This document shows, in pieces, positions 1 to 64,000 of a stretch of DNA of 64,000 nt (its first letter is position 1; every line of letters starts with the position of its first letter). The stretch is from an uncultured Spirochaetota bacterium. GTDB lineage: Bacteria > Spirochaetota > Spirochaetia > SZUA-6 > Fen-1364. The DNA lies in contig CAWGAA010000003.1 in assembly GCA_963820525.1 (NCBI GenBank), positions 640,001-704,000 of the forward strand. The letters run 5' to 3'. Made by a program: the position numbers and the translations under genes. Under the pieces are notes generated by a model. That model was not told the DNA's origin, made no database searches, and saw only the letters and a program-made list of their open reading frames with translations.

Positions 1-2
1 TC

Positions 3-389
3 TCCGAGCCGCTCGTGAAGCACAAGCCCGATGGTAGTGGGAGGGCCCACGCTCGACTGCCCGGGGTCGCAATCGACATAGGCCACCGGGCCGGGCGCTC
101 CCGCGCCTCCATTCGGGTCTGTCCCGCCGCCGCCCTCCCCGCCGCAGTCCGCGGGGTCACCGCTTGCGGCTGAAGCGCCCGCCGGATCATCCCCCCGTGC
201 GCCTCGCCCCGCCAGAAGCCCGTTTACCAGGAATCGGCAGAGAGTGGTCTTGCCGCAATCGGGCTCACCGGCCACGTATACGATGCGCGGGATCTCGCCG
301 GTCGTCTCCCCGAGCGCAGCGAGCAGCTCCTCACGCCCCAGGCTCGCCTCTTCCATCTCCAGCTCCCGTGCCAGTATAGCATCGCCCAT
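3..389 (-). CDS. Clp1/Grc3/Nol9-family polynucleotide 5'-hydroxyl kinase, N-terminal part (runs off the left edge; absent from the ORF track)
   Basis: Manual translation of the minus strand from ATG 389 (alternative ATG 356): ...IVYVAGEPDCGKTTLCRFLVN (Walker A)...VAYVDCDPGQSSVGPPTTIGL (Clp1-type DxDxGQ..GPP motif); no stop before the edge. Confidence 0.85.
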   Translation of the reverse strand, partial: MGDAILARELEMEEASLGREELLAALGETTGEIPRIVYVAGEPDCGKTTLCRFLVNGLLAGRGARGDDPAGASAASGDPADCGGEGGGGTDPNGGAGAPGPVAYVDCDPGQSSVGPPTTIGLVLHERLG

Positions 390-394
390 GATCC

Positions 395-422
395 TTGACA
401 CCGGCCGGCGGGGATGTACCTT
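395..422 (+). promoter_or_regulatory. Putative sigma70 promoter giving a leaderless transcript for the dehydrogenase
   Basis: TTGACA (395-400), 16 nt, TACCTT (417-422), 6 nt, ATG 429; no SD. Confidence 0.5.
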
Positions 423-428
423 TCCCTC

Positions 429-1385
429 ATGAAGATCGTCGTCCTCGATGGGGCAACGGTGAACCCGGGAGACAATCCCTGGGACGAGGTGACCGCGCTG
501 GGAGCGCTCGATGTGTATCCCCGGACCGCCCCTCCGCTGACCGTGGAGAGGGCCGCGCCGGCCGACATTCTCCTGACCAACAAGACGGCCCTCACGGAGC
601 ATATCATCTCCCGCCTGCCCCGCTTGAAGCTGATCTGCGTCCTGGCAACCGGCTACAATGTAATCGATACGGCCGCGGCGCGGCTGCGGAGCGTTCCCGT
701 GTGCAATGTTCCCGAGTACAGCACGGACTCCGTTGCGCAGCACGTGTTCGCGCTGCTGCTCGAGCTGGCCGGCCGCATCTGCCTGTATGATAAGGCCGTG
801 AAGGACGGCGAGTGGAGCGCCGGCCTCGATTTCTCCCTCTGCAAGAGCCCGCCGGTCGAGCTTTCGGGGAAAACCATGGGAATCGTCGGGTTCGGCCGCA
901 TCGGCCGCCGCGTGGGAGAGATCGCCCACGCCATGGGCATGGATGTCATCGCCTCCAGCCGCTCGCGGGGAGCGTCCCCGGGATACTCCCCCTTTGGCTG
1001 GGTGTCCACGGAAGAGCTTTTCCGCCGGGCGGATGTGGTCAGCCTCAACTGCGCTCTCACCCGGGAGAACGCGCGGTTCGTGAACGCGGCCCTGCTGTCA
1101 ACCATGAAGCCCGGCGCCTTCATCATCAACACAGCCCGAGGAGGGCTCATCGCGGAGGACGATCTGGCGCGGGCCCTTTCCCGGGGCGCGATAGCGGGGG
1201 CCGGGCTCGACGTTGCCGCTGAGGAGCCCATTCCGGCCGGCAATCCCCTGCTCTCGGCGCTCAACTGCGTGATGACTCCGCACATCGCGTGGGCGAGCCT
1301 TGAATCGCGGCGGAGGCTGATGCACGAAACGGCGGCGAATATCGCGGCGTTTCTTTCGGGCAAGCCGCGAAACGTGGTGAACTGA
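429..1385 (+). CDS. D-2-hydroxyacid dehydrogenase (glycerate dehydrogenase/hydroxypyruvate reductase-like)
   Basis: MKIVVLDG start, ATGYNVID, GIVGFGRIG Rossmann motif, INTARGGLI, AGLDV..EP, TPHIAW. Confidence 0.92.
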   Translation: MKIVVLDGATVNPGDNPWDEVTALGALDVYPRTAPPLTVERAAPADILLTNKTALTEHIISRLPRLKLICVLATGYNVIDTAAARLRSVPVCNVPEYSTDSVAQHVFALLLELAGRICLYDKAVKDGEWSAGLDFSLCKSPPVELSGKTMGIVGFGRIGRRVGEIAHAMGMDVIASSRSRGASPGYSPFGWVSTEELFRRADVVSLNCALTRENARFVNAALLSTMKPGAFIINTARGGLIAEDDLARALSRGAIAGAGLDVAAEEPIPAGNPLLSALNCVMTPHIAWASLESRRRLMHETAANIAAFLSGKPRNVVN

Positions 1386-1427
1386 AAAATCGATCGGGCC
1401 TCCCGGGCGGGGGCGATGGGACCGCGT

Positions 1428-1826
1428 TTATCTCTTAGCCTGCGGCTCCTCGAGGGAAGCCTGGAGCACATCGACGAGCTTCTGGATGGTCTCTTGCGGA
1501 AGCGAATCGAGCCGTGCCTCGAGCTCCTGCACGAGGCCTTGAAGCTCTTCCGTGCTCTTTCTCACCTCGGAAGTCTCCTTTGCCGTCTCCGCGGCCTGCT
1601 CCACGGCAGCGGCCGCCTGGTCCTTGAAGTCCTGAATCTCCTTCACTTCCTGGGAGACCCGCTCCAAATCGGCCCGCTGCTTCTCGAGCGTGCTCTGCAC
1701 CTTTTCATCCTGCTCGGCAAACCTCTTGTCCACGGAGTCCGCTGTTGCAAGACCAAGAAAACCTGTGCTGGCGCACCCGCAGAGCCCAATCGCGATGGCG
1801 AGAGCCAGGGCGGGAAGTTTCTTCAT
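1428..1826 (-). CDS. Coiled-coil lipoprotein, function unknown
   Basis: GGAGG SD before ATG 1826; MKKLPALALAIAIGLCGC lipobox; heptad-rich helical body. Confidence 0.75.
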   Translation of the reverse strand: MKKLPALALAIAIGLCGCASTGFLGLATADSVDKRFAEQDEKVQSTLEKQRADLERVSQEVKEIQDFKDQAAAAVEQAAETAKETSEVRKSTEELQGLVQELEARLDSLPQETIQKLVDVLQASLEEPQAKR

Positions 1827-1996
1827 GAATGCCTCCTCTATCACCCCTTAAACAGCGCGGAAGCTTCAAAATGTTCCTTTGCCGAGGACCACCCCCCTCC
1901 TGAGGGGTACTTGCATTTCAGCACGGAAGGTATACAATAATCGCGGCAAATGGATCTCCGCCGGGTCGCGCATCCCCTCTTCCGAAAGGAGCCTGT

Positions 1997-3817
1997 ATGT
2001 CACGCATTGCGTGGATAGCCCGAGTTACGACCTTTGCCCTGGCGGCGCTTCTCACTGCAGGATGCATGAGCGTGGCGCCCGCAGCCGCGGAGGTGTACAA
2101 GGACCCCAGAGCGAAGAGAGAAGATCGCGTGGCGGATCTCCTCTCCCGCATGACCCTGGAGGAGAAGATAGGCCAGATGACCCAGGTGGCCCGAGACTAC
2201 GTCGCAAATCCTTCCGATATAGCCGTCTACGGCTTCGGCTCGATACTTTCCGGCGGCGGCTCCGGCCCTGCCAACAATACGCCGAAGGACTGGGCCGACA
2301 TGATCGACGGCTACCAGCGCATCGCCCTCGGCTCACGCCTCGGCATCCCCATGCTCTATGGCGTGGATGCGGTTCACGGCAACAACAATGTGCGGGGCGC
2401 CGTCATATTCCCCCACAACATCGGCCTGGGCGCCACCCGGGATCCCGATATCGTGCGTCAGGCGGCCCGCATAACGGCATTCGAGATGGTGGCCACGGGC
2501 GCGCGCTGGGACTTCGCACCCTGCGTCACCGTTCCCCAGGATGCGCGATGGGGCAGGACCTACGAGGGCTTCGGATCCGACCCCGATTTGGTTTCCCGGC
2601 TCGCAGCTGCGGCTATCGCCGGCTACCAGGCTGGAGGACTTGCGGCGCCCGGCACGGTCCTGGCCACGGCCAAGCACTTTGTCGCGGATGGCGGCACCGA
2701 GGGGGGAGTTGACCGGGGAAACGCGCGGATCACCGACGAGATCCTTCGCGCGGTCCACCTGAAGCCGTATATCGACGCGATCGCCTCGGGGGCGGAGTCC
2801 GTCATGGCATCCTACAGCTCGATAAACGGTGTGAAGAACCACGCGAACCGCGATCTCCTTACCGGAGTCCTGCGCAAGGAGCTGGGCTTCTCCGGCTTCG
2901 TCGTCTCCGACTGGGCCGCCGCCAAGGAGCTTCCCGGCTCTCCGCGGGAGCAGGTCAAGACGGCCGTCAATGCCGGGGTTGACATGTTCATGCTCCCCGA
3001 CTGCTACACGGAGTTCAGCGCGGAGATGCTCGACCTTGTGAACACGGGGGAGGTGAGCGGGTCCCGCGTGGACGAGGCCGTGCGGCGGATTCTTTCCGTG
3101 AAGTTTCAGATGGGCCTCTTCGAGAAGCCCTTCGCGGATCGTTCGCTCCTGGCTTCCGTCGGATCACCGGAGCACCGCGCCATTGCGCGCCGGGCGGTCC
3201 GCGAGTCACTCGTTCTTTTGAAGAACGAGGGGAGAGTCCTTCCCATCGGGCCGAAAGTGAAGCGCATCCTGGTCACCGGCTCCCTGGCCGACGATCTTGG
3301 AGGCCAATGCGGCGGGTGGACCATCACGTGGCAGGGAGGATCGGGGCCCGTCACGAAGGGGACCACGATCCTGGACGGCATCAGGGAAGTGGCGGGAAGG
3401 GACGTGACGGTGCTCGGCTCGCCGGACGGAAGACTTCCTGCCGGCCAGAAGGCGGTTGACCTCGTCCTGGTCGTGGTGGGAGAGAGACCGTACGCGGAGA
3501 CCAAAGGGGACTCGTGCGATCTTGCGCTCTCCTCCACGGACAAGGCGGCCCTTCAGGCGGCGCGATCCAACGGAGCGCCGGTTGTCCTTCTCATCGTATC
3601 GGGAAGACCTCTTATCGTAACCTCGGAGCTGGCGGAAGTGGATGCCTTGGTGGCAGCGTGGCTTCCCGGCACCGAAGGAGGGGGCGTGGCTGATGTGCTC
3701 TTCGGCAGGGAGCCTTTCCGCGGCAAGCTTCCGGTGCCATGGCCGAAAGAAGTCACGTCCATCCCCGACGGCTTGGGTGAGCCGTTGTTCCCGTTCGGCG
3801 CCGGCCTCGCGCGCTGA
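1997..3817 (+). CDS. GH3 beta-glucosidase/exo-glucanase, probable lipoprotein
   Basis: MTLEEKIGQMTQ, DAVHG, RWGRTYE, AKHFVADG, VVSDW nucleophile, ESLVLLKN, AWLPGTEG; LTAGC lipobox; AAGGAG SD. Confidence 0.95.
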   Translation: MSRIAWIARVTTFALAALLTAGCMSVAPAAAEVYKDPRAKREDRVADLLSRMTLEEKIGQMTQVARDYVANPSDIAVYGFGSILSGGGSGPANNTPKDWADMIDGYQRIALGSRLGIPMLYGVDAVHGNNNVRGAVIFPHNIGLGATRDPDIVRQAARITAFEMVATGARWDFAPCVTVPQDARWGRTYEGFGSDPDLVSRLAAAAIAGYQAGGLAAPGTVLATAKHFVADGGTEGGVDRGNARITDEILRAVHLKPYIDAIASGAESVMASYSSINGVKNHANRDLLTGVLRKELGFSGFVVSDWAAAKELPGSPREQVKTAVNAGVDMFMLPDCYTEFSAEMLDLVNTGEVSGSRVDEAVRRILSVKFQMGLFEKPFADRSLLASVGSPEHRAIARRAVRESLVLLKNEGRVLPIGPKVKRILVTGSLADDLGGQCGGWTITWQGGSGPVTKGTTILDGIREVAGRDVTVLGSPDGRLPAGQKAVDLVLVVVGERPYAETKGDSCDLALSSTDKAALQAARSNGAPVVLLIVSGRPLIVTSELAEVDALVAAWLPGTEGGGVADVLFGREPFRGKLPVPWPKEVTSIPDGLGEPLFPFGAGLAR

Positions 3818-4011
3818 AAAAACGGCCCCTCTGACGGTTCCTTAAAGCTCGAATCTCTCCATTCTCCTGTCATCGGTATTCGACAATTCGCTTCCCAAAA
3901 TATGACAGAGTTTTCATCGCGCGCATGACTTCAGCCGGCGACCGAGGCCTGTATACTGAGATTCAGTTCAGTTCCATTGTCCGATGGTTTTGTGAAAGAG
4001 AGGAGCTGAGA

Positions 4012-4275
4012 ATGGCCGAGAAGGTGGTCGATTGCGCCTGGAAGGTCTGGAAAGCCCTCGGGGAGATGGGCAAGCTCAACCTCTGGGAAGTACGGGCTTT
4101 TCTCGGCGAGCCTCGGGATTTCACATGCGAAGTCCTGATGTGGCTTGCGGCCAGGGGAAAGATCGCCTACTGGCCGGCGGACGATCAGCTTTTCGTGACG
4201 CTCACTGAAAAGGAGCGCGAAGCATTCACCGCGGCGGCGGTGGAGCTCGAGCCCCCCGCTTTCGCGGCTGGTTGA
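4012..4275 (+). CDS. Small winged-helix protein (DUF2582-like)
   Basis: GAGGAG SD; AWKVWKAL..GKLNL...LMWLAARGKI resembles the DUF2582 pattern AGxIWxxL...GWLARExKI. Confidence 0.65.
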   Translation: MAEKVVDCAWKVWKALGEMGKLNLWEVRAFLGEPRDFTCEVLMWLAARGKIAYWPADDQLFVTLTEKEREAFTAAAVELEPPAFAAG

Positions 4276-4277
4276 AA

Positions 4278-5300
4278 ATGAGCACCGCGCAGACCCGATA
4301 CAGGAGATTGACCTCGTCAGCCGAGCGCCGGACATCCGCGCGAGGAGCCCTCAAGAGCGCTTCTCTTTTGCGCGAGCCCGTCACCCGGAGCATCGAGGTC
4401 GGCCTGATCCCCGAGCTGGCCTGCATGGCCCGCTTCCTCGGCAGGGCCCCGCACAACAAGCCGGTGAGCGATATCCGCCGCCGCCTGGCTGCCGCTCTGG
4501 ACGCGGTTGAAGCCCTGATCGTCGAGGGAGCCATCCAGCCATGGCGCCGCGTTCGGCTCTCCGCCGAAGATGCCCAACAGCCGATCTCGCTTCGGCCGCT
4601 GCGCCTCGGCGTGTACCCTCTTTCCGCGAATCCAATCCACTGGGGGCACGTGCTGGCGGGATTGAGCGCCATGGTGCACGGAAGGCTGGACAAGGTCGTG
4701 TACATCGTCACGACTGAGGAAGGCAGGGCGGACATGCTTCCGGAAGAGTCCCGCCATGAAGCGGCGCGGGAGCTTCTCAAGAGCTTCGAGCCCTTGCTCT
4801 GCTACTCCCCCATCGCGCGCGAGACCTCATCCGACGGAGAATCCAGCGTGTTTCACATCCTGGATCTCAATCCGATGACGAGGATCGATGCATTCTTCCT
4901 GGCCGGCGCAAAGAAGTGCCGGAGGAGAAACTCCATCACGGGAGAGCCCGAGACCATCGAGAAGCTGGAGAACGGCGTCCTTCGCCGGATCTACGCCAGA
5001 CGGAACAACGACGGCGAGATGCATTCACTTTCGCTCCTCTTCCTCCAGGGACAGGAAGGATTCGTCGCTCCCCAGACCTTCATTCCGTTGCGTTTCATCC
5101 CCTCGCCGATGCCGGATGCATGCTCGCGGGAGATTCTCCACGCCCTTTCAAAGAAGCGCGACCCCGAGGTCCTCTCCGCCCTCCCCTTCTCGGTATTCCA
5201 CCATATGCAGGAGGCCGTGAGGGCGGGGAAAATGAATGAGTTAAAATCGAGAGCCAAGGAAACAGTGGTCTCGATTCATGAAAAAGTGGCGCAGATTTAA
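4278..5300 (+). CDS. HIGH-superfamily nucleotidyltransferase, divergent NadD-like
   Basis: LGVYPLSANPIHWGH (HxGH), LDKVVYIV, FFLAGA, ACSREIL in place of ISSTEIR; starts 2 nt after the wHTH stop. Confidence 0.6.
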   Translation: MSTAQTRYRRLTSSAERRTSARGALKSASLLREPVTRSIEVGLIPELACMARFLGRAPHNKPVSDIRRRLAAALDAVEALIVEGAIQPWRRVRLSAEDAQQPISLRPLRLGVYPLSANPIHWGHVLAGLSAMVHGRLDKVVYIVTTEEGRADMLPEESRHEAARELLKSFEPLLCYSPIARETSSDGESSVFHILDLNPMTRIDAFFLAGAKKCRRRNSITGEPETIEKLENGVLRRIYARRNNDGEMHSLSLLFLQGQEGFVAPQTFIPLRFIPSPMPDACSREILHALSKKRDPEVLSALPFSVFHHMQEAVRAGKMNELKSRAKETVVSIHEKVAQI

Positions 5301-5412
5301 AAAGTGGCAAGCCCTTCCTCCTTCTAACCGGCGCGGCTTTCGGAGGCCGGATACCTCCGGAGTGCTGCGCCGCTTTTTTTCGCCGGTAAGGGATTCTCTG
5401 AAAGGAGAGAGC

Positions 5413-6423
5413 ATGAAAAGTACGGGACGAACAAGCCTTTCACTCACGCTTGCCCTGGCATTCTCCTCCGCCCTTGCGGCGGCGCCGTCGTATGCCCAAG
5501 GGGTGACGTTCTCCGCCAGGAGCGGGACCGGAATGCTCTATGGGCTGGCCAAGGAAATCGTCTACTACAAGGGCTTCACGGAGAGCGAGCTCGACTGGGC
5601 CATCCAGCCCGTGTTTTTCGCGGAGATGGAGCTCGAGCTGAAGGCCTTCGGAGGGCTTCTGGCGACATTGAGCTTCCGCAACGGGTTTCCGGGGCAGAGC
5701 GGCTTCATCACGGACTCGGATTGGCTCAACTATGCGTTCAATGGGGATACGAGCAAGACCAACTTTTCCCAGCACAACTGCTTCACGGAGCGCGCAATTC
5801 TTGTGGACGCGCGGGTGGGCTGGGAGTTCGCGCTCGCGGACGGGTTGGCCCTTGAGCCGTTCGGCGCCTTCGGGCTCATGTCCTTCCAGTGGACGGCCCG
5901 CGACGGCTACCTGCAGTATCCGGCGGGATGGTTTTCCGGAACACCACCCTCCCAGCCTTATCCGGCGTGGTCCCCGTCGGACCCGAAGGTCCCCGTCTAT
6001 GGGATGGGCATCGACTATTGGCAGACGTACCTCTTCCCAGCGGCCGGAATCAGGGCCACCCTCCAGTTCGCGCGGATCTGGACCATAGCCGTCTCCGTCT
6101 CCGGATCTCCCTTTCTCTGGTGCTTCGACATCGACAACCATGATTTCCGCGGCCTGAGCTTCACCGAGAACATGACGGGGGGATGGCTCATCGAGCCCGA
6201 GATCACGGTTGAGCTGCGTTTTTCAGAGCGCGCCACGGCGTCACTCGAGGCGAACTACAGGCACATCTCCGGGCTCCTCGGAGACTCCACCCAGACGGTC
6301 ATGGGGGCCGACTATCCCGGCGCACCGTCCCCCGTTCCCGGCACGACCATCACGTTTCCCGACACGGCGGGCGTCTCCTACGACACTCTCTCCATCTCGC
6401 TCAATTTCTCCCTGACGCTGTAA
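5413..6423 (+). CDS. Omptin-family outer membrane protease
   Basis: Signal peptide; SELDW, TDSDW and DIDNHDFR match omptin catalytic motifs; alternating beta-strand pattern; AAGGAG SD. Confidence 0.85.
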   Translation: MKSTGRTSLSLTLALAFSSALAAAPSYAQGVTFSARSGTGMLYGLAKEIVYYKGFTESELDWAIQPVFFAEMELELKAFGGLLATLSFRNGFPGQSGFITDSDWLNYAFNGDTSKTNFSQHNCFTERAILVDARVGWEFALADGLALEPFGAFGLMSFQWTARDGYLQYPAGWFSGTPPSQPYPAWSPSDPKVPVYGMGIDYWQTYLFPAAGIRATLQFARIWTIAVSVSGSPFLWCFDIDNHDFRGLSFTENMTGGWLIEPEITVELRFSERATASLEANYRHISGLLGDSTQTVMGADYPGAPSPVPGTTITFPDTAGVSYDTLSISLNFSLTL

Positions 6424-6429
6424 GGCTCC

Positions 6430-6455
6430 GGGGGGCGCCTTCCGCGGCGCTCCCC
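6430..6455 (+). terminator. GC-rich hairpin after the omptin gene
   Basis: GGGGGCGCC-TTCCGC-GGCGCTCCCC stem-loop directly after TAA; weak U tract. Confidence 0.35.
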
Positions 6456-6514
6456 AATTCGCCTCTGCCGATTGCGCCCCCATGAGCGGTGACGCTATAC
6501 TGTCGGCTGACCCG

Positions 6515-7777
6515 ATGCACATCAAAACTGAACGTCTCCTCGTTACGATCGCAATGCTTATCGCCTCGGCCGCTGTCGCCGCGGCCAGAGGGGGAAGGGA
6601 GACCCCCGCGCCGCGGACTCCCCTCAGGCTGGCCCTTTGGATTGTCGACAACGAAAGCGAAAGGGTGTCCGCCTTTGCCCGGCGCCTTGCCGCCGAGGCG
6701 AGCGGGAAGAATCCCTGGCTCGGCGTGGATGTTTCGGCCAAAAGCCTCGAGATTCTACAAAAGGATCTCCTCCTGGCAGGCTCCGCGGGCTCTCCGCCGG
6801 CTCTGGTCTGGGCCTCCGGGGACCAGATCCCTCCCCTTGCGAGCGCGGGGCTCATCCAGCCCGTCGACGGCCTTTTCGATGCTTCCCGCTTTCTTTCCTC
6901 CGCCGTGGAGGCGGGAAGATACTCCGGCAGGAGATGGGGGGTGCCCATCTCGGTCGGAGGCCACCTCATGCTCTTCTATAATAAGGATCTGGCCCCCGCC
7001 CCGCCCCGCACCACCGAAGAGCTTTTCGCTTTGGCGAAAAAACTTTCGGCGAGCGGCAGGTACGCGGTTGTGTGGTTCCAGTACGAGCCGTTCTGGCTCG
7101 TGCCATGGCTGGGAGCATTCCGCGGCAGGCTCTTCGATGCCGATGGCCTGAAACCCGCCCTCGACACTCCCGAGATGGTCGCCACCCTGACGTTTCTCTC
7201 CACCCTGAAGCTCGGGAAAATCCTTCCCGCGGATGGAGACTACGCCAGCGCGGACGCGCTCTTCAAGGAGGGCAAGGCCGCGGCGATCGTCAACGGCGAG
7301 TGGGCGTCGAACGACTACAGGGCGGCGCTCGGCGCACGGCTCGCCGCGACGCGTATCCCGAAGGTGAGCGCCACGGGCGAGTGGCCCCGGCCGCTGGTGA
7401 CCGGCGTCTTCTTCATGATACCGCGCGAAATAGAGGGCGAGGCGCTTACCGCAGCCAGGCTCTTCGTCTCCGGCGCCACGGGAAAGGACGCACAGCTCCA
7501 GCTCGCCGGCGACCTCGCCCGCGTTCCGGCCCTCACGGCGGCTGTCGAAGACCCCGCGGTCAGGGAAGACCCGCTTTTAGGCGGCTCGGCCGAGCAGGCG
7601 GCGGCAGGCGTACCTCTTCCCCCCTCTTATCGAACCCGCTGCGTATGGGATGCCATGAAGCCGGAGCTCCTCGCGGTGATGGGTGGGCTGGAAAGCCCTT
7701 CCGAAGCGGCTCATGCCATGCAGAAAGCCGCGGAAGCATGCATCGCGGCCGGCGCAGAACGGAGCGCCCCCCGGTGA
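6515..7777 (+). CDS. Extracellular solute-binding protein (MalE/sugar-binding family 1), no adjacent permease
   Basis: Signal peptide; WGVPIS...LFYNKDL...PRTTEEL, LFKEGKAAAIVNGEW, VWDAM. Confidence 0.85.
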   Translation: MHIKTERLLVTIAMLIASAAVAAARGGRETPAPRTPLRLALWIVDNESERVSAFARRLAAEASGKNPWLGVDVSAKSLEILQKDLLLAGSAGSPPALVWASGDQIPPLASAGLIQPVDGLFDASRFLSSAVEAGRYSGRRWGVPISVGGHLMLFYNKDLAPAPPRTTEELFALAKKLSASGRYAVVWFQYEPFWLVPWLGAFRGRLFDADGLKPALDTPEMVATLTFLSTLKLGKILPADGDYASADALFKEGKAAAIVNGEWASNDYRAALGARLAATRIPKVSATGEWPRPLVTGVFFMIPREIEGEALTAARLFVSGATGKDAQLQLAGDLARVPALTAAVEDPAVREDPLLGGSAEQAAAGVPLPPSYRTRCVWDAMKPELLAVMGGLESPSEAAHAMQKAAEACIAAGAERSAPR

Positions 7778-9879
7778 GAATCAGGAACAACCCTTGCTCG
7801 ATATTCCGCGCACTTCATGGAGGAGCCCCGCGGGGGCCGGCGCTGACGATCCTCCTGGCCATGGCAATCGCCTCGGCGGCCCGAGCCGAGGATTTCGGCA
7901 AAACCCTCTCCATCGCGACGGCGCCTCGGTGGGTGGCTCCCCAGGCGGCGGAGAAGCTCCCGGCTCCCGCGGGCGGCGCAAAAGACAGCCAAGCCTATCT
8001 TCTGCTCGACTACCAGGTCAATGTCGCCTCGCAGGAGCTGTACGTCCACGTCGTCAAGGACCTCCTCACCCCGGAGGGGGTGCAGGACGGCTCATCCATT
8101 CTCATCGACTACAACCCTGCCTACCAAAGGCTCATCCTCCATCACGTACGCGTCCTCAGAGACGGCAAGGCGAGCTCGCGGCTCGCGCGGGACGCCGTAC
8201 GGCTGCTCCAGAGGGAAGCGGACCTGGAAAGCTTCGTCCTCGACGGCTCGATAACGGCCTCACTCCTCATGAAGGACGTGCGGCCGGCGGACCGCATCGA
8301 TTACGCCTACACGATCCGGGGGAGGAACCCCGTTTTCGCGGGAAAATATGCGGATGAGTTCTCCATCGGCTGGCATGTGCCGGTGGCACGGGAGAACGTC
8401 CGCGTGCTCTGCCCTGAATCGCGAAAGCTCTTCTTCAAGACCCAAGGAGCGCGGGCCGAGCCGTCGATCTCGCATCGCGGAGGGGTTGTCGAATACCGGT
8501 GGGATCTTTCGGATCTGAAGCCCGCCCCGGACGAGGACGACACTCCCTCGTGGCACATCGCGACTCCCTGGATCGAGCTCACCGAGTTCGCCGATTGGGC
8601 CGAGATGAGACAGTGGGCGTCGGCCCTGTATCCGCGGGCGCCCCTGCCGGCGGAGCTGGAGAAGCTGGCCGAGACGTGGCGCGGCCGGGGGGCGGCTCCC
8701 GAGGAGCTGATGCGCTCCGCCCTGGACTGGGTGCAGCGCAACATCCGCTACCTCGGCATCGAGCTGGGGGCCGGCTCCTACAGGCCCAGCGCGCCCCGGA
8801 CGGTGTTCGCCCGGCGCTTCGGAGACTGCAAGGACCAATCCTACCTGCTGTGCGCGCTGCTCCGCCGGTTGGGCATCGACGCGGCGCCCGTGCTGGTCAA
8901 CACTTACTCCCGCCGCCTCGTCGGCGACATGCTCCCCTCCCCCACGGATTTCAACCACGTCATCGTTTGCGCCGTCCTCGACGGCCGCAGGGTCTCCATG
9001 GACCCGACGCAAACCTACCAGCGGGGGCGCGTCTCGCAGCGTTACGTCCCGGACTACGGCTACGGCCTCATGGTGGCGGACGGCCAGGATGAGCTCCTCA
9101 GGTTCCACTCGGTGCAGGGCGCCGCGAACGACATCGAGATCGTGGAGAGGTTCACCGCCGGCGGGCAGGAGGAGCCGGCCCTCCTCGACGTGGAGACCAC
9201 CGCCCGCGGCCCCGCGGCTGACCGCATGCGCGAGGCGTTCGCGGGAAACCGCGTTGATGAGCTGGCAAAGAGCTACCTCAACTACTACGCCAACACGTAT
9301 CCTTCAATCGAGCCCGCCGGCGAGCTCAGCTTTTCCGACGACGAGGAAGCCAACCTCTTCAAGATTGTTGAGCACTACCGCCTGCCCGATTTCTGGGGCC
9401 TCAGCGCCGACAAGCTGGAGTACATCGCGGAGTTCTCCGCGGACTCGATCCACGACGAGATCCCCGAGCCGCGAACCAAGATCAGGAGCTCACCGCTCGC
9501 CGTCGATCATCCCCGCCACGTGACGCAGAACATGGAGATCGATCTTCCCGAGCAATGGCGGCTGAAGGGGGAAAGCTCCACCTTCACCAATGCCGCTTTC
9601 GAGCTCCGCACAAGCTCCGAGAGCTCCGGCCGCCACGTCTCCCTGCGCTACGATTACCGCTCTCTTGTCGACGAGGTACCCGCCTCCGGGATTCCCGCGT
9701 ATATCCAGTCCATCGCGCGCATCGACGATGAGCTCGGCTACCGCCTCACGTGGGAGAAGGGCAGGCGGGCGGAAGAGGCCGGCCCATCGAAGAACGTCCT
9801 GGGGATGGCCACCGTGCTGGGGATCATTCTCCTCGTCGTGGGATGGTTTGTCGTTCAGCGGATCCTCGGGCGCCGCTAA
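7774..9879 (+). CDS. DUF3857 + transglutaminase-like domain protein with C-terminal TM anchor
   Basis: LLLDYQ, VRPADRIDYAYT, VQRNIRY, RRFGDCKD (Cys), FNHVI (His), MDPT (Asp); GTG overlaps the upstream stop; exact start uncertain (ATG 7861 possible). Confidence 0.85.
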   Translation: MRIRNNPCSIFRALHGGAPRGPALTILLAMAIASAARAEDFGKTLSIATAPRWVAPQAAEKLPAPAGGAKDSQAYLLLDYQVNVASQELYVHVVKDLLTPEGVQDGSSILIDYNPAYQRLILHHVRVLRDGKASSRLARDAVRLLQREADLESFVLDGSITASLLMKDVRPADRIDYAYTIRGRNPVFAGKYADEFSIGWHVPVARENVRVLCPESRKLFFKTQGARAEPSISHRGGVVEYRWDLSDLKPAPDEDDTPSWHIATPWIELTEFADWAEMRQWASALYPRAPLPAELEKLAETWRGRGAAPEELMRSALDWVQRNIRYLGIELGAGSYRPSAPRTVFARRFGDCKDQSYLLCALLRRLGIDAAPVLVNTYSRRLVGDMLPSPTDFNHVIVCAVLDGRRVSMDPTQTYQRGRVSQRYVPDYGYGLMVADGQDELLRFHSVQGAANDIEIVERFTAGGQEEPALLDVETTARGPAADRMREAFAGNRVDELAKSYLNYYANTYPSIEPAGELSFSDDEEANLFKIVEHYRLPDFWGLSADKLEYIAEFSADSIHDEIPEPRTKIRSSPLAVDHPRHVTQNMEIDLPEQWRLKGESSTFTNAAFELRTSSESSGRHVSLRYDYRSLVDEVPASGIPAYIQSIARIDDELGYRLTWEKGRRAEEAGPSKNVLGMATVLGIILLVVGWFVVQRILGRR

Positions 9880-12800
9880 TACGCTCCCGCCACCTTCTTG
9901 CCCATCTTTGCGGCAATCCGCTCAGCCTGGAGGCAGAAGCTCTCGAACCTCGCCTCCAGCAGCTGCGGATACGGGTTTCCATCCGATTCCACGGTGAGGA
10001 AAGGGATGCGCTCATCGCCCGTGAATCCGGCGGGCGGGGAGTACGCGATGCCCAATGAGTCGTAAATTTCGCGTTTGCCCTTCATGTCCGCCATCGGCAC
10101 CGTCACCGCGTCGGCCAGCCGCGTCTGGATGCATCCGAACGGGCCGACGTTGACGATCCCGCAGTACTTCGTGAAGGCGTCCCTGAAGGTCATGCCGGAC
10201 ACGAGCACCTGTTCCCCGTCGAAATCCTTGGGAACGATGGGCCCGGAAAACCCCGTCGTGCTGTCGATGTCAATCATCGTGCAGTCGACGAGGCCGGAGG
10301 CGGCGAGGATGCCCTTGATTTTCCTCTCCACGATGCGTTGGGTCCTGGCGGAAATGAGCCCTTCCAGCCATCCCGCCACCGTGTAGCTGGCCTTCTTGAT
10401 CCCGTGCTTCTGCATGTAACTCATGTAGTACATGATCTCCGTGAGGGTCGCCGTGCTGACGACGAATCCCCTGCGCGCCAGACGGTGGGCCAGCCCGAGA
10501 TTCGAGAAAGCGTCCTTTCGGACGAAGAACTCCCCATTGAAACCGATCCTCGCCGTCTCGCTGAAGGGCTGCTTCAGCGGGATCTCGCCCAGGCGCCGCG
10601 CCGTCTGCCTGAGCTGATCGTAGAGGCCGATGCGGGAGATTCCCTCGAACGAGCTGCAGACCTTCTGCAGCTCGTTGCGGAAAAGAGAGATCGCCCCCTC
10701 GCGGTCCCTGGCGAGCGCCAGGAGCGAGCAATACACGTCCTCCAGGAGATCGATCGTCACCGCCGCCTTCCAGACGTTGAAGAGGACCCGGGGCCCCAGC
10801 CCGGTGAATCTATCCGACATGCTGAGCTTGAGGATGGCGACATCCTCGATGCGGTTGTCCCGGATGAAGTCGTTCATGAAGACGTGGTATTGCCCCAGCC
10901 TGCAGTAGCCGAGCGCGTGGGGGATGAAGAAGATGCACTTCTGGTTTCTCTCCGATGCGGGGCGGGACCTCAGGTATTTCACGAGCCCGCCGATGCAGAC
11001 GATGAGCGGGATGCATTCCTTGCCCGTCGTCACGCCGCGCCCGGCCGCAAGCGTCCCGCCGTCCGCCGGAGGGAGCGCGACGGCATGGATGCCGAGCCGC
11101 CTCAGGGCCGCCGTCATGACATAGCTGCCGAAGTCTCCGAGGGCGGGGAGCAGGAGCTTCACGCGGGGATCCGTCAGGGCATAGCGCCTGCCGCCGGAAT
11201 CGACGAAGACGGCGCCCCGGCTCTCCATGGACATGCGGGCGGGCGTGAAAGAGGCCGCCGGGGCCGCCGCAGTCTTCTGGATCTTTCGATAGTTCTGGAT
11301 GATGCTCTGGAAGGCGTCGATCCTCGTGTCGAGGCCGGCATCCGCCGTGTGGGCGTCGAGCTCGAGGGTGAGCGACGGCTTTGCGCCCATGATCCGCCTG
11401 AAGTACGTCACGATGAATGAATCGGGGGCGCAGAGGAAGTTCGTGATGAATACCCCGTAGAGCTGGGGATTCCTTTTCACGATCTGGGCCGCCTTCAATA
11501 TCCTCTGGCCGGCCTCCCAGTACATCGAATGCCGGTACTCGTCGACGAGCGGCTCATCCTCGATGGGGAGCATGTCGAAGGGGATGACGAGCTCCCCCTG
11601 CTGGCGAGCTTCTTCGGGATCCCCTTGTTCGCCTCCGCGGCATAGGCGTTGTATGGCCGGCCGAAGAGCACCACCGCCGTCTTCTCGGGGTCTCGCGCCA
11701 GCTCGTCGATGAGCCTTCTGCCCATTGCCCTGCATTCGTTCTCGAAGGCGCCCTGCATCTCCAGGGCCTCGGAAAAGGCCTCCATCCCCCGGCTCTTCGA
11801 GAAGCCGAGCTCCCGCGCCAGATCGACGAAGGCCCGCCTTCCCTTCTCCATCCCGTCCCTGAAGTTTAGCAGCGGCGCGAGGATCGGAGCGTAGCCTTCC
11901 CTGTTCCTGAATGCCTGGCGCAGGTAGATGCCGCATCCCATGCTCAAGCCGCAGGTCGAACAATAGTCGAAATCGTGGTTGCCGCCCTCGACGAACATCT
12001 CCTTCACCATGGGGATGAACGCGTAATCGGGGCGCTTGGCGGCGAGGTTCTCGTACAGCCCGGTGGCGATCTCTGCGGGGAAGCACATGGAGGTGACGAG
12101 GTGGTTGGCCGCGTCCTTTTCCACCGCGTCGGGAAGCTCGACCCTGCAGCCCAGCAGGGAAAAGAAATTGTAATACAGGGGAAAGAGGCTCATGGCGGAA
12201 AAGGCGGTCAGGAGGCCGATCGCGGGTGCGTGGGGGTCGGCCTCCCGGCGCGGGGCATACGTATGGAGCATCAGCTGGTTTCGGATGGAAACGCCGTCCA
12301 CCGCCGTATCGGAGCCGGCGTGGCCGCCGATGTTGTAGTACCGGTTGCACACTCCGCCGAAGGGGAACACTTTTTCATCCACACGGATTCGGCTGATCGG
12401 GCACTTCAGGTCGCACTTCTCCTTGCCTCCCGCGCATTCGAAGGGCTTTTCGTGCGTGACCCGCCGCCTGATGAGGGAATCGAGGTCGAAGCGCTGCTCG
12501 GGGATGAGCCCCAGGTTGATCCTCTTTTCCAGCTCCAGGGCGACGCCGAAGGCTCCCATGAGCCCGGGCTCCGGCGGCACGACGATCGGCTTTTGCAGTA
12601 TGGAGGCCATGGCCGCCGGCACCGCCCGGTTGTAGCAGACTCCCCCCTGCATGAAGACCTTCCTTCCGACGGGGCGCGAGCCTTTCACCCTGTTGATGTA
12701 GTTGAAGCAGATCGAATACACGAGCCCCGCGATAATATCGGCGAGCCCGATCCCCGAGTGGGTTGCGTTCTTGATGTCGGAAGAGATGAACGCGGCGCAC

Positions 12801-14206
12801 TGGTCGTTGAAGTTGGGCGGCGAGCTGCCCTGCAGCGCGAGACCGGCGATGTCTTCCATCCGGATCCCGAGGGACTCCTTGGCGGATTCCTCGAGAAATG
12901 ATCCGGTTCCCGCCGAGCAGGCGAGGTTCATCGCGTAGTCCGACGCGACCGAGGAGGTGAGGTACGTATACTTCGCGTCCTGTCCGCCGATCTCGAAGAT
13001 GGTATCCACGTCCTTGTCGAAGTACGCGGCGGCCGAGGCGTGCGCGATGATCTCGTTGATGATTCCCTCGGTGAGGGCGTACAGCCCCGCGATGTGCCTG
13101 CCGGACCCGGTGACGCCGACCCCGATGATGTCGACGTCCGTCCCGCCGAGGATCGTCCGCACCTTGGCGAAACAGGCGCGCGAGGCTTCCACGGGATTCC
13201 CGTTCGTGCGCAGGTACTCGGAGGCCAGAAAGGCGTGATCCTCCAGGCGGAGGAGGAGGATTTTCGTGGTCGTGGAACCCACGTCGAGGCCGATGATGCA
13301 GCGGTCTCGCGGGCGCGCCCGGCTGAACTCGATCGATTTGAAGGTCACAAGGTGTTCGGCGGAGGACAGGGGGGGCAGGAACGAAAAACTGGCGTGCCCC
13401 TCCCTGAACAGCGAGCCGGGCAGGCGAAGCCCGCGCCTGACGGCAGCGATTGCGGCGCCGAGAGCCTCGAAGTACGGGGCCTCCTGCGGCACCTCGGCTC
13501 CGGGGATGGCGGATTTCACGGTGTCCATGACGGCCTTGTTCAGCGCGGTGCCGCCGACAACGAGCGTTCGCGCGTGGGGGACCCTGTCGAGGATCTCGAC
13601 GATCTTCTGCGCGATCATCCTGCAGAGTCCCGCCGTCACGTCCCCGATGGCGACCCCCTTGTTCAGGGCATGAGTGCAGTCGGATTTGCAGAACACCGAG
13701 CAGCGGCCGCTCACCGGGTAGGGGCTGCCGCCGCACGCGAGCGCCGTCGCTTCTTCGATATCCAGGTCCATCCGCCTGATCTGCTGGAGGAAGAACTCGC
13801 CGGTGCCGGAGGCGCACTTGTTGCCCGTCGATATGCCGCAGACCCTCTGGTGCGAGTCGAGCGCGTACACGACGAAGGTCTCCCCGCCGGCGGAGACAAC
13901 TGCGTCGTACCTCGCCTGGTATTTCCGTTTGACGAACTCCAGCGCGTATTCGATCGCTTCGGGCTCCGTGATCGAGTCCAGTGCAACGAAATGCCTGAAG
14001 TTGCGGCCCGTCACGAGCACGGGATCATCGCCGATGTCGAGCTCTCCGATGACCTCGCTGAAAACGGCCTTCAGGTTCCCTTCATGGCTTTTCCGCAGCA
14101 CCCTTCGGATCCCGATCGGCGAGCCCGTTTCCGAACCGTTGTGGAACACCTCGACAGCGCTGATCGTGGTGGCACCGATACAGATGCCGTAGGCCTTTCT
14201 GTCCAT
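9876..14206 (-). CDS. Acyl-CoA dehydratase activase (two BadF/BcrAD ATPase domains + DUF2229 + C-terminal dehydratase-like domain), split by a frameshift near 11596
   Basis: NKCASGTG, CSVFCKSD, GLDVGSTTTK, EIGGQDAKY, ACSAGTGSF, GRPYN; after the shift VIPFDML...NFLCAPDSF, LELDAHTADAG..TRI, ECIP, GPFGC. One extra G in the G5 run restores SRGELVIPFDML. Confidence 0.88.
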
Positions 14207-14235
14207 ACTTTATTCGATCGAACTTCCTGCGCCGA

Positions 14236-14264
14236 ATGATAAATCGCCCAGCATAGGCTGTCAA
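14236..14264 (-). promoter_or_regulatory. sigma70 promoter of the activase gene
   Basis: TTGACA-17 nt-TATCAT on the minus strand. Confidence 0.65.
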
Positions 14265-14364
14265 GGTACGTCCTGGCCGAAAAACAGGCTCTGGCTCGTT
14301 CTCTGGTCCTGGATTATATTCGAGGAAGCGATAACGGCATCAAAACGTCAAGGAGAAACGGACA

Positions 14365-15735
14365 ATGGACATCCACGCCGTCAACCTTTCGCGCGCCCAG
14401 TTCGCCGTCACCACGGTATTCCACATGCTGTGGCCGCTTCTCAGCATCGGGCTCAGCCTTCTTCTGGTTGTCATGGAAATCCTCTGGCTGCGGACCCGGG
14501 ACGAAGCCTACCTCCGGCACGTCCGCTTCTGGTCGAAGCTCTTCATCCTCGCCTTCGGCATCGGGGTGGCCAGCGGCGTCCCCCTGGAGCTTCAGTTCGG
14601 CACCAACTGGTCGCGTTTTTCGACGGCCTCGGGGAGCCTGTTCGGAAACATTCTCGCGTTCGAGGCCTCGATGTCTTTCGCACTGGAAGCCGCCTTCCTG
14701 GCGGTCTTCATCTTCGGATGGAACAGGGTCTCCCGCGCCATGCACCTTTTCTCGAACATCATGGTGGCATTCGGCGCCTCGCTCTCCGCTTTCTGGATCA
14801 TGGGCGCCAATTCCTGGATGCAGACCCCGACCGGGGTCCGCATGGAAGGCGGAAAGGTAGTCATCACGGACTACCTTGCGGCGGTTTTCAACCCGGAGCT
14901 TCCCGTGTCCTTCGCTCACATCTGGGTGGCCAGCGTTGAGACGACCCTGTTCTTCGTGGGCGGGATCTGCGCGTGGTACCTGATCCGCGGGAGGGACGCC
15001 GCTTTCTTTCTCAAAGGCTTCAAGGTTGTCCTGATCATGGGGATTCTCGCGGCTCCCCTTCAGATCTTCCTCGGCGATGCATCAGGCCTGTCCATCTTCA
15101 AGTACCAGCCCGCAAAATCCGCCGCCATGGAGGCGAATTGGCGGACCAATGCCCCGGGCACGGGGTCGCCCTGGGCCGTCGTGGCGTGGCCGGATAAGAG
15201 CGCCCAGGAAAACCGCTGGGCCGTCGAGATCCCATACCTTTTGAGCCTTCTGGACACCCGCACCCTCAGGGGCCAGGTGCCGGGGCTTCGCGATTTCCCC
15301 GTGGAAGACCAGCCCCCCGTCTGGCTGCCGTTCTACGGCTTCCGGCTCATGGTTCTCCTGGCATTCGTGATGCTGGCTCTGGTCATATGGGCGGCTGCGG
15401 CATGGGCGAGGGGACGGATGACCCCGGATTCCGCTCCCCGCATGCGCGGCCTGTGGCGATTGTGGATGATCGCGATCCCTGCCGGCTTCCTCGCCACCGA
15501 ATGCGGCTGGATCGTGCGGGAAATGGGCAGGCAGCCGTGGATCATCTATGGGATGATGCGCACGGCGGACGGCTCGTCGCCCATCGGCGCCGGCGTCGCC
15601 GCCGCGAGCCTGGCCGCCTTCAGCGCGGTCTACCTGGCGCTCCTGGCGCTTTTCATCTTCTTTACGGCGCGGATCCTCCAGAAGGGCCCCGATCTGAAAG
15701 GTCCGCTTCCCAGAGGTGCGGGGGAAGGGAGGTAG
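14365..15735 (+). CDS. cydA: Cytochrome bd ubiquinol oxidase subunit I
   Basis: SRAQFA..FH, LQFGTNW, ANSWMQTP, QPAKSAAME, FRLMV, ECGWIVREMGRQPW. Confidence 0.96.
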   Translation: MDIHAVNLSRAQFAVTTVFHMLWPLLSIGLSLLLVVMEILWLRTRDEAYLRHVRFWSKLFILAFGIGVASGVPLELQFGTNWSRFSTASGSLFGNILAFEASMSFALEAAFLAVFIFGWNRVSRAMHLFSNIMVAFGASLSAFWIMGANSWMQTPTGVRMEGGKVVITDYLAAVFNPELPVSFAHIWVASVETTLFFVGGICAWYLIRGRDAAFFLKGFKVVLIMGILAAPLQIFLGDASGLSIFKYQPAKSAAMEANWRTNAPGTGSPWAVVAWPDKSAQENRWAVEIPYLLSLLDTRTLRGQVPGLRDFPVEDQPPVWLPFYGFRLMVLLAFVMLALVIWAAAAWARGRMTPDSAPRMRGLWRLWMIAIPAGFLATECGWIVREMGRQPWIIYGMMRTADGSSPIGAGVAAASLAAFSAVYLALLALFIFFTARILQKGPDLKGPLPRGAGEGR

Positions 15736-15738
15736 GCC

Positions 15739-16749
15739 ATGGCTGAAACGATCCTCCAGCTTGCCTGGTTCGGCATCATGGCCCTCGGGCTGGGGCTTTT
15801 CGTGGTGCTCGACGGCGCCGACCTTGGAATCGGGGCCCTCTCCCTCGCGGCGCGCGACGAGAAGGAGCGCTCCCTCATGGTGGCGGCCATCGGTCCCATG
15901 TGGTACGCCAACGAGACGTGGCTGGTCATCGCCGGCGCGGTGCTCTTCGGCGCTTTTCCCCTCGCCTACGCCATTCTCTTCAGCTCCCTCTACATTCCCT
16001 CGATGTTTCTCCTCCTGGGCCTCATCCTCCGCGCGGTATCCACGGAGTTCCGCGTTCACTCCAACCGCAAAAGGCTCTGGAGCACCGCGTTCGGCATCGG
16101 GAGCCTGCTCGCAATCCTGGCGCAGGGCTTCATGCTTGGCGGGCTCTTGAGCGGCATCAAGGTGTCCAACGGTCAGTTCGCGGGAGGCCCCTGGGACTGG
16201 CTGAATCCCGCTTCCATCCTCGTAACGGTTGGGATCGCCTCCGGCTATGCGATGCTCGGGGCGAGCGCAATGGTGCGCAGGACCGAGGGGGAGTCCGAGA
16301 AGCGCAACAGGAGGCTTCTGCAAATCACGGCTGCCGTGTCGGTGGCCATGTTCATCGCCGTGATCGCGGTCCTGCCGCTGGTGAGCCCCGCCGTCTCGCG
16401 CGTCTGGCTGGAGCCTCCGCGCCCCATCGTCTCCTCGATCTTCTTCGCGGGGACCCTTCTCGGCTTCGCGCTGCTCCTGGCCAGCATTCCCCGGCAAACC
16501 TCGGAGCGCACCCTGTATGCCTTGGGGCTCATGGTCTTCATCTGCGCCTCCTGCGCCGTGGTAAGCGCCATCTTCCCCTACTTCATCCCGCTGTCCGTGA
16601 CCATCGCGGATGCCGCGGCGCCGAGCCAGACCCTCGTGTTCATGCTCATCGGCGTGGGAGTGATCCTCCCCATCATCGCCGTGTACAACCTCTACACGCG
16701 CGGAGTATTCCGCGGCAAGGTCCGCGGAGGAGACGAAGAGCAGTATTGA
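15739..16749 (+). CDS. cydB: Cytochrome bd ubiquinol oxidase subunit II
   Basis: LDGADLGIG, IGPMWYANETWLV, FGAFPLAY, ILRAVSTEFR, VFRGKV. Confidence 0.95.
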   Translation: MAETILQLAWFGIMALGLGLFVVLDGADLGIGALSLAARDEKERSLMVAAIGPMWYANETWLVIAGAVLFGAFPLAYAILFSSLYIPSMFLLLGLILRAVSTEFRVHSNRKRLWSTAFGIGSLLAILAQGFMLGGLLSGIKVSNGQFAGGPWDWLNPASILVTVGIASGYAMLGASAMVRRTEGESEKRNRRLLQITAAVSVAMFIAVIAVLPLVSPAVSRVWLEPPRPIVSSIFFAGTLLGFALLLASIPRQTSERTLYALGLMVFICASCAVVSAIFPYFIPLSVTIADAAAPSQTLVFMLIGVGVILPIIAVYNLYTRGVFRGKVRGGDEEQY

Positions 16750-16802
16750 GGGGGCGATTCGCTTTGGGGCGGCACGGGCCCGTTGCCGCGCTGCGGTCCC
16801 CC

Positions 16803-18191
16803 CTACCTCAGGGGCTCACCTATCACGAAGGGTGAAAGAGGGGTCTGCCCGACATCGAGGCTCCTGCCGAGGTCGTTCGCCGCGGCGTCCCGTGTCGAAA
16901 GGGCAGGCAGGCCGAAGCGGACCTCGATGAGCTTGAGCGCCGAGGTGATGTCGAAGGTGGAGTGGTCCACCGCCCCCGCCTTCGCGTAGGGGCTGATGAG
17001 CAGGGCCGGCACGCGAATTCCGTAGCCGTCGTCGTCCACCGCGGGCGGCGGGACATGATCGAAGAATCCTCCGTACTCGTCCCAGGTCAGAAGGAGCGCC
17101 GAGTTCGCCCAATAGGGGCTCTTCATGAGCGCGTTCACCAGGTCCGTGACGTACCACATCCCCAGCCCCACGCCCCCCGGGGGGTGCTCGCTGTCGCTGT
17201 CATTGGGCAGGATCCAGCACACGGACGGCAGGGTGCCGTCCCGCAGGTCGCGGAAGAACCGGCGGCTTTCGACCAGATGCGACATCAGCTCGCCGCTTCC
17301 CATGAAGGCGCGAAAGCCGGGAAGCGGGTTCCAGGCGCCGAAGCGCCGCGTCCACCGCTGGCCGACGTAATACTTCCAGGATATCCCATGGTCCTGAAGA
17401 CTCGAAGCGATCTGGGGAAAGTCGAGCCCTCCGGCCGGAGGCAGGAGACGGTTTGCCGATATGCCTCCGGATCGGGCGGCGACCGCATAGATGTGGTTTG
17501 GAAGGGATGGACCCATGAAGCTGGAGAAGAAACGGTCCAGGAGCGTGAAACGGCGGGCATAGGCCCAATAGTTGGGGATGTCGGACTCGTCGTAGTAGCC
17601 CATGGTGAGCCTCGATCCTTCGGCGGCAATGAAGCCGTCCATCGCGCCGCCGTTCACCGCGGCCCGGGCCGTTTCGCGGCTGTGGCCCAGGTCTCGACGC
17701 ATCGGCGAAGCGAAGTGGAACGGGGCCACCTCAGGCCGGCCGCCCGGAGAAAGGGGCTCCTTGAACCCCGGCGGGAAGCCATCAGCTGCGGGGAACGTGC
17801 CGAAATAGCTGTCGAAGCTGTGGTTCTCCTGGATCACCATGATGATATGGTCGATCCTGCCCAGCGGCTGAGCCGGTGTCGACGGCGCGGGCCACGGGGT
17901 CCCGCCGACTACCTGGATCCGATCCGCGCGCAGCAGCCCATTGTCGAAACGGCCTTCAGCCGAAGCTTCCACTCCCGGAACGAGCCCGGCGGGAAGCCCG
18001 CCGGAAGCGTACACCGTGAAGATCGTTGCGGCGAGACCCCCCTGCATCGCGACGATCCTCCCATTCACGTCCAGGACCGTTCCCCGCCGATGCCATACGC
18101 GGTCATTCGAGCCGGATCCGCATGAATCCAGAGAAAGAGCGATAAGGAACCCCATGATGAGAATCGATCCGCCGAGAGCGCCCGATTTCAT
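16803..18191 (-). CDS. Phosphoesterase/phospholipase C (AcpA/PlcH family), exported
   Basis: [49 protein letters not shown]-terminal signal ending LDSC. Confidence 0.9.
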
Positions 18192-18276
18192 GATATGGCG
18201 AAACCTCCTTGACCTTTAATATATGCTTTTCGAATTCAGTCGGGAAAACGGCCTAGAATGGCGTCAATGCGGTGCC

Positions 18277-18334
18277 TCTATAGCAGGTTGCTATAGAACA
18301 TACCTTTGACTTTCCTCAGATGTTGTTCTATACT
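18277..18334 (+). promoter_or_regulatory. Palindromic operator and sigma70 promoter of the response regulator
   Basis: TCTATAGCA-ggt-TGCTATAGA (18277-18297); TTGACT (18306-18311)-17-TATACT (18329-18334). Confidence 0.55.
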
Positions 18335-18371
18335 CGTTTCCATCGACACGATCCCCAAAGGCGAATGAATC

Positions 18372-19004
18372 ATGATCAGGATGATTATCTGCGACGATCA
18401 CCCCATCTTCCGAGAAGGGGTGAAAAAGATAATCGAGCAAGCCAAGGATATCGAAGTTGTGGACGAGGCGAGCAACGGCCCCGAGCTCATGGAGAAGCTC
18501 AAGAAGAAGGCCTGCGACGTGGTCAGCCTCGACATCTCGTTTCCCGGGTCCAGCGGGATCGACCTCCTGAAAAGCCTCCTCGACGCGTTTCCCAAGCTCG
18601 CCATCCTCATGCTCAGCATGCACCCCGAAGACCAGTATGCGGTGCGCGCCATCAAGGCGGGGGCCGCCGGCTACGTGGTGAAGGGAAGCGTCCCTTCGGA
18701 GCTGATAACCGCCATCAGGAAGGCGGCGGCGGGGGGCAAGTACGTGAGTCCCTCGCTTGCCGAGCAGCTCGTTCTCGAGCTGGGCGGCAGGAGGGAGAGG
18801 GCTCCTCACGAAGAGCTCTCCGAGCGTGAGTACCAGGTGCTCCGGCTGCTCGCCGCGGGCAAGAGCGTAAAGGAGATCGCGGCGGAGCTCTTCTTGAGCC
18901 CTCCCACTATCGGCACGTACCGCTCCCGCATCCTGACAAAGCTCTCCCTGAAGAACACGGCAGAGCTGATCCATTACGCGATAAGCCACAACTTGCTGGA
19001 ATAA
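18372..19004 (+). CDS. NarL/LuxR-family response regulator (no adjacent kinase)
   Basis: DDHPIFREG, LDISFPG, LSMH, GAAGYVVK, LSEREYQVL...GKSVKEIAAELFLS. Confidence 0.95.
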   Translation: MIRMIICDDHPIFREGVKKIIEQAKDIEVVDEASNGPELMEKLKKKACDVVSLDISFPGSSGIDLLKSLLDAFPKLAILMLSMHPEDQYAVRAIKAGAAGYVVKGSVPSELITAIRKAAAGGKYVSPSLAEQLVLELGGRRERAPHEELSEREYQVLRLLAAGKSVKEIAAELFLSPPTIGTYRSRILTKLSLKNTAELIHYAISHNLLE

Positions 19005-19160
19005 AGAGGGCCACCGGAAGGCGGCCCCTGGGGCGCCTGCCGCCCTCCATGGCTCCGGCGCCCTTGGGCCTCCATGCCCTGGCTTGGGGCCGCCTGCCGC
19101 CCATCCTGTGCGCCGCGTCCACGGCGATAGTATACTTGAAGAGTCCCGGTCGAAACAGTG

Positions 19161-20429
19161 ATGAAGGGGATCGAAGCCTGGTATTCCTCTTATGCCCTGC
19201 TCGGAGTCGCCGCCGCCGGGGTTCTGCCCATCCTGCTTCCCCTCGTCGTCGAACAGGGCGCGGGCGCCTCGGGGATCGGCCTCGTGATGGCCGCCTTCAG
19301 CCTCGGCGGGCTCTCGGCACCGCTATGGGGCAGGCTTGCGGACGCCCGGCGGCTCCATCGGGCGCTCCTGGCGGGGGGCCTGGCGCTCACCGCGGCGGCC
19401 TCGGCGGCCTTCCCCTTCCTCCCTTCGCTTTTCCCCCGAATCGCCCTCGCCTTCCTCCAGGGCACCGGCGTCGCCGCGGCCTCCACCACCGCCAACCTCT
19501 TCATCGTGGAGATGCACCCCCGCTCCGAATGGGACTCCAGGATCGGATGGCTTCAGACCTTCTACGGCGTCGGCCAGGTGGCGGGGCTGCTCCTCGCCGG
19601 CGCGCTCGGGCAGAGCCAGCCGCGTGCCGGCCTGGTTGCGGCGGGAGGGCTCGCCGCGGTGGCCATCATTCCCGCGCTTTTAACCGCGCCAAGGCCGCCT
19701 GGACGCCCATTGACGCGCCGGCCCGCGCTTACTCATGCCGCGCGCCACGCGGGATGGCCGTCGGGATCTCCGCAGGACATGTACCACCACGCAACAGGAA
19801 GGGGCCTGCGGCTCCTGGGCTCATCCGGGAGCGCCCTGTTCGGGCTCTTCCTCCTGGGCTGGCTTCTCAGCTACGGGGGCTGCGCGGCCCTCTTCTCCCT
19901 CTACCCCGTTGTGATGCAGAGGAGCTATGGCGTTGCCCCCGGGCTTTCATCCGTGGGCTTCGCAGTCTCCGCCGCGGCGGGACTGCTCCTCTACGCCCCC
20001 GCCGGCCGGTGGTCCAGCGGCGGGCGGTCAGTGACCGTGCTTCGCGTCGGGATCGCCGCCAGGCTTGCCGCATTCGCCGCTCTGTCTCTTCTAGCCTTTT
20101 CCCGGGGGATTTCGCAGGGGTGGCCCGCCCTTGGATCTTTCCTCGTCGTGGTGCTGGCCTGGTCCGTCCTGAGCGTGGCAAGCACAGCCCTTGTGGCGGA
20201 GATGCACGCCAAAGGCAAGAACGAGGGCGAAGGAATCGGCCTGTTCAATGCGTCGACTGCGCTCGCCGGTGTCATCGGCTCGGTTGGGGGCGGCCTGGCT
20301 GCCGGCGCCTGGGGCTTTGGCGCCGTGCCGGTTGTGGCGCTTGCCGGGACCGCGGCCGGGCTTGTCATCATGTTGTCAGGACGGTTCAGCCTGCCGCGCG
20401 CCGGCCCCACGGCGCGGGCTCGAGCATGA
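19161..20429 (+). CDS. MFS transporter
   Basis: About 12 hydrophobic segments; WGRLADARR motif A-like. Confidence 0.85.
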   Translation: MKGIEAWYSSYALLGVAAAGVLPILLPLVVEQGAGASGIGLVMAAFSLGGLSAPLWGRLADARRLHRALLAGGLALTAAASAAFPFLPSLFPRIALAFLQGTGVAAASTTANLFIVEMHPRSEWDSRIGWLQTFYGVGQVAGLLLAGALGQSQPRAGLVAAGGLAAVAIIPALLTAPRPPGRPLTRRPALTHAARHAGWPSGSPQDMYHHATGRGLRLLGSSGSALFGLFLLGWLLSYGGCAALFSLYPVVMQRSYGVAPGLSSVGFAVSAAAGLLLYAPAGRWSSGGRSVTVLRVGIAARLAAFAALSLLAFSRGISQGWPALGSFLVVVLAWSVLSVASTALVAEMHAKGKNEGEGIGLFNASTALAGVIGSVGGGLAAGAWGFGAVPVVALAGTAAGLVIMLSGRFSLPRAGPTARARA

Positions 20430-20445
20430 CCTGAGGAGGCTTTTC

Positions 20446-21552
20446 ATGAAAGCGATTTCCCTGACTGCCGGAACCACTTCGATCGAGCTTGCCGAGCGGC
20501 CGGTGCCGGCCGTCGCCGCGGAGAGCGAGGTGAAGGCCCGTGTCATACGGGTCGGCATCTGCGGCACGGATCGGGAGGAGGCGGCGGGTGGCCGCGCAAA
20601 GCCTCCTGAAGGAAAGAGCGGGCTCGTCATCGGGCACGAGATGCTCGGCCGGGTGGTGGAAACGGGGAAATCCGTCACACGCGTGAAAACGGGAGACCTC
20701 GTGGTCTTCACGGTGCGGCGCGGCTGCGGATCCTGCCTGCCCTGCGCCATGAACCGCTCCGACATGTGCCTCACCGGAGGCTACAGGGAGAGGGGGATCT
20801 GGGGCCTGGACGGCTACCAGACCGAGTACGTGGTGGACTCCGAGGGCTATGCGGTACACGTGCCTGAGGAGCTTGAGGCCGCGGGGGTGCTCACCGAGCC
20901 GTTGTCCGTGGCGGAGAAGGCGATAGACGAAGCGGTGCGGATCCAGACCTCACGCCTGCCCGAATCCGCGGCGCGGCCGTTCTGGCTCCATGGCAGGCGC
21001 TGCCTTGTGGCCGGCCTCGGGCCCATCGGCCTCCTGGCCGCGATGAGCCTGCGCCTGCGAGGCGCCAAGGTGTTCGGGCTGGACATCGTGGATGCCGGAA
21101 GCACACGTCCCCGCTGGCTTTCCCGCATCGGCGGCACATACCTGGATGCCCGCACGGTCCCGCCGGACAAGGTGGAAAAGACGATGGGCGGCATGGAGCT
21201 CATCCTGGAGGCGACGGGCGTGGCAGCCCTGGAGTTCAACCTCCTGGATGCCCTGGACACGAACGGGATCACCATGCTCACGGGGATTCCCGGCGGCGAC
21301 AGGCCGCTTCAGCTCCAGGGCGCCGAGCTGATCCGCAGGCTTGTTCTAGGAAACCAGGTCATGGCGGGCAGCGTCAACGCCTCCCGCGACCACTTCCAGA
21401 TGGCGGTGGACGACCTCGAGCGGGCGCGCACCCGCTGGCCCGGCCACGCGGAGCTTCTCATTACGAACCGCCATCCCTATGGAGATTTCGGCAAGGCGCT
21501 CGCAAGCCACGAGCCCGATGAAATCAAGGTGACAATCGAGTGGGCACGCTAA
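20446..21552 (+). CDS. Zn-dependent glucose 1-dehydrogenase (MDR, archaeal GDH-like)
   Basis: GAGGAGG SD; GICGTD, GHE, TVRRGCGSCLPC...C, YRERGI, GLGPIG, GSVNA. Confidence 0.88.
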   Translation: MKAISLTAGTTSIELAERPVPAVAAESEVKARVIRVGICGTDREEAAGGRAKPPEGKSGLVIGHEMLGRVVETGKSVTRVKTGDLVVFTVRRGCGSCLPCAMNRSDMCLTGGYRERGIWGLDGYQTEYVVDSEGYAVHVPEELEAAGVLTEPLSVAEKAIDEAVRIQTSRLPESAARPFWLHGRRCLVAGLGPIGLLAAMSLRLRGAKVFGLDIVDAGSTRPRWLSRIGGTYLDARTVPPDKVEKTMGGMELILEATGVAALEFNLLDALDTNGITMLTGIPGGDRPLQLQGAELIRRLVLGNQVMAGSVNASRDHFQMAVDDLERARTRWPGHAELLITNRHPYGDFGKALASHEPDEIKVTIEWAR

Positions 21553-21568
21553 AGAGAAAGGAAATGCA

Positions 21569-23995
21569 ATGTCCGAAGAGATAAGATTCGCCCCCGGCTG
21601 GCCCGGAATCGCCCCCCGCTGGACATCGAGCGCCAAGCAGGGGGTCGGCTCCTCCCTCAACCCGGCGAGCCGCGTTTGGTTCAGCGTGAGCCACGGGATC
21701 TTCAACGAGATCTACTACCCCCGGGTGGACCAGGCCTGCACCCGCGACATGGGGATGATTGTCACCTCGGACGACGGCTTCTTCTCCGAGGAGAAGAGGA
21801 GCGCGGAGCACAAGGTTTCCACGCTCGCGTCCGGCGTGCCGGCGTACGCGCTTTCCAACACAAGCGTCGACGGCCGCTACAGGATCGACAAGGAGGTGCT
21901 CACGGACCCCTGGCGGGAGGTGCTGCTGCAGAACACCCGCTTCACGGCCCTCACGGGGGCCCTGGGGAGCTACCGCCTCTACCTGATTCTCTCCCCGCAC
22001 ATTGCCAACAGGGGCTGGGGGAACACGGGCTGGCTGGGAGACTATAAAGGGGTCGAGATGCTCTTCGCACAGCGCGAGGGGACCTGCCTGGCGCTGGCCT
22101 GCTCCTGCCCCTGGCTGCGCCGTTCCGTGGGGTTCGTCGGCTCCTCCGACGGCTGGCAGGACTTGAGCCGAAACAAGCGCCTGACGGCGGTCTGGGACCG
22201 CGCGGAGAATGGAAACATTGCGCTCACGGCCGAGGTGGACCTCGCCTCCTCGAAGGGCGAGTTCGCGATCGCCCTCGGGTTCGGGGGCAACGCGGCAGAG
22301 GCGGGAAACCGCGCCCTGGCAAGCCTCGCCGACGGCTTCGATCACGCTAAGAGCCAGTACATCGCGGAGTGGCAACAGTGGCAGGAGCGCCTTTCATGGC
22401 GCGATGAGAGGCCGCGGGGCGAGAGCGGCCGGGATCGGTCAGCCGACATGCTTCGGACCAGCACCGCGATAATCCACGCCCATGAGGCGAAGAACTTCCC
22501 CGGAGGGATGATCGCGAGTCTCTCGGTCCCATGGGGCTTTTCCAAGGGAGACGATGACCTGGGAGGCTACCACCTGGTGTGGCCGCGGGACCTCGTTGAG
22601 ACGGCCGGGGGGATACTGGCGGCGGGGGGAACGGAGACGGTGGCCCGCGTGCTGCACTACCTCCAATCCACCCAGGAGCCGGACGGTCACTGGCCGCAGA
22701 ATATGTGGCTGGACGGGACGCCATACTGGTCGGGCATCCAGATGGACGAGACCGCCTTCCCCATCCTTTTAGTGGATCTCGCCTTGCGGCAGAAGGCGAT
22801 CGATGCGCATGAGCAGACGCGCATGTGGAGCATGGTGCGGCGCGCCGCCTCGTTCATCGTCCAAAACGGGCCGGTCACCCAGCAGGACCGCTGGGAGGAA
22901 GACCCCGGCTACTCCCCCTTCACTCTCGCGGTGGAGATCGCCGGCCTCCTGTGCGCGGCCGACATGGCGGATGTCCGCGGAGAGGCGCCCATTGCGCGGT
23001 ATCTCCGGGAAACGGCGGACTCCTGGAACGACGCGGTGGAGCGCTGGATCTACGCCGTAGGGACGGACCTTGCCCGAAAGCTCGGGGTTGAAGGCTACTA
23101 CGTTCGGATCTCTCCTCCCGATGTTGCCGATGCCCCCTCTCCAGCGGGAGGGTTCGTGCCGATCAAGAACCGGCCTCCGGGACAGGGCGTGGAGAGCGCC
23201 ACCCATATCGTGAGTGTCGATGCCCTGGCCCTTGTGCGCTTCGGGCTTCGGGCCGCGGACGATCCCAGGATCGTAAACACGGTGCGCGTCATTGATACGC
23301 TACTGAAGGTGGAAACGCCATCCGGCCCGGCCTGGCACAGGTACAACGACGACGGCTACGGAGAGCATGCCGACGGATCTCCGTTCGACGGAACGGGGAC
23401 CGGGAGGGCCTGGCCCCTCATCACGGGAGAGCGGGCGCACTACGAGCTTGCCGCCGGCCGCAAGGCCGAGGCGGAGAAGCTCTGCCGGGCCATGGAGGCA
23501 TTTGCCGGAGACGGCGGGCTGATCCCCGAGCAGGTATGGGATTCCGCCGACATCCCCGAACGCGAGCTTTTCTTCGGCAAGCCTTCGGGGTCCGCCATGC
23601 CCCTGCTCTGGGCGCACGCCGAGTACATCAAGCTTCGCCGCTCCATCTCTGACGGGAAAGTATTCGACATGCCGCCCCAGACCGTGAAACGCTACCTCGT
23701 CAATAAAACACATTCTCCCTACGCGGACTGGCGGCTGAACCAGAAGTGCCGTTTCATTCCGGTTGGAGAGACATTGCGCGTCGAGCTGCTCCAGGCCGCG
23801 CAGGTCCACTGGAGCACGGACGAGTGGAAGCACGCCCAGGACACGCAGACAAAACCAACGGGTCTCGGCGTTCACGTCGCCGACATTCCCACGGCGGATA
23901 TGCCCTCGGGCACCCGGATCGTCTTCACCCTCCGCTGGGCGGAGACCGGTTCCTGGGAAGGAACCGATTTCCGCCTGGAGGTGAGCGGAGGGTAG
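21569..23995 (+). CDS. GH15 glucoamylase/glucodextranase
   Basis: APGWPGI.PRWTSSAK, NEIYYP, IASLSVPWG, GYHLVWPRD, QMDE, QDRWEE, RYNDDGYGE, LIPEQVWD, AMPLLWAHAEY. Confidence 0.93.
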   Translation: MSEEIRFAPGWPGIAPRWTSSAKQGVGSSLNPASRVWFSVSHGIFNEIYYPRVDQACTRDMGMIVTSDDGFFSEEKRSAEHKVSTLASGVPAYALSNTSVDGRYRIDKEVLTDPWREVLLQNTRFTALTGALGSYRLYLILSPHIANRGWGNTGWLGDYKGVEMLFAQREGTCLALACSCPWLRRSVGFVGSSDGWQDLSRNKRLTAVWDRAENGNIALTAEVDLASSKGEFAIALGFGGNAAEAGNRALASLADGFDHAKSQYIAEWQQWQERLSWRDERPRGESGRDRSADMLRTSTAIIHAHEAKNFPGGMIASLSVPWGFSKGDDDLGGYHLVWPRDLVETAGGILAAGGTETVARVLHYLQSTQEPDGHWPQNMWLDGTPYWSGIQMDETAFPILLVDLALRQKAIDAHEQTRMWSMVRRAASFIVQNGPVTQQDRWEEDPGYSPFTLAVEIAGLLCAADMADVRGEAPIARYLRETADSWNDAVERWIYAVGTDLARKLGVEGYYVRISPPDVADAPSPAGGFVPIKNRPPGQGVESATHIVSVDALALVRFGLRAADDPRIVNTVRVIDTLLKVETPSGPAWHRYNDDGYGEHADGSPFDGTGTGRAWPLITGERAHYELAAGRKAEAEKLCRAMEAFAGDGGLIPEQVWDSADIPERELFFGKPSGSAMPLLWAHAEYIKLRRSISDGKVFDMPPQTVKRYLVNKTHSPYADWRLNQKCRFIPVGETLRVELLQAAQVHWSTDEWKHAQDTQTKPTGLGVHVADIPTADMPSGTRIVFTLRWAETGSWEGTDFRLEVSGG

Positions 23996-23999
23996 ACTT

Positions 24000-26900
24000 C
24001 TACTGGTCGAAATACCCCACGATCGTGTTGGCATGGTTGGTCGAGGTGGGCTGGTAGTTGGTCTCATTCCACACATCCTGGGCCGTCAGGTTCTGGTAGA
24101 GGTCTGCATTGACCGAAATACTGATCGGAATGTTGTTCTCGAGGAGAGTCTTCAGTATCGTAATCTGCGCAGCGGAAGTTATGTACACACTATACGCCAT
24201 GCCATAATCCCCAGCTGCCGGGATGTTGCTCCTGTACAGCGGCGCCTCTCTCCACGCCGCTTCGGATGGCCAGGAGGTCTTGTCGGTATCATAGTAAGGG
24301 AAAGTCTGCCAGCTCGCCGCCCCGATGTTGGAGAGAATGTCGGTATTGTCCGTCGAGTACGATCCCGTGTCCGCGCCTCCGTTGATCTGATGGTAGACGA
24401 AGTTGGGGCTGAAAAGCTTGTCCTGCATGCTGTCGGGCTGATGCGGCCATGAGCCTATCATCTTCACGGTGGAGAGGTCCCAGTTGTGCTCGAGGGCTTC
24501 CTGGAATGTCTTGATGTAGTACGTGGTGGACCAGGACGCGCAGGAGCCCTGGGACCCCTGGTTTCCGATGGGCGGGAAGGATTTCAAAGCGCTCAGGTCT
24601 ACAGAGAGCGGCGCGCCGAGGGGCCCGCCCGATTTCAGGGAATCCACGATCCGGGTCGTTTGCTGGATCCGCGCCCACTGCTCCTCCGTGGGAGGCCGCA
24701 GGCCCGTGCCGTGACCGTTGATGATCTTGTTGTAGTTCTTTCCCTTCTCCGCCACGCCGATGATTCTTTTCATCTGGCTGAGCTCGGCATCCGTCATGCG
24801 GTGCGAATTGACGAGGTTCGCGATCCTGGACTGCCCAACCAAGCTGAGCGCGAGGGGCGACGGCGTTCCGACGATTCCCGCTGTATAAATGTCGGCGTAC
24901 ACGGTGCCGCCATCAACCGTGCTCATGGGAAGCGTCGAATAGGATGCATAGGTAGCTTTTGTCCCTCCATACGTTGTGTATTTCTCGAGGGTGAAAGAAT
25001 TGATCGACCCAATGTCAGGATTTGCGTTGCTGTCGGTAACCTTGAGGAACAGATCGTAGCTATTGATATCCGCAGCGAACTCGGAAATGTCGAGGGCCAT
25101 GACGTTCGAGGGGAAAGCGATGGCATCGCCGGTTATTCCATAGTTGTAGAAGGTCTTTGTCTTGAATGGCGTGGTGTGAGAGCCAAGGCCAACGACGATG
25201 GTGCAGTCGCCCTTCTTTGGATGCGTGATGCCAAATGTCACAAGAAGCGTGGGATTATAGGCGGCCTTGTCCTCGAAGAACAGCGCATACATGCTGGCAT
25301 TTATAACAGCTTGGTACGTGATGAAGTAGAAGCCATCCTGGATGTTCTCCCACTTCGCCGTTCCATCGTTTGCCCCCCACGAGTTGGCCACCTTGAAGGT
25401 TCCAACCGGAGAAGGAACGACAAACGGCACGTTCGACCAAGCCGAATCGTTTCCTGATGGGCCGACTGCCTTCACCCTGTACCAGCGCTGCTGCCCCGCA
25501 GTGATGCCGGTGGTCTGGTCGTAGGAGACCACGTTCGCGCCGACCGTTGTCAAAGCGGCAAACCCGGTTGTTCCCGAGGTGGTGCTCGTTTCAATGCCAA
25601 AGCCCGTCTCACCCGTGGAGTTGTCTGTCCATGCGAGATGGACCGAGCTGGCGGTGGGGGCGGTAGCCGTGAGGTTGGTCGGCGCGGGCAGCGCCTGCGT
25701 CGTCGTCGCGCTCGGGACGTTGGACCACAGGGAATTGTTGCCCGCCGAGGCATTTGCCCTGACTCTGTACCAGTACGTCGTATTGCCGCTCAAGCCGGTG
25801 TTGGTGTACGTGGTGATGTTGATCGCTGTCGTTGTCACCAGGGCGAAACCGGTTGTGCCGCTCGTGCTGCTGCGCTCGACCCTGAACCCGCTTTCAGCGG
25901 TAGAGTTGTCCACCCAATCCAGCTTGATCGAGGTCATTGATTGCACGCTCAGAGTCAGGCCGGTGGGTGCCTGCAAGAGCGTCTTGGCACTTGCTGTGCT
26001 GGACCATGCCGAATTGTTCCCAGCCGGGCCCGCCGCGCTGACCCTGTACCAGTATGTCGTATTGACGCTCAGGCTTGAGGCATCTGTGTATGTCGTGGCG
26101 TTCGCCGCTGTCGTGGTAACGAGGTCGAACCCGCTGGTAGAGCCAGTGGAGCTGCGCTGCACGATGAATCCGGTCTCGTTGGCCGAGTTGTCGGTCCACG
26201 CGAGACTGATCGAGTCAGGGCCAATGGCCGTTGCCGTAAGGCCCGTGGGATTCAAGAGGAAGGTTGCCGCGCTCGCCGTGTTCGAATACCCGGATGGGCC
26301 GCCGGCGTTTGTCGCCTTGATCCTGTACCAGTAGATTGTGCCGGCGCTCCCGTTTGTGTCATTGTATGAGACCGCGTTTGCGGCAATGGAAGATGAGACC
26401 TCGCTGAAGCCCGTCGTGTCGGAAACCGAGCTTCTCTCCAGAGTGAACCCCGTCTCGTTGCCTGAGTTGTCGGTCCAGGTGAGGTCTATCTCATAGGAAG
26501 AGCTTGCGGTCGCGACAAGGTTCGTGGGTGCCGCTGGAGGCGTGACGGAGGTGGTAGCGGTGGCAACGTTCGACCATGCTGAATCGTTGCCCGCGGTGCC
26601 CGCGGCCTTGACCCTGTACCAGTAGGGTGTGGTGGCGCTCAAGCCGGTCGTGTCCGGATAGCCGGTGGTGTTGGCCGCGAGGGCGGCTATCTGGCTGAAG
26701 CCCGTTGTACTGGAAACGGCGCTTCGCTCGATTATGAATCCCGTTTCATCGGTTGAGTTGTCGGTCCACGTTAGGTTTATGGACGTTGCACCCGAGGAAG
26801 TGGCGACAAGGTTGCTCGGCGCATTCGGAACCACCGCGGGCGTCGTTGCGCTTGCGGTATTGGAGTAGGCGGATTTTCCGTCGCTTCCGACCGCCCGAAC

Positions 26901-27197
26901 ACGGAATGAATAGCCGGTCTGCGGGGTAAGCCCGGTGGCGAGGTATTGCTTGGCGTCCGCCGCCGTTGTCCCGAGCAGCGAGAACTGGCCTCCGGTCGCG
27001 CTCCCCTCCACTTCGAATCCGCTCTCGTTGTCCGATTTGTCGCTCCACGAAAGCTGAACCGACGTGGCAGAGACGCCGGTTGCCGTCAAGCTGTCAGGCG
27101 CCGCGGGAGGATTGCTGCTGGGGGTCGGGTTTGGACAGCCTGAAAAGAAAACAATCGAAAGGATCAAGAGGAGAATGGCCGCTTTGTTTTTGGACAT
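24000..27197 (-). CDS. Lipoprotein with six FN3 repeats and a circularly permuted papain-family (C1A) cysteine peptidase
   Basis: FFSGC lipobox; six WxDxSxxExGF FN3 units; then FKVANSWG (Asn, about 25374-25385), a putative pro-region NGHGTGLRPPT, PPIGNQGSQGSCASW (Cys 24540-24542), ending TNHANTIVGYFDQ* (His 24033-24035). Confidence 0.88.
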   Translation of the reverse strand: MSKNKAAILLLILSIVFFSGCPNPTPSSNPPAAPDSLTATGVSATSVQLSWSDKSDNESGFEVEGSATGGQFSLLGTTAADAKQYLATGLTPQTGYSFRVRAVGSDGKSAYSNTASATTPAVVPNAPSNLVATSSGATSINLTWTDNSTDETGFIIERSAVSSTTGFSQIAALAANTTGYPDTTGLSATTPYWYRVKAAGTAGNDSAWSNVATATTSVTPPAAPTNLVATASSSYEIDLTWTDNSGNETGFTLERSSVSDTTGFSEVSSSIAANAVSYNDTNGSAGTIYWYRIKATNAGGPSGYSNTASAATFLLNPTGLTATAIGPDSISLAWTDNSANETGFIVQRSSTGSTSGFDLVTTTAANATTYTDASSLSVNTTYWYRVSAAGPAGNNSAWSSTASAKTLLQAPTGLTLSVQSMTSIKLDWVDNSTAESGFRVERSSTSGTTGFALVTTTAINITTYTNTGLSGNTTYWYRVRANASAGNNSLWSNVPSATTTQALPAPTNLTATAPTASSVHLAWTDNSTGETGFGIETSTTSGTTGFAALTTVGANVVSYDQTTGITAGQQRWYRVKAVGPSGNDSAWSNVPFVVPSPVGTFKVANSWGANDGTAKWENIQDGFYFITYQAVINASMYALFFEDKAAYNPTLLVTFGITHPKKGDCTIVVGLGSHTTPFKTKTFYNYGITGDAIAFPSNVMALDISEFAADINSYDLFLKVTDSNANPDIGSINSFTLEKYTTYGGTKATYASYSTLPMSTVDGGTVYADIYTAGIVGTPSPLALSLVGQSRIANLVNSHRMTDAELSQMKRIIGVAEKGKNYNKIINGHGTGLRPPTEEQWARIQQTTRIVDSLKSGGPLGAPLSVDLSALKSFPPIGNQGSQGSCASWSTTYYIKTFQEALEHNWDLSTVKMIGSWPHQPDSMQDKLFSPNFVYHQINGGADTGSYSTDNTDILSNIGAASWQTFPYYDTDKTSWPSEAAWREAPLYRSNIPAAGDYGMAYSVYITSAAQITILKTLLENNIPISISVNADLYQNLTAQDVWNETNYQPTSTNHANTIVGYFDQ
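25415..27110 (-). repeat. Six tandem FN3 coding repeats (about 95 aa each)
   Basis: Recurring PxxL...WTDNSxxETGFxxERS...YWYRVxA...SAWS units. Confidence 0.85.
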
Positions 27198-27307
27198 ATT
27201 GCCTCTCGTTTCGAATGAGCGCTTAAGAGAATTGTAGCACGCAAAATGTCTGATGTCTAAGCAATGATGCACAAACAACAGCAGCATGGCGATCGGCCCC
27301 GGTTTTT

Positions 27308-27550
27308 ATCTGACTAAAACGGTCAGAGTCACGTTTGGAGGCAACTGGATCTGCCACGAGTTTGTCCCGCTCGCACCGGAGGCGGCAAGGTAATAGAGGT
27401 TCGATGCCCTGGGCATGACTCCTTGCGACAAGTCGGTCAGGACCGTGGGGCCGACGAGGCTCACGCGATAGTAATAAGTGGTGCTGGGAAGAAGGCCGGA
27501 ACGTCAGTGAACGTTGTGGCCGAACCGCTTTAGACCTGGGTGTCGTAGCT
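27308..27550 (-). pseudogene. Decayed FN3 gene remnant
   Basis: SYDTQV*SGSATTFTD/[frameshift]GLLPSTTYYYRV..., resembling TNQVYSGSSTYYTD and TDSGLSSSTTYYYQV of the neighbouring gene; TAA where a Tyr is expected; no start. Confidence 0.6.
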
Positions 27551-27585
27551 TAGCAAACGCGCGGGACGACTCCGTGAGGAAATGA

Positions 27586-27617
27586 GACGCCTCCGCGCTT
27601 GAAAGCGCGGAAGCGTC
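27586..27617 (-). terminator. Hairpin terminator after the FN3 lipoprotein gene
   Basis: GACGC-C-TCCGCGCTT-GA-AAGCGCGGA-A-GCGTC stem-loop 16 nt past the stop. Confidence 0.6.
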
Positions 27618-27633
27618 ATCTTTGTGAACGAAC

Positions 27634-29235
27634 CTAAGGTACTCGAATGCCTTTCGTTGATGGAACCGAGGGAGCGACAGGGGCGGAACCGCGTCCGCTC
27701 ATCACATCATTAAGATATTTCGTCAACGCATTAAGCAGCGTGGGCTGCTTGGTGACGACGACTGGGGAAAGCTGCTGGAAGCGCATATCTTCAGGAGTTC
27801 CCGGGAAGGACTCAGAAGACCCTACTGATGCGATAAACCCTGTCAGGCCACCGAAGCCGCCCGTATTGTAGAGATATTCGATAGTGTAGGTGTTGAGATA
27901 GAATTGGAAGTAATAGTTTGGATTGGAGTAGTAATAATAGCCTTCAATCCAGTTATCGGAGGAGTTGAAGCCGGTGTAGAGATGTGAGGAATACTTCCAA
28001 GCCACAAGAGAGCTTACTGAGCCACTTATGACCTGCTGAATTGTGTAATAACCGGTTGTATCGATCAGCAGCCTCATGTAATTATTGCCATCGCTGTAGT
28101 TAAAGATAACCCCATAGCCTTGTGTCGAATTGCCGCTCACCTTATGCATGAATGACGAGAGGGAAATTCCCGTAGACATGTAAGATCCAGTGATATACGC
28201 CAGAGCTACAGTGCCCAGTTTGGAGCTATCATTCGTTGCCCAGCGTATATAGCTGTTACCATCGTCTACCCATGCAATGGTTCCCGTGGGAACAGCGGAC
28301 ACATATGCAGACTTAGACGCGCTTGGGCCGGCGGAGTTCGATGCCTGCACTTTGTAGTAGTAGTAGGTTCCAAGAGCCACTAAGTTATCAGTGTAGTATG
28401 TTGAGCTGCCGGAATATACTTGGTTAGTGAACGACCCGCCAGAGCTCGTATCGCGGAACAGCTGATACGTGTCAGCGGTAGAAACCGAGTCCCAGCTCAA
28501 GGTCAATGCCGTCGCGGTGTTGCTGGATACATTAAGCCCGGTTGGGGTGTCGGGCGGCACGACACCACTTGTCGTCGTCCCGCTGACAGGTGGTGTTGAG
28601 TATGCGCTTGTCCCGTAGGTGTTTGAAGCGGCAACTTGATAGTAATAGGTTGTCGAGCTGCTAAGGCCGCTATCCGTAAAATACGTCGAGGCCCCAGTGT
28701 ATATCGTGCTGAAAGAACTGGGTGAGCCGATGGCCCGCTGTACAGTGTAGCTCGTTGCGCCAGAGGAGGCATTCCAGCTCACGTACAGCGATATTGAGGT
28801 TGGGCTTCCGACGGCAAGGCCGGTTGGAGTAGCCGGAGCTGACCCTCCCCCCGTGCTCGCCCATCCTTCGGCAGGGTTGCTTTTAGATCCTTCCTGATCT
28901 TTCGAGTTTACGCCAGAGACCTTGTAGAAGTAATGAGTCCCGGCGCTCACGCCCGTTCCGGTTATCACCGCGCCGGTAGTTGTTACGTCTCCGCTCAGCT
29001 GTGAGTAGAGTCCAGTCGCTGACGTCGCCTCATAGACGTAATACTTGACCGCATATTGGGCTGTATTCCAGGAGAGGTCGATCGCATCAGTCACAGTTCC
29101 CTGAGTCGCTACAAGCCCGGTCGGTGCTGCCGGAGTGGTGTCCTGCTCCTGCTGAGAACCCGCTTTCTTACAAGAAAGCGCAACGGAAGAAATGGATATG
29201 ATGATGATTGCTAACTTCAAAAGTCTCTTTTTCAT
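27634..29235 (-). CDS. FN3-repeat lipoprotein (3 FN3 + C-terminal beta-sandwich), lower GC
   Basis: GGAGG SD; MKKRLLK...ALSC lipobox; three PxxPTGL...YYYxVxA units; Tyr-rich beta domain. Confidence 0.85.
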   Translation of the reverse strand: MKKRLLKLAIIIISISSVALSCKKAGSQQEQDTTPAAPTGLVATQGTVTDAIDLSWNTAQYAVKYYVYEATSATGLYSQLSGDVTTTGAVITGTGVSAGTHYFYKVSGVNSKDQEGSKSNPAEGWASTGGGSAPATPTGLAVGSPTSISLYVSWNASSGATSYTVQRAIGSPSSFSTIYTGASTYFTDSGLSSSTTYYYQVAASNTYGTSAYSTPPVSGTTTSGVVPPDTPTGLNVSSNTATALTLSWDSVSTADTYQLFRDTSSGGSFTNQVYSGSSTYYTDNLVALGTYYYYKVQASNSAGPSASKSAYVSAVPTGTIAWVDDGNSYIRWATNDSSKLGTVALAYITGSYMSTGISLSSFMHKVSGNSTQGYGVIFNYSDGNNYMRLLIDTTGYYTIQQVISGSVSSLVAWKYSSHLYTGFNSSDNWIEGYYYYSNPNYYFQFYLNTYTIEYLYNTGGFGGLTGFIASVGSSESFPGTPEDMRFQQLSPVVVTKQPTLLNALTKYLNDVMSGRGSAPVAPSVPSTKGIRVP

Positions 29236-29304
29236 AATAAACCTCCATTTACTGCAAAATCTTCGATGTTGAACCTTCTCTAGTATTAGCTGAGACCGGA
29301 TATG

Positions 29305-29332
29305 ATTATACCACAGCTCTTTTTGCTGTCAA
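29305..29332 (-). promoter_or_regulatory. Consensus sigma70 promoter
   Basis: TTGACA-16-TATAAT with TGn extension. Confidence 0.7.
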
Positions 29333-29448
29333 ATTATTTCGACAATTGCTGCGTTTTTTTCGAAATATCACGATTTTTTCGGCCGCCGAAACCGGCGAAC
29401 CGGGATTTGGAGTCCTGCTTTGCCGAAATGCTGTTCGCCGTCGGACAC

Positions 29449-30234
29449 TTAATCCCTCAGGAACCCCAGCACCTCGCGCAGGAAAGCGTCCGGAGCTCCC
29501 GACATGGCGGAGTGACGCTGGCCATCGAGCACCGCGACTCTACTGTAGTGAAGGTTTTCATGGAGCATGCCCACTGCGGCGCGAAGGGGAGGGGGGCTCT
29601 CGCTTCCCGTGAGAAGAAGGGTCGGCACCCTGAAGCCCGCAAACCGGGCCGGGTCGAACCGGTATGTGGAGCGCTCACGGGCCTCGCGGGGAAGAACACC
29701 CGAGATGGCCACCCGGGCCTTCCAGGAAGGGGAAGCCTTCGAGCGCTCGATCTCACCGTCCGACATCCGGATGACTTCTTTCAGGAAGGAGACCCATATA
29801 CCTTGCAAATCGCCCATCGAAAGCAGCTCCTCGACACGGGCCAGGAATTTCGAATCGTACATTTCCTCTCCAACGACGGTGATGGGGGGCTCGTAAAGGA
29901 TCATCTTTTTCACACGGTCGGTGCGCGCCGCAGCCTCCAAGGCGCATATCCCCCCAAAAGAGTGGCCCAGGAGGTAGACGGGAGCGCCCGCGGCTTCAAT
30001 AACGGCGAGGACGTCCTCGAACTCACGCTCAAGCTCGTAGCAGGGTGAGTCGCCGCTCTGTCCTCTGCCGCGCCGGTCCATGGTGTGCAGCCGGAAAGAC
30101 TCTCCCAGGGCCGCCGAGACCGATGCCCAGCGGAAGTGGGAATCTCCGGTGCCATGCACCAGAACGAGGGGAGCCCCCCTGCCGCTCACGCTGTACGCAA
30201 TGAGCGTCCCATCCTTCGATCGAGCGAATTCCAC
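29449..30234 (-). CDS. Alpha/beta hydrolase
   Basis: SKDGTLIAY, LVLVHG, DRRGRGQS, GHSFGG, LYEPP, GQRH; GTG start inferred. Confidence 0.9.
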   Translation of the reverse strand: MEFARSKDGTLIAYSVSGRGAPLVLVHGTGDSHFRWASVSAALGESFRLHTMDRRGRGQSGDSPCYELEREFEDVLAVIEAAGAPVYLLGHSFGGICALEAAARTDRVKKMILYEPPITVVGEEMYDSKFLARVEELLSMGDLQGIWVSFLKEVIRMSDGEIERSKASPSWKARVAISGVLPREARERSTYRFDPARFAGFRVPTLLLTGSESPPPLRAAVGMLHENLHYSRVAVLDGQRHSAMSGAPDAFLREVLGFLRD

Positions 30235-30251
30235 TCCTGCCCCCTGCTGCT

Positions 30252-31118
30252 CTACGCGGCGAGCGGCAGGCGCACCATCTCGGTTGAGATCTCCCACAGT
30301 CGCCGCATGCTCTGCTCATCAGAGGAGGCGGGAGAGGATGGGACCGCGCGGTTCTTCACGAAGTATTTGCCCGTCACGGCTTCAACCTCGGGAGAGCTTG
30401 CCAGGTAGATGCTGGTGCGCGCTCCCTCCTCCGGGCCGATGGCCCCGAAGCGCTGGGCCAGGAACATCGCCCCCCGCATGAAAGGGCCATTGTTCATGCC
30501 GAAGCCGGTGGCGACAAATCCGGGGTGAAGGGCATTTGCCGTGACGCCGGAGCCCGTCAGCCTGCGGGCCAGCTCGTAGGTGAAGAGGAGGTTCGCCAGC
30601 TTGGACTGGCCATAGGCGCGCCATCCGCTGTACCGCCGCCTGCCTTCCACGTCCTCGAAGCTCATCACGGCGCTCTCGTGCGCGTGAGAGGAGACGGTGA
30701 TCACGCGTGAAGGAGCCATGCGCTCAAGCGATTGCAAGAGGAGGTTCGTCAGGAGAAACGGCGCCAGGTGGTTGAGCGCAAAGGTCATTTCGATGCCGTC
30801 CACGGACTCCATCCACTTCTGGAAGAAAGCGCCCGCATTGTTGATGAGAACGTCCAGGCCGTCGTGCCGCGCTGCGAATTGCCGGGCGTCCGCGTGCACC
30901 TGCTGCCGGGATGAAAGGTCCGCCACAAGGAACTCCACGGAGGAGTTTCCCGTCTCCTCGACGATCCGGTCCCGCGTTGCCTCAGCTTTTTGGCGGCTTC
31001 GCGCCACAAAAACCATCGTGGCCCCCATGTCGGCCAGCTCCCGCGCCGTAACGAAACCGATGCCCGATGTCGCACCCGTTATGAGAACCACCTTTCCCAT
31101 CATGGTCTGAGCTTTCAC
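30252..31118 (-). CDS. SDR oxidoreductase (retinol dehydrogenase-like)
   Basis: AAGGAG SD + GTG; ITGATSGIG, LINNAG, YGQSK, HPGFVAT. Confidence 0.92.
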   Translation of the reverse strand: MKAQTMMGKVVLITGATSGIGFVTARELADMGATMVFVARSRQKAEATRDRIVEETGNSSVEFLVADLSSRQQVHADARQFAARHDGLDVLINNAGAFFQKWMESVDGIEMTFALNHLAPFLLTNLLLQSLERMAPSRVITVSSHAHESAVMSFEDVEGRRRYSGWRAYGQSKLANLLFTYELARRLTGSGVTANALHPGFVATGFGMNNGPFMRGAMFLAQRFGAIGPEEGARTSIYLASSPEVEAVTGKYFVKNRAVPSSPASSDEQSMRRLWEISTEMVRLPLAA

Positions 31119-31221
31119 GATGTACTCCTTCAGCGCCGCGAAGCGACACGCCGCTTTTTCACGGCCGCAGCGCCTGGGTAGAAAAATAACCACGAACGCG
31201 CGCGCCGGAAACCGGCAAGAG

Positions 31222-32073
31222 TCATTCCTTCATATCCGAAAACCTGACCGAGTTTTTCCCTTCCCGCTTGGAAGCGTACATCAGGTTATCCGCCTTCTTG
31301 AGAAGCTCATCCGCATCCAGCCGGCAGCCGGCGCATGTCAGGACGCCGATGGAAAGGGTCATGGTCCAGCCGTTCTTCCTGGTCGCGCGGGCCAGCTTCT
31401 CTCGGATTTTGTTCACGGTCGTGCGCGCCGCTCTCGGGCCCGTCTCCGGAAACAGGAGCGCGAATTCGTCGCCGCCGAGCCTCGCCACGGTGTCGGTCTT
31501 TCGAAGATTGCGTCGGATCTCCTCGACGACGGCCCGAAGCACGCGGTCTCCCGTGTTGTGGCCGAAGTTGTCGTTCACCGTCTTGAAGTTGTCGAGGTCG
31601 ATATAGGCGATCGTGAATCTGCCTCCGTAGCGCTTCGAGCGTTCTAGCTCGGATTGCAGGATCTCCATGAAGTGGCGCGCGTTGAACGCCCCCGTCAGAA
31701 AGTCAACGCGGCTGAGGATCCGCTCGTGCTCCAGCGCATTCTTGAGCCGAACAAGCAGAAGCGTGACGACGATGAAGATGCCCAGGCGGATCACCGTGTT
31801 CCAATAGGGAACGATGAAATGCGAATACCTGTGTCCCGCCCCAAGATCGGCGGAGAGCCAGATGGCGGCGCTCATGACCGAGCTCGCGATTCCCAGCCGC
31901 CATCCCGCAAACCATGCCAGGAGCGCGATGGGAATGAGATAGAACAGGGAGAAGCCCAGTTCGTATCCCGTGGTGTAATCGAGGACGCCCACTATGGCGA
32001 CGAGGAGGAAGCACGCGGCCGTAGTGAAGAGCCTGCCGCGGCGTTCAAGGAACGCGGAAAAATCGCCTTTCAC
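31222..32073 (-). CDS. Membrane-anchored diguanylate cyclase
   Basis: N-terminal TM segments; DFLTGAFN, DLDNFK.VND.FGH, RKTD I-site, RLGGDEF. Confidence 0.93.
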   Translation of the reverse strand: MKGDFSAFLERRGRLFTTAACFLLVAIVGVLDYTTGYELGFSLFYLIPIALLAWFAGWRLGIASSVMSAAIWLSADLGAGHRYSHFIVPYWNTVIRLGIFIVVTLLLVRLKNALEHERILSRVDFLTGAFNARHFMEILQSELERSKRYGGRFTIAYIDLDNFKTVNDNFGHNTGDRVLRAVVEEIRRNLRKTDTVARLGGDEFALLFPETGPRAARTTVNKIREKLARATRKNGWTMTLSIGVLTCAGCRLDADELLKKADNLMYASKREGKNSVRFSDMKE

Positions 32074-32143
32074 CCCTTCCCACCTCTTCCAACCCGGGCA
32101 CGCGGTGATGCACGAACGGCTGCGCAGAGAAAATCGCGATCCG

Positions 32144-33073
32144 TCAGATCAGGGTAACGATGGCCACGATGGCGAGAACCGACAGCGGGTAAAAGCAGGC
32201 GCGGTTGAAGAACGCCATTGCCGCCTCCGTTCGCTGGCCCCTCACCCAGCCCAGGGCAGGAATAATGAGGAAGAACGCCCCGGAACCGAGGGCTCCGGCT
32301 TCATATACGGGCCAGTATTTGACGGGTGCAAGCAGGGGAAAAGCCAGGCTCGCCGCAACGGTGAGCGCCGTCAGGCCGAAAGAGGCCCACGATGCGGCGC
32401 GGCGTCCATAGCGGACGGGAACGGTCCGTATCCCCAGGTGGATGTCCTCATCAAGGTCCGTCCAGTCGTTGGGTATGTTGCGGCATCCCACTTCCCAGGC
32501 GAATGCCCAGGCAAAGAAAATGAAAACGATGGCAGCGGGAGGGAGGGGATTGACGGCATAGACGCCGGCAAGGCCGCCGACGGCCACCATGGCTCCCGAG
32601 AGAAGTCCCTTCCAGTGCGTGACGCGAAGAAGGAGACAGTAGACGGTCTCCAGGGCCGCCGCCGCAAGGAGGAGCAGGGCGCAGACCGGGTTCAGGAGAT
32701 ATGCCAGCGTGACCGAAAGGACTCCCCAGAAGATCACCCAGCTCACGGCCGCCCAGAAGGGAAGCTTCCCCTGGGCTATGGGGTGGCGAAGCCCGAGGGA
32801 GTCCAGGTCGAAGGAAGACGATTCTCTCTTGTATTTCGCCATCTTCTCCGCATCCACGCGCCGGTCCAGGACGTCGTTGAGCGCGAACACGGCCGTGAAG
32901 CCCGCGAAGGCGGCAAGGAGCCCGATGCCGATGACCGATGGCCGTGGAAAAGCTCCCAGGACCAGGAGCGCCCCGACGGCGGGATGCGCCACGTCGAGCA
33001 CCGAATGGCTCATCCGCGAAAGACCGAAGAACTTCCTTGCACCATCCCCCAGTGTCGCGCTCAAACCGCTCAC
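32144..33073 (-). CDS. UbiA-family prenyltransferase
   Basis: ALNDVLDRRVD, RHPIAQG, PNDWTDLDED aspartate-rich motifs; multiple TM helices. Confidence 0.88.
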   Translation of the reverse strand: MSGLSATLGDGARKFFGLSRMSHSVLDVAHPAVGALLVLGAFPRPSVIGIGLLAAFAGFTAVFALNDVLDRRVDAEKMAKYKRESSSFDLDSLGLRHPIAQGKLPFWAAVSWVIFWGVLSVTLAYLLNPVCALLLLAAAALETVYCLLLRVTHWKGLLSGAMVAVGGLAGVYAVNPLPPAAIVFIFFAWAFAWEVGCRNIPNDWTDLDEDIHLGIRTVPVRYGRRAASWASFGLTALTVAASLAFPLLAPVKYWPVYEAGALGSGAFFLIIPALGWVRGQRTEAAMAFFNRACFYPLSVLAIVAIVTLI

Positions 33074-33105
33074 GATCCCGCCTCCTTTTTATTTCAAGGG
33101 CTGCT

Positions 33106-34557
33106 TCATTCCCCTCGCCGCGGTGAAATCATCCCACGATCGCCCCCGTCGTTCAACTCCTCCTCGAGGAATCCGAGGATCCTCCCGCTCGCCTCCCCGC
33201 CCAGGGAAAAGGCTTTGGCGCACGAGCGGCCGATCAGCCGGCCCAGGGGCGGAGGATTGTAGATGAGCTTCAGGATGTGGCGGGGACGGACGGAGAGGGG
33301 ATTGTAGCCTGAAACGATCCGGACTTCCTCCAGAGCCAGCCGCTCGAGGCCGGTATGGGGCTGAATGGCGAGGAAGAACACGACGGGAACCACGCGATCA
33401 TCGCCGAACATCTTCCGGATCCGGCGCACCGTCCCCAGGGTCAGGCGGAGGGTATCCCGCGTTTCACCCGGGGCATTGAGGGAGAGGTTCAGGAAGATTC
33501 TTCCCGAATACCCCGCGGATTTGAAAACCTCGAAGCCCTTCATGACTCCTTCGATGGAGAAGCCCAGCCGCAGACGATCCAGGACCTCCTGTGCCCCCGA
33601 ATTGAGGGAGACTTCCAGGTCCTGCAGTCCGGAACGCACCATCAGGGAGGCAAGCTCCGGATCGATGTCGTGTATCCGCAGGTACCCCGACCACTGGATG
33701 TCAAGCTTCGCTCGTATCAGCCCTTCCAGGATCCGGGCGAGGTGCCCGCGGTCGGCCGGCTCGCTCAAGAGCTGCGCGTCGGCAATCCAGAACCTGCGGG
33801 AGCCCCACCGCCTGGCGAAGGCTTCGAACTCCGCCACCACGCACGAGGGGTCCCTTCGCCTGACCGTCTTTCCCTCCAGGAAACCGTAGAGACAGTAGAG
33901 GCACGACAGGGGACATCCCTGCTTTGTCTGGATTCCGACAACCTCGCCGCGATATTCCTTCCACTGGGGGAAAGCCTCTTCCATCGCTTCAAGATCGATC
34001 TCCGGCTCGATGGGATTGGCAGGCAGGGGCAGACCCAGAAGCTTGAAAAAAGCCTCGAGGTCCCTCTCCGGAAAGACATGGACACGCGAGGGGATCTTCG
34101 GCTTCAGCCACTCGTGGAAGATCCTGACGCTCGAGCCTCCCAGGGCCACCGCGGCCGAGCCGCTTGCCTTCTCGACGGACCGGATGAGGCTCAGGTCATG
34201 GGAGATCGCAGAGCCGTAGGTGAGCATGTGCCTCAAACCGCTGAACGCGGAGCGTGCTTTTTTTACTAGCGATGGATGATGGAAGAAGATGAAAGCGTCC
34301 CGCATGGCGGGGTCCAGGTCTTGCGGAGAGAAGATCTGGATATCCCTCCATGAAAAGGCCACGACGTCGGGCTTGAACTCTCGAAGAGTCTCCAACAGGA
34401 GGCTCTCGCGGCGGCGGCGCTCGACGATTGCAAGGTCGAGGAACCTCTGGCTCGCGCCGGGCGCCGAGCGGTTCACCAGGGACATGAGGTAGATGGGGCC
34501 GGTGGGAAAGACCTTCTTGCAGGGAAGCCTCACCGTGAGGACTCGGGGTGGGATCAT
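33106..34557 (-). CDS. B12-binding-like/radical SAM protein resembling the cyanobacterial Slr0320 family
   Basis: VRLPC..FP.G..YL, FSWRDIQI, QTKQGCPLSCLYC (CxxxCxxC), SGAQE, IQPHT.LE, GYNPLS, YNPPPLG. Confidence 0.8.
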   Translation of the reverse strand: MIPPRVLTVRLPCKKVFPTGPIYLMSLVNRSAPGASQRFLDLAIVERRRRESLLLETLREFKPDVVAFSWRDIQIFSPQDLDPAMRDAFIFFHHPSLVKKARSAFSGLRHMLTYGSAISHDLSLIRSVEKASGSAAVALGGSSVRIFHEWLKPKIPSRVHVFPERDLEAFFKLLGLPLPANPIEPEIDLEAMEEAFPQWKEYRGEVVGIQTKQGCPLSCLYCLYGFLEGKTVRRRDPSCVVAEFEAFARRWGSRRFWIADAQLLSEPADRGHLARILEGLIRAKLDIQWSGYLRIHDIDPELASLMVRSGLQDLEVSLNSGAQEVLDRLRLGFSIEGVMKGFEVFKSAGYSGRIFLNLSLNAPGETRDTLRLTLGTVRRIRKMFGDDRVVPVVFFLAIQPHTGLERLALEEVRIVSGYNPLSVRPRHILKLIYNPPPLGRLIGRSCAKAFSLGGEASGRILGFLEEELNDGGDRGMISPRRGE

Positions 34558-34623
34558 CGCCGATTGAGACTATATTCGAGGGGCCGCCGATGGACAAGTG
34601 ACGGCTGCCGCTCCCCCGAGGAC

Positions 34624-35200
34624 TTAGAAGTAGACCTCGGCGAGAATCCGGTCCCGAGGTACTCCGAAGCCGGTGAGGATGCCGAAGGCTTCATAGATCA
34701 TGTCGCTGTTTCCGCAGAGGTAGCACAGCCGATCGGATTCCACGGGATGGTCGCGCAGGTATGCCGTGAGCCGGCCGCGATAGCAGTTGCGTTGCCCGCA
34801 GGATCCATCCGCGCTAACGCAGGCCAGATAGCGGGATGGCTGGTAGGTCTCGCTGTCGAACAGATCGGCCTCGTTCCTCACGCCGTGCAGAAGAAGGTAG
34901 TCAAGGTCAGGGTAGCTCTCAACAAAGCAGTGGAAGGGAGAGACTCCGGTCCCCGGGGCGAAGGCAGCCGAGCGCCCGAGAGACAGTGCCCTCCTGGATC
35001 TCCCTGATGAGGACCTCCAGGAAATCCCGCGAAGGAGGAGAATAAATCGTGTACTCGCGCCGCTCGCCGCTTCCCGGAACTCCGATGTTGACCCACTGCC
35101 CCGGCAGGAAGTCCAATCCGCCGCGCTCCAAGCGCAGAACGTATGCCAATGGAGACAGCCTTCGGACTCCCACCACGCGATGGAGGGCGGGCTGCGTCAC
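34624..35200 (-). pseudogene. Ferredoxin-NADP reductase-like FAD/NAD oxidoreductase with an apparent internal deletion and frameshift
   Basis: N-half FLPGQW, RREYTI, GTVS, LRPGDR; C-half in another frame GTGVSPF..HGVR..GRLT..YLCGN..EVYF; the GPxG segment between them is missing. Confidence 0.8.
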
Positions 35201-36108
35201 CGAGGGGTGGAGGAGCGGAGCTCTTGCATGTGCCGCTTGAACCCCTGGAACTGCATGTCGGCGTGATACGACGAGCGGATGAAGGGGCCTGCCTCGCAGT
35301 AAAGAAAACCCTTTTCCAGGGCCGCCCGCTTCAGCTCGGCGAACTCGTCCGGGTGCCAGTACTTCTGCACCGGCGCGTTGTTCCGGGTGGGCTGGAGGTA
35401 CTGGCCGATGTTGACGACATCCACGCCGTTCGCGCGAAGGTCGTCCAGGGTCTGAAGCACTTCGTCTAGCGTCTCCCCGAGGCCCAGCATGATGCTCGAC
35501 TTGACCACCCTTTCGGGGTCTATCTCCTTGGCGATTCGAAGGTACTCCAGGGACCTGTCGTATCTGGAGCGGGAGCGCACGCGGGGCGTGAGCCGCCTGA
35601 CGGTCTCGACATTGTGGCTGACGATGTCGGGGCCGCTCTCCACGACGAGGCGGATGGAATCCGCCGAGCCCATGAAGTCTGAAGTGAGCACCTCGATGGA
35701 GCAGCCGGGGTTTCGCGCCCTCACGGCGCGAACGGTTTCCGCCATGACGGAGGCGCCGCCGTCGGGAAGGTCGTCGCGGTTCACCATGGTGATGTGCGCA
35801 TGCGACAGCGCCATGCGGCTCACCGACGAGGCCACCCTGAGGGGCTCCAGTTTATCCACGGCGCCAGGAAGCCCCGTCTTGACGGCGCAGAAGCGGCAGC
35901 GGCGCGTGCAGGTGTCCCCGAGGATCATGAAGCTCGCCGTTTTCAGGGTGCCCCAGCACTCCTGGAGGTTTGGACAGCGGGCCTCCTCGCAGACCGTGTG
36001 CAGCCCTTCCCCGCGCATCAGCTTCTTCAAGAACACGTAGCTGTCCGTGGTGTTCAGCCTGATCCTCAGCCACTCCGGCTTCCGCCGCGGGTCGACCTGT
36101 TCCGGCAT
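35197..36108 (-). CDS. lipA: Lipoyl synthase
   Basis: [54 protein letters not shown]. Confidence 0.97.
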
Positions 36109-36339
36109 TCCAAGCCCTCCAGCTTAGAATATGAGCACAATTGGCTATAAGAGGAAAGGAACCTCCGAGGCGCCGGCGGGGGCGCTCGGCCGAGGAAAAT
36201 CGTCAGCGCACCGGCAGGGGCTTCGTCGGGTGCGCCCGCCCCGTTGGGTCGGCGCGGCTTGAAAAAGCGCCGCGCCCCTACCGCAAGCGTCGAAACGCAT
36301 GCTAAGATTGCGCGCTCAAACGGAGGGGAGCCTCGGGAA

Positions 36340-36939
36340 ATGAAGGACGATTCTGATTCGATGAACCCAAGAGGCGAACAGCCCCGGCCGTCCTGGGTGG
36401 GGCTCCTGGCCCTTTTTTCCATCGCCTCGTTCGTGGAGTCCATGTACTACGGCCAGATGGGCGCGTTCACGCCGCTGTACCTGCCGCGCCTGGGCTTCAT
36501 CCTGGGCCTTGGGGGCCTGAGCTCCCTGCTCCTCGGCCCGGCCATGGGGGCCCTCGCGGATCGATTCGGCCACTGGAGGCTGGTGTTCATCGGGGGCCTT
36601 CTCTCGGCGCTCCTCTGGCCCCTTCCCATGCTCGCCCGCGGCCTTGTGGGATTCGCGCTTGCCTGGGGCGCCGCCAACGGGATCACCTCGGGGGTCTTCG
36701 CCGTGTCCTTCAGCGTCCTTTCAGGCTCCGCGCACCAGAGCATCCGCGGCCGGGTGATGTCGTTCGCCTACCTGCCGCTCAACCTCGGGGTCTTCGCCGG
36801 CCCCGCTATCGGAAGCGCCCTCACGCGCACAGATGTGTTTCTGGTATTCCCCGCGGCCGGCGCGATAGCCCTTCTCGGCGTCGGCATGCTCGCCGTCGCC
36901 GCGCGGCTCAGGATGAGGCCGAACGCGCAAGGCACGTGA
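36340..36939 (+). CDS. Half-size MFS-like membrane protein (probable internal deletion)
   Basis: One TM1-like helix then GALADRFG and IRGRVMS; only about 6 TM in about 200 aa. Confidence 0.6.
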   Translation: MKDDSDSMNPRGEQPRPSWVGLLALFSIASFVESMYYGQMGAFTPLYLPRLGFILGLGGLSSLLLGPAMGALADRFGHWRLVFIGGLLSALLWPLPMLARGLVGFALAWGAANGITSGVFAVSFSVLSGSAHQSIRGRVMSFAYLPLNLGVFAGPAIGSALTRTDVFLVFPAAGAIALLGVGMLAVAARLRMRPNAQGT

Positions 36940-37045
36940 GAAGCGGCCCCCCGTCCTGCGAGCACGCTGCCGGCCCGCCGCTCCGGCACCCGGCGTGCTA
37001 CACTGAGAGGTGCCGGCGGCCGCCCGGCCGGGAAAGGAGCGCGCA

Positions 37046-37699
37046 ATGACGGAAGCTTCGATCAGGGCCCTCGAACATATCCGCGACTTCTCGATGCTGA
37101 AATGGTACGTGATTCCCCTCCTCGCGATCGTCTTCTACGTCTACGCCCGGGAAATCAACAAGGCGCGAGGCGGCCGCGGCTGGGATGCGGTTATCGCGGG
37201 GGCCACTCTCTTCGGCATGGATTTTTTCAACGAGACGTGGAACGGATGGGTGCTCAATATCACGGGCCGTTCGGCCTTCTGGACCGCGCCGGGAGACACG
37301 GCCCTGCGCACGCTGGTGGGCTGGAACATCGAGATCATGTTCATGTTCGCCATCGCCGGAATCGTGTTCTATTACACCTGCTCGCCGGACCCGGCGGAGC
37401 GGATTCTCGGGCTTCCCAACCGCTGGTTCTGGGCCATCGTGTACTCGGCCTTCTGCGTCCTCGTGGAGTGCGTGCTCAATATCGGCGGGCTTTTGGTCTG
37501 GGAATACCCGTTCTGGAACCTCTCCCTCGGCGGGATCTGGCTCATCTTCCTGATCGGTTACTTCGAGTTCTTCGCTGCGATCAACCTCGTTCTCGGGATC
37601 GCCACCCCGCGGGGCAGGCTCAGGGCCGTGGGAGCGATCTGGACGGTCCCCATCGTCATGAACGTGATCGGATTCGCCGTCCTGCGCTGGAACTACTGA
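37046..37699 (+). CDS. Integral membrane protein, function unknown
   Basis: AAGGAG SD; 6-7 TM; Trp/Phe-rich; MDFFNETWNGW, GWNIEI. Confidence 0.75.
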   Translation: MTEASIRALEHIRDFSMLKWYVIPLLAIVFYVYAREINKARGGRGWDAVIAGATLFGMDFFNETWNGWVLNITGRSAFWTAPGDTALRTLVGWNIEIMFMFAIAGIVFYYTCSPDPAERILGLPNRWFWAIVYSAFCVLVECVLNIGGLLVWEYPFWNLSLGGIWLIFLIGYFEFFAAINLVLGIATPRGRLRAVGAIWTVPIVMNVIGFAVLRWNY

Positions 37700-37723
37700 T
37701 CGAGGGGTATTGGTGTGCGGGCT

Positions 37724-38134
37724 TCACTCGCCCAGGGCCTTGCTCACGGCCGCATGCAGCATTCGTGCCTGGGCCAGTGCCGTGACCGCGTCCTCTTCCT
37801 TATAAAACTCCGAAGGGGTCAGGTCTTCACTCCCGTAGAATGCGAGCTCCCTATCCCGGCGCAGGGAGCGTGAAATCTTCACAAGCTCGTCCAATTGCCC
37901 GTCGATCTCGCGGGGGAGCAGCTCACGGTTGTCGAGCAAAACGGGGCTCACATCGTGGACCTGTGGCACCTCGATGCGGCACGCCCGCAGGAGCCCCTTG
38001 AGGGTGATCTCCACGATTTCCTGAGCCTCCCTCACGACGTCCGCCCAGCTTCGCTCCGCCATCAGGACTTCCAGCGCCCGCAACCTGCTGCCGGCGCGCT
38101 TGAGATAATCCTTTGCCAGACCGTCATTGTACAC
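37724..38134 (-). CDS. HEPN domain protein
   Basis: DYLKRA, VVREAQEIVE..LKGLL, PQVHDV, RELAFYG; overlaps the MNT stop. Confidence 0.85.
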   Translation of the reverse strand: MYNDGLAKDYLKRAGSRLRALEVLMAERSWADVVREAQEIVEITLKGLLRACRIEVPQVHDVSPVLLDNRELLPREIDGQLDELVKISRSLRRDRELAFYGSEDLTPSEFYKEEDAVTALAQARMLHAAVSKALGE

Positions 38135-38712
38135 GTTCCACCTCCGGACCGCGCTTGATCCAGTACGGATGGCCGTAAACCATTCTCCGTTGGAGCTCCC
38201 CGTCCGCCATGGACCTGCGCAGCTTTATCAGGAAGCGTGAGATTCGGCCTTCCTTGTCGAAAAGAACGACCGCATCAACGGCGGCTTCGAACCAGATTGA
38301 ACCGGCCTCTTCCAGGGTGCCGGGGAGATGGACAAAATGCGGGCTGAATCTGTCGGAGGCGATTCCCTCGAGGCCTCGGTCCCAGCGCTCGTACAAAGAT
38401 CGTGTGAGCGGCAGGTCCATCACCGACGACGATCATCACGTCGATATCCGAGCTTTCGCGCTGCTCGCCTCTGGCCACGGACCCGAACAAAAGCACTCCA
38501 GAAAGGGATTCGCCTAGCAAGCTTATCACCTGCGATAGCGGGATCAATGCTTCTTTTCGAACCTCCCCTTTGTCCAATCCAAGGTAGTTCTTCAGCGCCA
38601 TGAGGCACAACCCGTTCAGAGAAACCCTTTCTTCAAAGGCACGACGTCTCAAAGCCGCGTGAAGCTTCGGAGGAAGCCTGACTACAAATTTACCAGACGG
38701 CTCAGTGGTCAC
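38124..38712 (-). CDS. HicB-like RHH domain fused to a minimal nucleotidyltransferase (MNT); frameshift at about 38417
   Basis: SGKFVVRLPPKLHAAL...VSLN (RHH); LFGSVARGE...SDIDV (MNT); removing one G gives VVGDDLPLTR...GHPYW. Confidence 0.8.
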
Positions 38713-38718
38713 ATGTTA

Positions 38719-38754
38719 ATAGTACTATAGTATCAATCTATTGTCAATATAGTA
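38719..38754 (-). promoter_or_regulatory. Leaderless promoter with palindromic operators for RHH-MNT/HEPN
   Basis: TTGACA-17-TACTAT-6-GTG; palindromes ATAGTACTAT (38719-38728) and TACTATAGTA (38723-38732); three ATAGTA copies. Confidence 0.7.
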
Positions 38755-38859
38755 AGACATGCCCTTCGCGGCGTTCGACACCAAGCCATAAGGCGCGGCG
38801 ATCAGCTTATGCCGTGGCGAATCAACGCGCCAATTCCAGCACAGAAACCGGCGCTGCGA

Positions 38860-39564
38860 TCAACCGCTGCCTTCATCCGCACCTATCTCCGGCAGCACCT
38901 TCAGCCTGTAGCCCACTCCCGGCTCCGTTACCAGAAGCTCGGGGAGCTGCGGGGTCCGCTCTATCTTCTTTCGAAGCCCTGTGATGTAGACCCTGAGGTA
39001 GTTCGTGTCCTGCTCTGCGTTGGGGCCCCACACCTCCTTGAGGATCTGCCCGTGGGTGATGATCCTACCGGCATGCTGGACGAAGATCCGCACCAGGGCA
39101 TACTCCGTGGGGGTCAGCTTGACGGGAATGTCGGCCACCTTCACTTCGCGGTTGAGCAGGTCCACGGCGAGCCGGCCCGAGCGAAACACCTTTTCGGTCT
39201 CCGGGGGGCCGCGGTGGCGCAGCGCGACTTTCATGCGGGCGATCAGCTCCCCCGTGTTGAACGGCTTGATGAGGTAGTCGTCGGCCCCCGCGTCCAGAAG
39301 CCGCACGATCTCCTCCTCGGTGTTGCGCACCGAGAGGATAATGACGGGCACTGTAGACCACGTCCGCAGGCCGGAAAGGACTTCGGCCCCGTCCTTGTCC
39401 GGGAGGCCGAGGTCCAGAAGGACGACGTCCGGCTTCTTGCCCAGCATCATCTGCAGGCCGTCCTCCCCCGTTCCCGCCTCGTGCACCGCATAACCCTGCT
39501 TCTCCAGGCTGATTTTTAAAAGCCTGCGGATCTGAACCTCGTCGTCGATGACGAGCACGCTCAT
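38860..39564 (-). CDS. kdpE: KdpE response regulator
   Basis: DDEVQIRRLL, LDLGLPD, GADDYLIKPF, LTPTEY, EVWG, YLRVYI, TEPGVGYR. Confidence 0.95.
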   Translation of the reverse strand: MSVLVIDDEVQIRRLLKISLEKQGYAVHEAGTGEDGLQMMLGKKPDVVLLDLGLPDKDGAEVLSGLRTWSTVPVIILSVRNTEEEIVRLLDAGADDYLIKPFNTGELIARMKVALRHRGPPETEKVFRSGRLAVDLLNREVKVADIPVKLTPTEYALVRIFVQHAGRIITHGQILKEVWGPNAEQDTNYLRVYITGLRKKIERTPQLPELLVTEPGVGYRLKVLPEIGADEGSG

Positions 39565-42254
39565 CACGACGCCGCCTCCTTGCCGGCGCCGGCGGCCGGC
39601 TCACGGACGCTGTTGGGAAGTGCGATCGCTATGGACAATCCACCCCGCCGGTTGATATAGGCTGAAATAATTCCCCCATGGGTTTCCACAATCCCCTTGC
39701 AGATCGAAAGCCCCAGCCCAACTCCCCCGGAGGTCGCCCTCTTTCCCCGGAAAAACATGTCGAACAGATGGGGAAGCTCATCGGAGGCGACGCCGGGGCC
39801 GGAGTCCGACACGGTGATGAGCACGTCCCTGCGGTTTCTCTCGACTGCAAGCTCTATGGGGGTGCCCGGGGGCGTGTAATGCACCGCATTCTGGACGATA
39901 TTGGTAAGGACCTGGACCATGAGGATGAAATCCACGGAAATGGGTGGAACATCTTCATCCACTTTCACCGTGAATGGATGGTCCGTGGTCTGCCGGCGAA
40001 GAGCGTCGGCCACGACGCTGGCCAGATCGAAGACGTCGGTGTCCGACCTCTTGAGCTTCATCATGCCCGACTCCAGGCGGCTCATGTTCAGGAGGTTCTC
40101 CACGATTCCGTTCAGCCTGTCCGTGGCCGTGAGGGTTTCCGTCAGGAGCATCTCCCGCGCATCGGGGTCCGCGCCGGTGGAGGAATCCATGAGCGCCGTT
40201 ATGGACCCCTTGATGGTGGTCAGGGGCGTCCGAAGCTCGTGCGATATCGTATTGAGGAGGATCTTGCTCAAGCGCTCCGATTCGCGCGCCATGAGGTTTT
40301 TCCGGTTCTCTTCGGCCAGGAGCTCCCGGCCGAGGGAGAGCGCGAGGGTCCGCCCGAGGGTTTGTAAAGATTCCTCGTGGTCGGGCATCCATTTCTTCTC
40401 CTCCGGCAGGCGGATGCCAAGCACACCGGCGGTCGAGTCGGGCGTGAGAAGCGGGATGTAGTGAAAGCGGGCCATGTGGAGCGTGTCGGTGTACCGCCCG
40501 CACGGCACCCTGTTGGCGAAACACCAGCGGGCCACGCTCTGCTCCTTCTCGTCCACCACGATGCCTCCGAGGGAAAAAGGGTTCGGGTCCAGCGTGTCTT
40601 GGTCCGCGGCGAAAAAAAGCAGGACTTCGGCCTCGAAGTACCGGGAGATGTGCTCCAGGCCAGTTCGGGCGATCTCCACCAGGCTCTGCTTGAAGGAGAG
40701 AGACTGCGACAAGTTGAAAAGGAGCGACAGCCTGTGCTGCCGGACGGAGAGCAGCTTCTGGCTCAACCTGAGGCGCGTCATCAGGAACGCCAGCGCGGCG
40801 GCGGTAATGAAGTAGAGGAACAGCATGAGGATGTCTTCAAGCTTCCTGATGTAGAAGGTGAAAGGCGGCGGAATGAACACGAGGTCCCAGAAAACCGCGC
40901 CAAGGGCGGCGGCCAGGAGAACCGCGATCCTGCTCACGAAAAACGCGAGGCCGATTACCGCCATGAGGTAGAGGATGCCGACTGAACGGTAGCCGATCAG
41001 GGGCAGGGCGACGAAGCCGACTCCCGTGACTAGCGCCAGGACGGCGAGCACCTTCAGGAGAGAGGCGCGCTCCGAGCGCAGGAAGGCGGGCAGCCGCACC
41101 CGGGCGTGGCGAAGGTCCATTCCCTTCTCCTGGACCACGGCGACGTCGATATCGCCGCTCGCCTCGATGACGCGATCCGTAACCGAAGGGCCGCGGAGGA
41201 GCCTGCGGCGCGTTGCCGGCCCGGGCTTGCCCATGACGATCTGGGAAATGTTGTTCGACCGCGCGTAGCCGACAATCGCCTCGGCGACACTCTCCGACGG
41301 TATCGCCACCACGCGCGCCCCCAGCTGCCGCGCGAGGTTCAGGTTTTTTCTGAGGCTTTCCTGATCCGCATCGCGGAGGGGCCGTCCCGTTTCGATGTAC
41401 AGGGCGGTCCACTCCGCCTTCAGGCTGAAGGCTCTCCGGCGCGTCCACCGAATGAGGTGAGCCGAGTTGGGGCTGGGGCTTATCGCTACCAGAAGGCGAT
41501 CTTCGGACCCCAGGGGGCCTTCCGGGCGCGTTTCGGTCCCGAAGCTCGACAGCTGATGGTTCACCATGAGGGCGGTATAGCGCAGCGACATCTCCCTCAG
41601 GGCGGTGAGCGTGCTCTTCTTGAAGAAGTTCTCCATGGCGGACTGCGCCATGTCCGCGGTATAGACCTTGCCTTCGGACAGGCGGTTGAGAAGCTCTTCG
41701 GGAGAAATATCGATGAGCACGACCTGGTCCGTAGCGTCGAAGACCGAGTCGGGCACCCGCTCGGCGACGGAGATGCCCGTGATCTCTTCTATTATATCCG
41801 CGAAGCTCTCCAGGTGCTGGACGTTCATCGTTGTGGAGACATCGATTCCCTGCTCCATGATCTCCAGGACGTCCTGGTAGCGCTTCCTGTTGCGCGTACC
41901 GGGCACGTTGGTGTGCGCCAGCTCGTCCACGAGCACCAGGTCCGGACGGCGGGAAATCACCGCGTCGACGTCCATCTCCTCGAGGAGCTTTCCCCGGTAT
42001 TCCACGCGCCTTCGGGGAACGGCCTCGAGGCCGACGGCGAGCTCTTCAGTCTCCTTGCGCTGATGAGTTTCGAGGTAGCCGACGACTACGTCGAGGCCTT
42101 CGGCGCGCTTCTGCCGCCCCTCCTTCAGCATGCCATAGGTCTTGCCAACTCCCGCCGCCATGCCGAAGAAGATCTTGAGCTTCCCCTTCCCGCTCTGCTC
42201 CCTCTCGGCCAGGCGAAGGAGGGCGTCAGGGTCCGGCCTCGCTCCATCAGTCAT
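39564..42254 (-). CDS. kdpD: KdpD sensor histidine kinase
   Basis: GKLKIFFGMAAGVGKTY, VDELAHTN, NVQHLES, Usp domain, 4 TM, GAF, SHELRTPL, GLGLSIC. Confidence 0.96.
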   Translation of the reverse strand: MTDGARPDPDALLRLAEREQSGKGKLKIFFGMAAGVGKTYGMLKEGRQKRAEGLDVVVGYLETHQRKETEELAVGLEAVPRRRVEYRGKLLEEMDVDAVISRRPDLVLVDELAHTNVPGTRNRKRYQDVLEIMEQGIDVSTTMNVQHLESFADIIEEITGISVAERVPDSVFDATDQVVLIDISPEELLNRLSEGKVYTADMAQSAMENFFKKSTLTALREMSLRYTALMVNHQLSSFGTETRPEGPLGSEDRLLVAISPSPNSAHLIRWTRRRAFSLKAEWTALYIETGRPLRDADQESLRKNLNLARQLGARVVAIPSESVAEAIVGYARSNNISQIVMGKPGPATRRRLLRGPSVTDRVIEASGDIDVAVVQEKGMDLRHARVRLPAFLRSERASLLKVLAVLALVTGVGFVALPLIGYRSVGILYLMAVIGLAFFVSRIAVLLAAALGAVFWDLVFIPPPFTFYIRKLEDILMLFLYFITAAALAFLMTRLRLSQKLLSVRQHRLSLLFNLSQSLSFKQSLVEIARTGLEHISRYFEAEVLLFFAADQDTLDPNPFSLGGIVVDEKEQSVARWCFANRVPCGRYTDTLHMARFHYIPLLTPDSTAGVLGIRLPEEKKWMPDHEESLQTLGRTLALSLGRELLAEENRKNLMARESERLSKILLNTISHELRTPLTTIKGSITALMDSSTGADPDAREMLLTETLTATDRLNGIVENLLNMSRLESGMMKLKRSDTDVFDLASVVADALRRQTTDHPFTVKVDEDVPPISVDFILMVQVLTNIVQNAVHYTPPGTPIELAVERNRRDVLITVSDSGPGVASDELPHLFDMFFRGKRATSGGVGLGLSICKGIVETHGGIISAYINRRGGLSIAIALPNSVREPAAGAGKEAAS

Positions 42255-42317
42255 TCGACGCCTCTTGGAGAATGATACAGCGCCGCGGCCCTCCAAGAAT
42301 AGTGCACGGACCGGCGC

Positions 42318-42887
42318 TTACTTCGGAAACTCCCTGTCGAGGGCCACGTTCAGCTCCAGCACGTTCACCCGCGGCTCTCCCAGAAAGCCGAGCTGGGACT
42401 GCCGTTCGAACCGCCGCACAAGGACCATGATGTCGCCGGCCTTTTGCGCTGCGAGATGCCGTGCCGCGGCCACGCGCGGCACCTGGAGCTCGGCCGCCTG
42501 CGGGCTGATGTTGGGGTCCAGGCCGCTTCCCGATGCAAAGAGCATGTCCATCGGCGGCTCGGTGCCGCCGTTCGCCTTTTTCCAATCCGCTTTGCGCTGT
42601 TCGAACTCCTTCTTCAGCTCCCCGCTGGTGTACCCGTAGTTGCTTGCCCCGGAGGAAGACGCGTCATACTTCACGGCGGACGGCCGCGGATGGAAGTAGG
42701 CGTCGCCCGCGAAGTCCTGCCCGATGAGCCGTGAGCCGACCACCTTCCCGTCACGGACCAGGAGGCTCCCCTGGGCCTTCTGCGGAAAGATCACGGCGCC
42801 GACCCCGGTCATGAGCAGGGGGTAGAGCCCTCCCGTAATGACCGTGAATACGACAAGGACGATTATTGAAGTCAGGAAGTGTTTCAT
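42318..42887 (-). CDS. kdpC: K+-transporting ATPase subunit C
   Basis: GSRLIGQ.F...YFHPRPS, SGASN, SGSGLDP, GEPRVNVLELN. Confidence 0.96.
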   Translation of the reverse strand: MKHFLTSIIVLVVFTVITGGLYPLLMTGVGAVIFPQKAQGSLLVRDGKVVGSRLIGQDFAGDAYFHPRPSAVKYDASSSGASNYGYTSGELKKEFEQRKADWKKANGGTEPPMDMLFASGSGLDPNISPQAAELQVPRVAAARHLAAQKAGDIMVLVRRFERQSQLGFLGEPRVNVLELNVALDREFPK

Positions 42888-42900
42888 GCCGATCCTCCCA

Positions 42901-44973
42901 TTACCCCAGCCCCAGAACGTGGACAAGCAGGTCAATAGCCTTTATCCCGAGAAACGGGGCTATTATTCCGCCTATCCCGTAGATCAAGAGGTTGCGCCGA
43001 AGAATCTTCGCCGCGCCGATGGGCCTGTATCTCACCCCGCGCAGCGCCAGCGGTATGAGGGCGATGATGATGAGCGCATTGAATATCACCGCGGAGAGGA
43101 TGGCACTCTGGGGTGAAGCCAATCGCATGATGTTCAACGCCCCAAGCGGTCCCACTCCCCCCGCCGCTGCGTACAACGAGAGAAACATGGCCGGAAGGAT
43201 GGCGAAGTACTTTGCAACATCATTGGCGATGCTGAAGGTCGTGAGCGCGCCCCGCGTCATGAGCTGCTCTTTTCCAACCTCGATGATGTCGATGAGCTTG
43301 GTGGGATTGGAATCGAGGTCCACCATGTTCCCCGCTTCCCTGGCCACCTGGGTGCCGGAGCTCATGGCCACCCCCACGTCGGCCTGCGCCAGGGCGGGGG
43401 CGTCGTTGGTGCCGTCTCCGATCATCGCCACCAGGTGGCCGGTCGCCTGCTCGGCCCTGATGCGCTCGAGCTTGGCCTGCGGGGTGGCCTCCGCGATAAA
43501 GTCATCCACCCCTGCCTCGGCGGCAATGGTGGCGGCGGTAAGCGGGTTGTCCCCCGTGATCATGATGGACCTGATGCCCATCTTTCGAAGGCGGAAGAGC
43601 CTCTCACGGATGCCGCCTTTAACGACATCCTTGAGGTAGATCACCCCCAGAATTTCCTTTCCCTGGGCTACGACGAGGGGGGTCCCCCCATCTGCGGAGA
43701 TCCTCTGCACCTCCCCGTCCACTTCCGCCGGGTATTTGCCGCCTGCCGCACAGACCCATTCCTTCACGGCTTCGGCGGCGCCCTTGCGAATGCTTTTCCG
43801 GTCATCCGCGAAATCCAGCCCGCTCATCCGTGTCTTTGCTGAGAACGGTACGAATTTGCCTCCGATCTCGGAGACGCTGGCCGTCTTCACCCCATAGGAA
43901 TGCCGGGCAAGATTTACGATCGAACGGCCCTCGGGAGTCTCGTCCGGAAGGCTGGCCAGGAGCGACGCTTCCGCCAGGACCCGCTCGCCCACTCCATCTG
44001 CGGGGTACAGCCTGGAGGCCATGCGGTTTCCCATGGTGACGGTGCCGGTCTTGTCCAGGAGCATCACGTCGATGTCTCCCGAGGCGTCGACCGCCCTGCC
44101 GCTCAGCGCCAGGACGTTTTTCTTCAAGAGACGGCTGACGCTGGAGATTCCGATGGCGGAAAGCAGAGCGCCGATCGTCGTGGGAATGAGACACACCAAA
44201 AGCGAGAACAAGACCGCTGGGGTGGCGAAGGCGCTCGTCCCCGACTGCTTCACGCTGTAATCGGAGAAGAACCAGAGGGTTCCGACGGCGGCGAGGAAAA
44301 TCAGGGAGAAAGCGGATAAAAGGATGAGCAGGGCTATCTCCCCCGGCGTCTTCTGCCGCGTGGCGTTTTCAACGAGGGAGATCATCCGGTCCACGAAGGT
44401 CTTTCCCTGTTCCGCGGTGATCTTCACGACGATCCTGTCGCTGATGACCTTTGTCCCGCCGGTCACGGCGCTCCTGTCTCCGCCGGACTCCCGGATCACG
44501 GGCGCGGACTCCCCCGTGATGGCGGATTCGTCGACGCTCGCGATGCCTTCCACGACCTCTCCGTCTCCGGGGATGACGTCACCCGCCTCGCATACAACAA
44601 GATCGCCCACGCCGAGCTCGGCGGAAGCGACCTTCTGCTCTTCGCCGCCCGGCGAAAGGCGCCGCGCGACCGTCTTTGTGCGCATGGCCCTGAGCGCATC
44701 GGCGCGCGCCTTGCCCTGGATTTCGGCCAGGGACTCCGAGAAGTTTGCGAACAGGACGGTGAACCACAGCCAGAGGGCGATCTGCAGGTTGAAGGGCGAA
44801 TACACCCCCCGCGCGGCATCGAGGGCAAACAGCACCGAGATGAACAGGGCCCCGATCCAGACCATGAACATGACGGGGTTTCTGATCTCGACCCGTGGAT
44901 CCAGCTTGAGGAAGGCCATTGCGGCAGCCCTCCGCAAGACGGGGAAGCTCCACAATCGGATTTCTTTTCTCAT
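42901..44973 (-). CDS. kdpB: K+-transporting ATPase subunit B
   Basis: [47 protein letters not shown]. Confidence 0.97.
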
Positions 44974-45034
44974 TGCGGTCTCCTTGTAGCTCGCCCGGGG
45001 GCGCGTTGTGCCGGAGGGCTCGCTGGATTTTCCC

Positions 45035-46819
45035 TTAGAACAAGACTCCCTTGAGCGCCAGGAAATGCTCCACGATCGGCCCCAGGGTCAGCGCCGGCAG
45101 GAAGTTCAGGCCGGTGACGATGAGTATTGTCAGGACCAGGAGCACAACGAACGTGGCATTGTTCGTTTGAAAGGTGCCAACGCTCGCCGGAACCGGCGTT
45201 TTGGCTGCAAGGCTCCCCCCGATGGCGATCACGGGGACAATGACCACGAACCGTCCCAGCAGCATTGCGAATGCCCCTGCCACGTTGTAGAATACGGTAT
45301 TCGCGTTCAACCCCGCGAAAGCGCTTCCGTTATTGCCTACCATCGATGCAAAAGCGTAGAGGATCTCGGACAACCCATGAGGACCTCCATTGTTCAGTGA
45401 AGAGAGGCCGGCCTTGGTGACTGAAGCTGCGGCCGCGAGGAACAGGATGGGCAGGCCCTGGGCCACGATTGCAAGCACGGAAAGCTGGACTTCGCGCGTC
45501 TCGATCTTCTTTCCCAAGTATTCCGGGGTCCTGCCCACCATGAGGCCGGCTATGAAAACCGTAATGAAAAGAAAGACGAGTAGCCCGTACATCCCTGCCC
45601 CAAGGCCGCCGAAGACCACCTCCCCCAGCATCATGTTGATCATGGGGATCATGCCCCCAAGGGGGGAAAAGCTGTCGTGCATGGAATTGACCGACCCATT
45701 GGAGACCACCGTGGTGGCCTCGGCCCAGAGTGCGCTGGCCGAGATTCCGAAGCGCACCTCCTTGCCCTCCATGGATCCGTATCCCCCGGAGATGCCATTG
45801 AAGCCATACTCCGCGAAGAGGATCGCGATGAGCCCCATGGCGAACATCGCGGTCTTGGCCGCGAACAGGGCGTAACCCTGGCTCTTGGACTTCACCATCC
45901 GGCCGAAGAGGAAGGGAATCGCCGTGGGGACGAGCAGGATGGCCAGAAGCTCCAGGAAGTTGCTGAAGGGCGTGGGGTTCTCGAAGGGGTGAGCCGAGTT
46001 CGTCCCGAAAAATCCTCCCCCGTTGCTTCCCAGCTGCTTGATGGCGATCTGGGATGCCGCCGGCCCCATGGGGATGATCTGCTGATTGCCCTCAACGGTT
46101 GTCGCGGTCACGTACCCGGAGAAGCTCTGGATGACCCCCTGGCTCATGAGGAGAACTGCAAGGATGATCGACAGCGGGAGAAGGATATAGAGAATGGTGC
46201 GGACATTGTCCACCCAGAAGTTGCCAACGGTCACGCGGTTTTCATCCGCCGTCTTGGGCACCGGCGCACCCGCCTGTTCCCTGTAATGGAGCCTGGCCGA
46301 ATACCTGTCCACCAAGCTTGAAAGCCCGCCCCTGGGCTTGTTCCGTATGCCGCGGATCAGGGCGAGCATGGCCGCCATGCCGGTTGCCGCGCTCAGGAAA
46401 TTATGGACGGCCAGGCCCGCCATCTGGGAGAGGTAGCTGGCGCTCACCTCCCCCGGGTAGCTCTGCCAGTTCGTGTTGGTCATGAAGCTGACTGCCGTAT
46501 TCAGGGCCTGGTGCAACGACATATTGTCCACGTTGTGCGGATTCAGCGGAAGCCATTTCTGCGTCATCAGGAGCGCCATGAGGGTGGCGAACCCGACGGC
46601 GTTGAAGACAAGCAGCGCCGCCAGGTACTGCTTCCAGTTCATCTGCCGGTCCGCGTCTACACCGCATATCCTGTAGATGAACCGCTCCACGGGAGAGAGG
46701 AACGACAGGATATGGCGCTCCCCCTCGTAGACCCTGGCCATGTACTTGCCCAGGAAAGGCGCCAGTCCGAAAACCAGGGCGAGATAAACGGCGAGTTGGA
46801 TCCCGTTGGCCGTGCTCAT
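45035..46819 (-). CDS. kdpA: K+-transporting ATPase subunit A
   Basis: [49 protein letters not shown]. Confidence 0.97.
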
Positions 46820-46855
46820 GAAAACCCCCTTATGCCTGTAGGGTGGCGGGCAGCC

Positions 46856-46942
46856 CTAAAACTTTTCCGGGCGTACGATCGAGTACGCGAGGTAGACCAG
46901 GAGAAACAGCCCGATCGCCGCCGAAAAAAACGCTACTGTCAT
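46856..46942 (-). CDS. kdpF: K+-transporting ATPase subunit F (28 aa)
   Basis: MTVAFFSAAIGLFLLVYLAYSIVRPEKF*; YL...PEKF signature directly upstream of kdpA. Confidence 0.92.
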   Translation of the reverse strand: MTVAFFSAAIGLFLLVYLAYSIVRPEKF

Positions 46943-46948
46943 GATTAA

Positions 46949-47030
46949 AGGGTAAGTGATCCTCCGCCGGCCGTATATGTTCGACGGGGCTAAAGTTTGC
47001 GCGCTCCACGCTAAAAAGCCGCTAGAATCC
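46949..47030 (-). promoter_or_regulatory. kdp promoter: -10 TACCCT plus three direct-repeat boxes (putative KdpE sites)
   Basis: Plus-strand GCTA cores at 46989, 47010 and 47021; TAnnnT 6 nt before the kdpF ATG. Confidence 0.7.
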
Positions 47031-47082
47031 GCACAGGGACAACACCCTGGCCGGTCAGCCGTTTTAGAGGCATTTTCTACTC

Positions 47083-48516
47083 ATGGCCATGGGCTCGGTG
47101 AGCACGCATGACAAGGCTCTCGGGATAAACATCGATGCCGCGCGCTACGGAACCTTCGCGGAGATCGGCGCCGGGCAGGAGGTTGCTCGATGGTTCTTCC
47201 ACGTCGGAGGAGCGGCGGGCACCGTGGCCAAGACCATCTCGGCATACGACATGGCGGTGTCTGACGCCGTCTACGGCTCCACCGAGCGCTACGTCAGCCG
47301 GCAGCGGCTCCAGGCAATGCTGGATCACGAGTGGGCCCTTCTCATAGAGCGGTTGGACGATGTGCGGGGCAGGGACACCGCATTCTTCGTCTTCGCCGAC
47401 ACCGTCACCGCCAAGAGCTACACCCGGCAGGAGGAAGGCCACGGCTGGCTGGGAATCCGCTTCCAGACCGAGCCGCGCAGCCAGGCGTCCCAGATCATCA
47501 TCCACGCACGCATGTGGGACACCGATAATGCGCGCCAGCAGGAGGCGTTGGGGATCCTCGGCGTCAACCTGATCTATGGGGCGTTCCACGAGTCCGGCCG
47601 GCCCGAGGCGCTCATCGCTTCGCTCATGGACGAGCTCACCCGTGACCGCATGGAAGTGGACATGATCAAGCTCTCGGGGCCGGCGTTCGACGGCGTGGAC
47701 AACCGCCTCATGAGCCTCCAGCTGGTCCAGCAGCGGCTCACCAACGCGGCCATGTTCGCCCCCGACGGCGAGGTGGTGGAGCCCGCGGAGCTTCTCTACA
47801 ACCGGCCCGTTCTGATCGAGCGAGGAAGCTTCCGCCCCATCACCCGCGTCATCCTCGACATGCTGGAGCGCTCGCTTCGGCAGATGCAGGAAGCGGAGGC
47901 AGGAGAGCCTGTTGTCCTCATGGAGATGACGCTTCGAAATCTCATGAGGCTGCATGAGGAAGTGGACCATGCCGATTTCCTGGCCCGCATGGATACCCTC
48001 TGCGCCCTGGGAAAGACCGTCATGGTCTCCAACTACTCCCGATTCCATAACGTCACAACGTATCTCAGGCGCTATACTCACCGCCGGATCGTCATGACGC
48101 TCGGCGTTCCGACCCTGGCCGAGCTTCTGGAGGAGAGCCATTACCGGGATCTTCCCGGCGGCATTCTCGACGCGCTCGGACGGCTTTTCAACGGTCCCGC
48201 TACTCTCTTCGTCTACCCCTGGAAGAACGGCCCGACAGGAGAGGTCGTCACCGCGGAGACGTTCCGCCCGCCCGCCTCCCTGGCTCATCTCTACCGCCAC
48301 CTTCTCGAAAACCATCTCATAGAATCGATCCGCAATGTTCCCGAGGCGGATCTCTCCACGCTTCCCGCGGACGTTCTTGAAAGGCTCCAATCGGGAGATC
48401 CCTCCTGGGAGAGGCTCGTGCCCGCGGAGGCGGCGGGAGTGATCAAGAAGCAGAGGCTCTTCGGCTATCGCGGGGATAAGCAGGTACTCGATACTCTGGA
48501 CAGTGAAGGCAGATAA
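47083..48516 (+). CDS. Conserved protein of uncertain function (family I recall being labelled nicotinate-nucleotide adenylyltransferase or 'TonB-dependent receptor')
   Basis: YGTFAEIGAGQEVARWFF, GTVAKTISAYDM, HGWLGIRFQ, ERGSFRPIT; no signal peptide or beta-barrel pattern. Confidence 0.75.
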   Translation: MAMGSVSTHDKALGINIDAARYGTFAEIGAGQEVARWFFHVGGAAGTVAKTISAYDMAVSDAVYGSTERYVSRQRLQAMLDHEWALLIERLDDVRGRDTAFFVFADTVTAKSYTRQEEGHGWLGIRFQTEPRSQASQIIIHARMWDTDNARQQEALGILGVNLIYGAFHESGRPEALIASLMDELTRDRMEVDMIKLSGPAFDGVDNRLMSLQLVQQRLTNAAMFAPDGEVVEPAELLYNRPVLIERGSFRPITRVILDMLERSLRQMQEAEAGEPVVLMEMTLRNLMRLHEEVDHADFLARMDTLCALGKTVMVSNYSRFHNVTTYLRRYTHRRIVMTLGVPTLAELLEESHYRDLPGGILDALGRLFNGPATLFVYPWKNGPTGEVVTAETFRPPASLAHLYRHLLENHLIESIRNVPEADLSTLPADVLERLQSGDPSWERLVPAEAAGVIKKQRLFGYRGDKQVLDTLDSEGR

Positions 48517-48570
48517 GGGTGAACGAGGAACAGCAGTGCCCACAGTGAGGGAGGGATCCTCCGCCGCGGC

Positions 48571-48605
48571 ATCATGATGATCATCATGATGATGATAATG
48601 ATGAT
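48571..48605. repeat. ATG/CAT trinucleotide tract containing a perfect 20-bp palindrome
   Basis: ATCATGATGA-TCATCATGAT (48571-48590) followed by GATGATAATGATGAT. Confidence 0.8.
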
Positions 48606-48656
48606 TTACTAAATTATAATGTTTGACAAAACAGTAAAATTACTGTATTTAGTAAA
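48605..48656 (+). promoter_or_regulatory. AT-rich promoter with nested inverted repeats (putative antitoxin operators)
   Basis: TTTACTAAAT...ATTTAGTAAA outer IR; ACAGTAA-aa-TTACTGT inner IR; TTGACA at 48623-48628. Confidence 0.65.
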
Positions 48657-48658
48657 CC

Positions 48659-49711
48659 ATGCGCGCCGATGGCTATCGAAAAGAACTTGTTGGTAAGGTC
48701 CCCGGGATTCTCACTCATCTCCTTGGTGCAAACAAAGACGTAAGGATCCAATCGGACGAGCGTACTGGCCCCGACCTCGTAATAACCGCAAGCGGCAAGA
48801 CCTTTGTCATAGAGTTCAAACAATCTACGGGAACAGCCACCATTGCTGCTGCCGCAAGGCAGCTCTTGTCCTACCGCAAGCGGACTGCGAAACAGGTGGT
48901 CCTGCTCATTGCTGTTCCGTTTATGGGTGAAGCCGGACGGAGAGTATGCGAGGAACTGGGGGTTGGGTGGATTGACCTTAGCGGCAATGCTCATATCGTG
49001 GCGTCAGGCCTTCGCATAATCGTGGAAGGGCGGCCGAATCGATTTCTATCGGCAGGGAGGCCGCCTAATCTTTTTGCGCCAAAGAGCTCCCGGGTTGCTC
49101 GTTGGCTTATCATGCATCCCGATCAGTCAATTACTCAACGCGAACTCGCCAGGACCGTCGATATGGGGGAAGGCTTTATCAGCCGCATTATCTCTCGTCT
49201 CGAACAAGAGGGCTATGTCATTCGTGAGAATGGATCGGCAATCCGATCGAAAAACCCCTCACTCTTACTGGATGCATGGCAGGAACGCTACCAGTTTTCC
49301 AAACACATGGTTCATCAGGGCTATATTTCAGCACGTTCGGGCGATGCGCTTCTTAAATTTCTTCATAATGAGTTTGCCTCGTGGAAGGTAGAATATGCTG
49401 CGACGGGGCTAGCTGCAGCGTGGATGTTTACCAAGTTTGTGGCCTTTCGGACTGTCACGGTCTATGTTCCGCACGAACCCACGGATGAGCTACTGCAAGG
49501 GCTTGCATACAGTGATGATCCCAGAGGTGCGAATACTTGGCTGGTAGTCCCAAATGACAAGGGGGTTTTCCATGGAGCAGGCGAGAAGGAGGGAATACGC
49601 TGTGTCCATCCTGTGCAGGCGTACCTTGATCTGAAGGATCAGCCTGAACGAGCAATGGAGGCCGCCGAACGGCTGCGCAAAGAGTATTTGAACTGGGGGA
49701 CGAATGGCTAA
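48659..49711 (+). CDS. AbiEi-like type IV antitoxin/transcriptional regulator
   Basis: N-terminal PDL...VIEFK segment, GWIDLSGNAHI, wHTH (TQRELA), LLDAW, C-terminal VHPVQAYLDL...ERAMEAAE. Confidence 0.75.
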   Translation: MRADGYRKELVGKVPGILTHLLGANKDVRIQSDERTGPDLVITASGKTFVIEFKQSTGTATIAAAARQLLSYRKRTAKQVVLLIAVPFMGEAGRRVCEELGVGWIDLSGNAHIVASGLRIIVEGRPNRFLSAGRPPNLFAPKSSRVARWLIMHPDQSITQRELARTVDMGEGFISRIISRLEQEGYVIRENGSAIRSKNPSLLLDAWQERYQFSKHMVHQGYISARSGDALLKFLHNEFASWKVEYAATGLAAAWMFTKFVAFRTVTVYVPHEPTDELLQGLAYSDDPRGANTWLVVPNDKGVFHGAGEKEGIRCVHPVQAYLDLKDQPERAMEAAERLRKEYLNWGTNG

Positions 49712-50567
49712 AAAGCCCCAGCGAGCAAACGAGTATAAGAGCGAGCAAGTTGAACTGGTAAGAGCAACCTGTTTATACATCGCGACCAAATTCGGCGATT
49801 TAATGGATGACGAGGTTGTGGTGATCGGTGGGCTGGTCCCATCATTGTTGATTGATTCAAAAGAACTCCCCGAGGGGATCTCCGCGCATGTTGGAACCAT
49901 GGATTTGGATGTGGGACTGAAACTCGCTGTTCTCGATGAGGGGCGGTACCGCACGCTGACCGGGCGATTGCGCGAAGCAGGCTTTGAGCAAGATCGCAAC
50001 GACGAGGGAAAGCCGACGCGACAGCGATGGCTGCTGAAAGAGCCTACCTCTGTGACTGTGGACTTTCTTATTCCACCCTCCTGCAAAACAGATCGAGGAG
50101 GGAGCCTTCGCAACATTGAAAAGGACTTTGCAGCCGTGATTGCGCCCGGGCTCGCACTGGCATTTCAAGACAGGCGTCAGGTTACTCTGGAAGGAGTGAC
50201 CATAATGGGCGAAAAAGCAAGCCGTAAGATATGGGTTTGTGGCCCGGGTGCATTTGTTATCCTGAAAGCTCTCTCCTTTCGAGAGCGCGGCGAGGGCAAG
50301 GACGCCTATGACTTGTACTACGTTGTGCGTAATTTTGGGCAGGGCGTTGAAGATGTGGCAGCGTCTTTTCGGCCGCTGCTTCAAGACAGTGACGCGATAC
50401 AGGCTGTTAAAATTCTGCGAGGGGACTTTCTTAATCTTGACGGGCTCGGCCCCCACCGCGTTGCTCAATTCTTGCTAGGTAAGCGGGATGATGCAGTTCA
50501 AGCTGATGTTGCAGGCTTTATTCGACAGTTGCTCAACAAATGCGATCTGTTAAGCAAGGGCCGATAG
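49704..50567 (+). CDS. AbiEii-like nucleotidyltransferase toxin
   Basis: VVIGGL, GTMDLDV, VDFL, LKA..FRER..GKDAYDLYY; overlaps the antitoxin stop. Confidence 0.75.
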   Translation: MAKKPQRANEYKSEQVELVRATCLYIATKFGDLMDDEVVVIGGLVPSLLIDSKELPEGISAHVGTMDLDVGLKLAVLDEGRYRTLTGRLREAGFEQDRNDEGKPTRQRWLLKEPTSVTVDFLIPPSCKTDRGGSLRNIEKDFAAVIAPGLALAFQDRRQVTLEGVTIMGEKASRKIWVCGPGAFVILKALSFRERGEGKDAYDLYYVVRNFGQGVEDVAASFRPLLQDSDAIQAVKILRGDFLNLDGLGPHRVAQFLLGKRDDAVQADVAGFIRQLLNKCDLLSKGR

Positions 50568-50575
50568 CAGGACCG

Positions 50576-51055
50576 TCAGGCGCCGCCCTTGCTCTCCGCT
50601 TTCCTCCAGAGGAGGAAAGCGCCGGCCGAGGTGAGAAGAAGGCCGCACGCGGCAATCATCCGAGGGAGCACCAAGGGGTGGCTCACCCGCTCTCCCGCTG
50701 CTTCGACAACGAGCGCCGTTGCGTGGATATCCATGTCGCCGCCGTGCTCGCGGCAGCTCCTGTTGAAGATACCGCTCACCCGCACCCGGTCCCCCCTTTG
50801 GTAATACGATCCGAAGCTGCGGCCGGCGGTGAACAGGACGCGGGGGAGCCACACGCCGAGGGCACCGGCGCCGTCGCTCACGTTCACCCAGAGGTGATCC
50901 CCGCGCGGCATCGGGTCCCCAATAAGCTCGCCGCTGAACGTGAGAAGCTCTCCGTCGTGCGCTTTGGCGTTTTCGATCAGATCGGCGCTCGATGCCTGGG
51001 CAAAGAGCGGAATCGAGATAAAAGCACCGAACAGTATCAGAGCGCCGCGCCTCAC
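50576..51055 (-). CDS. Exported OB-fold-like protein with C-terminal TM, last gene of the trk operon
   Basis: GTG overlaps the trkH stop; signal peptide; GELIGD, GDRVRVSGIF, CREHGGDMDIH; C-terminal TM. Confidence 0.7.
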   Translation of the reverse strand: MRRGALILFGAFISIPLFAQASSADLIENAKAHDGELLTFSGELIGDPMPRGDHLWVNVSDGAGALGVWLPRVLFTAGRSFGSYYQRGDRVRVSGIFNRSCREHGGDMDIHATALVVEAAGERVSHPLVLPRMIAACGLLLTSAGAFLLWRKAESKGGA

Positions 51056-52557
51056 GACTTCCTCCTGACTGTGGAGACGATGAAGCCGGCGAGCGCCAGG
51101 ACCGCCACGAACTCCAGCCTCCCCGCCCACATGCCGAAGATGTAGGTCGCCTTCATAACCGCGGGCATGGAAGGGGCCGTGACGCCGATGGAAAGCCCGA
51201 CGTTTCCCGCAACCGATGCGGACTCGAACGCCGCGCTGAGCAGGGGATAGCCGCAGAGGTTGCCCACGAGGGTATTGAGCGCGAAGAGGGCCATATACAT
51301 GATCACGATAAGCGCGGCGCTGCGCACCTGCGCCTCGCCGAGGGTCTGGTCCTTGAGGTAGTGGAAGCGCTGGACGAACACCGCGGATGCCGGCTTCAAG
51401 AGCCTGCGGGCTTCCTGCACAAGGGCGTTCCAGAGGATGCCGATGCGCAGGCCCTTGAACCCGCCCGCCGTCGAGCAGGCGCTCCCCCCGAAGAGCATCG
51501 CGAGGATCATGGCGAAAAGCGCCACGTCCCCCCATTCCGTCGCGAGCTGGCGCGCATAAACCGTCATGAAACCGGTGGTGGTGTGCCCCGAGACGAGCTG
51601 AAAGAAGCCCTTTCGAAACAGGGCCACCGCGCCAGGGTACACGCCGAGCTTGACGAGGCCGTAGCAGGCCACGACGGTGAGCACGATGAGGGTGGTGGAA
51701 AAGGAGACCGTCTCGATATTCCTGGCGATCTCTTTCCTGTTTCCCGTCCACACGGCATGGTGCAGCGCGAAGTTGAAGGAACCGATGACAAAGAACACGA
51801 GGCCCGTCACCTCGTAGAGAGCGCTGTGATAATAGAGGATATTCTGTGACATCGGGGCGAAGCCCCCCGTGCTCCATGCCGCCATGTAGACCCACAGGCC
51901 ATGGAGCAGGCCGGCTACGGGCGGAAGCCCGATCGCCATCCCGGCTGCCCAGAGAGCGGCGGTGCCGACGGCGAGGTACACGAGGCTTATCTTCCAGATG
52001 GCCCGCGCCGTGTGAAGCACGCTGGGGAAAAGCCGCTCGTCCTTGGCCTCGCCGACGTAGAGCTTGTATCCTCCCGCGGCATCCTTCACCAGGAAGCTCA
52101 GGGCGAGCACGATGACGCCCTGCCCTCCGATAAAGGTGAGCAGGTGACGCCACATGTTCACGCTTCGCGAGACGTGGTCGAGGTCCTGGATGAGCGTGAG
52201 GCCCGTGGTCGTGAAGCCGCTCATCACGTCGAACATGCAGTCGAGGTAGCCGCCGTAGTGGCCGCTCAGGCCGTACGGGATCGCCGCCATGGCCATGACG
52301 GCGAGCCAGGAGAATGCTGCGGTCACCATGCCGTGCATCCACGTGGGCCGCGCGCCTTTGGCTCCCAGGGCCGCAAGCCCGCAGCCAACGGTGAGCGCGG
52401 CGCCCAGGCCGATCGTGAAATCGAATGCCGCGGCCCACTCGCCGAACGCCAGCGCGGTGGCAAGCGGCACGAGCATCAGAAGGCCGACGCCGACTATGAC
52501 CTTCCCCGTGTACGAGAGGATGATCCTGAAATCATGCGCGCGCGGCGAAGATATCAT
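51052..52557 (-). CDS. trkH: TrkH-family K+ uptake membrane protein
   Basis: SGFTTTG, FIGGQG, WSTGGF, HTTTGF, GGSACSTAGGFK, GNVGLS, GRLE. Confidence 0.93.
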   Translation of the reverse strand: MISSPRAHDFRIILSYTGKVIVGVGLLMLVPLATALAFGEWAAAFDFTIGLGAALTVGCGLAALGAKGARPTWMHGMVTAAFSWLAVMAMAAIPYGLSGHYGGYLDCMFDVMSGFTTTGLTLIQDLDHVSRSVNMWRHLLTFIGGQGVIVLALSFLVKDAAGGYKLYVGEAKDERLFPSVLHTARAIWKISLVYLAVGTAALWAAGMAIGLPPVAGLLHGLWVYMAAWSTGGFAPMSQNILYYHSALYEVTGLVFFVIGSFNFALHHAVWTGNRKEIARNIETVSFSTTLIVLTVVACYGLVKLGVYPGAVALFRKGFFQLVSGHTTTGFMTVYARQLATEWGDVALFAMILAMLFGGSACSTAGGFKGLRIGILWNALVQEARRLLKPASAVFVQRFHYLKDQTLGEAQVRSAALIVIMYMALFALNTLVGNLCGYPLLSAAFESASVAGNVGLSIGVTAPSMPAVMKATYIFGMWAGRLEFVAVLALAGFIVSTVRRKS

Positions 52558-52560
52558 CTT

Positions 52561-52698
52561 TTACAGGAGTTCCAACAGGATGCAGACAAGCAAGCCGGCA
52601 AGGGCCAGGAGCAGCACGAAGCCCGCCTCAATAAGAATGCCCAGGCACATCCCGCCATCCCGCAGGCCGGAGCCGACGCTCTTCACGAGCCGCTTCAT
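52561..52698 (-). CDS. Small single-TM membrane protein (45 aa)
   Basis: MKRLVKSVGSGLRDGGMCLGILIEAGFVLLLALAGLLVCILLELL*; ATGA overlap with the trkA stop and 3 nt gap to the trkH ATG. Confidence 0.75.
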   Translation of the reverse strand: MKRLVKSVGSGLRDGGMCLGILIEAGFVLLLALAGLLVCILLELL

Positions 52699-53360
52699 CC
52701 CGACTCTCCCAGGAGGAGCTTCCTCAGGGGCTCCAGGGAAGCCCGCCGGGCCAGGGCGAAGATCCTGTCACCCGCCTCGATAACCGTTTTCCCGCGCGGG
52801 AAAAAGATCCTCCCGTCGTGGATCACGGTGATGAGCACGCATTCCTCGGGAAGGCTGAGCTGGGAAACGGCCACGCCGGCGACGGGGGAGTCTTCCTTCA
52901 CCTCGACTTCCGTTATCTCCGCGTCCCCCTGCTGAAAGATCGAGAAAAACCGCATCCCGGTGAGCGGGAGGGCGTTCTCGATCATCTGGGCCGCCAGGGC
53001 GGTCGTGCTTACCGTGGCGTCCACTCCAAGGAGCTTGAAAATAGATTGGTTGTTCGGGTTGCTCACGCGGGCGATGGTGTTGGGGGTCTTGAAATGCTTC
53101 TTGGCGAGCTGGCAGATGACGAGGTTCTCCTCGTCCCTGCCGGTGAGCGCCACCACGTAGCCCGCTTCCTGCGCCCCTGCGTCCCGGAGCGTCTCGATAT
53201 CTGTTCCGTCGCCGCTTGTCACGGTTATCTCGAGGTCTTCCGCCACGACGCGGCACCGGCTCTCGTCCTTTTCGACGATGCCCACGGAGTACCGGGAAGC
53301 GAGGAGGGTCTTGGCGAGGTAGTAACCGACATTGCCGCAGCCGACGATGAGGATGTACAT
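52695..53360 (-). CDS. trkA: TrkA/KtrA RCK regulatory subunit
   Basis: IVGCGNVG, GDGT, TGRDEEN, IARV, RCK_C domain. Confidence 0.9.
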   Translation of the reverse strand: MYILIVGCGNVGYYLAKTLLASRYSVGIVEKDESRCRVVAEDLEITVTSGDGTDIETLRDAGAQEAGYVVALTGRDEENLVICQLAKKHFKTPNTIARVSNPNNQSIFKLLGVDATVSTTALAAQMIENALPLTGMRFFSIFQQGDAEITEVEVKEDSPVAGVAVSQLSLPEECVLITVIHDGRIFFPRGKTVIEAGDRIFALARRASLEPLRKLLLGESG

Positions 53361-53370
53361 GACGTGCGCC

Positions 53371-53979
53371 TCAGCCGCGGTGGTTTCTGAGAAGGATCAG
53401 AGTATCGTCTTTTTCGATTGGCCGTCCCTGATCGATATCCGGCGATCCATCGCGGCGGACAACTCCGACGAGCCTGCGTTCATCGCCAAGATCGATCTTT
53501 CCCGCCGGCCTGCCTACCCATTCCGGAAGCGGCCTGACTCCGACCAGGTCGGGGTCGATGTAGCCTGCCAGGGGCGCGAAGAGGTTTTTTTGAATGAGCC
53601 CGAGGATCTGGTTGATGCCCGTCGTTGTGGGGCATACCGTGCTCAATCCCATGCCCTTGTAGAACTTTTCCCTCTCGCCGTCCGACACGCGCGCAAGAAC
53701 CATGGGAACATGAAAGACTTCCTTTGCGATCTGGATGGCCATGATGTTGAGGTTATCGTCCGCCGTCGCCGCGACGAAAAGCTGGGCTTTTTCGATCCCC
53801 GCCTTCTTGAGAACGTCCTCGTCTATGGGGCTTCCGCTCACCGTCACGCCGTCGAAATCGTTTCCCAGGCGTTTGAGGTCGATGGATTCGGCCACCACGA
53901 CGACGTCCTTGCCCTGGGCGGAGAGAACCTTCGCGAGCCCCGCGCCGAGCCGGCCGCAGCCCGCCACGATAACGAACAT
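53371..53979 (-). CDS. trkA: Second TrkA/KtrA RCK regulatory subunit
   Basis: VAGCGRLG, LKKAGIE, ATADDNLN, VLARV, VCPT. Confidence 0.88.
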   Translation of the reverse strand: MFVIVAGCGRLGAGLAKVLSAQGKDVVVVAESIDLKRLGNDFDGVTVSGSPIDEDVLKKAGIEKAQLFVAATADDNLNIMAIQIAKEVFHVPMVLARVSDGEREKFYKGMGLSTVCPTTTGINQILGLIQKNLFAPLAGYIDPDLVGVRPLPEWVGRPAGKIDLGDERRLVGVVRRDGSPDIDQGRPIEKDDTLILLRNHRG

Positions 53980-53985
53980 ATCTCC

Positions 53986-54066
53986 ATCATAGACGTGAGG
54001 CCCGGCGAAGAACCATTCGCGGGATGCTAATGTTTTACTCCGGGACGCTAGGAAAGCGCTAAAAAG
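53986..54066 (-). promoter_or_regulatory. trk promoter: -10 TATGAT plus three direct-repeat boxes matching the kdp promoter
   Basis: GCTA cores at 54026, 54047 and 54058; TATGAT 6 nt before the ATG. Confidence 0.7.
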
Positions 54067-54190
54067 AGCGAGGGAGAGGCCACGGGACGTCGGTCGCAGC
54101 CGCAGGCTCAAGGAACGCCTTCGGGAGCGCGCTTCTCTTGCCCGGCCTCCCCTTCATCGAGTAGGTTAGACTGGTCGCGGGGAGGAAGGG

Positions 54191-55048
54191 ATGAACGTCA
54201 ACGGCAAGGTGGTCATGATCACGGGCGCGTCCAAGGGCATTGGCCGCGAGCTTGCCCGGATTCTCATCGGGCAGGGCGCGCGGGTGGCGCTCCTTGCCCG
54301 CAGCGCGAAAGCCCTGGAGGATCTCGCGGCGGAGCTTTCGATGGCGGGAGCCGAAGCGCCCAGGGCAATCCGCGCAACCTCCCCGCAGGCGGCTCTTGCC
54401 CTCGCCGCGGATGTTACCGATAGGCAGGCGGTCGAGAGGGCGGTGGGCAGGACGCTTTCCCACTTCAGCCGCCTCGATGTTCTAGTGAACTGCGCCGGGG
54501 TCGGATACTTCGGACCGGTCGAAAGCATGGACATGAAGGATTTCGATACGCTGGTGAAAACGAACCTCAACGGCCTGCTCAACGTCACGCAGGCCGCGCT
54601 CCCGGCGCTCAAGGAGTCCCATGGCATGATCGTGAACATTTCATCCGGGCTTGCCATGCGGGCTCTCCCATTCCTGGCCGCTTACTCCGGCACAAAGAGC
54701 ATGGTGAACGCCATTTCGGATGGGATGCGCCTCGAGCTCGCCCCCTACGGCGTCCGGGTTCTCACGTTCTGTCCGCCATCCACGGACACGGGCTTCGACA
54801 GGAACGCCATCAAGGGAGCTGGAATGGAGAAGGTCAGCCTCGAGGACCTGAAATCAGAGAAGGTGGAGAAGGTGGCCGCGGATATCGCGGCCGCCATCCG
54901 CTCCGAAAAGAGGCAGGCGGGCGGCGGCTTCTTCAGGGTCATGAACGCCCTTGCTCCGAAGCTCCTCGACCGCATGTTCTTGAATATGGCGACGCGCGTG
55001 GGGACCGAGGCCGGGATCTTCCCGCGGCAGGCCGCCAGCGGGCGGTAA
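54191..55048 (+). CDS. SDR oxidoreductase
   Basis: ITGASKGIG, VNCAG, NISS, YSGTK. Confidence 0.92.
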   Translation: MNVNGKVVMITGASKGIGRELARILIGQGARVALLARSAKALEDLAAELSMAGAEAPRAIRATSPQAALALAADVTDRQAVERAVGRTLSHFSRLDVLVNCAGVGYFGPVESMDMKDFDTLVKTNLNGLLNVTQAALPALKESHGMIVNISSGLAMRALPFLAAYSGTKSMVNAISDGMRLELAPYGVRVLTFCPPSTDTGFDRNAIKGAGMEKVSLEDLKSEKVEKVAADIAAAIRSEKRQAGGGFFRVMNALAPKLLDRMFLNMATRVGTEAGIFPRQAASGR

Positions 55049-55108
55049 ACACGCCCGCGCGCAACAAAATCTTGCGCGCCCCCTCGGAGAGGATTACACT
55101 CCCCGTCT

Positions 55109-55774
55109 ATGAAGAGACTCACACTCGCCCTGCTTGCGCTTCTCTGCGTTTTCGCCGTTATCGCCTGCGGCACGACATCGCCCGCCACGGCCGCCTCGCC
55201 CGGCGCAACCCGGAAAGCTGCCGCCCCGACTGAAGTGAAGCTCATCGACAACTGCGAGGGCCAGGGTATCGGGGGAGAGTGGGCCGTGTACAGCGACGCA
55301 GAAAACGACGGCGGAAGCTCGACGTCAGAGCCCAAACCTTTTATGCTTCAAAACGACCCCAGCAATGGGGCCGACGGCACCAATGGGTACGCAAAGTGCT
55401 GGGGCACCGTGACAAAGCAGTATCAGTATGGATTCTCGGGGCTCACATACAATTTCACCAAGGACGAAAGCCCCATCGACATCAGCTCCTACACCGGCTA
55501 TATATTCTGGATGAAGGGCGACGGCGGGTTCTACAACTTCGCCATCAAGAGCCCCGTCAACAAGGATTTCGCCTACTATGAGTACGGCATCAAGATCTCC
55601 ACGGAGTGGAAGAGGTACATGATTCCCTTCACGAAGTTCTTCCAGGAGACATGGGGCCAGACGAAGTCTCCGGAGGAATGCCTTGCGGCCTCCAGCGGCT
55701 TCCAGATCCAGACCGTGGGCCAGCCGATCAGCCATTTCGAGTTCTCCATAGACGAGGTATCCCTCTACAAGTGA
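55109..55774 (+). CDS. Lipoprotein with CIA30/CBM11-like carbohydrate-binding domain
   Basis: VIAC lipobox; WAVYSD..DGGSS, DISSYTG..FWMKGDG, EWKRYMIPF..F.Q..WG, IDEV. Confidence 0.75.
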   Translation: MKRLTLALLALLCVFAVIACGTTSPATAASPGATRKAAAPTEVKLIDNCEGQGIGGEWAVYSDAENDGGSSTSEPKPFMLQNDPSNGADGTNGYAKCWGTVTKQYQYGFSGLTYNFTKDESPIDISSYTGYIFWMKGDGGFYNFAIKSPVNKDFAYYEYGIKISTEWKRYMIPFTKFFQETWGQTKSPEECLAASSGFQIQTVGQPISHFEFSIDEVSLYK

Positions 55775-55865
55775 GGCGGTCCGAGAGGCCGCATAAATCA
55801 GCGGCTGAAGACCGCCGTCTCCGGCATTTGACTTCTCCAACAGGAATGAAGACGTTTTTCTTAAC

Positions 55866-57880
55866 ATGAGAAGAACACGCTTTTACTCACTCATTGCCGG
55901 GCTGACGGCCCTGCTGATCGTCGCAAGCGGCACTCCCGCAAGGGCGGCCGCCGGCGGTGAAACGGGCCCGACCGCGGCGGCCGGGGCGAATGGGCAGGCG
56001 CCGGAGTTTCCCACCGGTCTCGACTGGCTGAATACCGCCAGGCCGCTCACGATATCCGAGCTTCGCGGCAAGATAGTCCTCCTGGACTTCTGGACGTACG
56101 GCTGCATCAACTGCATCCATATAATTCCTGACCTCGAACGCCTGGAAAAGGAGTACCCGACGCAGCTTGTCATTATCGGGGTCCATTCGGCCAAATATTC
56201 CAACGAAGCGCTCACCGCCAACATCCGCGAGGTCATTCTGCGCTATGGGATCACGCACCCCGTGGTGAACGACAATGGCTACAAGATCTGGGACCTCTAC
56301 GGAGCCGAGGCATGGCCCACCCTTGTGCTGGTGGACCCGACCGGCAAGATTGTCAACAGCATGGCCGGTGAAGGAGTGTATGCGGCGTTCAAGCCCGCCA
56401 TCCAGTCCCTGGCCGACAGCTTCGCGAAGCGAAATCTCCTGAACCTCACCCCCCTCGCTGCGCTGGAGAAGCGCGAGGTGGCCCCCGACACGATCCTCGC
56501 CTTCCCCGGCAAGGTCGAATACGACGCGAAAAGCGACAGGGTCTTCATAGCGGACAGCAGCCACAACAGGATCGTGATCGCGAAAGCGGCGAGCGGGGAG
56601 ATCCTCGACATCGCCGGCGGCACCGATGCCGGGTTCAGTGACGGCAGCTTTGCCGACGCCCGCTTCAACTATCCCCAGGGCATGGCGCTCGCCGCGGACG
56701 GGAATACGCTCTACGTCGCGGATACGGACAACCATGCAATCAGAAAACTCGATCTTTCAGCGCGCACCGTAGTCACCTTCGACGGAACCGGCAAACAGGC
56801 CTCGGCGTATCCGCCGGCGCCCGGACGCGCCCCCTCTACGGCCTTGAGCTCCCCTGGGACCTTGCCCTGAGCGGAAGCACTCTCTTCATCGCAATGGCCG
56901 GCTCGCATCAGATCTGGACCGCGGACCTCAAGGATGGCTCCCTGCGCCGGCTTGCCGGAAGCGGCGCCGAAGGGACGCGGGATGGGGACGCCCAGACCGC
57001 TTCCCTCGCCCAACCCAGCGGGCTCTCCTGGGATGGGAAAGGCCGCCTGTATTTCGCGAACACCGAAGGCAACGCCGTTCGGTGGGTTGAGAACGGCGCT
57101 GCGGGATGGCAGGTGAGGGCCCTGGCCGGAAGCACCGGCAACCTCTTCGACTTCGGCGACAAGGACGGGGTGGGAACTGCCGCGCGCTTCCAGCATCCTC
57201 TGGGTGTCGTCGTGGTTGGAGATTCCCTCTTCGTGGCAGACGCCTACAACAGCAAAATAAAGAACGTCGACATCCGCACGGGACAGGTGGTCACGGTGGC
57301 GGGCAAGAGCAGCGGGTGGAAGGACGGCACCGATCCCCTGTTCGACGAGCCGGGCGGGATCAGCGCCGGACCGGGAGGGATGCTCCTGGTGGCGGACACC
57401 AACAACGACGCGATCCGCATCCTGGACCCCGCGCGGAATTCCTCGAAAACCCTGGTTCTCAAGGGAATAGAAAAGTTCGCCTTCTCCAAGGAGCAGGCAC
57501 CGGGCGTGAAGACTCTCAAGCAGCAGCTCACGCTCGCCCCGGGGAAGGACGTGATCCGCCTCACCATCACCGTGCCCCAGGGCTATGAGGTGAATCCCCA
57601 GGCCCCCTTTGCGATGCAGTGGTCCGCGGACGGGGGTACGCTTCGCCTGCCCGCCGACGCGAGCCGCTCCATCACCAATCCCGCCTTCCCGCTGGAGATC
57701 CCCGTGACCGCCGACGAGGGCACGGGCACTCTCACCGGCGATCTTTCCATTGTCTATTGCCGCGTGGACGAGGAAGGTGTCTGCATGCTGGACAGGGTGC
57801 GGATAGACCTTCCCTACACGGTGGGCCGGGGCGGACAGAGCTCGGCCGCGATCTCTTACGCCGTGGAGCTTCCCAAGTAG
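55866..57880 (+). CDS. Exported thioredoxin-like + NHL-repeat protein (NHLRC2/SOQ1-like), frameshift at about 56853
   Basis: LDFWTYGCINC, GVHSAK, AWPTLVL, FPGK, IADSSHNRI; one extra C in the C4 run restores SSPWDL..FIAMAGSHQIW; AQPSGL, FQHPLG. Confidence 0.88.
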
Positions 57881-58018
57881 CGGCCTGGCGGACAGGCCGA
57901 TGGATCACCACGAGCGCAGGCCCGCGCTTCTGTGCCAGATTCACCGACACGAGCGCGCCCCACGCTCGCGTCTCCCGTATGGATAACTGCATAATTTTCC
58001 GGTAGAATTCTCATTGAT

Positions 58019-61000
58019 ATGACACTGCGCGAAAAACTCGGCTACCGGCCCATGGAGCTCGCCTTCGGGACGAGCGGCCTGCGCGGCCTCGTGCGTGACA
58101 TCACGAACCTCGAAGCGTATATCGGGACGCGGGGGTTTCTCGCCCACCTTCTGGATTCCTCACAGGTGAGGCCCGGAGACACAGTGTACATCGCCGGAGA
58201 TCTTCGCCCAAGCACGGACTGCCTCGTGAGCGGCGAAGAGGGAAGAGGCGAGATCGCTCAAGCAGCGGCCAAGGCGGTGGAGGCCGCCGGACTTCGCGTC
58301 GGCTACGTGGGCAAGATCCCCACTCCGGCCTTGATGCTCTACGCCATGCGCCGCTCTTCGTCAAGCATCATGGTGACGGGGAGTCACATCCCCTTTGACA
58401 GGAACGGCATCAAGTTCAACAAGCCCTCCGGGGAGATCCTCAAATCCGACGAGGCTCACATCCTCGCGGCCATGAAGAGGATCAGGGCCGCGGAGTACGG
58501 CAGGCCGGCGGAAAAAAGCTTCTTCGACTCGAGCGGGATGCTCAAGCCTGCCCACAGGAAGCCCCTCCCCCCCATCGACGAGCGGGCCCGAAAAGAGTAT
58601 ACGGAGCGCTACGTCGCCGCGTTCCCCAAGGGAGCACTGGCCGGATGCCGGATCCTTGTCTGGCAGCATTCCGCCGTCGGACGCGACATCCTCACGGAAA
58701 TTCTACATAAGTTGGGGGCCGATGCGGTTCCCGTGGGAAGGAGCGACGTGTTCGTGCCCGTGGACACGGAAGCCGTCGGCAGGGAAACCCTCGAGCTGAT
58801 CCAGGGCCTGGTTGATGCCAATGACGGAGCCTCCATCGGCGCGGCGGTTTCCACCGATGGAGACGGCGACAGGCCCCTCGTCCTCGGCGTGGAGCGGGGC
58901 AGGGTCCGCTTCTTTCCCGGCGACCTCCTGGGCCTGGCTGCCGCGGATTTCCTGGGCGCCAGAAGGATAGCCGTTCCCATAAGCGTTAATGACGCGGTGG
59001 ACATCGCCTTCTCCGCAAAAGGAGTCGTACCGGTAAAAACCCGTATCGGCTCACCCTATGTCGTGGCTGCCATGGAGGAAGTGGGGTGGGAAGCCAACGG
59101 GGGATTTCTCACCGCCGCCCCCATCGCCGTGCCCGGCGGAGGGACCCTGGAACCGCTCCCCACCCGCGACGCGGTGCTTCCCATCCTTTCGGTTCTTTCT
59201 GCGTCGCTGGGGCGCGGCAAGAGCCTGGCCGCCCTCTTCGATCTGCTGCCCCCGCGTTTCGGACGGTCAGCCCTGCTCAGGGAGTTTCCCCGCGAGAAAT
59301 CCCTCGCCATTGTCGAGCTGCTCTCCCCTCGCCGCCTGAGCCTGACCGAGGCGAGATTTTCCAAGGGGAGCGTCTCGGCGCTGAAAACAGGCACAGGCTG
59401 CGAAGAGCTTGCCGCGGGCAGCCCGGCCGCCGCGGAGCTGGCCGCGCTTCGGACCTTCATCGGGAAGTATTTCACCCCGGGGGATGGCTTTGGCGAGGTC
59501 TCATGGATCAATTGGCTTGACGGGGTGCGGATCGGGTTTGCCAACGGGGACGTGGCCCATATCCGCCCCTCGGGCAACGCACCGGAGCTCAGGCTCTACG
59601 CCAACGCGGACAGCCAGGAGCGCGCGGACCTCATAGCCTCCCTGGGCACGCGGGAGGGCGGAATCCTCAGGCGGCTGGAGGCGCACGCTGAAGAGCAGTG
59701 GGCAATAGCGGCGTTCAGGGCCCGCCCCGCCGCCGTGCATCTTCAGGGCGCCATCCAGAGCTACTCCTGGGGCGGATCCCGGTTTATCCCCGAGCTGACA
59801 GGCATGGACAACAGCGAAGGCCGCCCCTTCGCCGAGCTGTGGATCGGTGCGCATCCTCGCGCCCCTGCCCTCGCCCGGCTGCCGGTTCCGCAAGCAGGGC
59901 GGCCGGGAGAACATGCAGGCGTCATGCCAGTGGCGCTGGATCGGCTCATAGCGGAGGCTGGGGAGGCCGTTCTCGGTGCCGCCGTTTCGCGCGGCTTCGG
60001 CGGGAAGCTTCCGTACCTCCTGAAGGTGCTGGACGCCCGCTCCATGCTCTCCATTCAGGCGCATCCCTCAAAGGCCCAGGCCGAGGCCGGCTTTGCCCGC
60101 GAGACTGCGGCAGGCATCCCCATCACCGCCGCCAACAGGACGTACGCGGACGAGAATCACAAGCCCGAGGTCCACGTCGCCCTCACCGACTTCTGGATGC
60201 TTCACGGCTTCCGGCGGCTGGAGCAGATCGCATCGATCCTGCGGTCAAAGGGCGGCAGAGCCGCGCTCCGAGCGCCGGAAATCGCAAAGGCCATGCCGGA
60301 TTTCGGAGCTCGCCTGAAAGACGCGGGACCGGATGAGCGGGCCAGGCGCGCGCTCCTTCGAGAGCTGTATGAGAGACTCATGACCATGCCGCAGGAGGAG
60401 GTGGACCGCGTCCTGAAGCCGCTTGTCGAAAGACTCCGAAGGGCCCAGCCTTCGGACAAGGATTCTCCCGACTATTGGGCGCTGGAAGCGGCCCGCTCTT
60501 TCACGCGCGACGGACATCTGGACCGCGGCGTCTTCTCCATCTATCTTCTCAACCTGGTCCGTTTGCGGCCCGGCCAGGGCACCTACCAGCCCTCCGGGAC
60601 GCTCCACGCATACCTGGAAGGGGCGAATGTCGAGCTCATGGCAAACTCCGACAATGTGCTTCGCGGAGGGCTCACGACAAAGCATGTAGACACGGCAGAG
60701 CTTCTGGCCATCCTCACCTTCGAAAGCGGCGCGCCTCCCGTTCTGGAAGGGCAGGAAATCTCTGAAACCGAGAGGGTTTACACTGCCCCGGCCCGAGAGT
60801 TTCTCCTGTCGCGCATTGAAGCTGCCCCTCATATCCCGCACAGGGCACGCGGGTCTCACGGACCGGACTGTCTCATCGTGATGGAGGGCGAGGCGGAGCT
60901 GAAGGCCGCCGGCGATCTGCTCCCTCTCAAGCGGGGAGGGATCGCACTTGTTCCCGCCGGGCTCCCCTACACCATCGAGTCACGCGCGGGCACGGCCGTC

Positions 61001-61039
61001 GTCTTCAAGGCAGGAGTGCCCGCGGCGGTCGGGAAATAG
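58019..61039 (+). CDS. Fused phosphomannomutase + class I mannose-6-phosphate isomerase (ManB-ManA)
   Basis: PMM: FGTSGLRG, VTGSHIP, TDGDGDRP, WEANGG, HIRPSGNAPELR; PMI: QSYSWG, AELWIGAHP, LSIQAHP, NHKPE, HAYLEG, ELMANSDNVLRGGLT. Confidence 0.92.
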   Translation: MTLREKLGYRPMELAFGTSGLRGLVRDITNLEAYIGTRGFLAHLLDSSQVRPGDTVYIAGDLRPSTDCLVSGEEGRGEIAQAAAKAVEAAGLRVGYVGKIPTPALMLYAMRRSSSSIMVTGSHIPFDRNGIKFNKPSGEILKSDEAHILAAMKRIRAAEYGRPAEKSFFDSSGMLKPAHRKPLPPIDERARKEYTERYVAAFPKGALAGCRILVWQHSAVGRDILTEILHKLGADAVPVGRSDVFVPVDTEAVGRETLELIQGLVDANDGASIGAAVSTDGDGDRPLVLGVERGRVRFFPGDLLGLAAADFLGARRIAVPISVNDAVDIAFSAKGVVPVKTRIGSPYVVAAMEEVGWEANGGFLTAAPIAVPGGGTLEPLPTRDAVLPILSVLSASLGRGKSLAALFDLLPPRFGRSALLREFPREKSLAIVELLSPRRLSLTEARFSKGSVSALKTGTGCEELAAGSPAAAELAALRTFIGKYFTPGDGFGEVSWINWLDGVRIGFANGDVAHIRPSGNAPELRLYANADSQERADLIASLGTREGGILRRLEAHAEEQWAIAAFRARPAAVHLQGAIQSYSWGGSRFIPELTGMDNSEGRPFAELWIGAHPRAPALARLPVPQAGRPGEHAGVMPVALDRLIAEAGEAVLGAAVSRGFGGKLPYLLKVLDARSMLSIQAHPSKAQAEAGFARETAAGIPITAANRTYADENHKPEVHVALTDFWMLHGFRRLEQIASILRSKGGRAALRAPEIAKAMPDFGARLKDAGPDERARRALLRELYERLMTMPQEEVDRVLKPLVERLRRAQPSDKDSPDYWALEAARSFTRDGHLDRGVFSIYLLNLVRLRPGQGTYQPSGTLHAYLEGANVELMANSDNVLRGGLTTKHVDTAELLAILTFESGAPPVLEGQEISETERVYTAPAREFLLSRIEAAPHIPHRARGSHGPDCLIVMEGEAELKAAGDLLPLKRGGIALVPAGLPYTIESRAGTAVVFKAGVPAAVGK

Positions 61040-61133
61040 GGCGGGCGGAAAATAGATGTGGGCGGCAATTCAGGCGGGCGGCAGATGAGCCGGCAGCTTG
61101 CGCCGGCGCGTCCGCTCTCGGGGCCGCGCTCAA

Positions 61134-61769
61134 TCACTTCTTTGCGCAGACCGCAACCCCGTCGCGAACGGGCAGAATGACGGAAACCAGGTCGGTTCGG
61201 CCGAAGATCAGCTCATTGAATTTCTTCACCCCCGCCGTCATCGGATCCGCTTTCGAGCCGCCTTCCGCAACGCGCCCGTCCCACAATGCGTTGTCCGTGA
61301 TGAAAAGTCCTCCCGTTCGAAGCAGTCTCAGCGCCGTCTCGATGCTCCGGGGGTAGGCGTCCTTGTCGATATCGTTGAACACGATATCGAAGGGCCCCTT
61401 CAAGCTCTCGGCCTCTTTCAGCGCGTCTCCCACGTGGAATACGATGCGCTCGGCGCGTCCCGCCTTCCTGAAAAAACCCATGGCGAGGTCCCGGTTCTCG
61501 GCTGATGCGTCCGTGCAGTGGATCACTCCTCCGGGCTGGAGCCCGCGCGCGAACCACCACGCGGAGTAGCCGAATCCGGAACCCAGCTCCAGGATGCGGC
61601 GGGCGGAAGAGAAACGGGCGAGGATCTCCAGGAGCCTGCCGACCTGCTGTCCGATAATGGGAAACTGCCTCGCCTTTGCGTGCTTTTCCATCTCCTCGAG
61701 CACGGGATCGGAAACGACGCCGAGGGAGGAAATGTAGGTTTCGATCTCGGGGGTGACAATAGCGCCCAT
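61134..61769 (-). CDS. O-methyltransferase (caffeoyl-CoA OMT/YrrM-like)
   Basis: ILELGSGFGYS, FDIVFNDIDK, GGLFITDN, VRDGV. Confidence 0.9.
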   Translation of the reverse strand: MGAIVTPEIETYISSLGVVSDPVLEEMEKHAKARQFPIIGQQVGRLLEILARFSSARRILELGSGFGYSAWWFARGLQPGGVIHCTDASAENRDLAMGFFRKAGRAERIVFHVGDALKEAESLKGPFDIVFNDIDKDAYPRSIETALRLLRTGGLFITDNALWDGRVAEGGSKADPMTAGVKKFNELIFGRTDLVSVILPVRDGVAVCAKK

Positions 61770-61825
61770 ACTGTTCTCCTGTAAGGAGGATACATGCGCG
61801 GACGGCCGTGGGGCAAACGCCGGCC

Positions 61826-62920
61826 CTACAGGTACTTCCCGCCGAAGCGCTCCGCGATGAGGGCGTGCAGCTTCTTGATGTCCTCAGCGCTGTCCTTGCG
61901 GCAAACGAGGGTCGCATCTGGGGTGTGAACGATGATCATGTCCTGGCAGCCGATTGCGGCCAGGAGGTGGTGGGGATCGCTTGAAGCCACGAGCGTCCCA
62001 TTCGTGTCGAGGAGCGCGCTTGTTTCCGCGGAAACCGCGTTTCCCCGCGCATCGGCGGCGATGGTCCCGGCAAAGGCCGGCCATGAGCCGATGTCCAGCC
62101 ATGAGAGCTGCATGGGGACGGCGGCCACCTTCACCAGGGGATCTCGCGATGCGGGCTCCATCACGGCGTAATCTACGCTGATCTTTTTCAGCGTAGGGTA
62201 GACCTCGGCGATGAGGGAGGAAAGCCGGGGCGTTCCCCATGCATCCGCGAGGCGGGAGAGTCCGGGGAAAACATCGGGCTGATAACGGCGCAGGCAGTCG
62301 AGGAAGGTGGATGCCTTCCAGACGAACATCCCCGAGTTCCAGAGGTAACGGCGGGGGCCTTCGGCGACATAACGTTGGGCGGTTTGAAGGTCGGGCTTCT
62401 CCTCGAACTGGGAAACGATCAGGGAGCCGTGGAGAAACCCGTCGCCAAGCTTCAGGTAGCCATAGCCTGTTGAGGGGTGCGTGGGTGCGATCCCGAAAGT
62501 GACTAGGGTTTCCGGGCTTTCCTCCGCGACGCGAAATCCCTCGGCGACGATGCGGCGGAAACGGTCCTCGGGCTCGATGAGGTGATCCGCCGTGAACACG
62601 CCGATGACGGCATCGGGGTCGATCCTCGAAATGACGGCCGCGCTGTAGCCGAGCGCGGCCAGCGTATCGCGGCCGACGGGCTCCGCGATGTAGCGCTCCG
62701 CCGCGAGCTGGGGGAGCTCGCCCAGAATTGCGCCGCGGAGAGCCTCCCCCGCGCACACGTGCCGCCGCTCCACCTCCACGAGCCCTTCCAGCCTGGCGTA
62801 GGAATGCGACAGGAGGCTGCGGCCGCGGATGAAGGGGATGAGCTGCTTGGGAAGCTCGTTCCTGCTCATCGGCCACAGCCGCGTGCCGGCGCCTCCCGCG
62901 ATGATCACGGCGTGCCTCAT
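61826..62920 (-). CDS. manC: Mannose-1-phosphate guanylyltransferase (monofunctional, no PMI cupin)
   Basis: IAGGAGTRLWPMSR..PKQ, EPVGRDT, ADH, TGYGY, FEEKP, WNSGMF, SVDYAVME, WLDIGSW. Confidence 0.93.
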   Translation of the reverse strand: MRHAVIIAGGAGTRLWPMSRNELPKQLIPFIRGRSLLSHSYARLEGLVEVERRHVCAGEALRGAILGELPQLAAERYIAEPVGRDTLAALGYSAAVISRIDPDAVIGVFTADHLIEPEDRFRRIVAEGFRVAEESPETLVTFGIAPTHPSTGYGYLKLGDGFLHGSLIVSQFEEKPDLQTAQRYVAEGPRRYLWNSGMFVWKASTFLDCLRRYQPDVFPGLSRLADAWGTPRLSSLIAEVYPTLKKISVDYAVMEPASRDPLVKVAAVPMQLSWLDIGSWPAFAGTIAADARGNAVSAETSALLDTNGTLVASSDPHHLLAAIGCQDMIIVHTPDATLVCRKDSAEDIKKLHALIAERFGGKYL

Positions 62921-63001
62921 GAGCCGGCCTCGCCGCGGCGGCGGTCTCGCCTGCGCGCTGGACTGGAAAAAACCTCAAGCCCCGGGTTGCGCATGACTCC
63001 G

Positions 63002-63030
63002 AATGTAGGATCGGGGAAGACGGCTGTCAA
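63002..63030 (-). promoter_or_regulatory. sigma70 promoter of manC
   Basis: TTGACA-17-TACATT. Confidence 0.55.
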
Positions 63031-63160
63031 GCGAAAGGATGGCGTTCGGCGCTCACGAGCGCTCCGGGCCATGCCATGGAGGGCTGAGGCCGGCGCGCGG
63101 CATGGATGCCGCGAAGCGACGGCCCTTGCCACATGCCGCGGCCCTGACTTATGCTTGGCC

Positions 63161-64000
63161 ATGCAGGAGAGCGACTACCTGCCTCTGATCGAGCTTGCAC
63201 TGCGGGAAGATCTCGGGGAACTGGGCGATATCACATCTGAAGCCGCAGTTCCCGCCGAGACGGCAGCGGCGATTCTCTGGAGCAAGGACGACGGGGTCCT
63301 TGCGGGCCAGGAGGTCTTTGCCGCGGTCTTTCGCGAGGTGGATGCCTCGGTGGATGTCTCCTTCAATGCGCGTGACGGCGAGCGGCTCCGCACGGGCGAG
63401 AAGGTGGCGCGCATTCATGGCCCTATCAAGTCCCTCCTCACGGCCGAGAGGACGGCACTGAACTTCCTCTCCTTCCTCTCCGGGATTGCCACCGCCACGA
63501 GCCGCCTCGTCTCCCGCGCGGCCGTTACGGGACACGCCTCGATCCTCGACACCCGGAAGACCCTCCCCGGCTATCGCGCCCTCTCCAAGTACGCCGTGGC
63601 CATGGGCGGCGGGAGAAACCACAGGATGGGCCTGTACGACATGATCCTGATCAAGGACAATCACATCGACAGCGCCGGCTCGATATCCGCGGCGGTCCGG
63701 CGGGCGAGGCAGGCGTGGGGAACGCGGTTCTCCGTCGAAGTGGAGTGCAGGACCCAGGCCGAGGTGTCGGAAGCGCTCTCCTGCGGAGTCGACATGGTGA
63801 TGCTGGATAATATGAGCCTGGAGGAGATGCGCCAGGCGACGGCTCTGGTGGGCGGGAGGGCAAAAGTGGAAGCTTCCGGCAACATGACGGAAGAGAAGGT
63901 CGCGGAAGTGAGCGCTACAGGCGTGGACTTCATCTCGGTGGGAATGCTGACCCATTCCGCTCGCGCCTTCGATTTCTCCCTGAAGATCGGGCGGGAGGAG
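63161..64000 (+). CDS. nadC: Nicotinate-nucleotide diphosphorylase (QAPRTase), runs off the right edge; absent from the ORF track
   Basis: Manual translation: MQESDYLPLIELALREDLGELGDITS, ERTALNFL, DTRKTLPG, NHRMGLYD..LIKDNH, MLDN, EASG, LTHSA..FDFSL. Confidence 0.95.
   Translation, partial: MQESDYLPLIELALREDLGELGDITSEAAVPAETAAAILWSKDDGVLAGQEVFAAVFREVDASVDVSFNARDGERLRTGEKVARIHGPIKSLLTAERTALNFLSFLSGIATATSRLVSRAAVTGHASILDTRKTLPGYRALSKYAVAMGGGRNHRMGLYDMILIKDNHIDSAGSISAAVRRARQAWGTRFSVEVECRTQAEVSEALSCGVDMVMLDNMSLEEMRQATALVGGRAKVEASGNMTEEKVAEVSATGVDFISVGMLTHSARAFDFSLKIGREE

Follow-up and report, generated by a model that had tools for sequence, protein, structure and literature searches.

The window analyzed here is a stretch of 64,000 nucleotides from an uncultured Spirochaetota bacterium (GenBank assembly GCA_963820525.1, contig CAWGAA010000003.1, positions 640,001 to 704,000). 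On its minus strand, an uninterrupted open reading frame at 24000-27197 encodes a lipoprotein of 1065 amino acids; the frame reaches 27287 if an upstream ATG is the start. The ATG at 27197, which has GAGAGG 6 nt upstream, is the probable true start, and P0003, a homologue at 71% identity, shares its MSKNK beginning. The protein consists of a lipobox, six fibronectin type III (FN3) repeats and a protease module of 470 residues (residues 1-470 of the structural model are aa 596-1065). Within the module, an Asn605-Ser-Trp strand is followed by a beta-sandwich domain, a pro-like segment, Gln880 and Cys886, His1055 and the stop. The features are as follows.

27135..27197, minus strand: signal peptide with lipobox MSKNKAAILLLILSIVFFSG-C21 (translation; positive in our own crude pattern test)
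25413..27107, minus strand: six fibronectin type III repeats forming the stalk, aa about 31-595 (PF00041 in Pfam at E 8e-39 and 132 bits, 6 stretches)
25263..25412, minus strand: aa 596-645, the C-terminal part of the usual papain fold, here permuted, with the strand FKVANS (homologue matches, family profile, conservation, model)
25383-25385, minus strand: Asn605, the predicted catalytic Asn in the FKVANS strand
25377-25379, minus strand: Trp607, next to Ser606
25374-25385, minus strand: NSWG, aa 605-608 (translation)
24873..25262, minus strand: beta-sandwich domain, aa 646-775 (all-beta in the model)
24813..24872, minus strand: junction linker, aa 776-795, between the former C-terminal side and the former N-terminus (lowest-pLDDT stretch)
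24612..24812, minus strand: pro-like segment inside the chain, aa 796-862, bearing the conserved motif NYNxIINGHGTGLRPPTEEQW (alignment, structural overlays)
24687-24719, minus strand: NGHGTGLRPPT, aa 827-837 (translation)
24003..24611, minus strand: Cys/His protease part, aa 863-1065 (Pfam PF00112, structural alignment, conservation)
24558-24560, minus strand: Gln880, in the Cys/His part
24540-24542, minus strand: Cys886, at the end of NQGSQGSC in the Cys/His part
24033-24035, minus strand: His1055, at the start of HANTIVGY, with the chain end 10 residues beyond
24000..24002, minus strand: stop codon; the convergent GH15 gene ends 4 nt away (23995)
21569-23995, convergent: GH15/glucodextranase open reading frame (Pfam E 1.6e-97 and 3e-33)

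The initial annotation had described a single uninterrupted frame on a six-FN3 lipoprotein stalk that stops right after HANTIVGY and next to a convergent GH15 gene. The translation bears this out: all the motifs named there are in place, Pfam finds the six fn3 stretches, and HANTIVGY is followed by F-D-Q only before the stop. The lipoprotein call, with its lipobox at C21, comes from our own crude pattern and not from a dedicated predictor. The only cysteines of the whole protein are C21, C665 and C886. The gene lies in a stretch of low GC content (0.54-0.58 vs 0.62-0.67 in the surroundings) and was not found in 23 of the 24 genomes of the same family that were searched; its nearest DNA matches are in freshwater-sediment and wetland metagenomes. 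A second FN3 lipoprotein is encoded by the neighboring gene at 27634-29235.

Segment order and conservation among homologues

We compared the module with its homologues as two segments, A (aa 596-790) and B (aa 791-1065). Each segment matches the same 232 proteins (BLAST E ~1e-13 to 1e-135), so the arrangement is, judging from these matches, far beyond chance. A precedes B in 58 of the 232, one of them the database copy of our open reading frame, and B precedes A in the other 174; these counts cover the 232 homologues, with ~3,000 further matches lying outside the set. The order claimed in the initial annotation thus recurs in 57 other proteins. In all permuted members, 0-13 residues remain beyond the B match, which ends just past the His strand. 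Among the species-representative loci (n=80), 16 are permuted, 58 canonical and 6 partial, and the titles of the permuted ones name Kosmotogaceae, Petrotogaceae, Mesotoga, Thermotogaceae, Spirochaetia, Halanaerobiales, Cloacimonadota and a 'delta proteobacterium'.

The canonical relatives, such as P0205 (484 aa), come from Latescibacteria, Bacteroidota, Bathyarchaeota and Thermoplasmata, including sediment-associated groups such as Bathyarchaeia, and some are named 'C1 family peptidase' by NCBI. They share the pro-like segment, the Cys/His part, the Asn part and the beta domain with the permuted protein at 35-50% identity, together with the catalytic residues and the GHGTGLRPPT motif, but in a different order: signal peptide, pro-like segment, Cys, His, a hairpin of 25-30 residues, Asn, beta domain and accessory domains. 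Accordingly, aa 596-645 match the canonical relatives just past their His strand, and at the linker (aa 776-795) the match to these relatives begins right after their signal peptide.

The catalytic residues are retained in both groups. All rows of both groups have Q880 and C886 (58/58 permuted, 171/171 canonical); the corresponding counts are 57/58 and 171/171 for H1055, 56/57 and 167/168 for N605, and 56/57 and 164/168 for W607. Across the N, S and W of the first strand, conservation ranges over 55-56 permuted rows out of 57 and 163-167 canonical rows out of 168. Identity among the 58 permuted sequences is 37-72%. All but one of the permuted rows (57/58) fall inside one 60-row clade with a support of 98, and a tree constrained to permuted monophyly lies 34.4 log-likelihood units above the free tree (p-AU 0.83). 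The permutation therefore apparently had a single origin, with the permuted group forming one clade in these trees. No tandem B-A-B-A or A-B-A intermediate was found among the 232 proteins, a set that leaves the 'longer' and 'shorter' length classes outside, and P0189 is the sole protein of the 232 with an A match in two pieces.

Relation of the module to C1 peptidases

In the alignments, Q880, C886, H1055, N605, S606 and W607 correspond to the QGxCGSC, NHA..VGY and NSWG motifs of cathepsin K and xylellain, and the linear Cys-His-Asn order of C1 is broken, with Asn605 ahead of Cys886 and His1055. The protein is homologous to C1, yet departs from the C1 topology. Pfam PF00112 (Peptidase_C1) matches aa 863-1062 at 22.8 bits (cut-off 20.7; E 1.1e-4), and the match spans only profile positions 2-175 of 220 and hence ends just after the His. 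At E 0.01, PF00112 does not match the canonical relatives P0013 and P0017, a single-sequence phmmer search against PDB sequences gave 0 hits at E 1, and Pfam returned nothing for permuted NlpC/P60, LRAT, PPPDE/C97 and C92 at E up to 1. The initial annotation had anticipated two Peptidase_C1 hits in inverted order. Only one partial Pfam hit is seen, because the ~45-residue Asn piece alone scores nothing (neither this piece, as 53 aa, nor aa 590-860 had a Pfam hit, even at E 10); the inversion itself emerges with a family profile. This profile (A2), built from short permuted proteins only, matches xylellain (3ois_A) in inverted order at E 1.6e-5, with profile positions 8-45, 272-302 and 351-399 on 3ois_A 246-279, 57-84 and 116-180, respectively. 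It replaced a profile from alignment A1 that was swamped by FN3 matches (titin and similar proteins).

The AF2 model of the module is one compact unit (pLDDT 90.7, pTM 0.92), with a first strand at model residues 4-9 (pLDDT about 90) and a last strand at 460-469. Superposed on mature C1A enzymes, model residues 267-470 match the two-lobed papain fold over enzyme residues 1-172 (Z 13.2-14.2, rmsd 2.2-2.5, 164-170 aligned). For the canonical control P0205 (pLDDT 90.4), residues 95-350 align to whole enzymes (1-215/221, Z about 21), and its residues 304-348, homologous to aa 599-645, supply the part missing from model residues 267-470. Given the homology to the canonical proteins, the DSSP strand calls and the pTM, the Asn605 strand would lie beside the His1055 strand as in papain, so that the Cys-His-Asn triad and the Gln oxyanion hole would form across the chain ends. 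Mutual information between columns 1-50 of segment A and segment B (222 paired rows) was dominated by class-specific columns and was uninformative on strand pairing. For the beta domain, Pfam gave no hit and Foldseek gave weak matches in which about 130 columns aligned with the PLAT-type domains found in pancreatic lipase and lipoxygenases (E 2e-3 to 1e-2). In the ESM Atlas, the 'thiol protease' clusters that it matched scored low, at 0.86 and 0.75, which we regard as a lead only.

The best structural match is the short C1A peptidase xylellain from the bacterium Xylella fastidiosa (PDB 3ois), which scores Z 16.4 against the permuted model and Z 24.9 against P0205. Xylellain differs in having the usual order and neither beta domain nor stalk, and identity to it is only 19-25%. 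Thus, the initial label C1A holds as far as the papain fold and catalytic residues are concerned, but it is a loose one, since the protein sits at the edge of the Pfam C1 model and its closest structure is of the bacterial xylellain type. The analogy to cathepsin L drawn initially fits the model well: the heavy chain of the two-chain form, 1icf_A (175 residues), overlays model residues 267-470 (Z 14.2, rmsd 2.5, 167 aligned), and the Foldseek TM score for the heavy chain (1icf_A / 1mhw_A) is 0.70, normalized to the target. In both proteins the break lies between the His strand and the Asn strand. In cathepsin L, however, it is post-translational and the gene has the usual order, whereas the permuted gene encodes the break itself and the old ends are joined through the beta domain and the pro-like segment.

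Another surface-associated papain-family protease followed by a beta-rich domain is Cwp84 of Clostridioides difficile, a C1A enzyme with a lectin-like domain, the usual order and a different anchoring. It was not among the structural matches listed, which is no evidence against similarity.

We conclude that the protein is very probably a papain-fold (C1) cysteine peptidase, lipid-anchored and carried on a six-FN3 stalk, with a catalytic module that is a natural circular permutation. The initial proposal of a true permutation, cut in the His-to-Asn hairpin and with the prosegment inside the chain, is supported by four independent lines: the 57 other proteins of the same order against 174 of the usual order, the conservation of catalytic residues in both groups, confident AlphaFold models of both orders set against solved C1A structures, and short contigs of other runs across all three junctions. 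In such a permutation the chain of a usual-order fold would have been opened in the His-to-Asn hairpin, so that the Asn-Ser-Trp strand and beta domain come first, joined directly to the stalk. The old ends would be connected by the flexible linker, the pro-like segment would become internal, and the chain would end past the His strand.

Natural circular permutations that keep the catalytic residues of a papain-like fold are described for permuted NlpC/P60, LRAT, C92, PPPDE/C97 and LupA in a 2023 superfamily survey (PMC10318531). As outlined there, the Cys-bearing helix comes to follow the His strand in these families, either alone or together with strand beta1', and cluster I (papain, cathepsins) is said to keep the canonical structure (PMC10318531). 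Compared with those families, Cys886 still precedes His1055 in our protein and the Asn-bearing end alone has moved. A literature search outside subscription journals and MEROPS found permutations in other papain-fold families and none in C1; a paper on papain family origin (PMC10380794) has zero occurrences of 'permut', and the single mention of permutation in PMC4070553 concerns PDZ domains.

The permuted C1 group is widespread in bacteria and so far undescribed. Its members carry the source names 'hypothetical protein', 'fibronectin type 3 domain-containing protein' or none, and domain models truncate them, so that the group is under-annotated. C1 enzymes are among the best studied proteases, and the Cys-His-Asn order serves to recognize them; here a large, conserved bacterial group breaks that order at the very hairpin where cathepsin L is cut post-translationally. 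The overall architecture is flipped as well. The protease is N-terminal in 165/174 canonical relatives, with at least 100 residues following segment A in 170/174, whereas in the permuted proteins the lipid anchor and stalk come first and the protease last. A lipobox-like start is found in 7/153 canonical and 41/49 permuted proteins. Behind the canonical protease lie accessory domains or sorting tails (a T9SS tail, a dockerin and FlgD-Ig, confirmed in two proteins; PKD from precomputed labels). That this flip accompanies the permutation suggests why the permutation was kept.

The internal pro-like segment

Since the equivalent of the propeptide is internal, the permuted group offers a natural test of chain connectivity in folding, zymogen inhibition and activation. 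Pfam finds no I29 (ERFNIN-type) propeptide domain in the protein. Structurally, model residues 223-266 overlay the N-terminal region of xylellain, model residues 229-266 overlay the proregion of procathepsin X, and in P0205 the pro-like segment (residues 51-94) overlays the propeptides of procathepsins K, L and B and of propapain. From these overlays, the internal segment would be expected to cover the active-site cleft as in a zymogen. It is modeled at pLDDT 91-93 (model residues 201-260), with lower values at its flanks (66-77 and 72); the linker blocks 181-190 and 191-200, at 66 and 77, are the lowest of the model. In alignment A2, the G, T, G, PP and W of the segment are invariant, and the motif GHGTGLRPPTEExW is invariant or nearly so in both orders. 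Its mean pairwise identity is about that of the beta domain (about 0.41-0.44), compared with 0.49-0.61 for the catalytic parts. At the level of sequence, this conservation and the invariant motif would fit a permanent structural element as well as a removable propeptide.

We consider it nearly an even call, tilted slightly to the negative, that cleavage occurs in both flexible flanks of the segment, near aa 776-795 and near aa 855-865. Its excision would leave two chains held together without a disulfide, because C21, C665 and C886 are the only cysteines. Extended to the whole clade, with the prosegment moved to mid-chain and the Cys/His lobe of a disulfide-free two-chain enzyme held to the anchored chain by strand insertion only, the proposal becomes unlikely. 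If true, the two-chain form would be a built-in way to shed or irreversibly inactivate a surface protease, and a natural split-protease design for protein engineers.

Alternatively, the segment is never excised and is a permanent part of a single-chain permuted enzyme, which we regard as possible, though on balance somewhat doubtful. The motif that persists in both orders, a conservation equal to that of the beta domain and the confident modeling all agree with such a permanent role, and with no disulfide possible between the halves a single chain would be the safer design. On the other hand, the segment overlays the cleft-crossing part of true C1A zymogen propeptides, both of its flanks are the least confident and presumably flexible parts of the model, and in the canonical relatives it follows the signal peptide immediately, as a classical propeptide would. 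An uncut segment might act as a tethered lid that is reversibly displaced, or as a permanent partial block of the cleft that narrows specificity. In this manner, the occluding loop of cathepsin B and the mini-chain of cathepsin H each obstruct the cleft in part and restrict specificity.

Probable activity at the cell surface and integrity of the gene

The permuted enzyme is predicted to be active, and it probably serves to degrade proteins at the cell surface. In other lineages, genes for dedicated C1 inhibitors adjoin the permuted genes. Two loci (L056 and L060) have chagasin I42 genes 16-33 nt downstream (E 7.5e-27 and 3.7e-31), and two more (L002 and L003) have open reading frames bearing QVVAG/QVVQG directly downstream, with weak, below-threshold matches to cystatin. 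These neighbors point to regulated, active enzymes. Searches of the source genome (96.7% complete) recognized no chagasin (PF09394), no cystatin (PF00031) and no counterpart of the cystatin-like frame of L002, and the inhibitor context thus comes from other lineages only. It is very unlikely that the module is a non-catalytic derivative, that is, a binding module or pseudo-protease using the papain fold on a stalk for adhesion. The long FN3 stalk and the second FN3 lipoprotein next door would suit adhesion, but Gln, Cys, His, Asn and Trp have been kept across the 58 permuted sequences despite their divergence, and the adjoining inhibitor genes also speak for catalysis.

Least probable of all, and in our view hardly credible, is that the open reading frame results from misassembly, is chimeric or represents a truncated C1 gene, with an upstream NSWG unrelated to catalysis: Pfam does see only a truncated C1 domain, and low GC content and the failure to find the gene in most related genomes would fit, but both the order and the C-terminal end recur in 57 other proteins of many sources, the N-terminal piece keeps its catalytic residues, the permuted group is one clade, and the entire module folds confidently as a single unit. 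Misassembly was rejected on the shared order in the homologues and on the contigs that bridge the junctions. The junctions on which the initial annotation depended are present in contigs of other runs: those from X1 and X2, which belong to one study, and from X4, which belongs to a second, span 24000, ~24830 and ~25404, and no joints are reported at the bridging contigs. Around the stop codon, the contigs of X1 and X2, which may represent the very sample behind the window's assembly, match 23900/23922-24109/24209 without difference.

Reading frame and parts of the protease gene

The protease is encoded by a single open frame on the minus strand (27287 or 27197 to 24000), whose start we set at 27197 because the 71%-identical homologue P0003 begins there and this ATG is preceded, at a distance of six bases, by GAGAGG. 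Together with the lipoprotein signal, these features favour 27197; the public call of the ORF, P0002 (1095 aa), begins 30 codons upstream, at 27287.

Features of the protease gene and its neighbours (position, strand, feature)
27197, minus: start codon (MSKNK...), chosen over 27287
N-terminus, minus: signal peptide and lipobox, ending …VFFSG-C21, in the translated 1065-residue product
Six stretches, minus: fibronectin type III (FN3) repeats (Pfam PF00041, E 8e-39)
Following the FN3 repeats, minus: C-terminal module, 470 residues
25374-25385, minus: Asn605-Ser-Trp-Gly
24687-24719, minus: NGHGTGLRPPT
24558-24560, minus: Gln880
24540-24542, minus: Cys886
24033-24035, minus: His1055
24000-24002, minus: stop codon, preceded by ANTIVGYFDQ, ten residues after His1055
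27634-29235, minus: second FN3 lipoprotein gene (533 aa, …SSVALS-C, three FN3 stretches)
21569-23995, plus: glucodextranase/GH15 gene (808 aa; Glucodextran_N E 1.6e-97, Glyco_hydro_15 E 3e-33)

The motifs that the initial annotation had read from the sequence alone (NSWG, NGHGTGLRPPT, Cys886 and His1055) are all found where it placed them, and the ORF coordinates bear out its claim that the protein ends just past the His strand, 4 bases from the stop of the convergent GH15 gene, which leaves no space for a terminator. The Pfam match to Peptidase_C1 (aa 863-1062; 22.8 bits, cut-off 20.7) reaches profile positions 2-175 of 220 only, so the domain ends directly past this strand. We split the module in two, with segment A spanning aa 596-790 (the Asn strand and beta domain) and segment B spanning aa 791-1065 (a pro-like segment and the Cys/His part).

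Contigs from two runs of one study are identical to the window, and are possibly its source; those from one run of another study show 1-8 differences per contig. Short contigs from both studies span the 3' end as well as the FN3/A (~25404) and A/B (~24830) junctions, with no rearranged joints reported among them. They support the assembly; misassembly is ruled out for practical purposes, and the observation of a reordered ORF is confirmed.

Segment order, catalytic residues and predicted fold

Searching databases twice with the 470-residue module yielded, among the matches listed, 232 distinct relatives. The first returned 478 matches at E ≤ 0.001 among 8000 scored candidates (best 120 of 478 used), and the second 3123 matches at E ≤ 0.001 in 1.84 billion representatives (best 150 of 3123 used). 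Segments A and B were each placed in every relative by BLAST. A precedes B in 58 of the 232 listed relatives, that is, in the database copy of the window ORF and in 57 other homologues of the kind the initial annotation had proposed to look for; B precedes A in the other 174, and no protein with one segment only was found among the 232. In all 58 permuted proteins among the matches listed, the B match ends 0-13 residues short of the C-terminus, which reads …NHANT[IVL]VGY plus a few residues. In the usual-order relatives a hairpin comes behind the His strand and leads to …GAFKVANSWG, with a His-to-Asn spacing of 25-30 residues in the 87 of 93 proteins whose simple motifs could be paired. Segment order, C-terminal ends and this hairpin together indicate that the window protein is a usual-order protein opened in the His-Asn hairpin and closed at its old ends. 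Several complete permuted proteins (e.g. P0193 and P0145) are roughly a lipoprotein signal with the permuted module directly behind it.

Aligning segments A and B separately for both classes, after dropping short-match rows (7 of 232 for A, 3 of 232 for B), gave the following conservation.

Conserved catalytic-site residues (permuted rows; canonical rows)
Gln880: 58/58; 171/171
Cys886: 58/58; 171/171
His1055: 57/58 (one gap); 171/171
Asn605: 56/57; 167/168
Ser606: 55/57; 163/168
Trp607: 56/57; 164/168

We built a profile, A2, from eleven short permuted proteins and ran it against PDB sequences. In cathepsin K, profile 272-302 matched chain 3-33 (the mature N-terminus with the Cys region) and profile 425-473 matched chain 123-172 (the His region). 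Xylellain (3ois_A) was matched in three stretches in inverted order, namely profile 8-45 to chain 246-279 (…FRIRNSWG…), 272-302 to 57-84 and 351-399 to 116-180, which at the sequence level is the signature of a circular permutation.

AlphaFold2, supplied with an alignment of 48 permuted sequences, predicted the 470-residue module with a mean pLDDT of 90.7 and a pTM of 0.92. The first element of the model is strand 4-9 (FKVANS; first-block pLDDT 90) and the last is strand 460-469 (HANTIVGYFD); from homology, DSSP and the high pTM, Asn605 and His1055 are inferred to be in contact. Foldseek against the PDB ranked xylellain, procathepsin K and the cathepsin L heavy chain at the top. VIA-align placed model 267-470 on mature papain-family residues 1-~172 (Z 13.2-14.2, rmsd 2.2-2.5 Å, 164-170 aligned), never passing the His strand of the mature enzymes because the model ends there. 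The usual-order control P0205 (484 residues, 48-sequence alignment; pLDDT 90.4, pTM 0.90) covers entire mature enzymes, 1 to 215-221, with its residues 95-350 (Z ~21, 208-213 aligned; Z 24.9 for xylellain). Its ~42 extra aligned residues are 304-348, the counterpart by BLAST of window aa 599-645, and secondary structures in the two models follow the same cycle, opened at different points. Segment order, catalytic-residue conservation, the inverted profile match and the models thus support the claim that this is a circularly permuted papain-family protease, a reading we consider highly probable.

According to a 2023 survey of papain-like enzymes (PMC10318531), circular permutations occur in NlpC/P60-like enzymes, LRAT, C92, PPPDE/C97 and LupA, with the Cys helix as the moved part, and cluster I (papain, cathepsins) keeps canonical structures. 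The window case differs from these in its family (C1) and in its break, which falls between the His and Asn strands and gives the order Asn-Cys-His. The break coincides with the site of the heavy/light chain cut in cathepsin L, and the parallel drawn earlier with that enzyme holds, its 175-residue heavy chain matching model 267-470. The string 'permut' is absent from a 2023 study of how the papain family arose (PMC10380794), and full-text literature searches, which did not extend to subscription journals or MEROPS, turned up no permuted C1 enzyme. What is new here is a permuted clade within a classical protease family, of solid interest to specialists in proteases and protein evolution, and the permutation reading is directly testable.

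Origin and distribution of the permuted proteases

In the segment B tree made with FastTree (229 rows, including 58 permuted), 57 of the 58 permuted rows fall within one 60-row clade (support 98), and the outlier is a fragment truncated at its N-terminus. The clade also takes in three usual-order rows, which have long branches and weak placement. An IQ-TREE analysis covered all 58 permuted and 43 of 171 canonical rows (40 random, 3 kept on purpose; the other 128 left out). Constraining the permuted rows together gave a likelihood 34.4 units above that of the free search (p-AU 0.83), so a single origin of the permutation is not rejected on these alignments.

The permuted proteins also have a reversed architecture. 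Among the relatives listed, accessory domains are N-terminal in the permuted proteins and C-terminal in 170 of 174 canonical ones, and a lipobox-like start, by a crude pattern of our own, was seen in 41 of 49 permuted versus 7 of 153 canonical proteins beginning with M (fragments excluded: 8 permuted, 21 canonical).

Species-representative genomes yielded 80 loci, 16 permuted, 58 canonical and 6 partial. The permuted locus titles name Kosmotogaceae/Kosmotogales, Petrotogaceae/Petrotogales, Thermotogaceae, Mesotoga, Spirochaetia/Spirochaetales, Halanaerobiales, Cloacimonadota and an uncultured 'delta proteobacterium' (L082, 58% identity); many of the canonical loci come from Bathyarchaeia, Thermoplasmatota, Ignavibacteria and Bacteroidota. 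The copy in L082 (1915-3343), the closest relative in the genome collection, is broken into several short ORFs, and another permuted homologue, L004 (G033:C426:2894-4242), is split over two frames near query residue 302-305; both may be pseudogenes or reflect assembly indel errors.

The gene is single-copy in the window genome. Of 24 same-family genomes, 23 gave no match and the 24th only a weak partial one. Within the order, two other families have full permuted homologues, and in a third family the copy is broken into two frames. GC content is 0.54-0.58 at 24000-30000 versus 0.62-0.67 on both sides, and this stretch contains the protease gene and the second FN3 lipoprotein gene. Horizontal acquisition of the protease gene is likely, and 24000-30000 is probably an acquired island. 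In the product of the second gene, the C-terminal ~215 aa form a Tyr/Gly-rich domain that matches no Pfam model. Directly behind that gene, at ~27590-27625, there is a GC-rich hairpin, so it and the protease gene may be transcribed separately.

The pro-like segment and candidate inhibitor genes

In the usual-order relatives listed, segment B starts directly behind the signal peptide (within 80 residues in 165 of 174), and its first ~65 residues carry a nearly invariant NYNxIIxGHGTGLRPPTEExW. This pro-like segment coincides with known propeptide regions in both models. In the permuted model it superposes on xylellain's N-terminal region (223-470 on chain 25-247, Z 16.4) and on the procathepsin X proregion (229-470 on 6P-190), and in P0205 on the cleft-crossing propeptide part of procathepsin K, L, B and propapain (58-348 on 69P-215, and similar). 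Its flanks are where the permuted model is least confident (181-200, aa 776-795, pLDDT 66-77; 261-270, aa 856-865, pLDDT 72). The overlay and these flexible-looking flanks fit the internal prosegment pictured in the initial annotation, and excision of the segment comes close to an even chance. Its conservation, similar to that of the beta domain, suits a permanent lid equally well, and a lid of that kind, or one reversibly displaced, is an appreciable if rather doubtful possibility. Were the segment excised, no disulfide could hold the halves together, since the entire protein has three cysteines, C21, C665 and C886; a two-chain enzyme releasing its Cys/His half is a putative outcome.

We scanned the flanking ORFs of permuted genes (14 loci, 23 ORFs) and found candidate inhibitor genes at four.

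Candidate inhibitor genes beside permuted genes (position, strand, feature)
L056:4329-4988, plus: chagasin-type gene, ~220 aa, two I42 domains
L060:4327-4992, plus: chagasin-type gene, ~220 aa, two I42 domains
L002:1076-1462, minus: small lipoprotein-like ORF with QVVAG/QVVQG, directly downstream
L003:2649-3104, plus: small lipoprotein-like ORF with QVVAG/QVVQG, directly downstream

In the Halanaerobiales loci L056 and L060, the chagasin-family I42 gene (E 7.5e-27 and 3.7e-31) lies 16-33 nt downstream of the permuted gene, and the two look like a protease/inhibitor pair. L002 and L003 come from two genomes of the window organism's order; their ORFs share 32% identity (E 3e-13) and give sub-threshold matches both to Pfam Cystatin/SQAPI (E 0.015-0.22) and to phytocystatin-derived PDB chains (E 0.03-1.3). 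QxVxG is a cystatin hallmark, and these ORFs may encode bacterial cystatin-like inhibitors. Neither a chagasin nor a cystatin-like inhibitor gene was found in the window genome. Both inhibitor families aim at the cleft of papain-family enzymes, which argues for a normal, active cleft in the permuted enzymes, and the window protease is likely to be active.

The beta-sandwich domain (24873-25262, minus; aa 646-775) accompanies the protease family in both orders. No Pfam model matched it; Foldseek weakly matched it (~130 columns, E 2e-3 to 1e-2) to the PLAT-type domains found in pancreatic lipases and lipoxygenases, and it carries a conserved H-P-x-R-x-D-C motif.
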